A DNA stretch of 56,142 bases, filler included, from an uncultured bacterium (lineage in GTDB: Bacteria > AUK180), in NCBI GenBank assembly GCA_937863565.1. It is 4 parts of 4 records of this genome, joined end to end, with 100 filler letters (N's around TTAATTAATTAA, not from the genome) between each part and the next. Parts side by side here need not be neighbours in the genome. Positions count along the whole stretch, not along the records: positions 1 to 10,579 come from CALMGJ010000024.1; 3 more parts are not named here. The stretch is one strand, 5' to 3'. The notes below the pieces were generated by a model. It did not search any database and had not been told where the DNA came from. It saw nothing but the letters and a program-made list of their open reading frames with translations. Below, piece after piece: positions 1 through 56,142 of the stretch. The position numbers and the translations under genes were made by a program. Position 1 is the first letter of the stretch, and the number at the start of each line of letters is the position of its first letter.

Positions 1-925
1 CTGTTTTGCCCTTGTCATCAGTTTTGTCCTTGTCTTTGTCTTCCTTTACGGCTTCGTCCTTCTTGCCCTTATCTTCGGAAGCCTCAGATTTGTCTTTAGC
101 CTTATCTTTATCATCCTTACCTTCGTCTTCGGACTTCTTATCCCCGGATTTATCCTTATCCTCTTTTACTTTCTCTTCTTTGTCTTTATCTTTGCCTTTC
201 TCTTTATCGTCCTTCACTTTCTCTTCTTTGTCCTTGTCTTTGTCTTTCTCTTTATCGTCCTTCACTTTCTCTTCTTTGTCCTTGTCTTTGCCTTTCTCTT
301 TATCGTCCTTCACTTTCTCTTCTTTGTCCTTGTCCTTGCCTTTCTCTTTATCGTCGTTCTTCTCCCAGCCTTTCTCTTTGTCGTCTTTGCCCTGGCCTTT
401 ATCTTCGTTCTTCTCCCAGCCTTTCTCTTTGTCGTCTTTGCCCTGGCCTTTATCTTCGTTCTTCTCCCAGCCTTTCTCTTTGTCGTCTTTGCCCTGACCT
501 TCTTTCAGATCTTTACTATTATCCCAACCTTTATGCTCACCGCCTTTTAACTGGTAATTCTGATATTCTCCGGGCTCCCAGTCTATCTTTTTTCCGCTCG
601 GATCCGTGCCGGTCACAAGGTTATGACGTCCTTTGATCAAACGGGCGGGAATACTCCTTGTAAATGCATATGGGCCCTGCCATTTTGAAGCAACATACCA
701 TTTATTGTTCTCGAAAATGAACCATCTGTTGCCGTGAAAAAATAATTGAGGGGCATATTCGGGCGCATAATAAACATCTTTATATCCCCAGATCAGGATG
801 ACTTGCGGTTGCCCGGTAATGATAAGCGAGGGCCCCGGAATATCGCGTATCGTTGCTTTTCCCGTCGTAGCACAAGCGCTGAATAACATAACAGCCCCAA
901 TAATGATCCACAGATACTTTCTCAT
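1..925 (-). CDS. Lipoprotein with aromatic-rich N-terminal domain and long K/D/E-rich repeat tail; runs off the left edge and is absent from the ORF track
   Basis: Hand translation from ATG 925 (GGAG RBS upstream): MRKYLWIIIGAVMLFSAC (lipobox) ...YYAPEYAPQLFFHGNRWFIFENNKWYVASKWQGPYAFTRSIPARLIKGRH..., then GWEKNEDKGQGKDDKEK and DKEKGKDKDKEEKVKD repeats. Confidence 0.85.
   Translation of the reverse strand, partial: MRKYLWIIIGAVMLFSACATTGKATIRDIPGPSLIITGQPQVILIWGYKDVYYAPEYAPQLFFHGNRWFIFENNKWYVASKWQGPYAFTRSIPARLIKGRHNLVTGTDPSGKKIDWEPGEYQNYQLKGGEHKGWDNSKDLKEGQGKDDKEKGWEKNEDKGQGKDDKEKGWEKNEDKGQGKDDKEKGWEKNDDKEKGKDKDKEEKVKDDKEKGKDKDKEEKVKDDKEKDKDKDKEEKVKDDKEKGKDKDKEEKVKEDKDKSGDKKSEDEGKDDKDKAKDKSEASEDKGKKDEAVKEDKDKDKTDDKGKT
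162..495 (-). repeat. Coding tandem repeats: about 4 x 48 bp and about 2.7 x 51 bp
   Basis: 48-bp unit TCCTTCACTTTCTCTTCTTTGTCCTTG... starts at 210, 258 and 306 (degenerate at ~162); 51-bp unit TTCTCCCAGCCTTTCTCTTTGTCGTCTTTGCCCTGG... starts at ~360, 411 and 462. Confidence 0.9.
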
Positions 926-942
926 TTCCAACTCCTTTTTAT

Positions 943-1090
943 TATTGAAATCGATCATTTCAATACCTCTAATCGTTTTTTTACAAAATTCATTCCTCAT
1001 TATAACTGCTCAATTAATGGGGCAAATAATGAAGAATGTGAACTTTTGGTGTTCTGAAACACTACATTTCCACAAATATTTGTAGTGTTT
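943..1090. promoter_or_regulatory. Two inverted repeats and a minus-strand TATAAT between the paralogous lipoprotein genes
   Basis: TATTGAAAT-N5-ATTTCAATA (943-965); AAACACTACA-N14-TGTAGTGTTT (1057-1090); minus-strand TATAAT at 999-1004. Confidence 0.4.
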
Positions 1091-1120
1091 TTTCGAATAT
1101 GCGGGATATTTGGGCATTGT

Positions 1121-1522
1121 TCAATTACCCCGGCCTTTGCCTTTTCCTTTATCCTTTCCGCTTTTACCGTGCTTTCCATCATTATCCTTTTTATCCCGGA
1201 AATGATGCAGTTCTTTTAATCTAGTTCTTGCTTTTACTAGCCCCGGCGGAATATTTTTAATATGCGTGAACGGCCCGTTCCAGAATTGGGACACATACCA
1301 AAAGTCGTTTTCATAAATGAACCATCTGCCGTCAAAGAAAAATACCGAACAGCCGTATTCTTCCGTATAGAAGAATCTGGTGTGACCCGGTATGACAACA
1401 AGGGCCGGTTTGCTTTTGATCAAGAGCACTGGAGCCGAAGGTACAGGCGTTTCTCTCACATACACGGTGCATGAGAAGAATAGGATTGCCATCGCGATTG
1501 CAAGGAAAAGCATTTTTTTCAT
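1121..1522 (-). CDS. Lipoprotein, paralogue of the 1..925 gene, with short K/G-rich tail
   Basis: Signal and lipobox LFFSC; FFFDGRWFIYENDFWYVSQFWNGPF..IPPGL aligns by eye with the neighbour; GGAGG RBS. Confidence 0.8.
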   Translation of the reverse strand: MKKMLFLAIAMAILFFSCTVYVRETPVPSAPVLLIKSKPALVVIPGHTRFFYTEEYGCSVFFFDGRWFIYENDFWYVSQFWNGPFTHIKNIPPGLVKARTRLKELHHFRDKKDNDGKHGKSGKDKGKGKGRGN

Positions 1523-1539
1523 GTGCGCCTCCTTCGATT

Positions 1540-3684
1540 TTATTTTTTATCTACATCATCATAACTGTAGTAATATTGCTGACCGTAATAATAATAATAA
1601 TAACCGTAGCCGCCTCTTATGGGAATGCCGTTAAGAATGATGCCGATCAGACGGCCGCCGCTCTTTTTTATGCTTTCGAGGGCGATCTTCGCTCTATGTT
1701 TTGCGATCTGATTCGCCCTGATGACGAACAATACGCCATCGACTTTGTTAGAGAGTACGACCGCATCGGTGAGGGCATTGACGGGCGGCGTATCGAACAG
1801 GACATATTCGAAGCCCATCTCTCCGAGTTTACCGATCAGCGTTTGAAGTTTCGGAGAATCGAGGTATTCTGTCGAAGCGTGCGTATGAGGACCGCATGTT
1901 ATCAAGTAGTGAAAAGGATTTACGCCCATTTTCACAAGCTCGCTCATATCCTTGTAGTCATCCTCGAAATAGCTGCTTATACCCTTTGAGTTGTCTATCT
2001 CGAATATTCTGTGAAGAGAGGGCTTTCGCATATCCGTATCTATGAGTATCGTTTTCTTGTTGTTTTTTGAAAGCATTATCGAAAGGTTCGCGGCGGTTAT
2101 GGATTTGCCTTCCTTAGTCTCTGAACTCGTTATAAGAAAAGATTTGAGCCCTTTTTTATCTTTTGCCCATTTTGAATACGTTAAAAGCGTTCTCAATTCT
2201 TTATACGATTCATTGATCGTCGATTTAGGCGAGATATTCGTTATCAGATTCTCTTTAAAAGTTCTTGTGATGTACTTTGCCCGCTGCCCTGTAATGATAG
2301 CCCATTTGCTTAACTTCTCTTCGCTTTTATATATTTCCGGGATCTTGCCGATCAGGTCCGTTTCAAAGATCCTCTCTATATCATCGGAGGGTTTTACCGT
2401 ATTGTCAAGATACTCGATCAGGAATGCGAAACCAACGGAGACTATCAGGGAAAGGAAGAGCATGAAAATGAGATACTGGACTTTGCTCGTTGTTACAGGC
2501 CGGGAAGGCTTAACGGCATTATCTACGACCCTGATCGTCGAGCCCTGCGAGATCTTCTGCAGCTCCAATTCCTTGTCTTGTTCCAGAAGGAGTGTATAGA
2601 GTTTTTCACTTACGGAAAGTTGCCTTTGAAGATTGAGGTATTCCATTTCGCGTTCGGGGACCATTTTGAACTTCTTATCGAGGTCTCTAAGGATATAATC
2701 CGTTTTCTGGATCTCGAGTTCAAGCTGTATAAGGCGTTTTTCCAATTCACCCTTTTGCGCATAAAGAGCAAGTATCGAATTCTCAGAGGAATTCTCATTG
2801 GAAAGCCTCGAGAGGAGTTGGATCTTGAGTTCCTCCAGTTTTTTCTCCAAGTTCTTGAAATAATCTGAATCCTCGCTGTAATAAACACGCGCTTTCTCAT
2901 ATTCTTCTTGAAGTCTCTGGTAAGAGATGTATTCCGGCGATTTCTCGATATCAGTAATGAGCCTCTGTCCGCCGGCAGTGTTCAGTGAGGCGATTTGGCC
3001 CTTTACTTTATCAAGGGATTCGCGGACGGACTTGTATTCCATCTCTGCAGCCGTTTTCTTCAAGCCGAGATCCGAATAAGTAGAGACGAGATTCTCCATT
3101 TCGATATTGACATCCACGACATTATTCTTCTCTTTGAAGACCTTGATCTTTCTTTGAGCTTCACTAAGGTCATCCTGGATCGTTTTTAGCTGTTCAGAGA
3201 TGTAATCGCGTGCCCTGGTGGCATCTTCGTTCATGAAAGCCTGATGCTGCTTGATATACTCTTCTATTAGGACATTAACAAAATCCGCAACAAGTTCCTT
3301 ATCCGGCAAGGTGGCCGTGATGTCGAGCAGGTTGGTGTTCTCCTCGGTCTGCACATATACTCTGGATCTGAGATAAGATACTCCATAAGGAAGGCTCAAC
3401 CTTTTCTTCGTGGCGGCAATGACGCTATTGCTTACTATTGTCATCGAATATGTCTTGACAAGATAAGCGATGGTGCCCCTCATGAAGTAACGGGATATAT
3501 CAGATACACCTTCCATTTGGTAATTGACCAGGATCTTCGCATGCGCGGAATAAAGTTCCTGTTTTTTGGAAACGACCCAGATGCCTGAGAGCATTAAGAG
3601 CAGGAACAGTACGAGTACGAGCCATTTATATCTGAATATGATCGCCAGATACTTGAAGAAGTTCATACTGCCTTCATTATCCAT
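1540..3684 (-). CDS. wzc: Polysaccharide co-polymerase / BY-kinase (Wzc/GumC family)
   Basis: Two TM helices flanking a coiled-coil periplasmic domain; Walker A SSETKEGKS; IDTDMRKP; FDTPP; C-terminal tyrosine cluster GYGYYYYYYGQQYYYSY. Confidence 0.92.
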   Translation of the reverse strand: MDNEGSMNFFKYLAIIFRYKWLVLVLFLLLMLSGIWVVSKKQELYSAHAKILVNYQMEGVSDISRYFMRGTIAYLVKTYSMTIVSNSVIAATKKRLSLPYGVSYLRSRVYVQTEENTNLLDITATLPDKELVADFVNVLIEEYIKQHQAFMNEDATRARDYISEQLKTIQDDLSEAQRKIKVFKEKNNVVDVNIEMENLVSTYSDLGLKKTAAEMEYKSVRESLDKVKGQIASLNTAGGQRLITDIEKSPEYISYQRLQEEYEKARVYYSEDSDYFKNLEKKLEELKIQLLSRLSNENSSENSILALYAQKGELEKRLIQLELEIQKTDYILRDLDKKFKMVPEREMEYLNLQRQLSVSEKLYTLLLEQDKELELQKISQGSTIRVVDNAVKPSRPVTTSKVQYLIFMLFLSLIVSVGFAFLIEYLDNTVKPSDDIERIFETDLIGKIPEIYKSEEKLSKWAIITGQRAKYITRTFKENLITNISPKSTINESYKELRTLLTYSKWAKDKKGLKSFLITSSETKEGKSITAANLSIMLSKNNKKTILIDTDMRKPSLHRIFEIDNSKGISSYFEDDYKDMSELVKMGVNPFHYLITCGPHTHASTEYLDSPKLQTLIGKLGEMGFEYVLFDTPPVNALTDAVVLSNKVDGVLFVIRANQIAKHRAKIALESIKKSGGRLIGIILNGIPIRGGYGYYYYYYGQQYYYSYDDVDKK

Positions 3685-3687
3685 ATA

Positions 3688-4641
3688 TTACTCCTTTGTC
3701 TTTCTGAAAATATAAAAGAACGCACCGGGCAAGCTCAGTGCTATGAAGATCAAGATATACAGGAAAGAAATGGCAAGCCCCTGTTCCGGCGCGACACTGT
3801 ATGGAGCACGGCTGAGAAAGGAAACGAAAAGCATCTCCCTCACGCCGAAGCCCCCTATGGAAGGTATCATTGAAGCGACGAAAATAATGGGCATGATAAT
3901 GAAGTAGTAATGGAGAGGAACCCAAGTCACGCCGAGGCCGACCGCTGCGATGTAAGCCAGAAGGATCAGAAGGATCTGTGAAGAAAGCGAGATAATGCCG
4001 GCGATCAGATATACTTTGATGTTCTTTCTCGTCTCAAGGAAAAACTTATACGCTTCCTTAAGAGAATCGAACATGCGGCCTTTGATCTTAAGTTTTTCCG
4101 AAAGGAATATATAGGCTTTCTTAGAAAACCTTTTCGAGAATATCAGAACGCTTAGAACAATGAACACACCCATTGCGGAAAGGAGAATGATATTCTGGGA
4201 ACTTGGTAAAAAAGAATACCCTCCCAATACTAAGGCTGCAAAAAGATATAAGGCCATAGTCACAAGGCCTATGAGCCTGTCCACAAGAGTGAGTAGAAGC
4301 CCTTTGGAAACGCTCCCTGCGGCTTTACCCATTAAATAACCCTTTATGGCATCCCCTCCTGCCGAAGTCGGAAGTACCTGATTGAAGAATAAACCGGTAA
4401 AATAATATTTGGCAGTAAGTACAAAGGGTATCTTTTTCTCGAAGAATGAAAAAAGCGTATGTATCCTGAAACTCAGCATCAATGAATTTAATCCCAGAAG
4501 AACCGCACCCCAGATCACGCATCTCAGATCGGCTGAACGCAATGTATCCCCGACCAGGACGGGATCGCTCCTTTTTATCAGATAATAAAGCAGCAGGACC
4601 GTGACAGCGGCGCCGAGAATATTAAGGATCTTTTTTTTCAT
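3688..4641 (-). CDS. Lysylphosphatidylglycerol synthase TM domain / flippase-like protein (UPF0104)
   Basis: FFNQVLPTSAGGD, DRLIG and PSIGGFGVRE motifs; about 8 TM segments. Confidence 0.85.
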   Translation of the reverse strand: MKKKILNILGAAVTVLLLYYLIKRSDPVLVGDTLRSADLRCVIWGAVLLGLNSLMLSFRIHTLFSFFEKKIPFVLTAKYYFTGLFFNQVLPTSAGGDAIKGYLMGKAAGSVSKGLLLTLVDRLIGLVTMALYLFAALVLGGYSFLPSSQNIILLSAMGVFIVLSVLIFSKRFSKKAYIFLSEKLKIKGRMFDSLKEAYKFFLETRKNIKVYLIAGIISLSSQILLILLAYIAAVGLGVTWVPLHYYFIIMPIIFVASMIPSIGGFGVREMLFVSFLSRAPYSVAPEQGLAISFLYILIFIALSLPGAFFYIFRKTKE

Positions 4642-5261
4642 GATCCTTCGATGTACTTAAGGATAACGATCGTTGACGAGACCAGTGAAAGGAATTTCAC
4701 CAGATTATCGAGCGTGATCAGTTTGGGTTTATCCGGTATGTACAGCACATCTCCCTGTTCAAGTATCGTTGTCGCGGTGAGGGCGGGATCATTTTTCTTG
4801 ATCACCTTGGCCAGATTGATCTTAACGATCCTGCCGTCTTTTTTAAGTATTTTCACGCGGGACTGACATATTCTGCTCAGGTCTATCTGAGCTGCTGATA
4901 CAGCCTCCATAATATTGCTACCCTCGGGAAGCATAAGCGATTTCGGGATCATATCGCCGTTGCTGATTATCGAGATGATCACAGGGGCTTTTTCAGCCAC
5001 TGCGATGATCACATCCGGCGAATTCAGGATGTGAGAATATTTTTCTTTTATATCGAGTGAAGCTTCGGCAAGCGTTTTATTGACGATCTCCACTGAACCG
5101 ATATACGGAAGTATTATCGTCCCGTCCTTTTCCACCTCGAAAAATAACTGATCGAAGAATTCTATTCCGGGAACGAATACTTTCAATTTATCGCCGGGTT
5201 TGATATTGTACGCTTGAATTAAAAGAGGCAGGATCAATACGGTCAGAAAGAACCTTTTCAT
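4638..5261 (-). CDS. Short polysaccharide export protein (OPX/Wza-like; Poly_export + SLBB)
   Basis: YNIKPGDKLKVFV...VEKDGTIILPYIGSVEIVNKTLAEA; LEQGDVLYIP; located in the wzc operon. Confidence 0.85.
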   Translation of the reverse strand: MKRFFLTVLILPLLIQAYNIKPGDKLKVFVPGIEFFDQLFFEVEKDGTIILPYIGSVEIVNKTLAEASLDIKEKYSHILNSPDVIIAVAEKAPVIISIISNGDMIPKSLMLPEGSNIMEAVSAAQIDLSRICQSRVKILKKDGRIVKINLAKVIKKNDPALTATTILEQGDVLYIPDKPKLITLDNLVKFLSLVSSTIVILKYIEGS

Positions 5262-5269
5262 ACACTCCT

Positions 5270-5956
5270 TCAGTTTCTCGGTATTTTAAATACCTGCCTT
5301 GGATATATCAGATCGGGATCACGTATCTTGTCCTTATTCGCTCGGTATATCTTAGGCCATTTAAAAGGATCGCCGTAGATCACCGGTTTTTTCGCGATGT
5401 TCCAAAGACAATCCCCTTTTACGACAGTATAGGACACCGGTAAATTGTTCTTCGTTTCAAGTCCTTTATTATATGTGTCCCAGGCAAGTTGAAGCGTTTT
5501 CAGCGCTTTATCGTACTCGCCAGCTTCGAATTCCGCTTTCGCTTGTTCGATAAGGTCGAGTGTTTTCTGATACTCGGGATATCCTTTAATCTGATCGATA
5601 TTCTTCTCAAGGTCAGACAGTTTCTGCTCGTAATCACTCTTGACAGTGATTATCCGTTCCGCCTCTTTCTTTGCAGCAAGAGCTGCATTTTTCGCTTTAT
5701 CGGCGGATTCGATCGTTTTATTGGCATATTCTTCCGTCTCGCTGCCCTTTTTGCTTTCATACATCTCCCGGGCTTTCTTGAAATTCTCTTCGGCTGCTGC
5801 AAGGTCCTCGGGTGCGAATTCCGCCGCACCGGCTTCCTTTGCCGCTTCCAGAGCTTTCTGCGCATCGTTCATAAGCGGATCATACTTTTTCATGTTCGTG
5901 CAGCCGGCAAACAAAATAAGCCCTACCACAAGCGTAGCGACCATTAGTCTTCTCAT
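5270..5956 (-). CDS. LysM peptidoglycan-binding lipoprotein with helical (DUF4398-like) N-terminal region
   Basis: Lipobox FAGC; AKEAGAAEFAPEDL; YTVVKGDCLWNIA...WPKIYRANKDKIRDPDLIYPRQVFKIP. Confidence 0.88.
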   Translation of the reverse strand: MRRLMVATLVVGLILFAGCTNMKKYDPLMNDAQKALEAAKEAGAAEFAPEDLAAAEENFKKAREMYESKKGSETEEYANKTIESADKAKNAALAAKKEAERIITVKSDYEQKLSDLEKNIDQIKGYPEYQKTLDLIEQAKAEFEAGEYDKALKTLQLAWDTYNKGLETKNNLPVSYTVVKGDCLWNIAKKPVIYGDPFKWPKIYRANKDKIRDPDLIYPRQVFKIPRN

Positions 5957-6013
5957 AAAAACCTCCGTCTAATGTGACTTAATTGTACAATAATTTGATG
6001 TTTTTTTCAAATA

Positions 6014-6988
6014 TTACAAAGTGAACTGCAACTGAAAAAGAAGCTGATTATTAGCTATTTCAACGGTTTCCCCGTTAATAAAGTAACTTATTCCCGCTTG
6101 GGCTTTGTTCGGAACTATCGTATAGTTCACACCGCCGGTGAACCTTGTTTTCACTTCGCCGGGTTTATTCGAATCCTTGTCAATGAACTCATATCTTCCC
6201 GTGATTTCGAACTGGCCTAAATAAAAACTGAGATTGAAGAAATATCCGTAAGAATATACAGTTACACCCGTTTCGCCACCGGCTTCGATATATGACAACT
6301 GCGTAATGAAAAAATAATTATTCTCCTTCACGGACACGAAGACATTGCTTTTTGTATTCTTTACATAGGCTTCATCAAGGAAATAATTGTCTATATACTC
6401 GCTGAATCCTGCGGTGATCCCCTTTACGGGTTTAATGTCGAGCCTGAATATGTAGGATTTCTCGCTGTCAGTCTCCTCATAGTTGTTCTTCTCGTTGCCG
6501 TTAAGAACACAGAACCAGAAGTCCATCGCGGAAAGCGTCATCAGAAGCTCGATCCCGATCTGGCGCGACGGGCTGTAATCAAGATCTATCATTGGATAAT
6601 CCAGCGTATTTAGATTAAAAAGGGAAATAGGCGTGTAATGGTCGAAAGGCGTAAGGAAACGGCCTACAGTAAGCCTGATCGGGTTAAAATTGAATGTGGC
6701 CTTTGCGTCGAGAAGCGCTATCGAATTCACATTGATCAGCTCTTCGCTGTCATCATACTCCGGGACAGGTTTATTATTCAGTTCGGCCTGCAGGGTCACG
6801 GAAAGGAGGGATTCGACTATGTCGCCCGTGAATTTAAGCCTGAAACGCTTGATCAGAAAAGCATTCGGCGAGGTCTCGGGAACAGAGTACTGCACCTGGG
6901 CAAAAGCATCCATTCTGCCCACCGGAAGATCGACTGCCAAAGGCAGAAAGACAACCATAAAAAAAAGAGTGATCAAGTATTTTTTCAT
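6014..6988 (-). CDS. Outer-membrane beta-barrel porin (phosphate-selective porin O/P-like)
   Basis: Signal peptide; FLIKRFRLKFTG, LLDA, LTVGRF..PF, RYEFID; amphipathic C-terminal strand LLFQLQFTL. Confidence 0.7.
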   Translation of the reverse strand: MKKYLITLFFMVVFLPLAVDLPVGRMDAFAQVQYSVPETSPNAFLIKRFRLKFTGDIVESLLSVTLQAELNNKPVPEYDDSEELINVNSIALLDAKATFNFNPIRLTVGRFLTPFDHYTPISLFNLNTLDYPMIDLDYSPSRQIGIELLMTLSAMDFWFCVLNGNEKNNYEETDSEKSYIFRLDIKPVKGITAGFSEYIDNYFLDEAYVKNTKSNVFVSVKENNYFFITQLSYIEAGGETGVTVYSYGYFFNLSFYLGQFEITGRYEFIDKDSNKPGEVKTRFTGGVNYTIVPNKAQAGISYFINGETVEIANNQLLFQLQFTL

Positions 6989-6993
6989 AAAGG

Positions 6994-7022
6994 ATTATAA
7001 CCGCTAAATCACTTTTTGTCAA
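6994..7022 (-). promoter_or_regulatory. Consensus sigma70 promoter; leaderless porin mRNA
   Basis: TTGACA-N17-TATAAT-N5-ATG on the minus strand; no SD. Confidence 0.8.
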
Positions 7023-8277
7023 ATTTCAGTTTTTTCAGTTCCTTCAATGCAATGTCCCTTTCCGCTTCGAATCCGTGCTCCTCAGCTATGAGGGCGGCTC
7101 TTTTCAACTCTTCCGCAGCAGAAACCTTCGACATCCCGGTCAGGAACTGCGCTTTGTAGGTCAGTACAGAGACATAGATCTGGTAAACGCCGTATTTTTC
7201 CGCCAGTCTTTCGGCCTTCTTAAAATAATCCATCCCTTCTTCCGTTCTTTTTCTGTAGCATAGGACGGTCCCGAGATTAGTGTATATTCTGCACAAATTT
7301 ACATTATCATTCAAGGCGCCAAAGACACGCCTCGCTTTCTCCAGAAGCAAAGTCGCCGCGGAGTATTCACGCCTTTCGAGGTGGATGGTCGCTATGTCCA
7401 TCTGTGCCAGAGCAATACCCCTTTTCTGACCGAATTCCTCGTACATACGCAGGGCTTTACGAAAATATTTCAATGCGATCTGGAGTTGGAGTTTCCTTTT
7501 ATGTGTCACACCGAGAAGGATAAAACCGTTTGCAACACCCATTTTGTCGTTTATCTCCCCCGAGAGTTCCAGCGATCTTTGAGCATACGCGGATGCCTTC
7601 CCGTAATGCCCCATATCGAGAGATAGTTTTGCCAAAGACCCGTAGATCTGCGCTTCGCCCTGCTTAAAACCTATATCCCGTACAAGTGCAATATAATCTA
7701 CGAAAGCTTGCTCCGCTTCCTTGAATTTCCCCGTTTCCATCCGAATATTGCCAATATTGCGAAGCGTAGTTGAAATGTATCGCTTCTCCCCGAGTTGTCG
7801 AAAGATCAGAAGGGACTTTTCAAAATATTTCAGTGCCTCTGTATATTTGCCCTGTTTCGTGAATATCGAACCGATATTGGTAAGACTTGATGCGATCCTG
7901 AAATTATTACGGTCTTTTTCGGCTTCTTTCAATGCCCGGGAATAGTAGGTGAAGGAAAGGTCGTAATCGCTTTTAAAATAATACAGAAGCCCGAAGTAAT
8001 TGTACAGGTCAGCTGCCGAACCGTAAACGCGGGATTCCGCTTTCTTCAGTGTTGATTCGGCAAGCTTGAAATCCCTCTTACCCATGATCAGATTGGCTGC
8101 CGTAAGAAGTAAAAGCTCATATCGTATCGGGTCATCCTGAGCCATATTAATGGCTGTTCTGCAATCTTCAAGGGATTTTTCGAATAGACCGATATGTTTG
8201 TAGACCTGCGCTCTGAGGTGCAGGGCCTTGATGATCTGCGGGTATTTCCTCCCGGCATCCCTTTTTCCTGTTCCCAT
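7009..8277 (-). CDS. Tetratricopeptide repeat protein (~40-aa TPR units)
   Basis: Repeated SLTNIGSIF..QGKY.EAL.YFEKSL units. Confidence 0.85.
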   Translation of the reverse strand: MGTGKRDAGRKYPQIIKALHLRAQVYKHIGLFEKSLEDCRTAINMAQDDPIRYELLLLTAANLIMGKRDFKLAESTLKKAESRVYGSAADLYNYFGLLYYFKSDYDLSFTYYSRALKEAEKDRNNFRIASSLTNIGSIFTKQGKYTEALKYFEKSLLIFRQLGEKRYISTTLRNIGNIRMETGKFKEAEQAFVDYIALVRDIGFKQGEAQIYGSLAKLSLDMGHYGKASAYAQRSLELSGEINDKMGVANGFILLGVTHKRKLQLQIALKYFRKALRMYEEFGQKRGIALAQMDIATIHLERREYSAATLLLEKARRVFGALNDNVNLCRIYTNLGTVLCYRKRTEEGMDYFKKAERLAEKYGVYQIYVSVLTYKAQFLTGMSKVSAAEELKRAALIAEEHGFEAERDIALKELKKLKFDKK

Positions 8278-8282
8278 ATTCT

Positions 8283-8311
8283 ATTATACCGAGAAAAGAG
8301 GTTTATTACAA
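8283..8311 (-). promoter_or_regulatory. sigma70 promoter; leaderless TPR mRNA
   Basis: TTGTAA-N17-TATAAT-N5-ATG. Confidence 0.7.
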
Positions 8312-8325
8312 GGTGAGCGGCCAAA

Positions 8326-8381
8326 GTGAAAAATGGAGAATGGAAAATTGACAACGGAGAATTGACGGTTCAAAATCAAAA
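8326..8381 (+). repeat. Degenerate tandem heptamer repeat (8 units)
   Basis: GTGAAAA ATGGAGA ATGGAAA ATTGACA ACGGAGA ATTGACG GTTCAAA ATCAAAA. Confidence 0.7.
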
Positions 8382-8517
8382 ATATTCAAGATCACCACGA
8401 TAACTCGCAGGCGATCATCCGCCGACACTCAATAGAATAACACTTCTCAATAATCCCTATGGTAATATCACGCTTTATAATTCATGCTTCAAGGGTAGAC
8501 GTGACGGTAGGTCAGGA

Positions 8518-8985
8518 TTATTTTGCGATCCGCCGTATCCCGAGAAAATATTTTTCCCAGTAATTATTCCCTTTATAAATACTGATCCGCACTGAACCCC
8601 CGGAACTGTTCGAATGGATCATCTTCCCGTCCCTGTACACGATGCCCACATGGGAAGCGCGACCTTTTTTCTCTATTGCAAAGAAAATGATGTCGCCTGG
8701 TTTTTCTTTACCCTTATTAACCGGTGAACCTTTCGTATAGATATCCCCGCATGTTCTCGGAAGGCTTACGCCGTTCTTTTCAAAAACATACTGCACAAAA
8801 CCCGAACAATCAAAACCCGGATTGCCCGTTCCTCCCTTCTGGTAGGGTCGGTCAAGTAATTTCAATGCTTCCTTGATGATCTTTTCCGCATCGGGATTAA
8901 CAGGAATACCGGGATCATCTTTCACTTGACGTCCGCAAGAGAACAATAGAAGAAGCAGTAAATAGAAAAAAGTTTTTTTCAGCAT
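8518..8985 (-). CDS. NlpC/P60 (C40) peptidoglycan endopeptidase lipoprotein
   Basis: Lipobox LFSC; PYQKGG...GFDCSGFVQYVF; LPRT; HVGI; MIHS. Confidence 0.92.
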   Translation of the reverse strand: MLKKTFFYLLLLLLFSCGRQVKDDPGIPVNPDAEKIIKEALKLLDRPYQKGGTGNPGFDCSGFVQYVFEKNGVSLPRTCGDIYTKGSPVNKGKEKPGDIIFFAIEKKGRASHVGIVYRDGKMIHSNSSGGSVRISIYKGNNYWEKYFLGIRRIAK

Positions 8986-8995
8986 TGCAGGTATG

Positions 8996-9052
8996 AAATA
9001 AAAAAAAGAATGGGAAGGCGTCGAAAGGAGGGGGTAAGTAGACGCCTTCCCA
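8996..9052 (-). terminator. Rho-independent terminator on the minus strand with a C-rich loop
   Basis: Perfect 12-bp stem TGGGAAGGCGTC (9011-9022) / GACGCCTTCCCA (9041-9052), followed on the minus strand by TTCTTTTTTTTATTT. Confidence 0.75.
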
Positions 9053-9172
9053 GAAGTATGAGGGGTCTATGGTTTTGCGAGGAGAAAGGCCGTTTGATTA
9101 AATTGATTGAAGAAAGGAGGGGTAAATAGAAAGCCTTTCTCACCATACACTTTTTTATTAATTCAAAGAACA
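8996..9172 (-). ncRNA. Candidate sigma54-dependent sRNA with two anti-Shine-Dalgarno (CCCCUCCUUUC) motifs
   Basis: Flanked by a sigma54-like promoter and a terminator; two stem-loops each enclose UA(C/U)UUACCCC(C)UCCUUUC; no convincing ORF. Confidence 0.55.
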
Positions 9173-9182
9173 TATCTATTAC

Positions 9183-9198
9183 ATCAAGAATTGTGCCA
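9183..9198 (-). promoter_or_regulatory. sigma54 (-24/-12) promoter-like element
   Basis: Minus strand TGGCAC-AATTC-TTGAT against consensus TGGCAC-N5-TTGCW; correct spacing, C-to-A at -12. Confidence 0.6.
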
Positions 9199-9225
9199 AA
9201 TCTTGTTCGCCCTATAATAAAGGCT

Positions 9226-10578
9226 TTATGGAGAACGCTCACTTTTAGTATGTTGACTTTTTTTCAACTTAGTGGAATATTGTTCCGTTAATCTGTATTT
9301 CTTAACAATTTTATAGAAATAAGAACGTTCGATCCCGGAGATCTCAATGATCTTCGGCACATCCCACCCGTATTTATTTAAAAGATTCATAAAATACTCT
9401 TTTATTATTTCCTCTTTCCAGTAATCGATCACCTTTTTCAAGGGCTGTTCGATGTTCACGGACAGGTTGCCCGGTCTTTCCTCCTCCAATACTTCAGCTC
9501 TTCTCGGCGGTAGAAGGATATTGCCTTCCTGGATCACATTGTTGCTGCATACGATAACGGCTTTTTCTATGATATGCTCCAATTCCCTGATATTCCCAGG
9601 ATAATCGTAAGACATCAGTTTGAGCGATGCTTTTTCTGATATCTCCGGCACATTCTTCGAATATTGCACTGCATATTTCTGCATGAAATAATACGAAAGA
9701 GGAATGATGTCGGGCCGTCTTTCCCTCAGAGGAGGGAGATCGATATGGAATACGTTCAAGCGGTAGAAGAGGTCCTTTCTGAAGGTTTTTTTGGCAACGA
9801 GGCCGTTAAGGTCCTGATTTGTCGCAGCGATCAATCTGAAGTCGATATCTACGCTCTTCGTGCTTCCGAGCCTGCGTATCTTTTTCTCTTCAAGGACCCT
9901 GAGAAGCTTCGCTTGAAGATCATAAGGCATATCCCCTATCTCATCAAGGAACAAAGTTCCGTTCTGAGACAATTCGAAAAGACCGGACTTAGCGTTCACA
10001 GCACCCGTAAAAGCGCCTTTTTCATAACCGAACAACTCGCTCTCCAATAATTCCCTCGGTATAGACGAGCAGTTTATAGCGAGGAATTTTTCTTTGTCTA
10101 CATTTGAGGAATCATGGATCAGCCGGGCGAACAGTTCTTTGCCGGTACCGGTCTCTCCGGTAATAAGCACCGTTACTTTCGTCTTTGCCAGCTCGGCAAT
10201 ATCTTTAAAAATCGTTCTGATATAGGGAGTAGTGCCGATGATCCCGTTGAAGGCATGTTCGATATCTGAAAGGGAGGACAGCGTTTTTACTTCCTTTTTC
10301 AGAATGATATTGAATTTGATCTTCTCCAACGCCACTTTGAGATCGTCCAACTCCATAGGTTTGAATATAACTTCAGCGGCTCCGCGGCGGATTGCTTCCA
10401 GTTCGATCTGCGCTCCCCTCTCTGCCGTGATCAGTATTGAAGAGATCATGAACTCGGTGGAAAATTTTTCCACAATTTCCAGACCATTGCCGTTCGGAAG
10501 ATTTTTATCTATGATCGCGATATCGATCTTATTCCTGTTCGCGGAATCGATCGCTTCTTTGTTATTTCTGGCTTGAAC
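9226..10578 (-). CDS. NtrC-family sigma54-dependent response regulator (REC-AAA+-HTH), 5'-truncated at the contig end
   Basis: Frame extends to the gap (VQARNNKEAID...IAIIDKNLPNGNGLEIV, receiver Asp); GETGTGKE; GAFTGA; LFLDEIG; FRKDLFYRL; YPGNIRELE; C-terminal HTH. Confidence 0.93.
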   Translation of the reverse strand, partial: VQARNNKEAIDSANRNKIDIAIIDKNLPNGNGLEIVEKFSTEFMISSILITAERGAQIELEAIRRGAAEVIFKPMELDDLKVALEKIKFNIILKKEVKTLSSLSDIEHAFNGIIGTTPYIRTIFKDIAELAKTKVTVLITGETGTGKELFARLIHDSSNVDKEKFLAINCSSIPRELLESELFGYEKGAFTGAVNAKSGLFELSQNGTLFLDEIGDMPYDLQAKLLRVLEEKKIRRLGSTKSVDIDFRLIAATNQDLNGLVAKKTFRKDLFYRLNVFHIDLPPLRERRPDIIPLSYYFMQKYAVQYSKNVPEISEKASLKLMSYDYPGNIRELEHIIEKAVIVCSNNVIQEGNILLPPRRAEVLEEERPGNLSVNIEQPLKKVIDYWKEEIIKEYFMNLLNKYGWDVPKIIEISGIERSYFYKIVKKYRLTEQYSTKLKKSQHTKSERSP

Positions 10579-10579
10579 A

Positions 10580-10679
10580 NNNNNNNNNNNNNNNNNNNNN
10601 NNNNNNNNNNNNNNNNNNNNNNNTTAATTAATTAANNNNNNNNNNNNNNNNNNNNNNNNNNNNNNNNNNNNNNNNNNNN
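10580..10679. other. Artificial contig-join spacer
   Basis: N-run with embedded TTAATTAATTAA (stops in all six frames). Confidence 0.97.
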
Positions 10680-11433
10680 CCTCGGCAAGAAGCTTTTTAT
10701 TCGCAAGGTCTTTGCTCCTTTCATCGAGGAGTTTATGAACTGCCAGACGCACATCCGGGGACATTGCCAGAACTTTATCGAAATCCGCCTTGTACATCTT
10801 GAAAGCCACCGTTTCTTCAACTGCCCTTACGGTCGCGGAACGAAGAGCACCCGTGACCATAGACATCTCGCCGAAGACCTTCCCCTCCGAAAGGTCGGAT
10901 ACATGCTCCCCTCCCCTGGTCACGCTCACTTTTCCTGTATCTATCATATAAAGGGAGTCTCCCGGGCTCTGCTCTTCGAAGATCACTTCAGCAGGAGCGA
11001 ACCTTACTTCGTATACGGAGGGTACGATCCTGGCTATCTCCTCAGGAGGAAGAGCAGAAAGGATATCGGATCTTGAGAGATGTTCTATGATCTCTTTCGC
11101 CCTTTTCCTTTTGAAAGCGGAAACGAAACGGTTCACTGTGGTCGTTTTCCTGAAGAAAGCGCCGATCTTGTCCAATCCGTGGCTCAGGATTTCATAAAGA
11201 AGGCCTCCGGCCACTGCGCCCAAAGCTACCGGCCAGAAACCGGCTACATGGAAGGAATGGGCTATTATCTCTATGGTTAGAGCGAAAAGGAGCGCACCTC
11301 CTCCGAAGGCCATGAAGGCGGAGGTCACTTTCACGCCGGGCTTTACGGTAAGCCCTAAAAGAGAGCCGAGAGGAAGAGACAAAGCCGCAAAAAAACCGAT
11401 AAAAGCTGCAAATATGGCCAAACTACCCGACAT
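10680..11433 (-). CDS. ZIP-family metal transporter-like TM region fused to a cyclic nucleotide-binding domain (3'-truncated)
   Basis: SLPLGSLLG...MAFGGGALLFALTIEII (ZIP TM1-3-like), then IFEEQSPGDSLYMIDTGKVSV...GKVFGEMSMVTGALRSATVRA (cNMP-binding); GGAGG RBS. Confidence 0.75.
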
Positions 11434-11522
11434 GAAACCCTCCTATCCTGCTGATCGCTGATCTTTTTCAGCGCCCAGGGCACTCTACCCGCGGATCCCG
11501 GAAATGCCGCCGCGTCCTTCTT

Positions 11523-12074
11523 CTATTTCCAGTTTATCTTGATATTTCTGATCGTTCTCCCGCTTTCTTTACTTTCCATTACCTGTACATCGACAGATTT
11601 ACCGCCGCTTATCTCGATAGCTCTTGTGATCCAGCCCCGTATCCTCTCGGCGATATAAGGGTTCCAGTTCTCGAATTCCGATATCCTGAGATCGGCATGA
11701 TCGGATTCGAGCTTTACGAGCTCCATCTCTGAAGGATTATAGTATGTCGGCAGTATCCTGCCGGCCTTCTTGATGATAAAGGAAGGCGAACCGATCTTCA
11801 CGAAGACTTTGTAAATGCCTTTAAGCGAATAATCCGCGCTGAAAACCCCGCAATCATATGCTCCTATCAATGAACCACCGTGGAAGATATCGCAGATCTT
11901 CCTCGTGGGTTCTATCAGGGCATGGTCCATAAGATACCATTGCGCCGCAAGAGGATTCTTCATTATATATTTCGATTCTTCGCTCAATGCATTGAACCAT
12001 TCATTGTAACGGGAAGGGAACTTCCCCTTGACATACTGAGGCAAGGTTACGACCGCGATACCTTTTACTTCCAT
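11523..12074 (-). CDS. Hypothetical protein, DUF2378/V4R-like small-ligand-binding family
   Basis: Start reassigned to MEVKG (AAGGAGG RBS); VKG..., AQWY, GIYKVFVKIGSPSFII, GWITRAIEISGGKSV pattern. Confidence 0.55.
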   Translation of the reverse strand: MEVKGIAVVTLPQYVKGKFPSRYNEWFNALSEESKYIMKNPLAAQWYLMDHALIEPTRKICDIFHGGSLIGAYDCGVFSADYSLKGIYKVFVKIGSPSFIIKKAGRILPTYYNPSEMELVKLESDHADLRISEFENWNPYIAERIRGWITRAIEISGGKSVDVQVMESKESGRTIRNIKINWK

Positions 12075-12084
12075 ATGACCTCCT

Positions 12085-13107
12085 TTATTTGTTGTTATAG
12101 ATATTGCGGAATATCTCCGCATCTTCGCCGTTGAATTCGATATTCCGTCTTTTTAAAACGGTTATTGCCGTTTCCATAGCCTTTTCCAGATCGTACACGA
12201 TCCCCTTTTCCGGGCCGCCCCAATAGAACGAGGGATATTCCTTTCTGAAAAATCCGCCGCCGAACAAGTTAGACGAGAATCCGATCACTGTTCCGCTGTT
12301 CAGAAGGGTCCCTATCCCCAGTTTGGAATGGTCGCCGCAGAATGTGCCTATCTTGCTCGAGCCCGTTCCCGCCGTCTTTCCCCGTTGGATCACATTGATC
12401 TGTCCGTAGGTATTCTTAAGGTCGGATGTCGTTGTCAAGGCACCGAGATTCGTGAAAGAACCGAAGATCGAATGCCCAACGAAACCTTCATGATATTTAT
12501 TGCAGTACGGGTATAGGATCGATTGCTCGATCTCCCCGCCCGCTCTGGAATCGTTGAAGACGGACGAACCGCTTCTTATCTTTGCACCCAGTATCTGGGC
12601 GTTCTCTCCGATATACGACGGCCCCTCTATCCTCGAGAACGCATTGACTTTGGCACTTTTATCGATATATACGGGACCATTCTTGATATCTATGAACACA
12701 TGCTCTTCTATCTTCGCTCCTTCGGCGGCAAAGTATCCGGTGACTCCGAGGTGTTCGAAATCTTCCTTCAGCATGCGCGGATTCTCACTCATCATTTCCC
12801 AGATGCCTCTGAACACGAGAGGAATTCCGGAGCGGATCTTTTTGCTTCCGTCACCGGCGACAGCGAACAAGGTCCCGTTGCTGTCGTGCACGGCCGCATT
12901 ATGTTCTAGACACGAAAGGGTTTCAAGCGCTTTAAACCCCATAAAAAGTGAATTCACGCGGATATCCTTTATCTCGGGATGCTCCCGGCTGAAAAGTTCC
13001 GCCCTTTTATGATTATTCATCATTCCGTAATAGAGTTCGGAAAGAGGCCTTGAAAGCGCCAAAGGATAGAACTGTTCAACACCGCTCAGGTCATATAAGA
13101 TCATCAT
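12085..13107 (-). CDS. Putative sugar nucleotidyltransferase / GlmU-like hexapeptide-repeat protein
   Basis: FYPLALSRPLSEL; GPVYI; GGEIEQSI...NKYHEGFVGHS; NLGALTTTSDLKNTYG; GDHSKLGIGTLLNSGTVIG. Confidence 0.75.
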   Translation of the reverse strand: MMILYDLSGVEQFYPLALSRPLSELYYGMMNNHKRAELFSREHPEIKDIRVNSLFMGFKALETLSCLEHNAAVHDSNGTLFAVAGDGSKKIRSGIPLVFRGIWEMMSENPRMLKEDFEHLGVTGYFAAEGAKIEEHVFIDIKNGPVYIDKSAKVNAFSRIEGPSYIGENAQILGAKIRSGSSVFNDSRAGGEIEQSILYPYCNKYHEGFVGHSIFGSFTNLGALTTTSDLKNTYGQINVIQRGKTAGTGSSKIGTFCGDHSKLGIGTLLNSGTVIGFSSNLFGGGFFRKEYPSFYWGGPEKGIVYDLEKAMETAITVLKRRNIEFNGEDAEIFRNIYNNK

Positions 13108-13726
13108 AATGAAGATACTCCTTTAAAACGGGATTATTCTTAAGTTCGGTCTCAAGATCGGTTTCACTCATATGCCCGGGCCTTATCCGGCATTCCGGGC
13201 CGAACTTCGCTGCAAAGCCCCTCAGGCTTTTTGCCATCTCATATTCATCGCCGCCGAAAAGATCGGTCCGCCCTATTGAATTTTTAAAAAGAAGGTCGCC
13301 GCAGAAGAGATCTTCTCCCGCCTTGTACACAAGCGAACCCGGCGTATGTCCCGGAAAAAGGAAGTATTCGATCCTCTCTCCGTATAACTCCAAAACGCCG
13401 GAACGTGAGCCCAAAAGACGCGGACGGGCGATATCGATCTCATCTGTGTTCAGAAATGTTGCCAATGTTCCTCCCATCTTGAAGAAATCAAATTCATCCT
13501 TCGAAAGATACACTTCCGCTCCGAGGTCCTTCTCAAGCTCAGGTACGCCGGCAGAATGGTCGATATGGCAATGCGTGAGAAGCACGGACATCTTCGAGAA
13601 TTTTTCTCGGGCAAGTTTTTTCCTTATCCCGATCTCACCGGGGTCGATCACGATCAACCCATCTCCGCAATGCAGCAGATAACAATTCGTACCCGCATCC
13701 CCTACGGCGAACCTTTTAATTTCCAT
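13091..13726 (-). CDS. MBL-fold metallo-hydrolase (glyoxalase II-like)
   Basis: TNCY; IDPG; THCHIDH; PGHTPGS; GDLLF..SIGRTD; PGH. Confidence 0.9.
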   Translation of the reverse strand: MEIKRFAVGDAGTNCYLLHCGDGLIVIDPGEIGIRKKLAREKFSKMSVLLTHCHIDHSAGVPELEKDLGAEVYLSKDEFDFFKMGGTLATFLNTDEIDIARPRLLGSRSGVLELYGERIEYFLFPGHTPGSLVYKAGEDLFCGDLLFKNSIGRTDLFGGDEYEMAKSLRGFAAKFGPECRIRPGHMSETDLETELKNNPVLKEYLHYDDLI

Positions 13727-14672
13727 TTTTTAAAAGCAGATATCCTCCGTAAAGCGCAGCATCGCTTAAAAACCTTGCTCTTACTATCTTCACATCGTCC
13801 AGAAAAGCACGGGTCACATTCTTTTTCAGATATTCCTTGGCAGATGGCAGGATGAATCTGAGGGCTTTTCCCACTCCGCCGCCGAGGGCGATCACATCGG
13901 GATTGAATGTATTAATGAGCGTTTTTAGACCTGAGCCGAGATAAAGGCCCGTTTCCCGAAAGAATTCCAGGGCCATTTTATCCCCCTTGACCGCTTTTCC
14001 GTAAAGGCCCTTGGGCGTCCTTTCCGGAAGCGAGTCCACAAAAAACCTCCATTTTGCAGAATGCTCATGAAGCTTCTTCAGCCGTTTTCCTATCCCGTAA
14101 GCTGAGACGTAACTTTCCAGGCAGCCCTTGCTGCCGCAGCCGCAAGGCAAACCGTTAGGTTCGATATTTATATGGCCGAACTCGCAGGCAAAACCCGACT
14201 TCCCGCGAAGGATACGGCTGTCCTCGATATAAACTCCCCCCAGGCCTGTTCCGATGAAAAGGATGACGGCATTATTGAATTTTCCTTTGAGTTCTCTTTC
14301 GAATTCACCGAGCCCGGCAAGGTTCACATCGTTCTCAAAGATGCATTCCGTGCCAAGCAATCCCGTGAAATACTTTTTAAAGTTGACATTCTTCCAGCCT
14401 TTGAAATTTGCCGAATAGAGCATGATCCCCTTCTTCGTATCAAGAGGACCGGGCGAACCCATGCAGAAACCTTCGATATCTTTTATGCTTGAACCTTTCT
14501 TCTCAAGCATACCGAGGATCAGGGACCCTGCCCTTCTCAGAAAATCATCGGGACCGGAAACGGGGACGGTCGCCATGGCCTTTTTCCCGATCATCGAACC
14601 CTCACGGTCGAACATGGCTGCAACGGTGTTTGTACCTCCAAGGTCAAGAACTAAGCTGTATTTCTTTTTCAT
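13716..14672 (-). CDS. ROK family sugar kinase (glucokinase-like)
   Basis: DLGGT; ENDVNLAGLGE; GTGLGG; EFGH...CGCGSKGCLE; GGGV. Confidence 0.9.
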   Translation of the reverse strand: MKKKYSLVLDLGGTNTVAAMFDREGSMIGKKAMATVPVSGPDDFLRRAGSLILGMLEKKGSSIKDIEGFCMGSPGPLDTKKGIMLYSANFKGWKNVNFKKYFTGLLGTECIFENDVNLAGLGEFERELKGKFNNAVILFIGTGLGGVYIEDSRILRGKSGFACEFGHINIEPNGLPCGCGSKGCLESYVSAYGIGKRLKKLHEHSAKWRFFVDSLPERTPKGLYGKAVKGDKMALEFFRETGLYLGSGLKTLINTFNPDVIALGGGVGKALRFILPSAKEYLKKNVTRAFLDDVKIVRARFLSDAALYGGYLLLKNGN

Positions 14673-16186
14673 ATGCGTCTGTCCAGTATCCTGTAGTTCA
14701 GGGCTTCGGTAAGATGATTGGCCTTGATCGTCCCGTTCCTGTCCATATCCGCTATTGTCCGGGCGATCTTCAGTATCTTTTTATAGCTCCGCGCGGAAAG
14801 GCTGTACATCTTCATCGCCTTTGCCAGAATATCGCGTGAACCCTGATCAATGGCGCAGTAACTTTCGATCTTTTTATCCGCTATCTTGCTGTTCAAGGAG
14901 AACTTATCTTGCTTATAGCGTTCATATTGTATCTTCCTCGTTTCCTCTATCCTTTCCCGGATCGTCGCCGATGATTCGCCTGCTCCCTTGTTCTGCAGGT
15001 CCTCCACGGGTACCGGCCTGACCTCTACATGAATGTCTATCCTGTCCATGATAGGGCCCGATATCCTTCTTCTGTAATGATCGATATCCTTGACCGAGCA
15101 TGTGCATTCATGCGTAGGATCATTATAGTATCCGCAAGGGCAGGGGTTCATCGCCGCGATGAGTATGAACTCTGCAGGGAATGTGACGGATGTTCTTGCG
15201 CGGGATATCGTTATCGTACCGTTCTCAAGAGGTTCCCTCAAGCCCTCAATGGAATTTTTAAGAAATTCCGGGAACTCGTCCAGGAACAATACCCCTCTGT
15301 GCGACAGTGATATCTCGCCCGGCTTGGGATATTGGCCGCCGCCAAGAAGACCGATCTTGGATATCGAGCTGTGCGGATTGCGGAAAGGCCGGGTGAAAAC
15401 GATCTCATTATTGACAAGCCCGGAAACGGAATGGATGCGGGTGACTTCAATAGCTTCACTCATTGTCATCCTCGGCATGATCGTAAGGATCCTTTTCGCC
15501 ATCATGCTCTTGCCGGCGCCCGGAGGACCCGCCATCAGAATATTATGACCGCCTGAAATGGCTATCTCGAGAGCGCGCTTGACGAGATACTGGCCCTTCA
15601 CATCGGCAAAATCTATATCGTAGCTATTCAATCTCCCGTTGTAGTCAGCGTATTCCACCTTAACCGGGACCATTTCGAGGTCCCCCTTGAGGAATTTCAC
15701 AACGTCAAAAAGCGAATCGAACCCGAAGACGGAAACCCCCTCCACTACTGCGCATTCTTTTGCATTGGCGGAAGGAACCGCGATGCCGTCCATACCGAGC
15801 GCTTTCGCTAAAAGCGCAATGGAGATCCCGCCAGAGATCTTTCTCAGTTCGCCGTTCAAAGAGAGTTCTCCGGCAAAAAGGAATTTCCTGTCCGGCGCTT
15901 TCAGCACTCCCTGTTCGATGAGGATGCCGAGGGAAATCGGCAGGTCATATGAGGAGCCTTCCTTTCTGATATCGGCCGGTGCCATATTGACGATGATCCT
16001 TTTGATCGGGAATTCGAATCCGCTGCTCTGGATGGCGGTACGCACTCTTTCCTTGCTTTCTTTTACCGCATTATCGGGAAGGCCAACGATATTGAAACTA
16101 GTAAGCCCTCCTGAGATATCGACCTCTATCTCAACACATCTTGAATCAAGACCTTCTATCGAGGAGGAGAAGAGTTTTGTCACCAT
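14669..16186 (-). CDS. comM: YifB/ComM Mg-chelatase-like AAA+ ATPase
   Basis: IVGLPDNAVKESKERVR; GPPGAGKSM; RPFRNPH; GEISLSHRGVLFLDE; AAMNPCPCG. Confidence 0.93.
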   Translation of the reverse strand: MVTKLFSSSIEGLDSRCVEIEVDISGGLTSFNIVGLPDNAVKESKERVRTAIQSSGFEFPIKRIIVNMAPADIRKEGSSYDLPISLGILIEQGVLKAPDRKFLFAGELSLNGELRKISGGISIALLAKALGMDGIAVPSANAKECAVVEGVSVFGFDSLFDVVKFLKGDLEMVPVKVEYADYNGRLNSYDIDFADVKGQYLVKRALEIAISGGHNILMAGPPGAGKSMMAKRILTIMPRMTMSEAIEVTRIHSVSGLVNNEIVFTRPFRNPHSSISKIGLLGGGQYPKPGEISLSHRGVLFLDEFPEFLKNSIEGLREPLENGTITISRARTSVTFPAEFILIAAMNPCPCGYYNDPTHECTCSVKDIDHYRRRISGPIMDRIDIHVEVRPVPVEDLQNKGAGESSATIRERIEETRKIQYERYKQDKFSLNSKIADKKIESYCAIDQGSRDILAKAMKMYSLSARSYKKILKIARTIADMDRNGTIKANHLTEALNYRILDRRI

Positions 16187-16527
16187 TGGAAGAACCCCTT
16201 TGTAAAGGTCAGCCTGTCATCGGTGATCGCTATCACTCCGAGAATAATGGCGCAATTCCCCGTGTCGTGGGTGCCCATATAGTACTTAGCAGCGCTTTTG
16301 ATCCTTGAAACCTTGTTCCTTGTCACGAATTCCTCCGGTTCGCCGTATTCGGTCCCATGCCTGAACTTCACTTCGATGAAGCAGATATCATCGCCTTTTC
16401 TTGCGATAATATCGACCTCATTGCGGCCGAAAGTGAAATTCCTTTCCAGAATCTCCCATCCGTGCTGCCGGAGATAATCGGCGGCCATCCCCTCTTTTTT
16501 ATTCCCTGTGGCCCTCTTATCTTTCAA
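16180..16527 (-). CDS. yraN: YraN family nuclease (UPF0102)
   Basis: G..KE..AADYL...G.EILERN....NEVDIIA......FIEVK.R; next to comM and rnhB. Confidence 0.9.
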   Translation of the reverse strand: MKDKRATGNKKEGMAADYLRQHGWEILERNFTFGRNEVDIIARKGDDICFIEVKFRHGTEYGEPEEFVTRNKVSRIKSAAKYYMGTHDTGNCAIILGVIAITDDRLTFTKGFFQW

Positions 16528-17158
16528 AGAGGTCCTCCATAAGATATTCCGAAACGGGTCTGAAGCTCTTCCTGTGCACAGGGCACGGCCCTAACTTCTT
16601 CAGGGCTTCGAAATGCTCCCGGGTGCCGTAACCCATATTATGAGCGAACCCGTATCCCGGATAAAGGCCGTCATAGTATACCATGATCCTGTCCCGTATC
16701 ACCTTGGCCACGATCGAGGCCGCAGAAACCGAGTACACCAGGCGGTCGCCCTTAATGACCGAGATCTGGGGGATTTCGAGGCCCTTCACTTTTAAGGCGT
16801 CGAGTATAAGATGGTCAGGCTTCACTTTAAGAAGCTTCACGCTTTTCACTACCGATCTTTTCGTAGCGTTCAGTATATTCTCCCTGTCGATCTCTTCATT
16901 GACAGAGATCCCTACCGAGAAGGCTTCCGCGCGATGACGGATCATTGTGAACAGTTCCTCGCGTTTTTTCGGAGTGAGCAACTTCGAATCATTCACTCCC
17001 GGGATCCTTTCCGAGATGATCACGGCGCCGACAACGACGGGGCCGGCAAGCGCGCCCCTGCCTGCCTCATCGATGCCGCAGATATGTTTGTATCCGCTCT
17101 CCCGGAGCGTCTCTTCAAGTTTTGAAGGGTCATCACCGGAGAACATGCCCGGCTTCAT
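16517..17158 (-). CDS. rnhB: Ribonuclease HII
   Basis: GIDEAGRGALAGPVV; DSKLL; KGD....SVSAASIVAKV.RD; GYGT.EH; HRKSF. Confidence 0.95.
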   Translation of the reverse strand: MKPGMFSGDDPSKLEETLRESGYKHICGIDEAGRGALAGPVVVGAVIISERIPGVNDSKLLTPKKREELFTMIRHRAEAFSVGISVNEEIDRENILNATKRSVVKSVKLLKVKPDHLILDALKVKGLEIPQISVIKGDRLVYSVSAASIVAKVIRDRIMVYYDGLYPGYGFAHNMGYGTREHFEALKKLGPCPVHRKSFRPVSEYLMEDLFER

Positions 17159-17162
17159 ATCC

Positions 17163-17576
17163 TTATTCTGTGCCGGCTTTTATTTTGGCCGCTTTGCCCT
17201 TTCTTCCTCTGAGGTAATAGAGCTTCGATCTTCTAACCACTCCCTTTTTAATGATCTCGACCTTCTTAACGGTCGGGCCGTGAAGAGGGAAGGTCCTTTC
17301 GATCCCTACGTCCATCGAAACCCTTCTTACTGTGAAGGTCCCTTCGCAACTTTCGCCGGATCTTTTGATCACGACGCCCTGGAAGGCCTGCTGGCGCACC
17401 TTGGTCTCTTTCCCGGAATCTTTCTTCTTATCCTTTTTTTCCTTGCCGGTGCCTCCAGTCTCTACGACGGTGACCCACACTTTCACGGTATCTCCCACCG
17501 AAAAATCGGCAATGCTTTTGTCCTTCTTCGCTTCCTGCGAATAGTGTTCCTTTATTTCCTTAAGCACGTCTTTCAT
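17163..17576 (-). CDS. rplS: 50S ribosomal protein L19
   Basis: FSVGDTVKV; QAFQGVVI; TFTVRRVS..VGIERTFPLH; VRRSKLYYLR. Confidence 0.95.
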   Translation of the reverse strand: MKDVLKEIKEHYSQEAKKDKSIADFSVGDTVKVWVTVVETGGTGKEKKDKKKDSGKETKVRQQAFQGVVIKRSGESCEGTFTVRRVSMDVGIERTFPLHGPTVKKVEIIKKGVVRRSKLYYLRGRKGKAAKIKAGTE

Positions 17577-18150
17577 CTTTTTCCTCCTGTAATAATCTGT
17601 CTAATATAATAGATGCTGCGCTTCTAACCGATAGATGATTAAAGCCCGTAGTGCCTCTTACGGCGTCGAGCGTATAATCCGATTCCATCATTATCTCGTC
17701 GGGAATGCCCCATCCCGTTCCGAGAAGTATGAGATAAATTCCGTTCTCGCCGAATATCTTCTGTCTCAGCGTTTCGAAACTTATGCTGTTTGCGAACCTT
17801 TTTGCCGAAGTCGTAACGAGCTTCGGCTCCCGTTTTTCATTCTTTTTTATATCCCTGATTACATCCTCGAGATCGGATACTGCGGAAAGGATGGAAAGGG
17901 CTTTCTTCCTATTCCTGTTGTATATGCTCCCGAACCCTTCGTTCCAGTATTCGATGATCCGTCCGATAAGCTTCTTTTGAGCTGTTACAGGATTGACCAC
18001 GTAATACCTTTTCACTCCGTAGGTCGCTGCGCACCTTGCGATATCGTGCACTGAAAGGGGCGTAATGGATGTCGATACGATCTTTTTCTCCTTGTTCAGC
18101 GAAGGGTAATTTAAAAGAGCGAGGTAAACGGAAGATCTCGGTCTTTTCAT
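17560..18150 (-). CDS. SPOUT-family RNA methyltransferase (Methyltrn_RNA_4-like)
   Basis: YLALL.YP; HDIAR..ATYGV..YYVV; GTGWG; FNHLSVRSAASIILDRL; directly after trmD; start taken at MKRPR (18150). Confidence 0.85.
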   Translation of the reverse strand: MKRPRSSVYLALLNYPSLNKEKKIVSTSITPLSVHDIARCAATYGVKRYYVVNPVTAQKKLIGRIIEYWNEGFGSIYNRNRKKALSILSAVSDLEDVIRDIKKNEKREPKLVTTSAKRFANSISFETLRQKIFGENGIYLILLGTGWGIPDEIMMESDYTLDAVRGTTGFNHLSVRSAASIILDRLLQEEKDERRA

Positions 18151-18782
18151 ATCTTCTCCTGATTGTCCGCACGCCACTCGGCTATCTTCTTGTGATTGCC
18201 GGAAAGCAGTTCCTCCGGGACCTTCATCCCCTTGAAATCCCTGGGGCGCGTATACTGCGGATAATCCCTCTTCGCTTTGAGATTATACGTTTCGTTCTCA
18301 ACGACCTCCGGGTCGAGTATCAGAGGATCGTAACGCGATACTGCTTCAATGAACGCCATTGCGGGTACCTCGCCCCCGAAGAGCACATATCTCCCTATCG
18401 AGATCTCGTCGTCCACGAATTTGAGGAATCTGTTATCCACACCCTCATAGCGGCCGCAAAAAAGGAGCAGATGCCCGTATCTGCGGAAGCGCTTTGCCCG
18501 GGCCGAAGTCAGAAGTTTTCCTCCGGCGCTGAAAAGCACCGTTCTTGTATCCTTCTTCTTCAAATTCGAATAGGCATTGTACAGGGGCTCCAGCATGAGG
18601 ATCATACCCCTGCCGCCGCCGAAGGGATAGTCGTCCGTCTGGCGGTGCTTATACGGTGAGAAATCCCTGAGGTCATGTATCTTGATGTCAACAAGCCCTT
18701 CTCTACCTGCTTTGAGGAGCATTCCCGAGTTCTTGAACGGTTCCAGAAGTTCAGGGAATATTGTTACGATGTCTATCTTCAC
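18147..18782 (-). CDS. trmD: tRNA (guanine-N1)-methyltransferase
   Basis: IVTIFPE; DDYPFGGGRGM; CGRYEGVDNR; ISIGRYVLFGGE; YPQYTRP; VPEELLSGNH. Confidence 0.95.
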   Translation of the reverse strand: MKIDIVTIFPELLEPFKNSGMLLKAGREGLVDIKIHDLRDFSPYKHRQTDDYPFGGGRGMILMLEPLYNAYSNLKKKDTRTVLFSAGGKLLTSARAKRFRRYGHLLLFCGRYEGVDNRFLKFVDDEISIGRYVLFGGEVPAMAFIEAVSRYDPLILDPEVVENETYNLKAKRDYPQYTRPRDFKGMKVPEELLSGNHKKIAEWRADNQEKI

Positions 18783-19300
18783 AGCATCGCGTCAGCCCGG
18801 GAGCTGAGGAGCACCCTTTTCTCTTCAATATCGAAACCTTCGATCAGCTCATCGAGTACAGGGATATTGACGACCGTTCCGTCCTCTTTTTTTATGTTCA
18901 GGATATCGTAATGCGGAGATTCGCTGAAACCGCATACTGTTCCCACATAACGGCCGGAGGCGTTAAAGCAAGTGAAGCCTTCGATATCCGAGTAGTAGAT
19001 CTCGTCATCTCCCCGGGGCAGATCGCATTCATCTATAAAAACGGAATATCCGCAGTACCTTTCCGCATCGGACATGGTTCCGCACCCTTCGATCCTGATG
19101 ATATTCGCGTTCTTGTGCCTCCTGCCCTCTTCAAGGACCACGGTGATCTCGTCGCCGTTCTTTCCTTCGAGATACAGGCGTTTTCCCGCAAGGCCGGCAA
19201 GTTCCACCGTCCATCCGGAATAGAGTTTCAGCTCCCCTTTATTCCCGAAAGCGCCGGTTATTTGACCGAGCAGTAAGCGTTCTTTACGCTTTTCCGTCAT
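18779..19300 (-). CDS. rimM: 16S rRNA processing protein RimM
   Basis: GQITGAFGNKGELK; YYSDIEG; PRC-barrel C-terminus; operon position. Confidence 0.88.
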   Translation of the reverse strand: MTEKRKERLLLGQITGAFGNKGELKLYSGWTVELAGLAGKRLYLEGKNGDEITVVLEEGRRHKNANIIRIEGCGTMSDAERYCGYSVFIDECDLPRGDDEIYYSDIEGFTCFNASGRYVGTVCGFSESPHYDILNIKKEDGTVVNIPVLDELIEGFDIEEKRVLLSSRADAML

Positions 19301-19523
19301 TGAACCTTACTTTGGCTCCCCGGCCGTGTTTGCGCGCCATTGCGTTAACAAGCGTCCTGATCGCGTTCGCGGTGCGGCCGGATTTCCCGATGACCTTGCC
19401 CACATCTTCCTGAGCCACATTTATCTCGAAGATAAAAGCAGAGGGGTCCTGGATCTCATCCACCCTTACCGCATCCTTATTATCTACTAATTCGCGGATG
19501 ATCCCTTCAAGAATTTCCTTCAT
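19284..19523 (-). CDS. khpA: KH-domain RNA-binding protein
   Basis: EDVGKVIGKSGRTANAIRTL; between rpsP and rimM. Confidence 0.9.
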   Translation of the reverse strand: MKEILEGIIRELVDNKDAVRVDEIQDPSAFIFEINVAQEDVGKVIGKSGRTANAIRTLVNAMARKHGRGAKVRFNDGKA

Positions 19524-19541
19524 ATCGCTCTCCGGGGATCT

Positions 19542-19925
19542 TTACTGCTGCGGGGCCGCCTCGGGTGCCGCTTCGCTTTCTTTCTTCTTGGGCACTCTTT
19601 CCGATTTCGGCCTTCCGAGAAGCTGTATCTCCTTGGGCTGAAGGACTTCTACCTTCTCGTCCTTTTTGTAGGTTTCATACCATTTGAAGAAACCGTATTT
19701 CCGAAGAAGGGTCCTCACGACCTCGGTGGGCACCGCGCCTTTCTTGATCCAGCCGGCAATCTTGCCGGAATCCACGTCAAGTTTCAATTTTCCGTGAATG
19801 GGATCGTAAAACCCGAGCTTGTCGATGAAAACGCCGTCGCGGGGTTCGCGCGAATCGGCGACTATCAGCCGGTAATAGGGCTGATGCTTCTTTCCAACTT
19901 TTCTTAGGCGTATCTTTATAGCCAT
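19542..19925 (-). CDS. rpsP: 30S ribosomal protein S16 with C-terminal extension
   Basis: MAIKIRLRKVGKKHQPYYRLIVADSREPRDG.FI..LG.YDP; WIKKGAVPTEVV. Confidence 0.95.
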   Translation of the reverse strand: MAIKIRLRKVGKKHQPYYRLIVADSREPRDGVFIDKLGFYDPIHGKLKLDVDSGKIAGWIKKGAVPTEVVRTLLRKYGFFKWYETYKKDEKVEVLQPKEIQLLGRPKSERVPKKKESEAAPEAAPQQ

Positions 19926-19945
19926 AAAACCTCCGTTCCCATATA

Positions 19946-21268
19946 TTACATAGGAAAGTTCATATTCTTGAACATCTTTTTGAAATTGCTTTTCTTCATC
20001 ATTTTTTTCGACATCTCGAAATTCTTGATGAACCTGTTCACATCGTCAAGTGAGTTCCCGCTGCCTTTTGCTATCCTTTTCCTACGCGAGAAATCAATCG
20101 TTCTCGGGTCTATCCTTTCGGCAGGCGTCATCGAGAGTATCATCGCTTCGATATGCTTGAGGTCGTTCTCGGTCGGAATCTGAGCGCGCATCTGTTTATT
20201 CATTGAGGAAAAACCGGGAATCATCTCCATTAGCGATTCCAGGGAGCCCATCTTCTTCAGTTCCTTCATCTGCTCCAGGTAATCATTGAAATTGAATTCC
20301 GCTTTTAGAAGTTTCTCAACGCTCTCCTTGGCCTTCTCCTCGTCGAAACTCTCCTTTGATTTTTCTATGAGCGTGAGAAGGTCACCCATCCCGAGTATCC
20401 TGCTTGCCACTCTTTCCGGATAAAAATATTCCAGATCCCCTATCTTCTCTCCGGTCCCTGCGAAGATAACGGGCGCGCCGGATATATGCCGTACGCTCAG
20501 CGCGGCTCCGCCCCTTGTATCGGAGTCGAGTTTAGTCAAAACTGCGCCGGTAACGGACAGTTTCTCATGGAATTCCTTGGTCATAACGGCCGCCTGCTGG
20601 CCGATCATAGCATCGACGACGAGTACGATCTCATCGGCTTTGGCCAGTTTCTTGATGTCGAGCGCTTCGTCCATCAGGTCCTTGTCTATGTGCAGCCGGC
20701 CGGCCGTATCGAGAAGGAGAAGTTCGCACCCCGTCCTCTCCGCATGCTCTCTTGCTTTTTTCGCAATCGCGGCAGCCTTCTTCTCGCTGTTCTCGAAAAA
20801 ATCCAACCCGTTGCTTTTTGCGAGTATCCTCAACTGTTCGATAGCGGCGGGTCTGTTCACATCGCAGGAAGCGACAATGACCTTGAATCCCTTCGCTTTG
20901 AAAAAATATGCGATCTTGGCAGTATTGGTCGTTTTCCCCGAACCCTGCAGTCCTACGATCTCCCAGACATTAAGGCGGCCGCGCTGCGGTTCCAAGATAA
21001 ATTCTTTCCCGCCGAGAACGGAAGTGAATTCCTTATAGACGATATCGATAATCTGCTGGTACGGCGTTAGCGATTGAAGGACCTTCTCCCCTACAGCTTT
21101 CTCCTTGATGGCGGCTATAAGATCAGATGCGGCTTTGTAATGCACATCGGCCTCGAGAAGAGCTATGCGCACTTCCCGGAGGATTTTCTCCACCAGATCC
21201 GCAGTCAGGTGTTTTCCCTTGAGCTTGCTCAGTATCGCGTTAAGTTTATCCTTGATGTTCTCAAGCAT
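19946..21268 (-). CDS. ffh: Signal recognition particle protein
   Basis: ALLEADV; GLQGSGKTT; DTAGR; TKLD.D.RGGAALS; SRILGMGD; M domain; start taken at MLENIK (21268). Confidence 0.95.
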   Translation of the reverse strand: MLENIKDKLNAILSKLKGKHLTADLVEKILREVRIALLEADVHYKAASDLIAAIKEKAVGEKVLQSLTPYQQIIDIVYKEFTSVLGGKEFILEPQRGRLNVWEIVGLQGSGKTTNTAKIAYFFKAKGFKVIVASCDVNRPAAIEQLRILAKSNGLDFFENSEKKAAAIAKKAREHAERTGCELLLLDTAGRLHIDKDLMDEALDIKKLAKADEIVLVVDAMIGQQAAVMTKEFHEKLSVTGAVLTKLDSDTRGGAALSVRHISGAPVIFAGTGEKIGDLEYFYPERVASRILGMGDLLTLIEKSKESFDEEKAKESVEKLLKAEFNFNDYLEQMKELKKMGSLESLMEMIPGFSSMNKQMRAQIPTENDLKHIEAMILSMTPAERIDPRTIDFSRRKRIAKGSGNSLDDVNRFIKNFEMSKKMMKKSNFKKMFKNMNFPM

Positions 21269-21563
21269 TCCTTGTTTCCTTCTCCGCTTTTCTGTAGAGC
21301 ATTTCATTTTCCTTTTTCATGAAATCGAGCATGCCGCGCATCTTCGATACGCCGAGTTCCGATTCAATCTTCTCGAGCCGGACCAAGCCCCTGTTTATAA
21401 CATCATATACGCACTGCCTTGATACGGAGCATTTCTCGCCTATCTCCTCCAGCGTGCAGTTATCCACATAATACATTGCAAGATAGGTCCTCTGCTTTCT
21501 GGAAAGCAGAGCCCCGTACACTTCAAGTAATTGTCCGGCTCTGAAAAAATCTTTGTTTTTCAT
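21261..21563 (-). CDS. ylxM: YlxM-like DNA-binding protein (UPF0122)
   Basis: LLEVYGALLSRKQR.YLAMYY.D..TLEEIGE...VSRQ.VYD.I.R; directly upstream of ffh; start reassigned to MKNKDFF (21563). Confidence 0.88.
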   Translation of the reverse strand: MKNKDFFRAGQLLEVYGALLSRKQRTYLAMYYVDNCTLEEIGEKCSVSRQCVYDVINRGLVRLEKIESELGVSKMRGMLDFMKKENEMLYRKAEKETRNA

Positions 21564-21569
21564 ATACGG

Positions 21570-21598
21570 ATTATAATGGATTTTTAATTTTAAGTCAA
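21570..21598 (-). promoter_or_regulatory. sigma70 promoter of the ylxM-ffh operon; leaderless first gene
   Basis: TTGACT-N17-TATAAT-N6-ATG. Confidence 0.78.
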
Positions 21599-21667
21599 GT
21601 TTTTTTTTTGACTTAGCAATAAACTGGGAATTATATTTATTGCATATTTCGTTAATTGATTCTTTGA

Positions 21668-21810
21668 AAAGGACATCGCATGCCGCAATAACATTCCCCT
21701 GTATGTCCGTGATGCCGAGCTCCTCTTTTACCATCCTCGTTCCGTCTTCGGCGTATTCATAATGCTTAGTCAGAATGCGCTCCCTGTTCCCGTACGCATA
21801 CGGTCCCTTT
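21668..21810 (-). pseudogene. Rhs/YD-repeat core fragment
   Basis: GC-richer patch translating to YAYGNRERILTKHYEYAEDGTRMVKEELGITDIQGNVIAACD, resembling YD-repeat and Rhs-core motifs. Confidence 0.5.
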
Positions 21811-21839
21811 ATTAGTTTGCTGAATGTTTTTATTAATAT

Positions 21840-22841
21840 TTACATTTTTCGCTTTTTAGTGAATAATATGAGGGTAATTATTATTGTTAATATTACACAT
21901 ATCATCTTGCATGTTCTCAATAATCCCGATAATACTATTTCAATATAAACACGGTTTTTATATTTATATTTTGTGAATTCATCGTATTGCTTTATAAATG
22001 AGTCTGTATACGTATCATAAGAAAATAATTTCAGCGGTAGTAAAATAATAATTTTCTTACTATTATGCAGTCTTTGATATCTCACATAGTATTCCGGGGA
22101 TGGAGACATAAATATTATATTCCCGTCCATTTGAAATACTTTAAAATCCTTTTTCGTAATAAAACTTTTGTATTTTAATTTGTTCGATGCAGATTGTCCG
22201 CTTTCTATATATTCTTTTGCATATTTTTTAAGTAAATGTCTTTCAGCATAAATCATATCATATTTATTTACTTTAAATAACACCCTTGAAATTCCAATTA
22301 TAAGAAGTACAAGTATTGTAAAGAATATAATATTTTCTTTAAGAGTATTTCTTATTTTTAATACTATAAAAAGCAATATCAGTAATGAGGCTATAATTAA
22401 TAAATACATTTTATAATATCTGTTATTATCATAAATATCTTTCCATTTCTGACCTGGCTCTAATTCATATGTAATTAATGATATTGTATCAGTTGGTTTT
22501 CTTGTACGGAAATATTTTCCCTTTATGAATACAGAATCTTTGTTTGTTTCAATATGAAGTGCACTAATTATTTCTTTATCAATTGGGAAAGAATCAGGAA
22601 AGATTTTCATATTTTGTGGATAATGTCCCTCTTTTTGGTAATATTGATAAAAATAATAATATAGATATTCTATTATCTCCTCCTCATTCCACATTGATGT
22701 CTGGCGCCTTATTCCGGGATAATTTATCATATAAATCATGCCAATATTAGCTATCAGCATTAATATCATTAATACCAGCAGTATTATTAATGAACTACTT
22801 CTTCTATGATTTCTTTTCTGATCATTAACATTATCATCCAT
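21840..22841 (-). CDS. AT-rich multi-TM hypothetical protein, candidate Rhs immunity protein
   Basis: 333-aa ORF with about 4 TM segments and GGAGGAG RBS; markedly AT-rich; directly downstream of an Rhs-core remnant. Confidence 0.6.
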   Translation of the reverse strand: MDDNVNDQKRNHRRSSSLIILLVLMILMLIANIGMIYMINYPGIRRQTSMWNEEEIIEYLYYYFYQYYQKEGHYPQNMKIFPDSFPIDKEIISALHIETNKDSVFIKGKYFRTRKPTDTISLITYELEPGQKWKDIYDNNRYYKMYLLIIASLLILLFIVLKIRNTLKENIIFFTILVLLIIGISRVLFKVNKYDMIYAERHLLKKYAKEYIESGQSASNKLKYKSFITKKDFKVFQMDGNIIFMSPSPEYYVRYQRLHNSKKIIILLPLKLFSYDTYTDSFIKQYDEFTKYKYKNRVYIEIVLSGLLRTCKMICVILTIIITLILFTKKRKM

Positions 22842-22991
22842 GGAGAGCTCCTCCCTACTTGTTCTTCAAGCTACTTTAAATCATTTTTAGTTTGTGCTGT
22901 ATATATATCGTCATTTCTCTGTGGATTATCAATATTTATCCCTAATTTACCCCAGATCTTCACCTCCTCATATGTAGCAATATATTCCGCC

Positions 22992-23111
22992 TTATTCCTT
23001 GATGATATAGGCTGTATCAGTAACATATATTGTATAATCATCTTCAGTCAAACCTAACGGATCCGTATAATTCACCGGGCTGTTCAGGCAGTAATGATAT
23101 TTATTGAGGTT
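22992..23111 (-). pseudogene. Rhs repeat-associated core C-terminus with truncated or frameshifted toxin tip (5' end lost at the contig edge)
   Basis: NLNKYHYCLNSPVNYTDPLGL matches the NLYxYxxNxPxxxxDPxG Rhs motif; stop codon 18 codons after DPLGL. Confidence 0.75.
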
Positions 23112-23112
23112 C

Positions 23113-23212
23113 NNNNNNNNNNNNNNNNNNNNNNNNNNNNNNNNNNNNNNNNNNNNTTAATTAATTAANNNNNNNNNNNNNNNNNNNNNNNNNNNNNNNN
23201 NNNNNNNNNNNN
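23113..23212. other. Artificial contig-join spacer
   Basis: N-run with TTAATTAATTAA. Confidence 0.97.
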
Positions 23213-24235
23213 TTTATCGAAAGAGATGTTTATTTCCCACGGGAATATTTGCGGTGTCCAATTATAATATACATCTACCCATCTTATTCTGTCAATGCCA
23301 TCATTTATCGGACCTTCGAAAATAAACTTCCCGTCTTTATTGTACATAATTGTTTCTTTCATTTCTTGATTCCAAATAAACTCAATATTATTATATATTA
23401 ATTTGTTTCTATTACACTGAGTAACCGTTCTTTCTTCAAGATTAATATCACATAAAATACTATCGAATGCATAGCGGATATCACTATTACCATTATCGAT
23501 GTATGAACATAGATAAATATGTGCATCGTCATATTTTAATATTTCCCCAACTAACCTTAGAGGATGTGAATCAAAGCACGAATTACAGGTTAATGGGGTT
23601 ACTTCTTCAACTTCATTGTTTCTGTTCTGCTTTATTAGGGTATATTCATCATAATTAGTGAACCGAAATGTATAATATTCATTGTTATATTTAACGTATC
23701 CTAAATTATACCGGGAATTAATTGTTTCTTTTTTTAAAACTGCATTATCCTCATTTTTTATTATATATAATTGTACTCTGTATAAGGGATCATGATTATA
23801 GAAAGTGCGTTGTTTTGTTTTTATCCCCTTTATCAATGTTGAATTAGCCATGCGATCCTCTATATATGAAATAATACAACAATCTTCATCAGTGTAGAAG
23901 TGGATATTACTTAAACAATCATAATAGTCAGCAATAAAGGGAGAATCCAGGAATATTTCTTTGCTTTTAACAGGAAGAAATGCAATATTTTTAAATTCTT
24001 TTTTTTCCGGATGATAAAAATAAAAGCGACCTAAACTTGTATAGTGAAGTAAAATGTAGCCTTCTTTAAATAATTTCGGAAAATTAAAGTATTTAATTTG
24101 CTTTTTAGCTTCTTTTGTTCTATAAATATAATAATATCCTTTTGATATTAATAATCTCCTTATAGGTTTATTTGATAGTGCTACTAAGATGAATAATGCC
24201 AATATACTGCAAATAATGATTTGTAATTTTTTCAT
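23213..24235 (-). CDS. AT-rich exported or membrane-anchored hypothetical protein (3'-truncated)
   Basis: N-terminal hydrophobic anchor; GGAGGAG RBS; no stop before the gap. Confidence 0.65.
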
Positions 24236-24387
24236 ATCTCCTCCTCCCTACAGTTCACTGAAATATGAAACGAGAACGATTGTTTCTTTTGTCGCATTTC
24301 CATCTTTTTACTTCCACTGCCCCCTGCCATTGGGCTATTTTTCCCTGATTAACTATTTATTGCTTAAATGCTTTTCCAATCTCTTTG

Positions 24388-25428
24388 CTAATTGCCGTTC
24401 AATTCATGAAGAGCGAGTTCGGAGATCCTTTTATCCCCTATCGATTCCGCCAGACGGTGTGCTTCGAGAAAGCCCTTCCTGGCCTTCTCTTCTCTGCCGA
24501 GGAGTTTTTCCGCTTTGGAAATATTGTAAAGTACAGTTGCCTCCGACTTTCTGTCTCCCGATTCCCGGAAGATGAACAGCGCCTCGCGGAATTTCTTTAT
24601 CGCCTTCTCATGTTCGTTAGTGATCTTGTAGATCGCGGCAATATTAGTGATAACGAGAGCTTCCCCTCTTTTATTCCCAGAGTCCCGGAACATCTTGAGT
24701 GCTCTTTTGTACTGAATTACCGCTTCCTTGTGTTTTCCCTGGATCTTTAGAACGAGCGCGATATTATTTATATTATACCCCTTCAGATACGTATCTCCCG
24801 TTCTCTCGCAGAGAGAGAGCGCTTCTCTGTAGCAGTTTAAGGCCTCGTCGGTCCTGCCCTGTTTGCGGTGCAAGTGTCCGATATTTGTAAGACAGCTCGA
24901 GGTCCCGTTCGGATGTTCCACTTTTTTGAAATATGTCAGGGCCTCGCTCAAATACGCAAGGGCTTTTTCATCCTCTCCGCATTCAAGATAAGCCATTCCG
25001 ATATTGTTCACGCTTGCTCCGCGGCCGGAGCTGTCGCCGGTTCTATTGTACACTTCAAGGGCTTTCTTGTAATAATCTATTGCCTTTGGATAATCCGATC
25101 TGGCTCTATGTACCACACCGTAGATATTGTAGCACTGCGCGAGGCCCTGCATGTCGTCTGCCGCTTCAATGATCGGCAGGGCCTCGTTTATGTCCTCCAG
25201 AACTTCCCGATATCTGTTCGTAGCATTGAAAACAGCCGCCCGCTGAAGCAGGGAGGCCGCCAGTGGCACCTTGAGGCCCTTTTCTCTCGATATCCCTACG
25301 GCATTGCAGGCATCCTCTAGTGCTTTTCCATTATTCCCAACAGTATTGTAAAGGTAGGAGCGGGATACGAGCCATTCAATGAAGTTGACAGGGCCCGTCC
25401 TGTTCTTTTCTTCTGCTCCGTTTTTCAT
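24388..25428 (-). CDS. Tetratricopeptide repeat protein
   Basis: Repeated NNIG..Y...G....AL.YY..AL units of ~40 aa. Confidence 0.87.
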   Translation of the reverse strand: MKNGAEEKNRTGPVNFIEWLVSRSYLYNTVGNNGKALEDACNAVGISREKGLKVPLAASLLQRAAVFNATNRYREVLEDINEALPIIEAADDMQGLAQCYNIYGVVHRARSDYPKAIDYYKKALEVYNRTGDSSGRGASVNNIGMAYLECGEDEKALAYLSEALTYFKKVEHPNGTSSCLTNIGHLHRKQGRTDEALNCYREALSLCERTGDTYLKGYNINNIALVLKIQGKHKEAVIQYKRALKMFRDSGNKRGEALVITNIAAIYKITNEHEKAIKKFREALFIFRESGDRKSEATVLYNISKAEKLLGREEKARKGFLEAHRLAESIGDKRISELALHELNGN

Positions 25429-25458
25429 TTTATCCGAACACGGTATTATACCAGATTT

Positions 25459-26157
25459 TCATCCGATATCGAAATCGATCCCGTAAGTAAAGAAATTTCC
25501 CCGCCGGGAACTACGGAGTGAGAGACCGCGGATATTTTTCGCTACGACAGTTGTAAGAACGGCCGAGAAGAAAATGTCCGAAAACCAGTGTTTATCAAGA
25601 TAAACTCTGGCAAATGATACGAGAAAGGCCGCCGGGAAAGCGTATTTTTCACAACCGAACTCATAGCCGAGGGTCATTAATACAGTGAAAATGATCTGGG
25701 TGTGTCCGCTCGGGAAAGAATCATTTCCCGAAAAAGGCCGGAAGGAATAATTCCCCTTTTCCCTGAACGGCCTCTCCCTGCCTAAAGGATATCTTATTGC
25801 GCTTATGGCAAGGCCGGAAACGGCATATGTAACAAGCATATTCCCCGTTATCCTTTCGGCATGACGCCATTTTAAAAACCGGGAGATCCCGAATACTGAA
25901 AGCGACGCGGGAAGAAAAAGTTTCCACTCGCCGAGATAGTTAACCGATCTGAAAAATCCGTCGGCAAAAACGGAATGAAGCCGCGCGGCGGTCTCAGTTC
26001 TTACAAATCCGTCTAAAAAAGAGGCGAACACGGTACCCGCAGACAGCGTGAGCGCCGTTTCAAGCGCATCAGACCCTTCTTTGTTTCCGGGTCCTGAGCC
26101 ACGGGGAAAGGCGGAAAGGGAAACGATAAGCAATATCAAAAGCGGTATTTTTTTCAA
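25459..26157 (-). CDS. PAP2-family membrane phosphatase
   Basis: GRERP; SFPSGH; SFARVYLDKHWFSDI. Confidence 0.87.
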   Translation of the reverse strand: MKKIPLLILLIVSLSAFPRGSGPGNKEGSDALETALTLSAGTVFASFLDGFVRTETAARLHSVFADGFFRSVNYLGEWKLFLPASLSVFGISRFLKWRHAERITGNMLVTYAVSGLAISAIRYPLGRERPFREKGNYSFRPFSGNDSFPSGHTQIIFTVLMTLGYEFGCEKYAFPAAFLVSFARVYLDKHWFSDIFFSAVLTTVVAKNIRGLSLRSSRRGNFFTYGIDFDIG

Positions 26158-27002
26158 ATCCGAATTATGATATTATCTATCAGCCTTGTATTGCCTACGA
26201 AGAAAGCGCCGGCAAGAACGAGTTTCCCGGAGGGCTTTTTTTTCTCGTCGAAAAGGGAAAGCATATCGGCATCGTAGAAACCGAGATAATCCGTTTTCAT
26301 TCCTTTAAGATATTCTTTTTTAAGAAGCGCCGTTATCTCCCCGGCTTTCAACTTTTTCAGTCCTGCAAGACGCGAGCCCTCCCGGAGAGCCTTGTTTATC
26401 CTGACGGCTTTAGTATAATCATCCTTGCTCAGATAAGCATTCCGCGAGGAGAGGGCCAGGCCGTTTCGATCCCGAATTATAGGGCATCCGATGATATTCA
26501 CGGGCATATCGAGGTCGTCCGTCATCTTCTTTATGATCACGAACTGCTGATAATCCTTAAGACCGAAATAGGCATTGCCCGGCCTTACGATATTGAAAAG
26601 TTTTAAAACGATAGTGCATACGCCGTCGAAATGACCGGGCCTGCTCGCGCCGCACATCACGCTTTGAAGACCCTCGACATGTACGGAAGTCCCGAGGTCC
26701 TTCCCTAAGATGTCTCCCGACTGAGGAGAGAAAAGGATATCGCATCCAGCGAGTTTTAGAAATTCCGAATCCTTCTCAAGATCCCGGGGGTACTTTTTAA
26801 AATCCTCCTTCGGGCCGAACTGCAGAGGATTGACGAAGATCGAGGCAATAACGATATTACAATCCTTTTTCGCTTTCCTGATAAGAGAAAGATGCCCCTC
26901 GTGCAGGGCCCCCATAGTAGGAACGAGCCCTATGATGTTCATCTTGCACAGATCGCCCCTTATCTTCGCCATCTCTTTTACAGTTTTTACCGTTCTCATC
27001 AT
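26154..27002 (-). CDS. panC: Pantoate--beta-alanine ligase
   Basis: VPTMGALHEGHLSL; SIFVNPLQF; SRPGHFDGV; YFGLKDYQQ; GLALSSRN; RLIDN. Confidence 0.95.
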   Translation of the reverse strand: MMRTVKTVKEMAKIRGDLCKMNIIGLVPTMGALHEGHLSLIRKAKKDCNIVIASIFVNPLQFGPKEDFKKYPRDLEKDSEFLKLAGCDILFSPQSGDILGKDLGTSVHVEGLQSVMCGASRPGHFDGVCTIVLKLFNIVRPGNAYFGLKDYQQFVIIKKMTDDLDMPVNIIGCPIIRDRNGLALSSRNAYLSKDDYTKAVRINKALREGSRLAGLKKLKAGEITALLKKEYLKGMKTDYLGFYDADMLSLFDEKKKPSGKLVLAGAFFVGNTRLIDNIIIRI

Positions 27003-27091
27003 CCTTTCTCCTCGATTCCAAGGCCTATTCTATTATATCCGGGTAATTTTAACATTTTTACGGTATATTTTCAATAAAATACGGAAAACTC

Positions 27092-27120
27092 TTGACTACT
27101 AAAAATATTTTTAGTATAAT
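27092..27120 (+). promoter_or_regulatory. sigma70 promoter of the accessory dnaE, with a perfect 20-bp palindromic operator over the spacer
   Basis: TTGACT(27092)-N17-TATAAT(27115); TACTAAAAAT|ATTTTTAGTA at 27097-27116. Confidence 0.78.
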
Positions 27121-27126
27121 ATGGCG

Positions 27127-29841
27127 ATGAAGGCATATAAAAGCATCTATTCCTTCAATGAAGGCTTTTGCACGGCAGACGATATATTGAAGGACGCCGG
27201 CGGGAAGCGTTTCATACTGGCGGACAGGATGTCCTTCTTCGCCTTCGAGGAATTCGCCGCGAAATGCCCCGGCGGCATCTTCGCCAATACCCTTGCGTTG
27301 AGGGGAGGCGAAGCCATCCTCGTTCCGAGGGACAAAGGCGAATTCGAAACGATGGCAAGGTGCGTATCCCTGCTTCTTGACGGGGATACCGATGAAAAGG
27401 ACGTACTTGCGTCATTTGAGAAACTTCCCCCGGCCGTCCTGTCCTGCGGCATCGATCCGGATATCCGCTCCCTCATCTCTGAGCGGGCGCTCTGCTTCGA
27501 GGCAGAAGAGACCGGAATAGATTTCGTGAATGCCTTAACGCGGAAGGCGAAATACCTGAGCTCCGTACTTCTCCCGGCAGGGCGGCATCCACGGCCGGAA
27601 GGCGCCCCGGCCCGAAAGGAAGAATTCGACGCCGTGCTCAACGGCATCACCCCCTTTTACGATATGACGGCCGATATGATCCCCGTATTCTCCTCCGATG
27701 ACCCCGGGCTTTTGCGGAAGACCCTGCGAAACGCCCTCAGGCATTATAACGGAGGAGAAGAGGCATATGCGAAAAGGCTCGAATACGAAACGGATACGGT
27801 AATCTCAAAGGGCCTGAGCGGTTTCTTCCTCATCGTTGCGGACCTGGTACGGGAGATGAGGATGAAGGGAGTGGGCATAGGCCCTGCGCGCGGATCCGCG
27901 GCCGGAGCCCTCATATCCTTCCTTCTCGGCATCACGAAGGTCGATCCGCTGAAATACGGGCTGAGTTTCGAGCGTTTCCTCAATCCCGAACGCGACGAAC
28001 TGCCCGATATCGATATCGATTTCTCCTACAGGGAAAGGCCCGATGTGTTCAGATATCTTGAAAGAAAATATTCCGGCGAGCGGACGGGGCATCTTTCCGC
28101 TGTCGTCACATACGGGTACCGCGGCGCTATGAGATACCTTCAACGGATGCTGAAGTGGAATCTGAAAAAGGTGGAGACCCTTTGCGGACAGCTGCCTTCT
28201 TACTATAAGGGACCTCCGGAAAGGACGCTCGAACTGCATCCGAATCTCGGGGAGATCATCAGGAAAGATGCGGAAGCCGCGTATTACTTCAGGACGGCTT
28301 CTCTTCTTGTGGGCCTTCCGTGCAATTACTGCGTACACCCGTCGGGATTTCTCGTTCTGAAACATCCGGCATACGGCATTTCCGCGCTGCACGCCGCCGC
28401 CAACGGAGAACGCATAATGCATCTCACCAAGGACACTGGGTTCCGGGTGCTCAAGATAGATTGCCTGGGACTGAGATATCTGAGCGTCATAGGCGATACC
28501 GTCCGCGACCGCGGCGAGGACCCCGAGGCGTTCGCGGAAAAGACGGCGCTTGACGATCCCGAAGCTTTCGGCATTCTCAGGCGTACCGAAACAACGGGCG
28601 TTTTCGAACTCGAGAGCAACGGGTTGCGCGCCTATATGAGGAAACTGAAGCCCTCGAAGATCGAGGATATCATGGCGATGGTCTCCCTTTACAGGCCGGG
28701 GCCTCTCGAAGGAGGGATCATATCCGAGTTCATCGCAAGGAGGAACGGCATAAGCCCCGTGGGAACTATGCATCCCGCGCTCACGGAGATACTCGGAGGA
28801 TCGTACGGCCTCATCCTTTTCCAGGAGCAGGTGATGGAGATAGCCGTGAAAGCCGCCGGATTCGGTTGGGGGAAAGCGAATACACTGAGAAGGGCGATGA
28901 CGAAAAGGGACAGAAAAGCGATGTTCTCCTTAAGGGAAGATTTCATCCGCGGCTTCACCGAGAGATACAAGGACGAGGCAAAGGCAAGAGAGATCTGGGT
29001 TTTCCTTGAAAAATTCGCCAATTACGGATTCAACAGGGCGCACGCCGCCGGCTATGCCCTGCTTGCTTATTACTGCGCCTATCTCAAGGCGCATGATCCG
29101 CTCCCCTATTTCAAAAACCTTCTGAACGCCTTCATCGACATGCCCGGAATGGTCCAGAACTACATATTCGAGGCGCAAAGGAACGGCATCAGGGTGGCGC
29201 CGCCGGACATCAACAGAAGCGGCGCCGTTTTCAGCGAGGACGGACATTCAATAACGGCGGGGTTCTGCTCGGTGAAAGGATTGAGCGCGTGGGCCCGGAA
29301 GATCGCCGAGATAATGAAGGGAATGGGAAGGCCTCTTCGGAGTTACGATGATCTTATCCTCGGAGCAGGCAAAAGAGGCGTACGGATACCGAGGGACATC
29401 ATGTGGGCGCTCATTCACTGCGGCGTTTTCTCGGATTACGGGAGTCCCGGCGAACTTATAAAACGCTTCTGCGCACTAAGCGCCGCCGGACCGGGCGATA
29501 CGCTGTTCGCACCGCCGGGAGAGCTCCTCTATGCAAGGCGACCGCATTATATGGACCCCGCATTTTCCGAATACGTTTATTCGCTCCCCCTCGAAGTGTC
29601 AAAACACGGCGACCGCGTGACGGTGAAGGGCTACATTACGAAAACAAGGGGGATAAGGACGAGAAAAGGGAAGATGATGGTATTCGCCTCGATCGCCAAT
29701 GAAAGGGCGGAGTACGAATGCGCCTTCTTCGGGAACAATGCGCTTGCCATTCTCAAAGGAGGCTGGGAGAGTTCTCCCGTCACCGTTTCCGGAGTAATGG
29801 ACTACGACCGCCAGATGATCAATGTGAGGGACGTTGGTTGA
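27127..29841 (+). CDS. dnaE: DNA polymerase III alpha subunit homologue, accessory/DnaE2-like, with degenerate PHP domain
   Basis: GPARGSAAG; FERFLNPER..LPDIDIDF; KIDCLGL; LYRPGP; FQEQVM; YGFNRAHAAGYA; PPDINRS; C-terminal OB fold; PHP histidines missing; ATG 27127 lies 6 nt after TATAAT. Confidence 0.88.
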   Translation: MKAYKSIYSFNEGFCTADDILKDAGGKRFILADRMSFFAFEEFAAKCPGGIFANTLALRGGEAILVPRDKGEFETMARCVSLLLDGDTDEKDVLASFEKLPPAVLSCGIDPDIRSLISERALCFEAEETGIDFVNALTRKAKYLSSVLLPAGRHPRPEGAPARKEEFDAVLNGITPFYDMTADMIPVFSSDDPGLLRKTLRNALRHYNGGEEAYAKRLEYETDTVISKGLSGFFLIVADLVREMRMKGVGIGPARGSAAGALISFLLGITKVDPLKYGLSFERFLNPERDELPDIDIDFSYRERPDVFRYLERKYSGERTGHLSAVVTYGYRGAMRYLQRMLKWNLKKVETLCGQLPSYYKGPPERTLELHPNLGEIIRKDAEAAYYFRTASLLVGLPCNYCVHPSGFLVLKHPAYGISALHAAANGERIMHLTKDTGFRVLKIDCLGLRYLSVIGDTVRDRGEDPEAFAEKTALDDPEAFGILRRTETTGVFELESNGLRAYMRKLKPSKIEDIMAMVSLYRPGPLEGGIISEFIARRNGISPVGTMHPALTEILGGSYGLILFQEQVMEIAVKAAGFGWGKANTLRRAMTKRDRKAMFSLREDFIRGFTERYKDEAKAREIWVFLEKFANYGFNRAHAAGYALLAYYCAYLKAHDPLPYFKNLLNAFIDMPGMVQNYIFEAQRNGIRVAPPDINRSGAVFSEDGHSITAGFCSVKGLSAWARKIAEIMKGMGRPLRSYDDLILGAGKRGVRIPRDIMWALIHCGVFSDYGSPGELIKRFCALSAAGPGDTLFAPPGELLYARRPHYMDPAFSEYVYSLPLEVSKHGDRVTVKGYITKTRGIRTRKGKMMVFASIANERAEYECAFFGNNALAILKGGWESSPVTVSGVMDYDRQMINVRDVG

Positions 29842-29954
29842 AAAAGGTGAATTTTCTTCCTAATTATCCATATATTGGTTTTTCTTTTTATGCGCGTTCA
29901 GATTCGAACAGGGAGAACGTATTTTTATGTAAAAAATAAAGACCAGGTACCTTT

Positions 29955-30581
29955 TTAAAGTACGAGTTCGTATCCCGAATAGATATAGAAATCGGAAGGG
30001 ATCCCGAAGAATTTTCCTCCGAGAGTGCCGCCGATTTTGAAAATGATGCCCCAGCCCCCGCTTGTTTTCATCTCACATTCCAGTCCGGGCGTCCAATCCT
30101 CGCCCAATACGATCTTCAGCAGCATCCCGAAATTGCGCGAATCGGCTTCGATGAAGGCCAGAGGCCTTAAGGCGGAGAGATATTCATACCGTTCATTTGA
30201 CTGGTCATAATAGTCAAGCGACTTGAAGCAAAAACCCAGCGCCGCAGATAAGAGAAATCTCTTTTCATTCTTGTATGCGTTTATATTGCGCGGATTGAAA
30301 AGATAGGAGATATGCGCTTCGGCGCAGGACAATTGCTGATATGAAATATAATAGTAGACATCCTTGTAGAAATATGATGCTCCCAATCCCCAGCCGTCCC
30401 AGATATTGAAGATATCGGCGCTGAACTTCCCTCCCCATACGACATCTTCGGGATCAGGTTCATAATTTTCAAAATAAGCAGAGCATACAATGGATGAGCG
30501 GAATACGATCTCAGCTCCGGGCAAAGCGGGGAAAAGAATGAGCAATGCGATCAGCATTGAAAACAGGAGCGTATTTTTCAT
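29955..30581 (-). CDS. Exported hypothetical protein, probable small outer-membrane beta-barrel
   Basis: Signal peptide MKNTLLFSMLIALLILFPALPGA; alternating aromatic strands; C-terminus FYIYSGYELVL. Confidence 0.55.
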   Translation of the reverse strand: MKNTLLFSMLIALLILFPALPGAEIVFRSSIVCSAYFENYEPDPEDVVWGGKFSADIFNIWDGWGLGASYFYKDVYYYISYQQLSCAEAHISYLFNPRNINAYKNEKRFLLSAALGFCFKSLDYYDQSNERYEYLSALRPLAFIEADSRNFGMLLKIVLGEDWTPGLECEMKTSGGWGIIFKIGGTLGGKFFGIPSDFYIYSGYELVL

Positions 30582-30653
30582 TTGCGGTATTTCATTTAAA
30601 AACCCAAAATCCCCTTTTGAGATGCACAAGTCTATAAAAAGACCGGATATATT

Positions 30654-30992
30654 TTACTGCGCCGCTGACATTATGGTTCTCAGTTCTCTTTTCAACTGCG
30701 GTATGTCATTCTTTACAGTTTTCCCTACGGCAGTTATATCAACTCCAAAATAATCGTGGATCAATTTATCCCGCATACCACCGATATCCTTCCACGGAAT
30801 AGAACTGTATTCCCTTTTAATGATATCAGATACTTTCTTTGAAGCCACGCCTATCACTTCTATCTGCCGGATCACGGCATCCTGGAGCATTGAGTTCCTC
30901 CTGAACTTACTGTCAGTTATGTTTTTCGTGTATTTCTCGATCTTTGATACGGCATCCATCATATGCCGTAAATAAATATCATCTTTCTTCAT
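30654..30992 (-). CDS. HepT-like HEPN ribonuclease toxin (DUF86)
   Basis: YLRHM; DAVIRQIEVIG; IPWKDIGGMRDKLIHDYFGVD (RX4HXY). Confidence 0.9.
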   Translation of the reverse strand: MKKDDIYLRHMMDAVSKIEKYTKNITDSKFRRNSMLQDAVIRQIEVIGVASKKVSDIIKREYSSIPWKDIGGMRDKLIHDYFGVDITAVGKTVKNDIPQLKRELRTIMSAAQ

Positions 30993-31288
30993 TAAAATAT
31001 GACCCGGAGATCATTGCGGACCGTGCCTATCAGATAAGTGCTTATGGACTGCTCAGTCAGCATATCCACTTTAAGGCCCAGGATCTCGGATAATTCCCTT
31101 TCAATGCGAATGATCTCGATAAGGCTTTTCCCCTTTGAAAACTTGACCAATATGTCTATATCGCTTTTTTTTGTATTGCTTCCCTTCGCATATGATCCAA
31201 ATATGCCAAGCGATCTTATTTGGTATTCCCTTTTCAGATAAGGACTGAGTTTTTTAAGTTGTTTTTTTATTTCCGCCAGTGTTCTCAT
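30992..31288 (-). CDS. MntA-like minimal nucleotidyltransferase antitoxin
   Basis: GIFGSYAKG....KSDIDILV; LSEILGLKVD; translationally coupled to the DUF86 gene. Confidence 0.9.
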   Translation of the reverse strand: MRTLAEIKKQLKKLSPYLKREYQIRSLGIFGSYAKGSNTKKSDIDILVKFSKGKSLIEIIRIERELSEILGLKVDMLTEQSISTYLIGTVRNDLRVIF

Positions 31289-31293
31289 AGTTT

Positions 31294-31322
31294 ATTATAC
31301 CTATATCTAAGAGAAATGTCAA
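31294..31322 (-). promoter_or_regulatory. Consensus sigma70 promoter; leaderless mRNA of the MNT-HEPN pair
   Basis: TTGACA-N17-TATAAT-N5-ATG. Confidence 0.8.
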
Positions 31323-31439
31323 TTTATATTTTAACGTAAAAGCTTCCAATATTCCTTATTTGACAGCAATAAGTGATGATATTTTAAGCACAGCCCGGAA
31401 TTCCTTACGCATATCGCCATTTTGCATATATTGATCTAA

Positions 31440-32279
31440 TTATTTCGAGTTCTCGTTAAATAGATATTCGTTTATTTTACTTTTGCCGATGATGGTGTCA
31501 TCTTCCAGATAACATAAATTATTCAACCAATCTATCTTTCCGATGATCCTCTCTTTATTATCGATCAAGAATGAATAACCTTTCTTTCTCGCAGGGATGA
31601 ATTGCTTCTTTAAATTCCTGTCAAATCGGCATTGTTGATATTTATAATAACTGTAAAGGCAAGTACTCTTGATCTTTACTTTTTCATCACATCCGGAAAA
31701 TAATTCAAGCATTTTACTTTTATTATCTTTGTTTATATGTATCTTTTTAAAATCCTCTTCCTGCTTTTTATCAAAATATCCAATAAGTGAACTGTGCTCA
31801 ATGTCACCGTAAACGCTATGAACATACAGCGATTCCCCGTGCTGAGTGTAGGCTTCCAGTCCTCCGTTAGGCCCGAAATAGAATGTAATATAATCATAAA
31901 TCTCAACAATGCATCCTCTCGGAAGATTTCGTCCATTCATCTTTTTTAAAGCTTGAAGATCTGAAACTCCCGATATCGTATGAGCGCTTTTATAGTAAAG
32001 TATAATGCTGTTATCCGAATATGATATTTTAGCGCAAGAGTCGCCGTAAAAAGCGATAAATTTATCCGCCGACATGCCAAATTCATATTTTTTCCAATCC
32101 TTTCCTATATTTATTGCCTGTTCTCTCAATCTCCGTATTTCTTTGCCCGGGAAAAAGAAAGATCCGAAGAAAAACCAAAATGCTAAGGCAAAAAACAGCA
32201 TTACACCGATTATCGCATAGAGTACTTTAATGATCCAATTTTCAATTTTACAACTTTTACCACGATCGTTCTTATTCAT
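31440..32279 (-). CDS. AT-rich membrane-anchored hypothetical protein
   Basis: Single N-terminal TM; start at MNKNDRG overlaps the upstream stop. Confidence 0.6.
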   Translation of the reverse strand: MNKNDRGKSCKIENWIIKVLYAIIGVMLFFALAFWFFFGSFFFPGKEIRRLREQAINIGKDWKKYEFGMSADKFIAFYGDSCAKISYSDNSIILYYKSAHTISGVSDLQALKKMNGRNLPRGCIVEIYDYITFYFGPNGGLEAYTQHGESLYVHSVYGDIEHSSLIGYFDKKQEEDFKKIHINKDNKSKMLELFSGCDEKVKIKSTCLYSYYKYQQCRFDRNLKKQFIPARKKGYSFLIDNKERIIGKIDWLNNLCYLEDDTIIGKSKINEYLFNENSK

Positions 32280-32910
32280 TCTCGATGACGAATGTTCCAA
32301 GATGCGATGTCGCATTCAGTTTGGTCAGCATGAACCCGCGTTTATCCTCATGTTCGAGAACATTGATCGAGCAGTTGTCCATCCGGAATTTCCAGAAGTA
32401 ATTCCCTTTGAGTCCCATCAGACCTCCCAGAATCACTTTAAGGACCGTTCTATGGGATACTACGGCGAAGATATCCGGCCCGTCATTTAAAAGTTCGAGC
32501 ATTCTTCTTACGGATCTTCTCTGCACCGCCCAAACTGATTCGCCTTCAGGTATCTTGAGTTTATTGGGGCAGTAGAGCCATTGTTCCCACATCTTCGGGT
32601 ATTTACTTTTAACCTCTTCTTTCACCATTCCCTGCCAAACTCCGAGATCGATGTTCTGAAAACCCTCGTCCTTCTCAAACGGGGCGCCGATGCTGCGCCC
32701 GACGATCTCAGCCGTTTCGTATGCCCTCTTCAAGGGCGAAGAATAAATGCGTTCTATTCCGGTATCTTTTAAAGCGGCGCCCAGAGCGGAGGCTTGCCTC
32801 TTCCCGTTATCGTTAAGGCCGATATCGCTCCTGCCGCGGAAAACGCCTTTCTCGTTCCATTCGGTTTCTCCGTGCCTTAAAAGGAATATCTTCTTTTTAT
32901 TCATCCTCAT
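32272..32910 (-). CDS. Histidine phosphatase (phosphoglycerate mutase/CobC family)
   Basis: LLRHGETEWN; YSSPLKRAYETA; GES; VVSH. Confidence 0.9.
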   Translation of the reverse strand: MRMNKKKIFLLRHGETEWNEKGVFRGRSDIGLNDNGKRQASALGAALKDTGIERIYSSPLKRAYETAEIVGRSIGAPFEKDEGFQNIDLGVWQGMVKEEVKSKYPKMWEQWLYCPNKLKIPEGESVWAVQRRSVRRMLELLNDGPDIFAVVSHRTVLKVILGGLMGLKGNYFWKFRMDNCSINVLEHEDKRGFMLTKLNATSHLGTFVIENE

Positions 32911-33508
32911 CCCCCAATGCCCTTTTTATTACTTCAAAAGGGAAGCCGCGGCGCGTAAGGTAATTCAAAGCCGCGATCCGGATCTTCTTTGCGGGAAGAT
33001 GTCCGTGTGTTTTCACGTATTTCCGGTATTCTTCCGCACAGCTGGCAACAAAATCGTATCCTTCGAGATCGTTCTTTTCGTATTTCAAGCCCTTTTCCGC
33101 GATCTTCATCTTTATATAGGAAGGGCCAAAACCTTTGCCGAAATATGAGCGGACGAGCACCTCTTTCGTATCATCGTCCGATATGATATGCTCTTCGAAG
33201 GCAAGAGCGATAAGACGGTCTATCATCTCGAGCGCATCCCCTCTTCCGGAAAGTCTTTTTCTGATCTCCTGAGAACTCTTTGGAGCCTTTTCAAGGAAAT
33301 GCAGAAGATAGCTCCATTCGAAACTGAATATCTCCTTCCGGAGCGCTTCCCGCTCGAGTGCATCAACATCATCGCCTTCCGCGAACCTGTATTTGCGGAA
33401 TAACCTTGCAGGTATACTGTCTGCACTCCCGTCCTCGTAGCGTATGATCGTTCTTTTTGCATTCCCGAGTCCTGTAATATTTACCTTTTCCACTTTTACG
33501 ATCTTCAT
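32897..33508 (-). CDS. recX: RecX family regulator (divergent)
   Basis: KSSQEIRKRL; ISDD; GFGPSYIKMKIAEKG; YLTRRGFPFEVI. Confidence 0.7.
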   Translation of the reverse strand: MKIVKVEKVNITGLGNAKRTIIRYEDGSADSIPARLFRKYRFAEGDDVDALEREALRKEIFSFEWSYLLHFLEKAPKSSQEIRKRLSGRGDALEMIDRLIALAFEEHIISDDDTKEVLVRSYFGKGFGPSYIKMKIAEKGLKYEKNDLEGYDFVASCAEEYRKYVKTHGHLPAKKIRIAALNYLTRRGFPFEVIKRALGDEDE

Positions 33509-34200
33509 ATGATGGTAATTATAACCGAAAGCGCGTATAATATCAAAGATGCCGAAAGCACTTTCCCGAAATCGTTCTTCATCATGAAAACATCCCTTTG
33601 CCTCAGTGAGCGGCGCTTGAGGGAGTCCAGCTCTTTCTTCAACTGCTTTTCCGCCTTGGAAATATGGCAGTACTTGCCTCCTGTAGCCTCGGCAATATCC
33701 CTCAATGTCCTTTCTTCAAGTTTCGTAATGACCGTCTCTCCCCGATATTTCAGATAATGTTTTGACTTCCCGAAAAAATCCTCGAAATACTGAGGTATCT
33801 GTCCACCCTCCGCCGTTCCGGCGCCTACGGTAAGTATATTTATACCACTCTTCTTCGCATCTTCCAGTATATCGCGATAATCATCCCCTTCAAGGTCTTC
33901 CCCGTCCGAGATGAGAACGATCGTGCCCCATTTCGCTTTTGCGTCCCTTTTAACAGCAGCCACAGCGTTTTCGAGACCGCTTCTTAATGAAGAGCCTCCC
34001 GAAGGGACCATGTCGGTCGTGACGGAAGCCATGAAATCGGCCAAAGCCTCATGATCGTCCGTAAGCGGGCAAACGAAGACCGACCGGGAAGCGAAAACGA
34101 TAAGGCCGGCGCGATCATAAACTGAATCCTTCAGAATCCCGGAGATGAGCGATTTAGCTTTTTCAAGACGACTTGGCCGGAGATCTTCGCAAAGCATGGA
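33505..34200 (-). CDS. VWA domain protein (BatB-like), 5'-truncated
   Basis: SMLCEDLRPSRLEKAK; DRAGLIVFA; PLTDD; LISDGED; GTAEGGQIP; IAEATGGKY. Confidence 0.85.
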   Translation of the reverse strand, partial: SMLCEDLRPSRLEKAKSLISGILKDSVYDRAGLIVFASRSVFVCPLTDDHEALADFMASVTTDMVPSGGSSLRSGLENAVAAVKRDAKAKWGTIVLISDGEDLEGDDYRDILEDAKKSGINILTVGAGTAEGGQIPQYFEDFFGKSKHYLKYRGETVITKLEERTLRDIAEATGGKYCHISKAEKQLKKELDSLKRRSLRQRDVFMMKNDFGKVLSASLILYALSVIITII

Positions 34201-34202
34201 TT

Positions 34203-34302
34203 NNNNNNNNNNNNNNNNNNNNNNNNNNNNNNNNNNNNNNNNNNNNTTAATTAATTAANNNNNNNNNNNNNNNNNNNNNNNNNNNNNNNNNNNNNNNNNN
34301 NN
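34203..34302. other. Artificial contig-join spacer
   Basis: N-run with TTAATTAATTAA. Confidence 0.97.
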
Positions 34303-35230
34303 CGAACATCTTCTGAACTTCGGCATCCGTCATCCCAAGCGCCTTTAATGTGCCGATCTCCTTTTTCTTCTCGAGCACGGACATAAGCATCGTATTGACG
34401 ATCCCGACGAGCGCTATAATGGCTATGAAAAGAATGAATGTTCCCATACCTTTCTTCTTCATTGCGCTTACCGCGAAAAAGGATTCTCCAAGCTGTTTCC
34501 AGCTGAGTACATCCAACCCTTCGGCTGCCACGGTCATATCGGGCAGATATGCCGGGTATTTTTCGTAATCATTCGTTTTAACCGCGATCTCCGTTACGCC
34601 GGTCATGCCGATATTCTTCTGCAGTTCGAAAAGGTCCATGAACAATGTGGAACTGTTCACTTTCGGGTCCGGAGCATTAATAATGCCCGTTACTTCGAGC
34701 TCGATCGAATCGAGCATCCCGAAAGGCGTTCTGAAAGTAAAATACACATAATCCCCGATCTTAACTTTCATATCTTCGGCAAGGCCTTTACCGAGGACCG
34801 CCCCGCCGCTCATCAGACATCCATCGGAGACGAAATCGTTCACAGTGAAAACCTTCGAATCGTTATTCGGATCAATGGCGTAGACTATGCAGGCCTGCGC
34901 ATCAAGGCCGTTATCGATCTCTCCTATCATCATGATCCTTTTCGTTAGGGAGGTCACGAATGGAAGTCCGGATATCTTTGCCATCACCGGATCAGGGTCC
35001 TTGATGAAATTCTCCTCCGAGAACAGCAGTTCTTTATCGTATCCCGGCGCCCTTACTTTAAAATGCCCCGTTTCGAAATTGATCAGGTTCTCCGTTGAAA
35101 CGGAGTCGAATCCTTTTAAAACGCCCGTTATCCAGATAAAGAACCCTACGCCGAACGAGAGGATCGCGAAAGTAAGGAAGGTCCTTCTTTTATATCTCAG
35201 GATATTCTTTAAAGCCATCTTGAAAAGCAT
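34303..35230 (-). CDS. ABC transporter permease (LolE/FtsX-like), 3'-truncated
   Basis: MALKNILRYKRRTFLT; GIVNTMLMSVLEKKKEIGTLKALGM. Confidence 0.9.
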
Positions 35231-35242
35231 TCCGGCCTCCTT

Positions 35243-35917
35243 TTATGACTCGGTGATCCTTCCGTCCCTCATGCTGATCACTCGATTGGCGTGTTTCATA
35301 ATATGCGGGTCATGAGTTGAGAAGAGGAAAGTGACCTTTTCTGTTTCGTTCATCATCTTCATTATATCCACGATAACTTCACCGGTCTTTGAATCGAGAT
35401 TCGCCGTAGGTTCGTCGGCTATTACCATTTTCGGTTTTTTAACGAGAGACCTTGCTATGGAGACCCTTTGCTGCTGGCCTCCGGACAGTTCCAGCGGCAT
35501 TCTTTTGTCCAGCCCCTCGAGGCCCACTTCCTTGAGTATGCCGAGCACGCGCTCTTTCATCTCTTTCGGCGTGTGCTTTCCGAGAAGTTTCAAAGGCAGT
35601 TCCACGTTCTCGTAAACGGTGAGAACGGGGATAAGGTTGTATGTCTGGAAAATGAACCCGAAATATTCCCTCCGGAGGAATGCCAGTTCCTTAGAGGTCT
35701 TTCCCGTCAGGTCGTTCCCGTCGAGAAGTACGTTCCCGCTGTCCGATGAATCGATGCACCCGATGACATTGAGAAGCGTGGTCTTTCCCGAACCCGAGGG
35801 TCCAACGAGGGCTGCGAATTCCCCCTGGTCGATCTGTAAGTCAATATCATAAAGGGCTTGCACATCGATCTTTCCCGAGTGATAGATCTTATTGATCTTT
35901 TGTACGTCCAACAGCAT
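35243..35917 (-). CDS. ABC transporter ATP-binding protein (LolD-like)
   Basis: GPSGSGKTT; LSGGQQQRV; ADEPTANLD; STHD. Confidence 0.93.
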   Translation of the reverse strand: MLLDVQKINKIYHSGKIDVQALYDIDLQIDQGEFAALVGPSGSGKTTLLNVIGCIDSSDSGNVLLDGNDLTGKTSKELAFLRREYFGFIFQTYNLIPVLTVYENVELPLKLLGKHTPKEMKERVLGILKEVGLEGLDKRMPLELSGGQQQRVSIARSLVKKPKMVIADEPTANLDSKTGEVIVDIMKMMNETEKVTFLFSTHDPHIMKHANRVISMRDGRITES

Positions 35918-35926
35918 ATGTACCTC

Positions 35927-36961
35927 CTAAAATTTTGCTTCGAATCTGATCATGCCGCCGAATTTCCCGAATTCGGCCATGGAGAACTCGTCTTCTCCGG
36001 TCCCGGTGATCCCGTATACCTGAAAGGTTAGATCAAGGCCGTTATTGAGCGTCCATTTTGCTCCGGGAGTAAGTATCGCGCTTGAATCTACGAGGTTCCC
36101 GAATGCGTAAAAGAATGCCGAAAAGAATTCGTCAAAGATGAAATTGGTATTGAAGAACAGATAATGCCTTGCTTGAAAATATCGGTCCGTTGCCGCCTCT
36201 CCGGAGTAATCCGCGACAGCGTTCGCGCCGGATTCGTTATAATAATATAAGGCTTGAACGAAAAACTTTGCGGAAAAGAAATGTTCGAATCCGACATTGC
36301 CTTCGAAGAAATTCTCCGTGGCACCATCGTTGAAATGGTATGCGAAACTGCCGGAAATATTGGTTAAAAGATCACCTTTGAAGAATATTCCGGCAACATT
36401 GCGCCCCGGGGCGAGACGGTTGATCACCGCTCCCGCGTCGAATCTCAGCATGTTGCCGAAGATCTGGACCCCTGCCGAACTTTCGTCGAATTCAGCGTTC
36501 GGCGCGATATACGATCTTATCCCGGAGAGTTCCCCGAGGGCTATGTCCCAGACAAAAGCGTCCGCGCCCGATCTGTCGTACGATATATCGGACATGCTTA
36601 TCTCTTTATCGCGCTCGAAAGGATTGAAAACGCCGAAATTGCCGAGAGCCACATATGTTCTTCCTATCGTGAACGTTCCGATCCTTGAATAGTACCGGAT
36701 GAAACATCTCATCAGGCGGAAATCGCTCTCGCCGGCCGCTTCTTCAGCCAGCCCCGAATAGAGGAGCAGTCTCAGGTCACCGAAGAATTTCCAGGCTTCA
36801 GTCCGGTGTTCGATATTTATCCTGTTCTCGAGGATATTGGAAGAATAGACCTTGTTCCCGCCATAGGTGAAAATATAATCGTCCCGGAAAACCCCCGTCA
36901 TGCCGGATGCAGATACTGCTGCGGCAAAAAGAACTGCGGCTGTGAAAAGGGCTCTTCTCAT
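35927..36961 (-). CDS. Outer-membrane beta-barrel protein associated with the Lol-like ABC system
   Basis: Signal peptide; FTIGR....G..GVFNP; amphipathic strands; terminal Phe. Confidence 0.6.
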   Translation of the reverse strand: MRRALFTAAVLFAAAVSASGMTGVFRDDYIFTYGGNKVYSSNILENRINIEHRTEAWKFFGDLRLLLYSGLAEEAAGESDFRLMRCFIRYYSRIGTFTIGRTYVALGNFGVFNPFERDKEISMSDISYDRSGADAFVWDIALGELSGIRSYIAPNAEFDESSAGVQIFGNMLRFDAGAVINRLAPGRNVAGIFFKGDLLTNISGSFAYHFNDGATENFFEGNVGFEHFFSAKFFVQALYYYNESGANAVADYSGEAATDRYFQARHYLFFNTNFIFDEFFSAFFYAFGNLVDSSAILTPGAKWTLNNGLDLTFQVYGITGTGEDEFSMAEFGKFGGMIRFEAKF

Positions 36962-37698
36962 CTCTGAAGGTATTCCATCGTGAAAACGCCCTCCGGGACC
37001 TTCACGTCGAATTCGATACGCGTGAATTCCATGGTCGTTACGCTGTCCTTCCTCTTCATGTCCTTGATGACTATTTTAGTAGGCACGAAGCGTTCGCCGA
37101 TCTTTTTTACGTTTTCCGTCTCCATCGTTTTCAAAAGCCTGCCGCTTTTTGCGTAAAGTTCGGCTTTCCTCATTACAAAATTCCCTTTATCCACCCAGAT
37201 GATCTCTCTGTAATATGTAACGTCTTTCACGCCTTCCTTTGCCTTTATCTCTACTTTATAGCATTCCGACTCGCCGAACTTCTCCTCCGCAAGAATGGAT
37301 GAATCGTATTTCTTGTTGAGTTCTTCCATTCTTACCATATCCTCATACGAAAGATCGCTCCCCATCATGCCCTGTTTTAGCATGCTGCCGGCGATTTTCA
37401 TCACATCGTCGGCATCGGGAAAATAGATCCAGAGTTCGTCCGATCTCTTCAGGTATTTAACGCCCCGGTCCTCCGGGTTCGTGAATTCCATGAAGAAGGT
37501 CTCTTCATTGCTCTCGGCATAACCCTTGAATTCCTTCACCAGGGTTCTCTGGCCCTTCACGATCGTCATGACCCCGCCGTATTCCTGGGTAACGCCCACA
37601 TTGTTCTCATCGAGTCTGCGGATGATCTCGTCCGCAGTGATGGCAAAGATATTCGCAAATAATATCAGGCACATAAGAGTTACCGTCGTTCTTTTCAT
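36958..37698 (-). CDS. Outer-membrane lipoprotein-sorting protein (LolA-like)
   Basis: FTNPEDRGVKYL; LWIYFP; MMGSDLSYED; IWVDK; YAKSGRLLK. Confidence 0.87.
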   Translation of the reverse strand: MKRTTVTLMCLILFANIFAITADEIIRRLDENNVGVTQEYGGVMTIVKGQRTLVKEFKGYAESNEETFFMEFTNPEDRGVKYLKRSDELWIYFPDADDVMKIAGSMLKQGMMGSDLSYEDMVRMEELNKKYDSSILAEEKFGESECYKVEIKAKEGVKDVTYYREIIWVDKGNFVMRKAELYAKSGRLLKTMETENVKKIGERFVPTKIVIKDMKRKDSVTTMEFTRIEFDVKVPEGVFTMEYLQR

Positions 37699-37709
37699 AA
37701 TGCCTCCAC

Positions 37710-37764
37710 TTTGACCGGGTGGTCAAACCTAGTATATTATAACCAATTGATCCCGAAAAGTCAA
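37710..37764 (-). promoter_or_regulatory. sigma70 promoter with a downstream palindromic operator
   Basis: TTGACT(37764-37759)-N17-TATAAT(37741-37736); TTTGACC-N4-GGTCAAA at 37710-37727 immediately before the GGAGG RBS. Confidence 0.72.
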
Positions 37765-37842
37765 AGAAAAAATATAAGTTCCCGCATTAAACTCCGGATT
37801 TTCAGAAAAAATGAGTCATTTGAGTAAAAAAGAGCGAAAAAC

Positions 37843-37871
37843 TTGAAAATATCATGTTTTTTTTATAAAAT
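37843..37871 (+). promoter_or_regulatory. sigma70 promoter of the long plus-strand operon
   Basis: TTGAAA-N17-TAAAAT, followed by GGAGG RBS and ATG 37896. Confidence 0.6.
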
Positions 37872-37895
37872 AATAACTAATGTAATGGAGGTTTT

Positions 37896-38870
37896 ATGAA
37901 GGCACTGATAACCGGAATTACCGGCTTCGCGGGAAGCCACCTTGCAGATCATATTCTGAAACACTATCCGGAATGGAAGATCTACGGATTTAAAAGATGG
38001 CGATCCAGGGATGAGAACATCATACATCTTATGGACAAAGTGGAACTTCATGATGTGGATGTGAAGGATTTTACCGCAGTGAACAGGTTCATCGAAGAGA
38101 TCAAACCGGACAGGATATTCCACCTTGCCGCTCAGAGTTTCGTACCCACTTCCTGGAAAGCGCCGATGGAAACGCTCAACACGAACATCGCCGGACAGGT
38201 AAATATATTCGAAGCCATTCGCCAGCATAACCTTCAGGATGGCACCGTCGTTCAGATAGCCTGTTCGTCCGAGGAATACGGAATGGTCCATCCTGACGAA
38301 GTGCCGATAAAGGAAACGAATCCTCTCAGGCCGCTTTCTCCCTATGCCGTTTCCAAGGTTACTCAGGATTATCTCGGATATCAGTACCATCAAAGTTACG
38401 GAATAAAGGCCATCCGCACGAGGACATTCAATCATACCGGGCCGAGAAGGGGAGAAGTATTCGTCACATCGAATTTCTGCAAACAGGTAGCCCTCATCGA
38501 AGCTAAGATACAACCGCCCGTGATCAAAGTTGGCAATCTCGAAGCTAAAAGGGATTTCACCGATGTTCGGGATGTCGTGCGCGCCTATTGGCTCGCCGCC
38601 GAGAAATGCGAACCCGGCGAAGTGTACAATATCGCCTCGAATAAAGCGTACAGGATACAGGATGTTGTCGATATGCTGATAAAGATGGCTTCGATCAAGA
38701 TCGATATCGAACAGGACCCCGAGAGAATGCGGCCTTCCGATGTCATGATACTTCTTGGAGATTATTCTAAATTCAATCAGAGAACGGGATGGAAACCCGA
38801 GATCCCGTTCGAGAAAACCCTTGAGGATACGCTGAATTACTGGAGAAAAAAGATTGCCGCCAATCTCTGA
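37896..38870 (+). CDS. GDP-mannose 4,6-dehydratase / GDP-6-deoxy-mannose reductase-like SDR
   Basis: ITGITGFAGSHL; HLAAQSFVPTSW; SSEEYG; SPYAVSK; FNHTGPRR; GNLEAKRDFTDVRD. Confidence 0.88.
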   Translation: MKALITGITGFAGSHLADHILKHYPEWKIYGFKRWRSRDENIIHLMDKVELHDVDVKDFTAVNRFIEEIKPDRIFHLAAQSFVPTSWKAPMETLNTNIAGQVNIFEAIRQHNLQDGTVVQIACSSEEYGMVHPDEVPIKETNPLRPLSPYAVSKVTQDYLGYQYHQSYGIKAIRTRTFNHTGPRRGEVFVTSNFCKQVALIEAKIQPPVIKVGNLEAKRDFTDVRDVVRAYWLAAEKCEPGEVYNIASNKAYRIQDVVDMLIKMASIKIDIEQDPERMRPSDVMILLGDYSKFNQRTGWKPEIPFEKTLEDTLNYWRKKIAANL

Positions 38871-39267
38871 CAGGATAACATACAGGCCCATCTACGGCGA
38901 CTGCGACAGAATGGGAGTTCTGTATAATGCAAATTATCTGAGACTCTTCGAAATGGGGCGCACGGAACTTTTACGCAAAAGCGGACTTTCATATGACGAA
39001 TTCGAGAAGATGGGTTTTATCCTTCCCGTGGCCCGCGCGCGGATCGAATTCAAGAAACCCGTCAAATACGATGAGCCCGTGGATATTATTACATCCGTAA
39101 AAACCCATGACAGGATCAAGATAACCTTCGATTACGAGATACGGAACAGCGAATTCCTCCTTGCCGCCGGCGAAACAGTGCATACAACGCTGAATAGGGA
39201 CGGAAAGCTCATAGAGGTTCCCGAATTCCTCGTAAGGATCCTTGAAGGTGAAAGATTCCATAAATGA
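38854..39267 (+). CDS. Acyl-CoA thioesterase (YbgC/4HBT family)
   Basis: YGDCDRMGVLYNANYLRLFEMGRTE; LPV....IEFKKPVKYDE. Confidence 0.88.
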   Translation: MPPISDRITYRPIYGDCDRMGVLYNANYLRLFEMGRTELLRKSGLSYDEFEKMGFILPVARARIEFKKPVKYDEPVDIITSVKTHDRIKITFDYEIRNSEFLLAAGETVHTTLNRDGKLIEVPEFLVRILEGERFHK

Positions 39268-39985
39268 AGCCTTCGGGCTGCTCAAAGATTCCCGCAAAGT
39301 GATCGCGCTCACCGGCGCGGGTATTTCCACATCCGCAGGTATTCCGGATTTCAGAAGCCCGGAAGGGCTTTACAGCATTCCCGGTTTTTCCGAAGAAATG
39401 CTTTCCATAGATTATTTCCTTAAGGACCCCGTGCCCTTCTGGACGGTGAAAAAGGATTTCATCGGAACGCTTCAAAGCATACAGCCTACGAGGATGCATC
39501 AATTCCTTCATCATCTCGAGACCAGGGGGCACGAGGTCACTGTTATCACTCAGAACATAGACGGCCTTCATAAAAAGGCGGGATCTTCACGGGTCATCGA
39601 ATTCCACGGATCCCTCGAGAAGATCTACTGCATGAAATGCGGAAAGGACTTCACACTCGCCGGGATCCATAGAAAGCTTAAACATGGAGAAATGCCTCCT
39701 TTATGCGAATGCGGCGGCAGCATCCGTCCCGATGTCGTTCTTTTCGGCGAACAGGTACGCGGCATTGAAGAATCTTTTGCCGAAATGAAGAATGCCGATC
39801 TTATGGTCATCATTGGCACGTCTCTTGCCGTAGCACCGGCTTCAACGCTCCCATCTCTTTTCGGAGGTAAGATCATTACGGTGAACAAGGGCCGGATGTA
39901 TGCTCCTATCATACCTGTTGTGTCCGTCGAAACAGATATACAAATTGTAGCGGACCGGTTCTTCGAACTTTATGAAACGTTCTGA
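39242..39985 (+). CDS. Sir2-family NAD-dependent deacylase
   Basis: GAGISTSAGIPDFRS; TQNIDGLH; FHGS...CMKC..CECGG.IRPDVVLFGE; GTSL. Confidence 0.92.
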   Translation: MKVKDSINEAFGLLKDSRKVIALTGAGISTSAGIPDFRSPEGLYSIPGFSEEMLSIDYFLKDPVPFWTVKKDFIGTLQSIQPTRMHQFLHHLETRGHEVTVITQNIDGLHKKAGSSRVIEFHGSLEKIYCMKCGKDFTLAGIHRKLKHGEMPPLCECGGSIRPDVVLFGEQVRGIEESFAEMKNADLMVIIGTSLAVAPASTLPSLFGGKIITVNKGRMYAPIIPVVSVETDIQIVADRFFELYETF

Positions 39986-41453
39986 CGCGGCGGTCATTCT
40001 CCTGTTCATCTTTCTTTTCTTTTCCCGCGCAATATTCATCGGCAGTTATCCCGGATGGCATGCCGACGAATGCAGATACAGGGAACTTTCACTGAATTAT
40101 ATTAACGGGCATTTCATCCTCGATAATCTTAAAATATCCATGATAAACCACTGGGTAGCCCACGGCCCGCTTTTCATTTATCTTCAAGGCCTTATCGTAA
40201 AAGTGTTCGGCACGAACCCGTTCACTATGAGGCTGCTTCCGCTGATATTCTTCATGATGGGGGTTTATTTCTGCTTCAGGTTAGTAAAAGCAATGATCGG
40301 TCAAGGGGCGGGAACAGTATATCTGATCATTCATCTCCTCCTTTTTAACCTCAATATATGGGAGCGGACCTCGCTTCCCTATGTGATGCTGTTCGGACTT
40401 TATGCCGCATCTGCTTTTTACTTCCGGATGTACTCGGATACGGGCAGCTCGAAATATCTTTACGCACTTGCCGCGCTCATTGCCGCATCCGTTCTTGTTG
40501 CGTTCTATTCTTTTCTTTTATCGGCTTATTTCATATTTTATGCGGTCAGGAAGGACAGGAAGGCCTGGCTCCCCGCTCTTATCCCCGTATCGGTTGTGAT
40601 CATTTTTGTTTTTACGGATATCCTGCTAAACGGGAAATTCGCCATTCTCGGCCTGCGTGAAATGGTGCCTCTCTATTCCCACGGCGACAGCAGATTGCTT
40701 GCACTGCCTCTGATGTTCTTTATGAATATCTGGGAATTCATGACGATAAATCCCGTGTATTCGTTAGGACTTTGCTATCTGATCATCAGAAAAGAATTGA
40801 GGGGACTTTTCGTTCTTTTCGTCATTTTTTCCGCCCTTCATTTCATAAGGCCCGTATATTATGTATCGCTTCACCAGTACCCGATAACCGCCTATGCTTT
40901 CCCGGCGGTGATAGGCGCCTCTATTTTCCTTTACGATATATTCGTGAAAAAAGGGCTTCTCTACAAGGCGGCATTCATGATCCTTCTTGCCGTATTTTCC
41001 TGGGAAAGCGGGAAAGTGATCACGCGTTCTCCCGATTACCCGCTTTCGCATCTGGCAATGAATGATATGAAAAACGCATATGCCGCGACGGAATATCTGA
41101 ACCGGGAACTCTGTGACGGGGTCGTGATCACTACAAGGCACTATGCTTGGCTCATCAAAGGGAAGAAGGCGGAATTCACAGAATGGAATGCGTATGAATC
41201 ACTGTCTGAAAAAGGAAAAGAACCCGAATATCCTGCGGACGGATTCCTTTTCAAAACTGATATCGGCAGTATTAAATACATTATCATAGACCCTTATTTC
41301 TTTAATTTTAATATCTTTCAGGACTATGTGAAGGAACTCAACGGGAAGTACCGTTTCTTCGAGATCGGGGATATGGGGGCAGTAAATTTCCTATGGCCGG
41401 AAGAAACGGGTTTCGGCCAGATCAAATTGCTCAGGAACCCCGGTTACCGATGA
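39972..41453 (+). CDS. GT-C fold glycosyltransferase (PMT/ArnT-like)
   Basis: WHADE loop; HGPLF.YL; FG...F.MRL; many TM segments. Confidence 0.7.
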   Translation: MKRSDAAVILLFIFLFFSRAIFIGSYPGWHADECRYRELSLNYINGHFILDNLKISMINHWVAHGPLFIYLQGLIVKVFGTNPFTMRLLPLIFFMMGVYFCFRLVKAMIGQGAGTVYLIIHLLLFNLNIWERTSLPYVMLFGLYAASAFYFRMYSDTGSSKYLYALAALIAASVLVAFYSFLLSAYFIFYAVRKDRKAWLPALIPVSVVIIFVFTDILLNGKFAILGLREMVPLYSHGDSRLLALPLMFFMNIWEFMTINPVYSLGLCYLIIRKELRGLFVLFVIFSALHFIRPVYYVSLHQYPITAYAFPAVIGASIFLYDIFVKKGLLYKAAFMILLAVFSWESGKVITRSPDYPLSHLAMNDMKNAYAATEYLNRELCDGVVITTRHYAWLIKGKKAEFTEWNAYESLSEKGKEPEYPADGFLFKTDIGSIKYIIIDPYFFNFNIFQDYVKELNGKYRFFEIGDMGAVNFLWPEETGFGQIKLLRNPGYR

Positions 41454-43744
41454 ATATAGCCGTTCCTGTCCTCTCCCTTATTACCGTATTTTTCCTGTTC
41501 AAGTTCAAACCGGGGTCCGTTAAATATGTCATCTATCTTTTCCTGGCATGTTTCGCGGTATTCCTTTTCAGGTACTTGCTGTTCCACCATACGCATTCTG
41601 CGGATATGCCGGCTCATTTAACAAGAACTGCCGTTCTGGCGGAGTACTTAAAAAAAGGGATCCTGTTCCCTGTCATGCAGAGGGATATTTTCACCGGAAT
41701 GAACCTGTATTTTTTCAGTCAGCCGATATTTCTGTTCTATCCCGGGTCCTTCTATCTTGTTCCTGCCGCGCTGAACCTTGCAGGTCTGCCGGATCATACT
41801 TCTATAAGGATATGCGCACTTTTCATATTCCTTGCCGGGTCTTTTTTCACATATAAGGTCTTTAAGAAAAAGACCGGAACCTTCACGGCTTTGTGCATTG
41901 CGGTCTTATACACCTTCATCCCGCTCAGGACGAATCAGATCTTCTTAAGGGCTGCCGTACCGGAAGCGTTATCCTTTCTCTTTTTTCCATTGATACTTCA
42001 TTTTCTGGAAAGAAAGATATCCGCGGCCCTATTATTGTATTTCATCTCGATAGTCTTGTATCCTTTGAATGCGGTCATACTGCTTCTGCCGCTCGCCATA
42101 CACTCCGTTATAATCAGGAACCCCCGTTTTGCCGTTTACGCGGCGCTCTCCACGGCTTTTTATATCCTTCCTGTATATATCATGGCGGGGTACTTAAGCG
42201 CGGCCGGCGGGGGATTCGATCTCAGTCGCGAGGTATGGGGCATTAAGGACATTATAATACCGCGTTTCTCAGCCGGCCTTGTGGAAAGCGGAAAAGCCGT
42301 ACCCGGCGCTTTTGCTCTCGGCCCTTTGTTCATTCTTTTTGCCGCAGTCGTTTTCATAAAAAGAAAAAAGCGGGGTATTCTCTTTGCGGCATTCTTTCTC
42401 GTTTTTATCCTGATGAGCTTTTGGGCGCGCTTTCTGCCCATTCTTGCACCGATCCAGATACCCGGCCGCTTCATGATCCCCGCCGTATTCATCGTGTTCT
42501 CCCTACTTTATCTTTTCGGCATTCCGGAAAATACCGTACGCATTTTTGCTGCAGCCTCGATCTGCGCCGTGATATATCCGCTTCTCTGGAACCAGAAGGG
42601 TTTTCTTGAAGGAACAAGGTTCCAGAAAACGCATTTCATCATTGAATACGGAGACAGGAAGATCCAGGTCGATCCTCAAAAGAACGGCTATACAAAAAGC
42701 ATTCCTCTCGAAGGGTTTCGCGGCGGCAAGCTTATCATAGAAAAACGCAAATATCCCGTTCTGATAAATGCGCTGATTCTGAAACGTGACAAAGCAAATG
42801 CCCGCGCAATCTCTCTCGGGGATCATATAGTGAAGAATAAGAATTTTTCGATCGCAAAAACATATCATCCCATGTATTATCCGGTGACCTCCGTATTTTC
42901 ACAGAACCGTTCCGACGGGTATCTTGAATGCGATATTCCGCCTTTTGAAGGGGATGCGTACCTGTTGTGCTGGAACCGCAACGATCTGAAGAGGCCGGAA
43001 AAGGGGTATCTTCCATCGTATACTCGGCCGGCAGCAGCGAAGGAATTGAAGGACTATTTCATGTTTATGGAAGGTCCGTGCGCAGTAACGGATGATCTTC
43101 CGGAAGATGCTGTTCCGCTTGGTGAAAAAATAGAAAGAAAAGGAGAATATAAACTTTGCGTTCTGGCCGCCGGCCTCGGCAGCGGAAGGAAAAAAGCGCG
43201 TGTTTTTGTGAAAGGTATCCCGTGTGATATTGAGACCGGTCTCGGCCGCCCGGGAGCCGGATTCGTGATCTATCCGGATACTTTCTATATGGAAGAAGGA
43301 GAGACCTTTTCGGCGCTATTTGAAGAGTACGGCATCAATGAATTTCCCGATTATGTACAAAGGGGGATCAGGACCGAGCCGGAGAAGAATAATGAGATTA
43401 AAGGCCTTTACATGGTGCCGTTCGACTTCTCTTTCACAAGGGTGCTTACAGCCTCAGGAGAGCGGGTCGAATTCGCGGTTCCGGTTCCCGTCCGTGTTTT
43501 CTTCGATTCTTGGAATTTCAGATTCTACGAACTGGAGCTTGACGGGAAAACACTTGAAAATAACGGGGATTTTTTATTAAATATATATGCAGACAAAGGA
43601 AAGCATGTTCTAAAGATAGCGGTTAAGCCCCCTCTGTACGCATTGATATTTAGAGTTCTTTCCATTCTTTTGCTGATAGGAGTATTTTTATATGAAAATA
43701 AGCGTGATCGTTCCGATGCCTCCGTCGCGGAAAGAACCCGCTAA
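41450..43744 (+). CDS. Large membrane protein, PTPS-related/YfhO-like GT-C fold
   Basis: DMPAHL.R; FYPGSFY; LYTFIP.R....FLRAAVPE; IQIPGRF; start at MNIAV overlaps the previous stop. Confidence 0.65.
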   Translation: MNIAVPVLSLITVFFLFKFKPGSVKYVIYLFLACFAVFLFRYLLFHHTHSADMPAHLTRTAVLAEYLKKGILFPVMQRDIFTGMNLYFFSQPIFLFYPGSFYLVPAALNLAGLPDHTSIRICALFIFLAGSFFTYKVFKKKTGTFTALCIAVLYTFIPLRTNQIFLRAAVPEALSFLFFPLILHFLERKISAALLLYFISIVLYPLNAVILLLPLAIHSVIIRNPRFAVYAALSTAFYILPVYIMAGYLSAAGGGFDLSREVWGIKDIIIPRFSAGLVESGKAVPGAFALGPLFILFAAVVFIKRKKRGILFAAFFLVFILMSFWARFLPILAPIQIPGRFMIPAVFIVFSLLYLFGIPENTVRIFAAASICAVIYPLLWNQKGFLEGTRFQKTHFIIEYGDRKIQVDPQKNGYTKSIPLEGFRGGKLIIEKRKYPVLINALILKRDKANARAISLGDHIVKNKNFSIAKTYHPMYYPVTSVFSQNRSDGYLECDIPPFEGDAYLLCWNRNDLKRPEKGYLPSYTRPAAAKELKDYFMFMEGPCAVTDDLPEDAVPLGEKIERKGEYKLCVLAAGLGSGRKKARVFVKGIPCDIETGLGRPGAGFVIYPDTFYMEEGETFSALFEEYGINEFPDYVQRGIRTEPEKNNEIKGLYMVPFDFSFTRVLTASGERVEFAVPVPVRVFFDSWNFRFYELELDGKTLENNGDFLLNIYADKGKHVLKIAVKPPLYALIFRVLSILLLIGVFLYENKRDRSDASVAERTR

Positions 43745-44603
43745 TTCCGCGCTGCTCGGAAAATTAAAAGAAAAAGGGGCCGAGATAATAATCGTGAAAG
43801 GCCTGAACCCGTCCCTTCAGAGGAATCAGGGAGTAAAAGCTTCAACAGGGGAAGTAATCTATTTTCTGGACGAGGATTCCTTCCCTTCTCTTGAGAACCT
43901 TGAGATGATCAGAAATGAATTCGGGAAGAGCGGCACAGATATACTGGGCGGCCCGTCGGTCATTCCGGACGAGGGCGGCACTTTGGAAGAGGTCTTTTAC
44001 AATATCTTCTCTACGAACCTCGTCGTCGGCAGACTTGCGTCAAGATACAAGGAACGCGGAAAAAGAAGAAGAACGGACGAAGGCGAACTGATACTGTGCA
44101 ATATGGCCGTTAGAAGGTCGTTATTCGACGATCTTGGAGGATTTGCCGAAGACCTGTACCCGAACGAAGAGAACGAGTTCATCCAGAGGGCGTTGAAGAA
44201 AAAGGCGAATGTGATCTACGAACCCTCTTTCACAGTGAAAAAGACACTTGATATAAAAGCCGGCGAGTTCATCGCACTTTTATTGAAATACGGCCGGGGC
44301 AGAGGCATGCAGACGAGAAGGTATTTTAAAACTACAAATATCCTGAAACTCGCGCCTGTTCTTTTCATTCCCGTGATCGCAGTCTCCCTCATAGTGAAAC
44401 CGTTGGAATATATCTTCGATCTTTATCTTATTTATCTTCTTGCTCTTTCAATGGTGCTTTCGGGATGGTCGTTCCTCACTTTCTTTCACTACCTTCTGTT
44501 CATTCCCGCAACACATATGTTCTACGGTCTCGGCATCCTTGCCGGACTTTTCTCCAAGGCGAAGAGAGCCATGTCAACGGAAACAGAAATGATCAGGATG
44601 TGA
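43692..44603 (+). CDS. Glycosyltransferase family 2
   Basis: ISVIVP; QRNQGVKASTGEVIYFLDED; CNMAVRR..F...GGF.E.LYPNEENEF; YGRGRG. Confidence 0.87.
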   Translation: MKISVIVPMPPSRKEPANSALLGKLKEKGAEIIIVKGLNPSLQRNQGVKASTGEVIYFLDEDSFPSLENLEMIRNEFGKSGTDILGGPSVIPDEGGTLEEVFYNIFSTNLVVGRLASRYKERGKRRRTDEGELILCNMAVRRSLFDDLGGFAEDLYPNEENEFIQRALKKKANVIYEPSFTVKKTLDIKAGEFIALLLKYGRGRGMQTRRYFKTTNILKLAPVLFIPVIAVSLIVKPLEYIFDLYLIYLLALSMVLSGWSFLTFFHYLLFIPATHMFYGLGILAGLFSKAKRAMSTETEMIRM

Positions 44604-45676
44604 TGAGGGTAAAAAGTCTCGTCTCTGCCATTAATTTCATTCTGGGAGGCCGCAAGCCCCTATCGGGCCCGATAAAGGTGCATTGGGACCTCGAATACCG
44701 GTGCAATTCGAGATGCCTGAACTGCGTAAGGTGGAAACTCGATGCGCCGTCAGATCAATTGGATACGGATACGGCGCTGAAACTCATCTCCGAGATAGCT
44801 GCGCTCGGAACCGATACGCTTTCCTTTGCCGGCAATGAGCCGATGCTCAGAGAGGATATCTTCATCCTTATCGAACGCGCGAAAAAGGAAGGGCTGAAGG
44901 TTTCTCTTAATACGAACGGACTCAGTCTCTGCGAAGAGAGAATTAAGAAACTGGCCGCGCTCGGAACGGACATGATCTATTTCTCGCTTGACGGACCGAA
45001 CGCGGAGATTCATGACAGGATACGGGGTGTTCCCGGCGGCTTCGAGCGCATCATATCGGCAAAGAACGTTTTGCGGCGTTTTTCCGGCAAGATAAGCATC
45101 ATGGCCAATACCGTGGCCAACCGCATCAATATCCCCTATCTTTACGACACCGTGAAAATTGTCAAAGAAGAGGGTTTCGACGGGATCATGATACAACCCG
45201 TCCATGAAGTGAAGGAGTTCTTCCAAACGGAAGGAGGCACGTCTGTAAGGGAAGAGGATATTCCTGCCATGAAAGAACAGATAGAAAGGATACTGAAGGA
45301 ATACGGGGAAATGATCCCTCTTCCGCCGACATATCTTAAGGAATTCGGGACATTTTATCGCTCTCCCTCTGAATTGTACAAATACAGATGTACCGCAGGA
45401 TACATGACGATGGATATAAGACAGAACGGCGAGATCGTTCCCTGTCCGGTGGGTTTCGATACGGCAGGGATATATAAACCGGGGAATATGAAGGGGCTCT
45501 GGTACGGCGCGGAATTCAACCGAATCAGGAAGAACATCAAGAACCGCAATCATCCGGTCTGCTGGTTCGCCTGCATCATTCCGATCAATATCATGTTCTA
45601 TCGCATAAGAAGGTTCAGTTTCGGGGAAGTATTTTCCGGAAACCTTTTCAAGCATATTCTGAAAAAACTCAGATGA
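44603..45676 (+). CDS. Radical SAM protein with SPASM/twitch-like C-terminus
   Basis: CNSRCLNC; GNEPMLR; NTNG; SLDG...EIHD.IRG; CTAG......NGEIVPC; CWFAC. Confidence 0.87.
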   Translation: MRVKSLVSAINFILGGRKPLSGPIKVHWDLEYRCNSRCLNCVRWKLDAPSDQLDTDTALKLISEIAALGTDTLSFAGNEPMLREDIFILIERAKKEGLKVSLNTNGLSLCEERIKKLAALGTDMIYFSLDGPNAEIHDRIRGVPGGFERIISAKNVLRRFSGKISIMANTVANRINIPYLYDTVKIVKEEGFDGIMIQPVHEVKEFFQTEGGTSVREEDIPAMKEQIERILKEYGEMIPLPPTYLKEFGTFYRSPSELYKYRCTAGYMTMDIRQNGEIVPCPVGFDTAGIYKPGNMKGLWYGAEFNRIRKNIKNRNHPVCWFACIIPINIMFYRIRRFSFGEVFSGNLFKHILKKLR

Positions 45677-46362
45677 AGATATCAAAAGGATACGTTATCG
45701 AAAAAAGACCCGCCAACGACACGGATGCTTTCGTGAAGATCGTTTCACCTGAAGGAGTATCGGGGTTCATCGTCCCCAGGGGCTCTCACAGATCATCCGA
45801 TCTTGCCGCGGTATTCACGCCTTTCACTTTGGTGAACGGCATCTGTTATTCATCATCGCAGGGCGACCGGAGGGTCGTATATGATCACGGCTCATACGAG
45901 ATACTTCCGTACGGAAAGCTTCAAGACGAGGCAAGGATGCGGGCGGTGCGTGTTCTTTTCACGGCCTTTTCATCCTTGTCCGGACCTTTTGACAGCGCCC
46001 TTTTCGATATTTTCGAGAACACACTGCGTTCGATCCTCTTCAAGAAAGATGATCCCCGGGGGATCATGTTGAGTTTCATGCTCTCTTATCTTGAGACAGA
46101 AGGTATTTTTCCCGAATCGGAGAGGTGTTTCTCTTGCGGGAAAAAGAGCGATCTGGATTTCTTTTCTCCCGAAGGCGGAATTATTTGCGTGAATTGTGCG
46201 GCTTCCTCTACCGTGCGTCCGGCAGGGGATGGCTTGATCAGGCTTCTCAAGTATGCAAAGAAGAATCCCCGTAAAATACTGGAAAAAACTCATTGGAAAG
46301 ATGAAATATTAGAATATTATGGTATAATAAAAGAATTCTTTGATCACAGTGTGCACAGGTGA
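45673..46362 (+). CDS. recO: DNA repair protein RecO (divergent)
   Basis: N-terminal OB-like region; GIFPESERCFSCG...FSPEGGIICVNC zinc finger. Confidence 0.7.
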   Translation: MKISKGYVIEKRPANDTDAFVKIVSPEGVSGFIVPRGSHRSSDLAAVFTPFTLVNGICYSSSQGDRRVVYDHGSYEILPYGKLQDEARMRAVRVLFTAFSSLSGPFDSALFDIFENTLRSILFKKDDPRGIMLSFMLSYLETEGIFPESERCFSCGKKSDLDFFSPEGGIICVNCAASSTVRPAGDGLIRLLKYAKKNPRKILEKTHWKDEILEYYGIIKEFFDHSVHR

Positions 46363-46838
46363 AAGCAGGAATAGGATATGATCTTCACAGAACCGAACCA
46401 GGGGACGGCGTTTTTCTCGGCGGCGTCTTTATAAAGGCGGATTACCGTTTTGTCGCCCACTCAGACGGTGATGTGGTGCTGCATGCCCTTACGGATGCCA
46501 TTCTCGGCGCCATAGGAGAAGATGATCTCGGTACGCATTTTCCTCCCGACGACGAAAAGTGGAAGGGCGCCTCGAGCGCAGACCTTCTCAAGATCGTTCT
46601 CCGGAAGTACTCCGGACATATAGGAAAGATCATCAATACAGATATTGTGCTCATCATCGAAACCCCTAAGATGGCGCTTCATCAAAAAGCGATCAAAGAA
46701 AATCTAGCCATGCTTCTAGGGACCGATATGAAAAGGATCGGCTTTAAGATAAAATCCGGCGAGGGTATCGGTGACGTGGGAGAAGGCAGGGCCGTGGCAT
46801 GCCATTGCATCATCCTTCTGGAGGGTAATGATGCATAA
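46359..46838 (+). CDS. ispF: 2-C-methyl-D-erythritol 2,4-cyclodiphosphate synthase
   Basis: GIGYDLH; LGGV; HSDGDVVLHALTDAILGA..DLGTHFP. Confidence 0.93.
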   Translation: MKAGIGYDLHRTEPGDGVFLGGVFIKADYRFVAHSDGDVVLHALTDAILGAIGEDDLGTHFPPDDEKWKGASSADLLKIVLRKYSGHIGKIINTDIVLIIETPKMALHQKAIKENLAMLLGTDMKRIGFKIKSGEGIGDVGEGRAVACHCIILLEGNDA

Positions 46839-47526
46839 CAAGGTGTGGTCGAGAGTCCTTTGGGTCTATAGAAGAGAAAAGATGCTCGGGAACGATAGGC
46901 TGGATTTCAGACGGGCGAGAGAGACGCTTCGTGACCATAGCGGACTTTCCGGAAATATTGAAGAAAAGGTGACGATGAAGGAAATAGACGAACTGAAAAG
47001 TGAGATGGACGGTTGCAGAAAATGCACTATCGCCAAATTAAGGCATCACGCCGTTTTCGGCGAAGGCAATCTCAAAGCGCCGCTTCTATTCGTAGGCGAA
47101 GCCCCGGGCGAGACAGAGGATCTTACAGGACGTCCGTTCGTGGGAAGGGCCGGGAAGAAACTGCGTGAAATATTCGCCGCCATCGGCCTTAAGGAAGATG
47201 ATTTCTATATTACGAACATAATTAAATGCCGTCCGCCGAATAACCGCAATCCCGAGCCGTCCGAGATCAGTAATTGCGCCAAATACCTTGATGCGCAAAT
47301 AAAATTCATGGGGCCAAAGGTCATCTGTGCATTAGGCTCCTTTGCCGCCTGCAGGATGACGGGGTCTGATCTTCCCATAGGCAAAATGAGGGGCAAGGCA
47401 TTCAAAACGGACGGGGCGGCAATCATACCGACATACCACCCCAGTTTCATTCTCCGCAATCCGGCAATGGAACGTTTTCTCAAGGATGACCTTGAACTTG
47501 TGATAAGGACCCTAAAGGGAACATGA
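46831..47526 (+). CDS. Uracil-DNA glycosylase family 4 (Fe-S)
   Basis: CRKC; VFGEG; VGEAPGETED..GRPFVGRAG; TNIIKCRPPNNR.P; TYHPS. Confidence 0.92.
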   Translation: MHNKVWSRVLWVYRREKMLGNDRLDFRRARETLRDHSGLSGNIEEKVTMKEIDELKSEMDGCRKCTIAKLRHHAVFGEGNLKAPLLFVGEAPGETEDLTGRPFVGRAGKKLREIFAAIGLKEDDFYITNIIKCRPPNNRNPEPSEISNCAKYLDAQIKFMGPKVICALGSFAACRMTGSDLPIGKMRGKAFKTDGAAIIPTYHPSFILRNPAMERFLKDDLELVIRTLKGT

Positions 47527-48416
47527 GCGAATACTGCGATATGCACATTCATTCCAATTATTCCGTGGATGGCGAGTTGCCCATTCCCAGGATCCTGGAA
47601 AAGATCCGGGAAGCCGGTTTGTCTGCGGCGATCATCACCGACCACAATGAGATAGAAGGGAGCATCATTGCGCGCGATCTTCTTCAGGATTCGGGGTTGG
47701 ATACGGTGACCGGGCTGGAGATATCGGCGCGCGGCCCGGACAATCTTAATATTCATGTGCTGATCTACGGCTATAGAAATGTGAAGAATCTCCGGGACGC
47801 GATGAAATTCATCAGGACCCAGTATGAGATCCTCACAAAACTCAGGATACAGAAGCTCAAGAGCGAGGGCTTCAATATCGACTGGAGCGATGTGCTCAGA
47901 GAACAGGATACCGTGCCTTCGCTCGGCCCCACTCTGGCAACAGCGGTCATCAAGAGGAACCGTCATGATGATAGACTGAGCCCCTACATTATCGGTGCCC
48001 GTTCGGATAACCCGGGATATAATTTCTATACGGATTATATCAAATCGCCCGGACCGTACAGTGTTGAGTTCAGAGAGTATCATGTTAACGATTCTCTCGA
48101 CCTGGCTGCGGAATTAAAGGTTCCTGCCGTTTTTGCCCACCCGGGTTTTTCAATGCGGAGACTGCCGGATGAGGAGAAGGAGAGTTTTGTAGCCGGCCTG
48201 AAGGAAAGGGGGCTCACAGGAATAGAAGTGTATTCCTCGCACCACACGAAAGAGAATACGGAATTCTTCATGGGCCTTGCAAAAAAATACGATCTTCTTG
48301 TAACGGGAGGTTCCGATTTCCACGGAAGGAAGAAACCCGAGATCCGGATCGGCGGATTGAAGGTCCCGCGAGACTGTTTTGACGGTGTTATCGAAAAAAT
48401 AGGGAAGATGCATTAA
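47523..48416 (+). CDS. PHP-domain phosphoesterase (TrpH/YciV-like)
   Basis: DMHIHSNYSVDG; ITDHN; GLEIS; AHPG; GIEVY; TGGSDFHG. Confidence 0.9.
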   Translation: MSEYCDMHIHSNYSVDGELPIPRILEKIREAGLSAAIITDHNEIEGSIIARDLLQDSGLDTVTGLEISARGPDNLNIHVLIYGYRNVKNLRDAMKFIRTQYEILTKLRIQKLKSEGFNIDWSDVLREQDTVPSLGPTLATAVIKRNRHDDRLSPYIIGARSDNPGYNFYTDYIKSPGPYSVEFREYHVNDSLDLAAELKVPAVFAHPGFSMRRLPDEEKESFVAGLKERGLTGIEVYSSHHTKENTEFFMGLAKKYDLLVTGGSDFHGRKKPEIRIGGLKVPRDCFDGVIEKIGKMH

Positions 48417-48437
48417 AATATCTTAAAGAGGTGAAAG

Positions 48438-49625
48438 ATGAAATACGATGAACTAAGCGAATTCACAAGGGAGCTGATATCCATCGAATCGCTCTCCGGT
48501 GAAGAACGGAACATCGGTGTTTTCCTGAAAAAGAGGATGCACAAATTCGGTTTCAGCGAAACCTACATAGACAAATTCGGAACGGTAGTCGGCATCATCA
48601 GGGGCGCGCTGTCCGGGCCTACGATACTTATGGACGGCCATATCGATCATGTAGTCGTGAACAATCCCGAACTTTGGAGCATGGACCCGTTCAAGGGCGG
48701 GATCAAGGAAGGGAGGATGTACGGCCGGGGCACTTCGGACATGAAAGGCGCGCTTGCCGCGATGATCTTGGCGGCCAAGCATTTTGCCGAGAATAAAAAA
48801 AACCTCAAAGGCAATATCATTGTTACGGGCACTGCCTGGGAAGAGCTCTTTGAAGGTTATACGCTCGGGTATGCCATCGAAGAACTGAAAACAAAAGGAT
48901 ACGCTCCGGATCTTGTCATCATCGGCGAAGCGAGCGAACTCGACCTTAAGATAGGCCAAAGGGGAAGGGCCGAGGTCGTGGTAACTTCTCTGGGAAAATC
49001 CTGTCATTCTTCTAATCCGCAATTCGGCATAAACGCCGTTTACAATGCGATAGACATTATTAAGGCGATCGCCGATGCACCGAGAAAAGAGGATGCGTTC
49101 ATCGGGAAAGCTATATTCGAACTCACGGATATCATCTCCAAACCATATCCGGGGTATTCCGTAGTCCCGGAGGAATGCACGATAAGTTATGACCGCCGGC
49201 TCCTTCCGGGAGAGAGGAAAGAGGACGTGATCGCCGAAGTTGAGAAGACACTTGAGCCGCTGAAAGCGAAGAACGACAAGCTCAAGTACATGATAAATAT
49301 AGTTAAAGGGGAACTTTCCGACGATAAGGGAAGGACCTATGAGACCGATAAATTCGCCCCGGGCTGGGTTTTCCCTCAGGACGCGCCGTTCATCAAGAAA
49401 GCGCTCGCCGGTCTTGAAGGCATCGGATTAAAACCGCGGATCACGAGATACTCTTTCTGCACGAACGGCTCGATGTCGGCCGGCATCATGAATATCCCAA
49501 CGATCGGGTTCGGTCCTTCAGCCGAATCGCAGGCCCATGTGGTAGACGAATACATCGAGATCGATCAGTTAGAAAAAGCTTATGAAGGCTATATGGCCAT
49601 AATAAAAGAAGAAATAAAGGAGTAA
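48438..49625 (+). CDS. M20 family metallo-amidohydrolase (YgeY/ArgE-like)
   Basis: DGHIDHV; GRGTSDMKG; EE; IGEAS; GQRGR; HSSNP; SFCTNGS; GFGP....AH. Confidence 0.85.
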   Translation: MKYDELSEFTRELISIESLSGEERNIGVFLKKRMHKFGFSETYIDKFGTVVGIIRGALSGPTILMDGHIDHVVVNNPELWSMDPFKGGIKEGRMYGRGTSDMKGALAAMILAAKHFAENKKNLKGNIIVTGTAWEELFEGYTLGYAIEELKTKGYAPDLVIIGEASELDLKIGQRGRAEVVVTSLGKSCHSSNPQFGINAVYNAIDIIKAIADAPRKEDAFIGKAIFELTDIISKPYPGYSVVPEECTISYDRRLLPGERKEDVIAEVEKTLEPLKAKNDKLKYMINIVKGELSDDKGRTYETDKFAPGWVFPQDAPFIKKALAGLEGIGLKPRITRYSFCTNGSMSAGIMNIPTIGFGPSAESQAHVVDEYIEIDQLEKAYEGYMAIIKEEIKE

Positions 49626-49628
49626 AAA

Positions 49629-50639
49629 ATGGGAAAACTGACGGGAAAGGACCTGATCACAACGATCGATTGGGAAAAGGACGATCTTATCAAGCTTCTT
49701 GAACTGGCAGAGGACATGCAGAAGAACAGATATCATAAGAAGTACACCGAAGTGTTGAAATACAAGACCTTCATGATGTTCTTCTATAATCCATCGGTCA
49801 GAACAAGGCAATCTTTTGAAACGGCGGCCACGGAGCTCGGCGGCCATGCGCAATTCCTCGAGCCCAAATCGATGAGGCTCAAAACGGCGAAAACAGCGGG
49901 TGAAACAGTGGAAGATGCGGCGAATGTAATGAGCAGATACGGGGCCGGCCTCGGGATAAGGATACTCGAAGACCAGATCTCTGCTTACGGAGAAGGGGAG
50001 AAACTCCTCCGCGAGTATGCCCATTATTCTTCGATCCCCGTGATGTCGATGGCTCACGATAAATTCCACCCTATGCAGGGCCTTGCCGATATCATGGGTT
50101 TGAGGAAACACCTCGGGAAAAAACTTGAGGGAAAAACCTTCACGCTCGTATGGGGAAAAGGCGCGCTCGCCCGTTCCTGGAGCTCGATCCAGGAAGCCCT
50201 GGTATTGTATTCGCGGTTCGGGATGAATGTCCGCATCGCTTCACCCGAAGGTTATGACCTCGATCCGGAAGTGATCGATTACACAAAGTCCCAGTGCGAG
50301 AAGAACGGCAAGAAATTCCTCATTACGCATGATCAGAAAGAGGCCTATGAGGGTTCCAATATCATCTATTCGCGAAACTGGATGACTCCGAACGCCTATG
50401 CGAACGGCTCATTGGATAAACAGGGCGAGATAGAAAAATCTCTCAAATACAATGACTGGATCTGCGATATGGAGAAGATGAAACTTACGGACGACGCGGT
50501 ATTCGTTCATCCCATGCCCGTGGACAGAGGGAATGAAGTGACCGATGAAGTGGCCTCCGGCAAAAGATCTATCATCTACGATATCGCCGAGAACCGCCTC
50601 CATGTTCAGAAAGCCGCGATGATGATGACGATGGTCTAG
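49629..50639 (+). CDS. Ornithine/acetylornithine carbamoyltransferase-family enzyme, specificity uncertain
   Basis: FYNPSVRTRQSF; HPMQGLAD; HPMPVDRGNEV; AENRLHVQKA. Confidence 0.85.
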   Translation: MGKLTGKDLITTIDWEKDDLIKLLELAEDMQKNRYHKKYTEVLKYKTFMMFFYNPSVRTRQSFETAATELGGHAQFLEPKSMRLKTAKTAGETVEDAANVMSRYGAGLGIRILEDQISAYGEGEKLLREYAHYSSIPVMSMAHDKFHPMQGLADIMGLRKHLGKKLEGKTFTLVWGKGALARSWSSIQEALVLYSRFGMNVRIASPEGYDLDPEVIDYTKSQCEKNGKKFLITHDQKEAYEGSNIIYSRNWMTPNAYANGSLDKQGEIEKSLKYNDWICDMEKMKLTDDAVFVHPMPVDRGNEVTDEVASGKRSIIYDIAENRLHVQKAAMMMTMV

Positions 50640-50652
50640 AAAGGCCTGTAAT

Positions 50653-51594
50653 ATGAAGAAAGCAGTTATCGCGATAGGCGGCAATTCACTCATTAAGGAC
50701 AAGGAGCATCAATCCGTACCCGATCAGCACAATGCGGTCGTGGAGACCTGCGAACATATAGCCGATCTCATCACCGCGGGATACGAGGTCGTGATCACCC
50801 ACGGCAATGGCCCGCAGGTGGGGTTCATCCTTCTGCGTTCGGAGATCGCATCCAAACAGCTTCATACTGTCCCCCTCGATTACTGCGGTGCGGACACGCA
50901 AGGGGCTATCGGATACTCGATACAGCGCGCCATGATGAATATATTCAAACAAAGGGGGATCAAAGGCCACGATACGGTCACCGTCGTGACACAGGTGCTT
51001 GTCGACCGCAATGATCCCGCTTTCAAGAATCCCTCAAAGCCGATCGGTCCGTTCTACTCAGTCGCCGAGGCAAAAGAGAGAAAGGATAAAGAAGGCTGGG
51101 ATATCGTTGAGGACGCAGGAAGAGGCTGGCGCAGGGTCGTGCCTTCACCGAAACCGGTCAAGATACTCGAGATAGACGCGATAAAAGACCTTGTTGCGAA
51201 AAAATTCACGGTTGTCGCCGCCGGCGGCGGCGGGATACCGGTCATTGAAAAGGAGGACGGACAGATAGAAGGCATCGCCGCGGTGATAGATAAGGACTAT
51301 GCGTCGAGCCTTCTTGCCAGCGAGATCAAAGCTGATATCTTCATTATTTCAACGGCTGTGGACAAGGTCTACCTGAATTTCGGGAAAGAGGATCAGAAAG
51401 CGCTTGATAAGATCACATTCAAGGAGGCCAGGCAGTACATGGAAGAGGGGCACTTTAAAAAAGGCTCAATGCTTCCCAAGGTGGAGGCGGCCCTGAGTTT
51501 CCTCGAACATGGCGGCCACAAAGCGATCATCACCAATCCCGAGAATCTCCGCAATGCCGTAGAGGGAAAGTCGGGGACGACGATCGTAAAATAA
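50653..51594 (+). CDS. arcC: Carbamate kinase
   Basis: AIGGNSL; THGNGPQVG; TQGAIGY; PSKPIGPFY; GWRRVVPSP; GGGGIPV; AVIDKD; GSMLPKV. Confidence 0.95.
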   Translation: MKKAVIAIGGNSLIKDKEHQSVPDQHNAVVETCEHIADLITAGYEVVITHGNGPQVGFILLRSEIASKQLHTVPLDYCGADTQGAIGYSIQRAMMNIFKQRGIKGHDTVTVVTQVLVDRNDPAFKNPSKPIGPFYSVAEAKERKDKEGWDIVEDAGRGWRRVVPSPKPVKILEIDAIKDLVAKKFTVVAAGGGGIPVIEKEDGQIEGIAAVIDKDYASSLLASEIKADIFIISTAVDKVYLNFGKEDQKALDKITFKEARQYMEEGHFKKGSMLPKVEAALSFLEHGGHKAIITNPENLRNAVEGKSGTTIVK

Positions 51595-51620
51595 AGGCCC
51601 GGTCCGTATGAAATAATGAT

Positions 51621-53513
51621 TCACCGGATTGCCGCATGCTTTTTTAAAAGCGTTATGCCGGCGCGGACCGCGAAAAAGATGATTATCGAATAAAAATATC
51701 CCGCAAAGGGCAATAGCAGAAGCCCGGAGCACACGGTACCCGCAAGCGCTCCTGCATAATCGAGCCCGAGCGCCGCGCGGTCCGAAGCCAACGCAGTATT
51801 GTCCGCGAACTCGCCTCCTCCGAGAAAGGCAAGAGCCGAAAGCAATAACAGAATGAACAAAACGCTCTGAACGCTCATCAGAATATAAACGGCGAATATG
51901 GCGAACAATAGAAGTTTCAGAGCTGAAAAACCGGGAAAGAAATCGCGCCTTTTTTCAAACAGAAGATTTCCGGCAAAAAGGCCTCCGATCACAAGTCCTG
52001 CAATCACCGGCTCTAGAAGGTAAGATTCTCCGAAGAACGATTCGATATAGATCAGAACGAACATCTTAAGCGCGATATTCTCCATTCCTGCGAATGAAAG
52101 CGTGAAACGCTTCTTGAAGAAGAAGAACATAAAAAGAACAAAACCCAATACGCAGAAAGCAAGAACCGCTGCGACTTCTCTCCTTCCGAATCCTTTATAA
52201 TAAGAAAGCGCTGAAAAGAGGAATGGCCTGCCTTGCCCTGCGGCATTTTCCCGGATCGCTTCTCCGATGCCGAATCCGTTCAGCATCAAGGCCTCCTCGG
52301 GGCGTATCGATGAGAAACGGCCTTGCATATGAGCGCTCAGGGCTTCCTTGGTCACAGGTATGGGCCTTTTTGAAAGGATGCAAAGCATTGACGGGCCGGG
52401 TTCGAAATGTCGGTAAGGGAAATACGAGCAAGCATTCCCGGCTATATGAAGAAGAATATTCCCCAGTTCCCTTCCGATGTAATTCTCTTCCCCGTAAATA
52501 TAGAAGAAAACGGTTCCGCCGTCTCCGGTGATCCTGTCCAGCGCGCGGAAAGAACCCGTACTCACCTTCGACAGATCACTTGTGTTTAAAAGATCAAGTC
52601 CTCCGAGATAGACTGAATCGAAGCTTTTATCCGTTTTTCTTATGAAACGTGCAAAATTCCGTTTTATACCGTGCAAGGGCCGCTTAAAAAATTCGCTTCT
52701 GGCTTCAAAGGTTCTCACTCCCTCCTTTCCAAGAAGTTCCCTCTGCCATTCCGTTAACTCCTCTGAAGAAAGAAGAGAGCGCGGTTTATTGACCGGAAAT
52801 GAAAGAGGAATGAGCATTTCCGCCGTCTGATCGCTCCGGTTCTCCATCACCCTGAAGGAGCGCATGTTCCGGGCAAGAACATGCCTGCCGTCCTTTCTGA
52901 AAGAAATGTACTGCCCCGACGGGGATTCGCGGATCGAGAGATCATATCCCCTGTAGTTCTTGAGATAGAAGCCCTTCAAATTGAAGAAACACATTGCGAT
53001 CAGAACAGCGCAGGCGAGATATTCCAAAGGTTTCCTTTTAAGAAAAAGTACTGCCGCAGCGAAAAATAACGCATAAACGAAATACGAATTTAGGCCAATG
53101 ATAAAAAGAAGATAGCAGGCGATGCTGCCTGCTGCGAACCCGAGGTTCTCAAGTCTGTAGTAATCATTGATCATTCCTTTATTCTCAAGAAAGGAATAGA
53201 AATAGATGAAAAAGAGCGCGCCGCTGAAACCCGTGAATAAAAAGTGAACCGCAGGATGCCCTTCGGAAAACCTGAGATAAAAAGTCAATAATGCCAGTAC
53301 TGTAAGATAGGCGGAAGGGAATGATACGGCTTCAAGGAATAAAGGGCGTTTATAGAATAATGCGGAGAATATCGCGCCGGTGAACCAGGATGAAAAGAAC
53401 AGCGTTATAGTGAATATATCGATATGAGATATAAGGAAAAGAGTTCTGAAGAGGAATATCTGAACGGCTGCGGTGAGAAAGCCGAGGATTAAAGCCTTCT
53501 TAGAACCTTCCAT
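51621..53513 (-). CDS. Membrane protein resembling a degenerate membrane-fused spermidine synthase
   Basis: N- and C-terminal TM bundles (YRLENLG.A.G; LDYAGALAG) flanking a soluble region with ESPSGQ, NFARFIRKTDKSFDSVY and ITGDGG.V; SAM-binding Gly motif not evident. Confidence 0.55.
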   Translation of the reverse strand: MEGSKKALILGFLTAAVQIFLFRTLFLISHIDIFTITLFFSSWFTGAIFSALFYKRPLFLEAVSFPSAYLTVLALLTFYLRFSEGHPAVHFLFTGFSGALFFIYFYSFLENKGMINDYYRLENLGFAAGSIACYLLFIIGLNSYFVYALFFAAAVLFLKRKPLEYLACAVLIAMCFFNLKGFYLKNYRGYDLSIRESPSGQYISFRKDGRHVLARNMRSFRVMENRSDQTAEMLIPLSFPVNKPRSLLSSEELTEWQRELLGKEGVRTFEARSEFFKRPLHGIKRNFARFIRKTDKSFDSVYLGGLDLLNTSDLSKVSTGSFRALDRITGDGGTVFFYIYGEENYIGRELGNILLHIAGNACSYFPYRHFEPGPSMLCILSKRPIPVTKEALSAHMQGRFSSIRPEEALMLNGFGIGEAIRENAAGQGRPFLFSALSYYKGFGRREVAAVLAFCVLGFVLFMFFFFKKRFTLSFAGMENIALKMFVLIYIESFFGESYLLEPVIAGLVIGGLFAGNLLFEKRRDFFPGFSALKLLLFAIFAVYILMSVQSVLFILLLLSALAFLGGGEFADNTALASDRAALGLDYAGALAGTVCSGLLLLPFAGYFYSIIIFFAVRAGITLLKKHAAIR

Positions 53514-54570
53514 CGATCACGGTCCCGCACATCGGGCATTTCCCGTATACGGCGGAATTCTTCCTTATGACATATCCCGTTCTTTCGATGAGCGCGTATC
53601 CGCATTTCTTACAGACGGTCGCCTCGTAGACCGAATCCCTGAGATTCCCGAGATAGACATACTTGAATCCTGCCTTGGTAAGCATTTCCGCGATCTCCTT
53701 AAGCCTTGTTTCGGGAGTTGCCGGCACATCCGTCATCTTATAATTCGGAAAGAACCTCAAAATATGAACAGGGACGCAGGTTCCCAGATTGATTAATACC
53801 CAATCCGCGAATTTCCGCATCATTTCTCCGGAATCGTTTTTGCCGGGTATGGCAAGATAGACGATCTCGATCCAGATGCCTGCCTTGAAAAGAGAAATGA
53901 TATTATCCAGCACGGGCTCAAGCTCCCCGCCTAATTCCTTCCGGTAATATTCGGGGTCCATGCTCTTTATATCCACGGTTACGGCATCTATGTAGGGCAT
54001 TAGTTTTTCGAGAGGGTCTTTTTCCATAAGAAGGGCCGTGACCAGGACATTCTTCAAACCGCTCTTTTTTGCGAGTTTTGCGCATTCATAAGTGAATTCA
54101 TAGGATACTACAGGCTCGGAATATGTGTAGGCGATCATCCGGCATCGGTTTTTTTGGGCTTCCCCGATGATGTCTTCAGGTTCCATCGACCTGCAGGAGA
54201 GTTTGAGAGGCGAGTTCTGGGAAAGGGTCCAGTTCTGGCAGAATTTGCAGTGCATATTGCATCCGGCCGATGCGATGGATAGTATCGGACTTCCCGGATA
54301 GAAATGATAAAGCGGCTTCTTTTCCACCGGATCGATATTGAGCGCGGCTATCCTGCCGTAATTGATGGCGATCAGTCTGCCCTCAATATTCTTCCTTGCT
54401 CTGCAGTCGCCTTCTTCACCGGGCGAGAGGGGGCAGTGCTTAGGGCACAGGAGGCATTTTATTTTTTTCTTCGGAAGTTTTTCGTAGTAGTCCGCTTCCT
54501 TTGCCGCAGCGGAAAAAAGGGATCCGGACAGGATAAAAATAGAAGTAAAAAGAATGATTGCCCTTTTCAT
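53500..54570 (-). CDS. amrS: AmmeMemoRadiSam system radical SAM enzyme with N-terminal signal peptide
   Basis: CLLCPKHC...G.C.AR; DPVEKKPLYHFYPG; GCNMHCKFCQNW.LSQ; AYTYSEP; P.HILRFFP.Y; YVYLGN; CKKC/CPMC. Confidence 0.9.
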   Translation of the reverse strand: MKRAIILFTSIFILSGSLFSAAAKEADYYEKLPKKKIKCLLCPKHCPLSPGEEGDCRARKNIEGRLIAINYGRIAALNIDPVEKKPLYHFYPGSPILSIASAGCNMHCKFCQNWTLSQNSPLKLSCRSMEPEDIIGEAQKNRCRMIAYTYSEPVVSYEFTYECAKLAKKSGLKNVLVTALLMEKDPLEKLMPYIDAVTVDIKSMDPEYYRKELGGELEPVLDNIISLFKAGIWIEIVYLAIPGKNDSGEMMRKFADWVLINLGTCVPVHILRFFPNYKMTDVPATPETRLKEIAEMLTKAGFKYVYLGNLRDSVYEATVCKKCGYALIERTGYVIRKNSAVYGKCPMCGTVIDGRF

Positions 54571-54579
54571 TAAAAAATA

Positions 54580-55908
54580 TTACGCTTCCCCGGCTTTGTC
54601 GTCGAGCGATTCCGACATTTCCTCGCCGACCTCGACGGGCCTGGAATTATCCACGATCATATTCGGTCTGATTGATTCCTTTAACTTCCCGAAGTCAAGG
54701 CTCTGCCTGAAATTCTCCTCATTCCTTACAAGCACGGTCCCTTTCAGGGGATTGAATCCTATGATCTCAAACGTTTCGCTTTTGCCGTCATCGCCCTGAT
54801 ATTTGAATTTCTTCGGAAGGGTGTTGAGCTTCTCCACGAATTCGAGATAGTTGACGTACTCATATTTCAAACAGCATAAAAGCCTGTTGCAGAGCCCTGT
54901 GATCTTCTCGGTATTTATATCCATGTTCTGTATCTTAGCCATCCTAAGGACTATCGGTTCGAATTTGCTTATATACCTTGAACAGCACGTGACCTGCCCG
55001 CAGATGCCGAGGGTGGGGAAGGTCTTAAGTTCGTCCCTTATACCTATCTGCTTCATCTCGATCCTTTTGCGGAGATTCCCGGCAAGGTTCTTCACAAGAT
55101 TACGGAAGTCCACTCGGCCTTCCGAGGTATAGTAGAAGAAAACTTTTTTCTCGCTTAGATTGTATTCGGCTCTGAGAAGGTTCATCTGCAGTTTATCCGA
55201 ATCTGCGAATTTCCTGCAAACGGCGAAAGCTTCGTTCTCGTCCTTTTCTATCTTCCGCAGTATCCTGTCTATGGTCGCGTCAATAGGTCCGAGTATCTTG
55301 ATGTCCGGCTTGAAATTATCGGTCCCATCCTTCTTGCAGTTATTGCGGAGAAATTTCCCTGTCCATAAACCGTCGTCCTTCAGAACTACGATCCTGTCGT
55401 CCTTATCGAAGCGCTGTTTCGTCGAGGCAAGCGCGTATTCCTGAGTAAAACGCATCTTGATGCAGGAAACGGAATAGAAGTCGGTGATGAAAGAGATATG
55501 GGTTTTGAGCATATCTTCGAGGTCCGATTCGGCCTTCGCAAAATCAACGAACCCTTTCTTCTGGTAGTAAATATTAAGGCGCGTTCTGTTAAAATTGATC
55601 TCAAGTTCGTATATCTTTATCGGCGCCTGCCCCTCCTCGAAATAGTTCATCACTTTTTCTTTGTATTCGGTCTCGGTCTCATAATTCTGGTTTATTATCT
55701 TCTGGTCCTCTCCCTGTATATTGCCGTGAAAAGTGGGCGCTCCTTCGATATATTCATGGTCGATAGGGAAATCTATCACCTTTGCTACCCAGATGCCGTC
55801 CGTCATCTTAACGAGGACATCGGATCCGATCCTGATATGATCTTCGCTTTTCGCGAAAAACACGACAAAATTGTCGGCTCTGTTCATTATACCGAAATAC
55901 GCTTTCAT
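54580..55908 (-). CDS. ricT: RicT/YaaT (PSP1) family Fe-S protein with duplicated N-terminal PSP1 module
   Basis: YTSEGRVDFRNLVK.LA....RIEMKQIGIRDE; GICG...CC; MAK.Q; KITGLCNRLLCCLKYE; start reassigned to MKAYFG (55908). Confidence 0.85.
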   Translation of the reverse strand: MKAYFGIMNRADNFVVFFAKSEDHIRIGSDVLVKMTDGIWVAKVIDFPIDHEYIEGAPTFHGNIQGEDQKIINQNYETETEYKEKVMNYFEEGQAPIKIYELEINFNRTRLNIYYQKKGFVDFAKAESDLEDMLKTHISFITDFYSVSCIKMRFTQEYALASTKQRFDKDDRIVVLKDDGLWTGKFLRNNCKKDGTDNFKPDIKILGPIDATIDRILRKIEKDENEAFAVCRKFADSDKLQMNLLRAEYNLSEKKVFFYYTSEGRVDFRNLVKNLAGNLRKRIEMKQIGIRDELKTFPTLGICGQVTCCSRYISKFEPIVLRMAKIQNMDINTEKITGLCNRLLCCLKYEYVNYLEFVEKLNTLPKKFKYQGDDGKSETFEIIGFNPLKGTVLVRNEENFRQSLDFGKLKESIRPNMIVDNSRPVEVGEEMSESLDDKAGEA

Positions 55909-55915
55909 ACACTCT

Positions 55916-55944
55916 ATTATAGCACTTTTACCCATATTTCCAAA
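55916..55944 (-). promoter_or_regulatory. Extended -10 sigma70 promoter; leaderless ricT mRNA
   Basis: TGcTATAAT 7 nt upstream of ATG 55908; TTGGAA about 16 nt upstream. Confidence 0.6.
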
Positions 55945-55996
55945 ATCCGCTCTACGGCTTCCTTTGCTCAGAACACTGCTCTTCAGTGCTTCATCG

Positions 55997-56142
55997 TCTC
56001 AATTTTTCACTTCCCATTCTTCATTGTCCATTATCAATTCTTCTTTTTGCATGTTCTTTATATTTGTCAACTCTCAATTCTCAACTTTCAACTCTCAACT
56101 CTCTTCACTCTTCACTTCGTTTCGCCTCTATCCTCTAACCTC
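55997..56142 (-). repeat. Degenerate tandem heptamer repeats, same family as 8326-8381
   Basis: Plus strand TCTCAAT TTTTCAC TTCCCAT TCTTCAT TGTCCAT TATCAAT; then TGTCAAC TCTCAAT TCTCAAC TTTCAAC TCTCAAC; TCTTCAC x2. Confidence 0.75.

Follow-up and report, generated by a model that had tools for sequence, protein, structure and literature searches.

A conserved, probably sigma-54-driven small RNA gene with C-rich loops lies directly behind a sigma-54 activator gene in an uncultured bacterial lineage

The locus described here lies in a 56-kb window (the whole stretch of DNA that was analysed) from the genome of an uncultured bacterium. A gene encoding a sigma-54 enhancer-binding protein is followed there by nlpC, and the gap between the activator stop (9226) and the nlpC start (8985) holds a complete set of elements on the minus strand (Table 1). 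The first-pass annotation of this DNA had listed a sigma-54 promoter, two stems, a terminator, a U tract and C-rich motifs in the gap; all of these are present at the positions given in Table 1, and the third, partial motif that it had marked at about 9060-9066 proved to be ACCCCUCA at 9066-9059. The C-rich CCCCUCCUU motifs are unpaired in the loops of both hairpins, and the end of the terminator is separated from the nlpC start codon by 15 nt. The window joins several contigs, of which the first runs to 10579; as the activator frame stays open up to this contig end, the listed ORF of 415 codons is a truncation.

Table 1. Features of the activator-sRNA locus in the window.
Feature	Position	Strand	Remarks
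Promoter of the sigma-54 type (-24/-12), TGGCACAATTCTTGAT, TGGCAC-N5-TTGAT	9183..9198	-	predicted +1 near 9172
Predicted sRNA, about 173 nt	8999..9172	-	covariance model 161.6 bits; fold z = -6.5
Conserved GUUCUUU box, 5', where the transcript is predicted to begin	9165..9171	-	invariant in 7/7 copies
Hairpin 1	9082..9141	-	stem 9141-9133 with 9090-9082; large loop holds ACCCCUCCUUUC (9112-9123)
Linker motif ACCCCUCA, single-stranded, between the hairpins	9059..9066	-	present in the 4 long forms
Terminator hairpin	9011..9052	-	perfect 12-bp stem 9052-9041 with 9022-9011; 18-nt loop holds ACCCCCUCCUUUC (9023-9035)
U-rich tail UUC-U8 of the intrinsic terminator	9000..9010	-	T-run after the hairpin in 7/7 copies
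Gene for sigma-54 enhancer-binding protein (REC, AAA+ with GAFTGA, C-terminal region)	9226..10578	-	5' end cut by contig end 10579
Predicted enhancer site 1, 17-bp palindrome	9272..9288		2 mismatches to GTGGAA-N5-TTCCAC; starts 90 nt upstream of TGGCAC
Predicted enhancer site 2, 17-bp palindrome	9252..9268		3 mismatches; site 1 lies 20 bp upstream
Perfect palindrome GTGGAA-N5-TTCCAC	10457..10473		within the activator gene, in the segment encoding the receiver

The promoter pattern TGGCAC-N5-TTGMW occurs twice in the window (9183-9198 on the minus strand and 36319-36334 on the plus strand), against a mean of 0.06 +/- 0.24 in shuffled sequence, where none of 100 shuffles contained two or more copies. 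The 9-mer CCCCTCCTT is also found twice in the window, both times in the sRNA gap; this is less striking, since at least two copies arose in 12 of 100 shuffles (mean 0.56). The hairpin at 9011-9052 escaped a simple terminator scan that accepts only loops of 3-8 nt, as its own loop has 18 nt.

The product of the activator gene matches the Pfam families Response_reg (45.9 bits), Sigma54_activat (234.8 bits) and AAA_lid_14. With a receiver, a sigma-54 AAA+ domain bearing GAFTGA and a lid domain, its reading as an NtrC-type activator thus appears right. Its C-terminal region gave no Pfam HTH match (HTH_8 was absent at E <= 5), and comparison of the protein with NCBIfam gave no equivalog at its cut-off. 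The Asp in the ...AIID... stretch, chosen by eye and not through a profile, is likely to be the phospho-acceptor. Orthologues from the three relatives found by BLASTN are 52-64% identical to the window protein and have an invariant GAFTGA. The receiver domain is divergent in relatives: in G004 the Response_reg match falls to 34.9 bits and the aligned stretch was read as ...LLIAE..., and the G003 and G005 activators have no Response_reg match. The upstream genes examined in G004 and G005 gave no match to a histidine kinase family. As to host factors, the window genome has one rpoN (a single Sigma54_DBD match, 168.6 bits), ten full sigma-54 activator genes and hfq, while CsrA was not found in it (the genome is 95.5% complete). 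The original claim that a GAFTGA enhancer-binding protein is encoded immediately upstream is therefore borne out, with GAFTGA visible and rpoN present.

The consensus sequence for sigma-54 is TGGCAC-N5-TTGCW, in which ten bases separate the GG of the -24 element from the GC of the -12 element. When the copies of the locus from seven related genomes were aligned, the promoter read TGGCAC-N5-TTGC(A/T) in six of them, and the window copy alone had TTGA (GG-N10-GA). The distance between the promoter and the GUUCUUU box is constant across copies, and the promoter also stands at a fixed distance from a pair of tandem palindromes, which were found at -90/-89 and -70/-69 in all seven genomes. Conservation of the promoter in relatives, which the first-pass annotation had named as a point to be checked, was thus observed. 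It was conceivable that the gap is nothing else than the 3' UTR of the activator mRNA with its terminator, in which the promoter-like element is non-functional and the C-rich loops are incidental. There is indeed no terminator between the activator stop codon and the hairpins, the -12 element of the window copy is off consensus, and cbrB-crcZ provides a precedent for such RNAs being also 3' UTRs (PMC5113210). However, the consensus promoter of the other six genomes keeps its distances to the palindromes and the box while the flanking sequence diverges, and the loop motifs are invariant across genera when the stem of hairpin 1 is not. We thus regard a mere 3' UTR as very improbable.

The tandem 17-bp palindromes are spaced by 20 bp, or two helical turns, and fall in the final ~15 codons of the activator gene, a stretch in which the protein shows little sequence conservation. 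The perfect palindrome at 10457..10473 is the sole perfect copy in the 2.27-Mb window genome. A perfect or one-mismatch palindrome is present at the matching offset (-1268 to -1278) in G001, G002, G004 and G006; G003 and G005 have extra palindromes upstream of the activator gene instead, and one of those in G005 immediately precedes a TATAAT box that lies ahead of the activator start codon. It is possible that the palindrome at 10457..10473 is a third activator site, serving autoregulation or looping. Among five relatives, six of the seven perfect palindromes fall in the module locus, and one-mismatch palindromes elsewhere are at control level (2-13 per genome versus 4-7 for the reversed pattern). 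In the window genome, 79 palindromes with at most 2 mismatches were counted versus 67-95 in shuffles, so that there is no excess, and no tandem pair was seen at this threshold, as the second site of the window has 3 mismatches. The window copy in fact has the weakest signals of the seven, with TTGA at -12 and palindromes bearing 2 and 3 mismatches.

The tandem palindromes are probably the enhancer sites of the activator, which, judging from their placement, would bind them and drive the sRNA promoter. It probably also autoregulates and may regulate little or nothing else; since the palindromes are clustered at the module locus alone, the protein seems to be essentially a single-target activator. 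Two further sigma-54-like matches, at C11:168259 and C19:10519, were rejected as unrelated, since they are inverted repeats (TTGGCA-N7-TGCCAA) within long leaders that follow sigma-70-like promoters.

The comparison set within the phylum consisted of nine species genomes, seven of family f1 (the window's included) and two of its sister family, f2. A BLASTN search of 41 genomes gave three real matches to the gap, all in the same family as the window genome; short matches of 22-51 nt were also obtained in the unrelated genomes G017, G025, G029 and G035 (E 5e-4 to 6e-3). A covariance model (R1), built from the window copy and the three BLASTN relatives, four sequences altogether, found one copy per genome in 7/7 genomes of f1 and no match in 2/2 genomes of f2, which are 80% and 72% complete. 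The sister family has no clear orthologue of the activator either: its best matches are 39-43% identical, like paralogues, and neither promoter nor motif was found beside the six best activator-like loci. All seven copies in f1 immediately follow the orthologous gene for the REC-AAA+ sigma-54 activator, in agreement with the initial idea that the gap is a complete minus-strand unit linked to the activator encoded upstream. As all seven genomes come from one family, this family-wide conservation is not independent evidence.

On the other side of the element, the neighbours are not shared. The copy in the window is followed by the NlpC/P60 gene, that in G005 by a gene for a MORN protein, and those in G002 and G004 by convergent genes for a glycosyltransferase and a DNA ligase, respectively. 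The RNA element therefore travels with the activator and not with nlpC. This bears directly on the possibility that the region is a cis-acting leader or attenuator of nlpC, which the first-pass annotation had itself raised against its own proposal and which the short distance of the terminator from the nlpC start codon would favour. With a downstream gene that is different in every genus, and convergent in G002, such a role is excluded.

The predicted RNA comes in two forms. In genus g2, represented by three species, a short form of ~95 nt has retained promoter, GUUCUUU box and terminator hairpin (with the loop C10-UCCUUUC), and is devoid of hairpin 1 and of the linker motif. The terminator loop is thus the sole motif-bearing loop common to all seven copies, and the number of C-rich motifs per RNA ranges from one to three. 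In the alignment of the long forms, the linker motif ACCCCUCA of the window is replaced by ACACCUCA in G002. A pattern describing the terminator hairpin was also run over genome contigs, where it returned 103 stretches and was evidently too loose, and over metagenome contigs, where it returned at least 120. After filtering for the promoter or the T-run, 13 stretches passed across both scans; six had both features, and these were the relatives already found. Among the matches listed, no metagenome stretch had promoter and T-run together.

The predicted minus-strand RNA folds at -44.5 kcal/mol, compared to -24.5 +/- 3.1 kcal/mol for shuffled sequences (z = -6.5; 0/200 shuffles as good), with all three C-rich motifs unpaired. 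Across the folds of the relatives' RNAs and the window RNA, z ranges from -5.4 to -7.3, and the C-rich motifs lie in large open loops in G002, G003 and G004. For covariation, we used a model-fitted alignment of 7 sequences with 24 modelled pairs, together with 500 shuffles and slid controls. Pairing was possible in 98.5% of cells (42-54% in the slid controls), and compensatory changes were seen in 9/24 pairs. Eight of these are among the 13 stem pairs of hairpin 1; in the terminator stem, 10 of 11 modelled pairs are invariant over the seven genomes and one is compensatory, so this stem contributes little covariation. None of the 500 shuffles matched the observed values for cells paired, compensatory changes or covariation score, and 19/500 reached the observed value for further pair types. 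Since the alignment is biased in favour of the model and the genomes are related to each other, this result is supportive of the RNA structure and is not a proof of it. The invariant parts of the RNA are the 5' GUUCUUU, the CCCCUCCUU of the loops and almost the entire terminator stem. In the comparison with relatives, hairpin 1 thus covaries, and loops and promoter are kept.

Two other readings of the gap may be weighed on these data. In three genomes the region is overlapped by ORFs 77-87 codons long, which could point to a small protein gene, yet comparison of the seven copies revealed no conserved reading frame over the sRNA: the frames shift between species, are not shared, and the indels are not multiples of three. 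We thus rejected this candidate. The plus strand of the gap also folds well (z = -3.9), which is what one might expect if it were transcribed into a CsrA sponge with GGA loops, an alternative that had been mentioned at the outset. The absence of CsrA from our findings in a nearly complete genome disfavours it, and the promoter and the U-tail are found on the minus strand only. Taken together with the nlpC leader, these readings are hardly credible.

Searches against Rfam gave no match in 8986-9225 at E <= 10; when the larger region 8000-10500 was scanned with 4227 families at E <= 10, six weak matches were returned, all below the gathering score and none in the gap. Models of the known Pxr, Qrr, CrcZ, NrsZ and GlmY RNAs, as far as these families are in Rfam, did not match the gap. 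A literature search by RNA type, for sigma-54- or RpoN-dependent sRNAs, gave nothing on the host lineage, and we know of no regulatory RNA from its phylum. On the strength of the sequence comparisons, a conserved sRNA gene driven by sigma-54 and the activator very probably exists in the gap, and the conserved activator-sRNA module is, on the same grounds, best described as a new RNA family on a known circuit plan.

That plan is known from several bacteria. LuxO-Qrr of Vibrio comprises RpoN-dependent sRNAs under an NtrC-type response regulator. In Pseudomonas aeruginosa, the RpoN-dependent NrsZ is encoded downstream of ntrBC and is under NtrC-type control (PMC9731577). The window RNA has no sequence similarity to NrsZ or Qrr, and while a sensor kinase partner is known in those systems, none is evident at the window module. 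Also among the nearest analogues is nla19-pxr of Myxococcus xanthus and other myxobacteria, with a ~100-nt sRNA gene with multiple stem-loops directly downstream of a sigma-54-dependent response-regulator gene, apparently with its own sigma-54 promoter and with linkage to nla19 conserved across genera (PMC5568312); the targets of Pxr are referred to as still unknown in a further paper (PMC11928866). The two modules appear alike in having an sRNA gene behind a sigma-54 activator gene, an apparent sigma-54 promoter of its own and conserved linkage. They differ in that the window RNA, which comes from a different phylum, is without sequence or Rfam similarity to Pxr, has anti-SD-like CCCCUCCUU loops, and has its presumed enhancer sites inside the activator coding sequence.

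The third comparison is with cbrB-crcZ of Pseudomonas. There, crcZ is located immediately downstream of the NtrC-family activator gene and is transcribed from an RpoN- and CbrB-dependent promoter, with additional read-through from cbrB; its RNA serves as a protein sponge that takes up Hfq/Crc (PMC5113210). The placement of an sRNA gene right behind the activator gene is the same in both cases. It was plausible to ask if the C/U-rich motifs of the window RNA might titrate an RNA-binding protein, like CrcZ does with Hfq/Crc, and not pair with mRNAs at all. Such a role would fit the circuit design and the recurrence of one motif in several accessible loops, by analogy with cbrB-crcZ (PMC5113210), hfq is present in the genome, and the invariance of the terminator stem goes beyond the needs of termination alone. 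On the other hand, a protein that binds these C-rich motifs is neither known nor was found in the genome, the genus that keeps a single motif would have a poorly designed sponge, and CsrA, which would bind the opposite strand in any case, was not found. The window RNA has C/U-rich motifs, shows no homology to CrcZ and more likely pairs with mRNAs, and we consider a sponge decidedly unlikely.

For the pairing itself, the nearest parallel comes from the cuckoo RNAs (alpha-r14: CcsR, NfeR1). Two reports describe them as having 2-4 hairpins, in a number that varies among members, with variable stems and an identical anti-SD-like C-rich loop motif, CCUCCUCCC, and present C-rich anti-SD loops as an established repression device (PMC4615179, PMC10746234). 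The window RNA resembles them in its variable stems, its repeated C-rich anti-SD-like loop motif and its variable hairpin number. It does not belong to the cuckoo/alpha-r14 family, since its motif is CCCCUCCUU and not CCUCCUCCC, and the Rfam search of the gap gave no match to that family. Moreover, cuckoo RNAs are alphaproteobacterial and are driven by RpoHI/HII or LsrB instead of sigma-54, and the window RNA differs from them in that one of its motifs is in the loop of the terminator and another in a linker that is single-stranded. Conserved C-rich loop motifs are also a feature of RNAIII of Staphylococcus, an unrelated and much longer RNA with a different regulator. Three of its hairpin loops carry UCCC motifs, with which it has been suggested to initiate binding to target mRNAs at their RBS (PMC4615179).

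The complement of the core motif CCCCUCCUU is AAGGAGGGG, a Shine-Dalgarno sequence in extended form. The motif has CCUCCUU in common with the 3' end of 16S rRNA (...GGGUCACCUCCUUAAGG), which was taken from the relative G002, as only the 5' half of the window genome's 16S is assembled. An SD core 4-mer precedes ~43% of 1630 crude starts in the window genome, compared to 16% far upstream; GGAG is present at -18..-6 in 499 of these starts versus 97 far upstream. The speculation that the RNA represses SD-led mRNAs while many leaderless mRNAs escape had presupposed a largely leaderless genome, and this premise is not borne out by the frequency of SD cores over background. The GGAGGGG type of extended SD is not enriched, with GG following GGAGG in 24/681 cases at the SD position and 199/4566 overall. 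The 9-mer AAGGAGGGG is rare (in G003 there are only two copies, both in the sRNA gene itself), and perfect 9-mer sites are not conserved at orthologous genes. Ranking of 15,849 candidate starts by duplex energy was dominated by generic SD pairing. Thus, no conserved specific target emerged from perfect 9-mers, GGAGGGG at the SD position or duplex energies. The rnfCDGEAB operon is a weak candidate: rnfA, rnfE and rnfD are in the top 45 of the window genome (-24.4, -23.1 and -22.1 kcal/mol), and the rnfE start region is in the best 5% of local positions in 7/7 genomes, a signal indistinguishable from generic SD pairing because all rnf genes have strong SDs.

These results might also be read in a quite different manner, namely that the RNA copies the 16S 3' tail and competes with ribosomes for most SD-led mRNAs. 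It would then slow translation in general, leaving SD-less mRNAs unaffected, and not be a regulator of few targets. The CCUCCUU in the invariant core, the presence of up to three motif copies per RNA and the lack of a specific conserved target in our searches are all in line with this, as is the fact that the motif has a contiguous match of at least 6 nt at 229/1630 starts and of at least 7 nt at 59 (29 and 2 in far-upstream controls); the same question has been raised for cuckoo RNAs (PMC4615179). However, the conserved run of at least 4 C's departs from CACC of the 16S sequence, which suggests selection for GGGG-containing partners, and the RNA would have to reach very high levels to titrate many mRNAs stoichiometrically. 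We therefore hold a global anti-SD mimic to be unlikely. Its signal-controlled version, in which the activator-induced RNA competes genome-wide and shifts translation to SD-less genes, appears quite unlikely; if it were true, translation would move towards the large SD-less gene fraction of the lineage.

Most likely, by analogy and from conservation of the seed, the RNA would pair with a limited number of mRNAs at ribosome-binding sites rich in G, possibly with Hfq. Such pairing with specific mRNAs at their ribosome-binding sites is the mode of action towards which we lean, and we are inclined, with the same reserve, to accept the whole model, in which an sRNA driven by the activator and sigma-54 acts in trans, its loops pairing with G-rich SD regions. 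According to this model, the activator gene and the gap downstream of it would form a two-gene regulatory module. The REC-AAA+ activator would bind the two tandem GTGGAA-N5-TTCCAC palindromes within the last codons of its own gene and open the sigma-54 promoter 70-90 bp downstream, giving rise to a non-coding RNA of ~173 nt (~95 nt in one genus) which ends at the intrinsic terminator. This RNA would display one to three unpaired C-rich motifs with the invariant core CCCCUCCUU, and would most likely act in trans by blocking translation initiation at G-rich ribosome-binding regions of its limited mRNA set, with Hfq possibly assisting the pairing. The terminator probably ends the activator's own mRNA as well, and processed read-through transcripts could supply a basal level of the RNA.

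The position of the predicted enhancer sites inside the last codons of the activator's own gene is a compact arrangement that is relevant to promoter prediction, and so is the further perfect palindrome, which is located within that gene or a short way ahead of it. The anti-SD-like loops pose the question of specific versus global translational control, which is shared with the cuckoo RNAs. An activator with nearly a single target would resemble LuxO-Qrr or Nla19-Pxr; the whole output of the protein would pass through one RNA, and the module should therefore be easy to test in a heterologous host. To a little-studied uncultured lineage, the module adds a predicted regulatory RNA with a likely promoter, predicted enhancer sites and a dedicated activator.

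A complete rnfCDGEAB operon, a weak candidate target of the predicted sRNA, lies at C8:444-5719 (locus L292) of the window's own genome, and its Shine-Dalgarno sequences are unusually G-rich (GGAGGGG for both rnfD and rnfE, GGAGGGA for rnfA). The G-rich sequence of rnfE was also found in most relatives. The 9-mer regarded as a putative sRNA target occurs as well in the same genome at C31:89663. There, a hairpin between genes (GGAGGGGG-N7-CCCCCUCC) has a T-run behind it on the minus strand; this hairpin is an ordinary terminator which contains the 9-mer by chance.

Two paralogous lipoprotein genes of this genome, at C11:168259 (minus strand) and C19:10519 (plus strand), have leaders of about 230-240 nt each. 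Both leaders begin downstream of a sigma-70-like promoter, and in both a stretch of (AATC)n repeats comes after an inverted repeat of the form TTGGCA-N7-TGCCAA. As the number of these units differs, being about 8 at C11 versus about 3 at C19, the repeats hint at a variable tract.

As to gene neighbourhoods, the window was chained from separate contigs via N runs (10580-10679, 23113-23212 and 34203-34302), and the genes flanking these runs are not genomic neighbours. In the relative G004, a 445-aa protein without a Pfam family is encoded immediately upstream of the activator gene (L247 8233-9570), and it is adjoined by a cNMP-binding protein.

Additional copies of the activator's palindrome (GTGGAA-N5-TTCCAC) were found within the receiver-coding portion of its own gene in 5 genomes; in G003 and G005, the copies are located upstream of this gene.

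Additional copies of the activator's palindrome
Genome	Coordinates	Location
G000 (window's own genome)	window 10457-10473	within receiver-coding portion of activator gene
G005 (relative)	L249 1448-1464 and 1800-1816	upstream of activator gene
G003 (relative)	L250 186-202 and 544-560	upstream of activator gene

One of the G005 copies is placed immediately 5' of a TATAAT box which precedes the activator's start codon. Because the extra palindromes sit inside or upstream of the activator's own gene, they suggest autoregulation or DNA looping.
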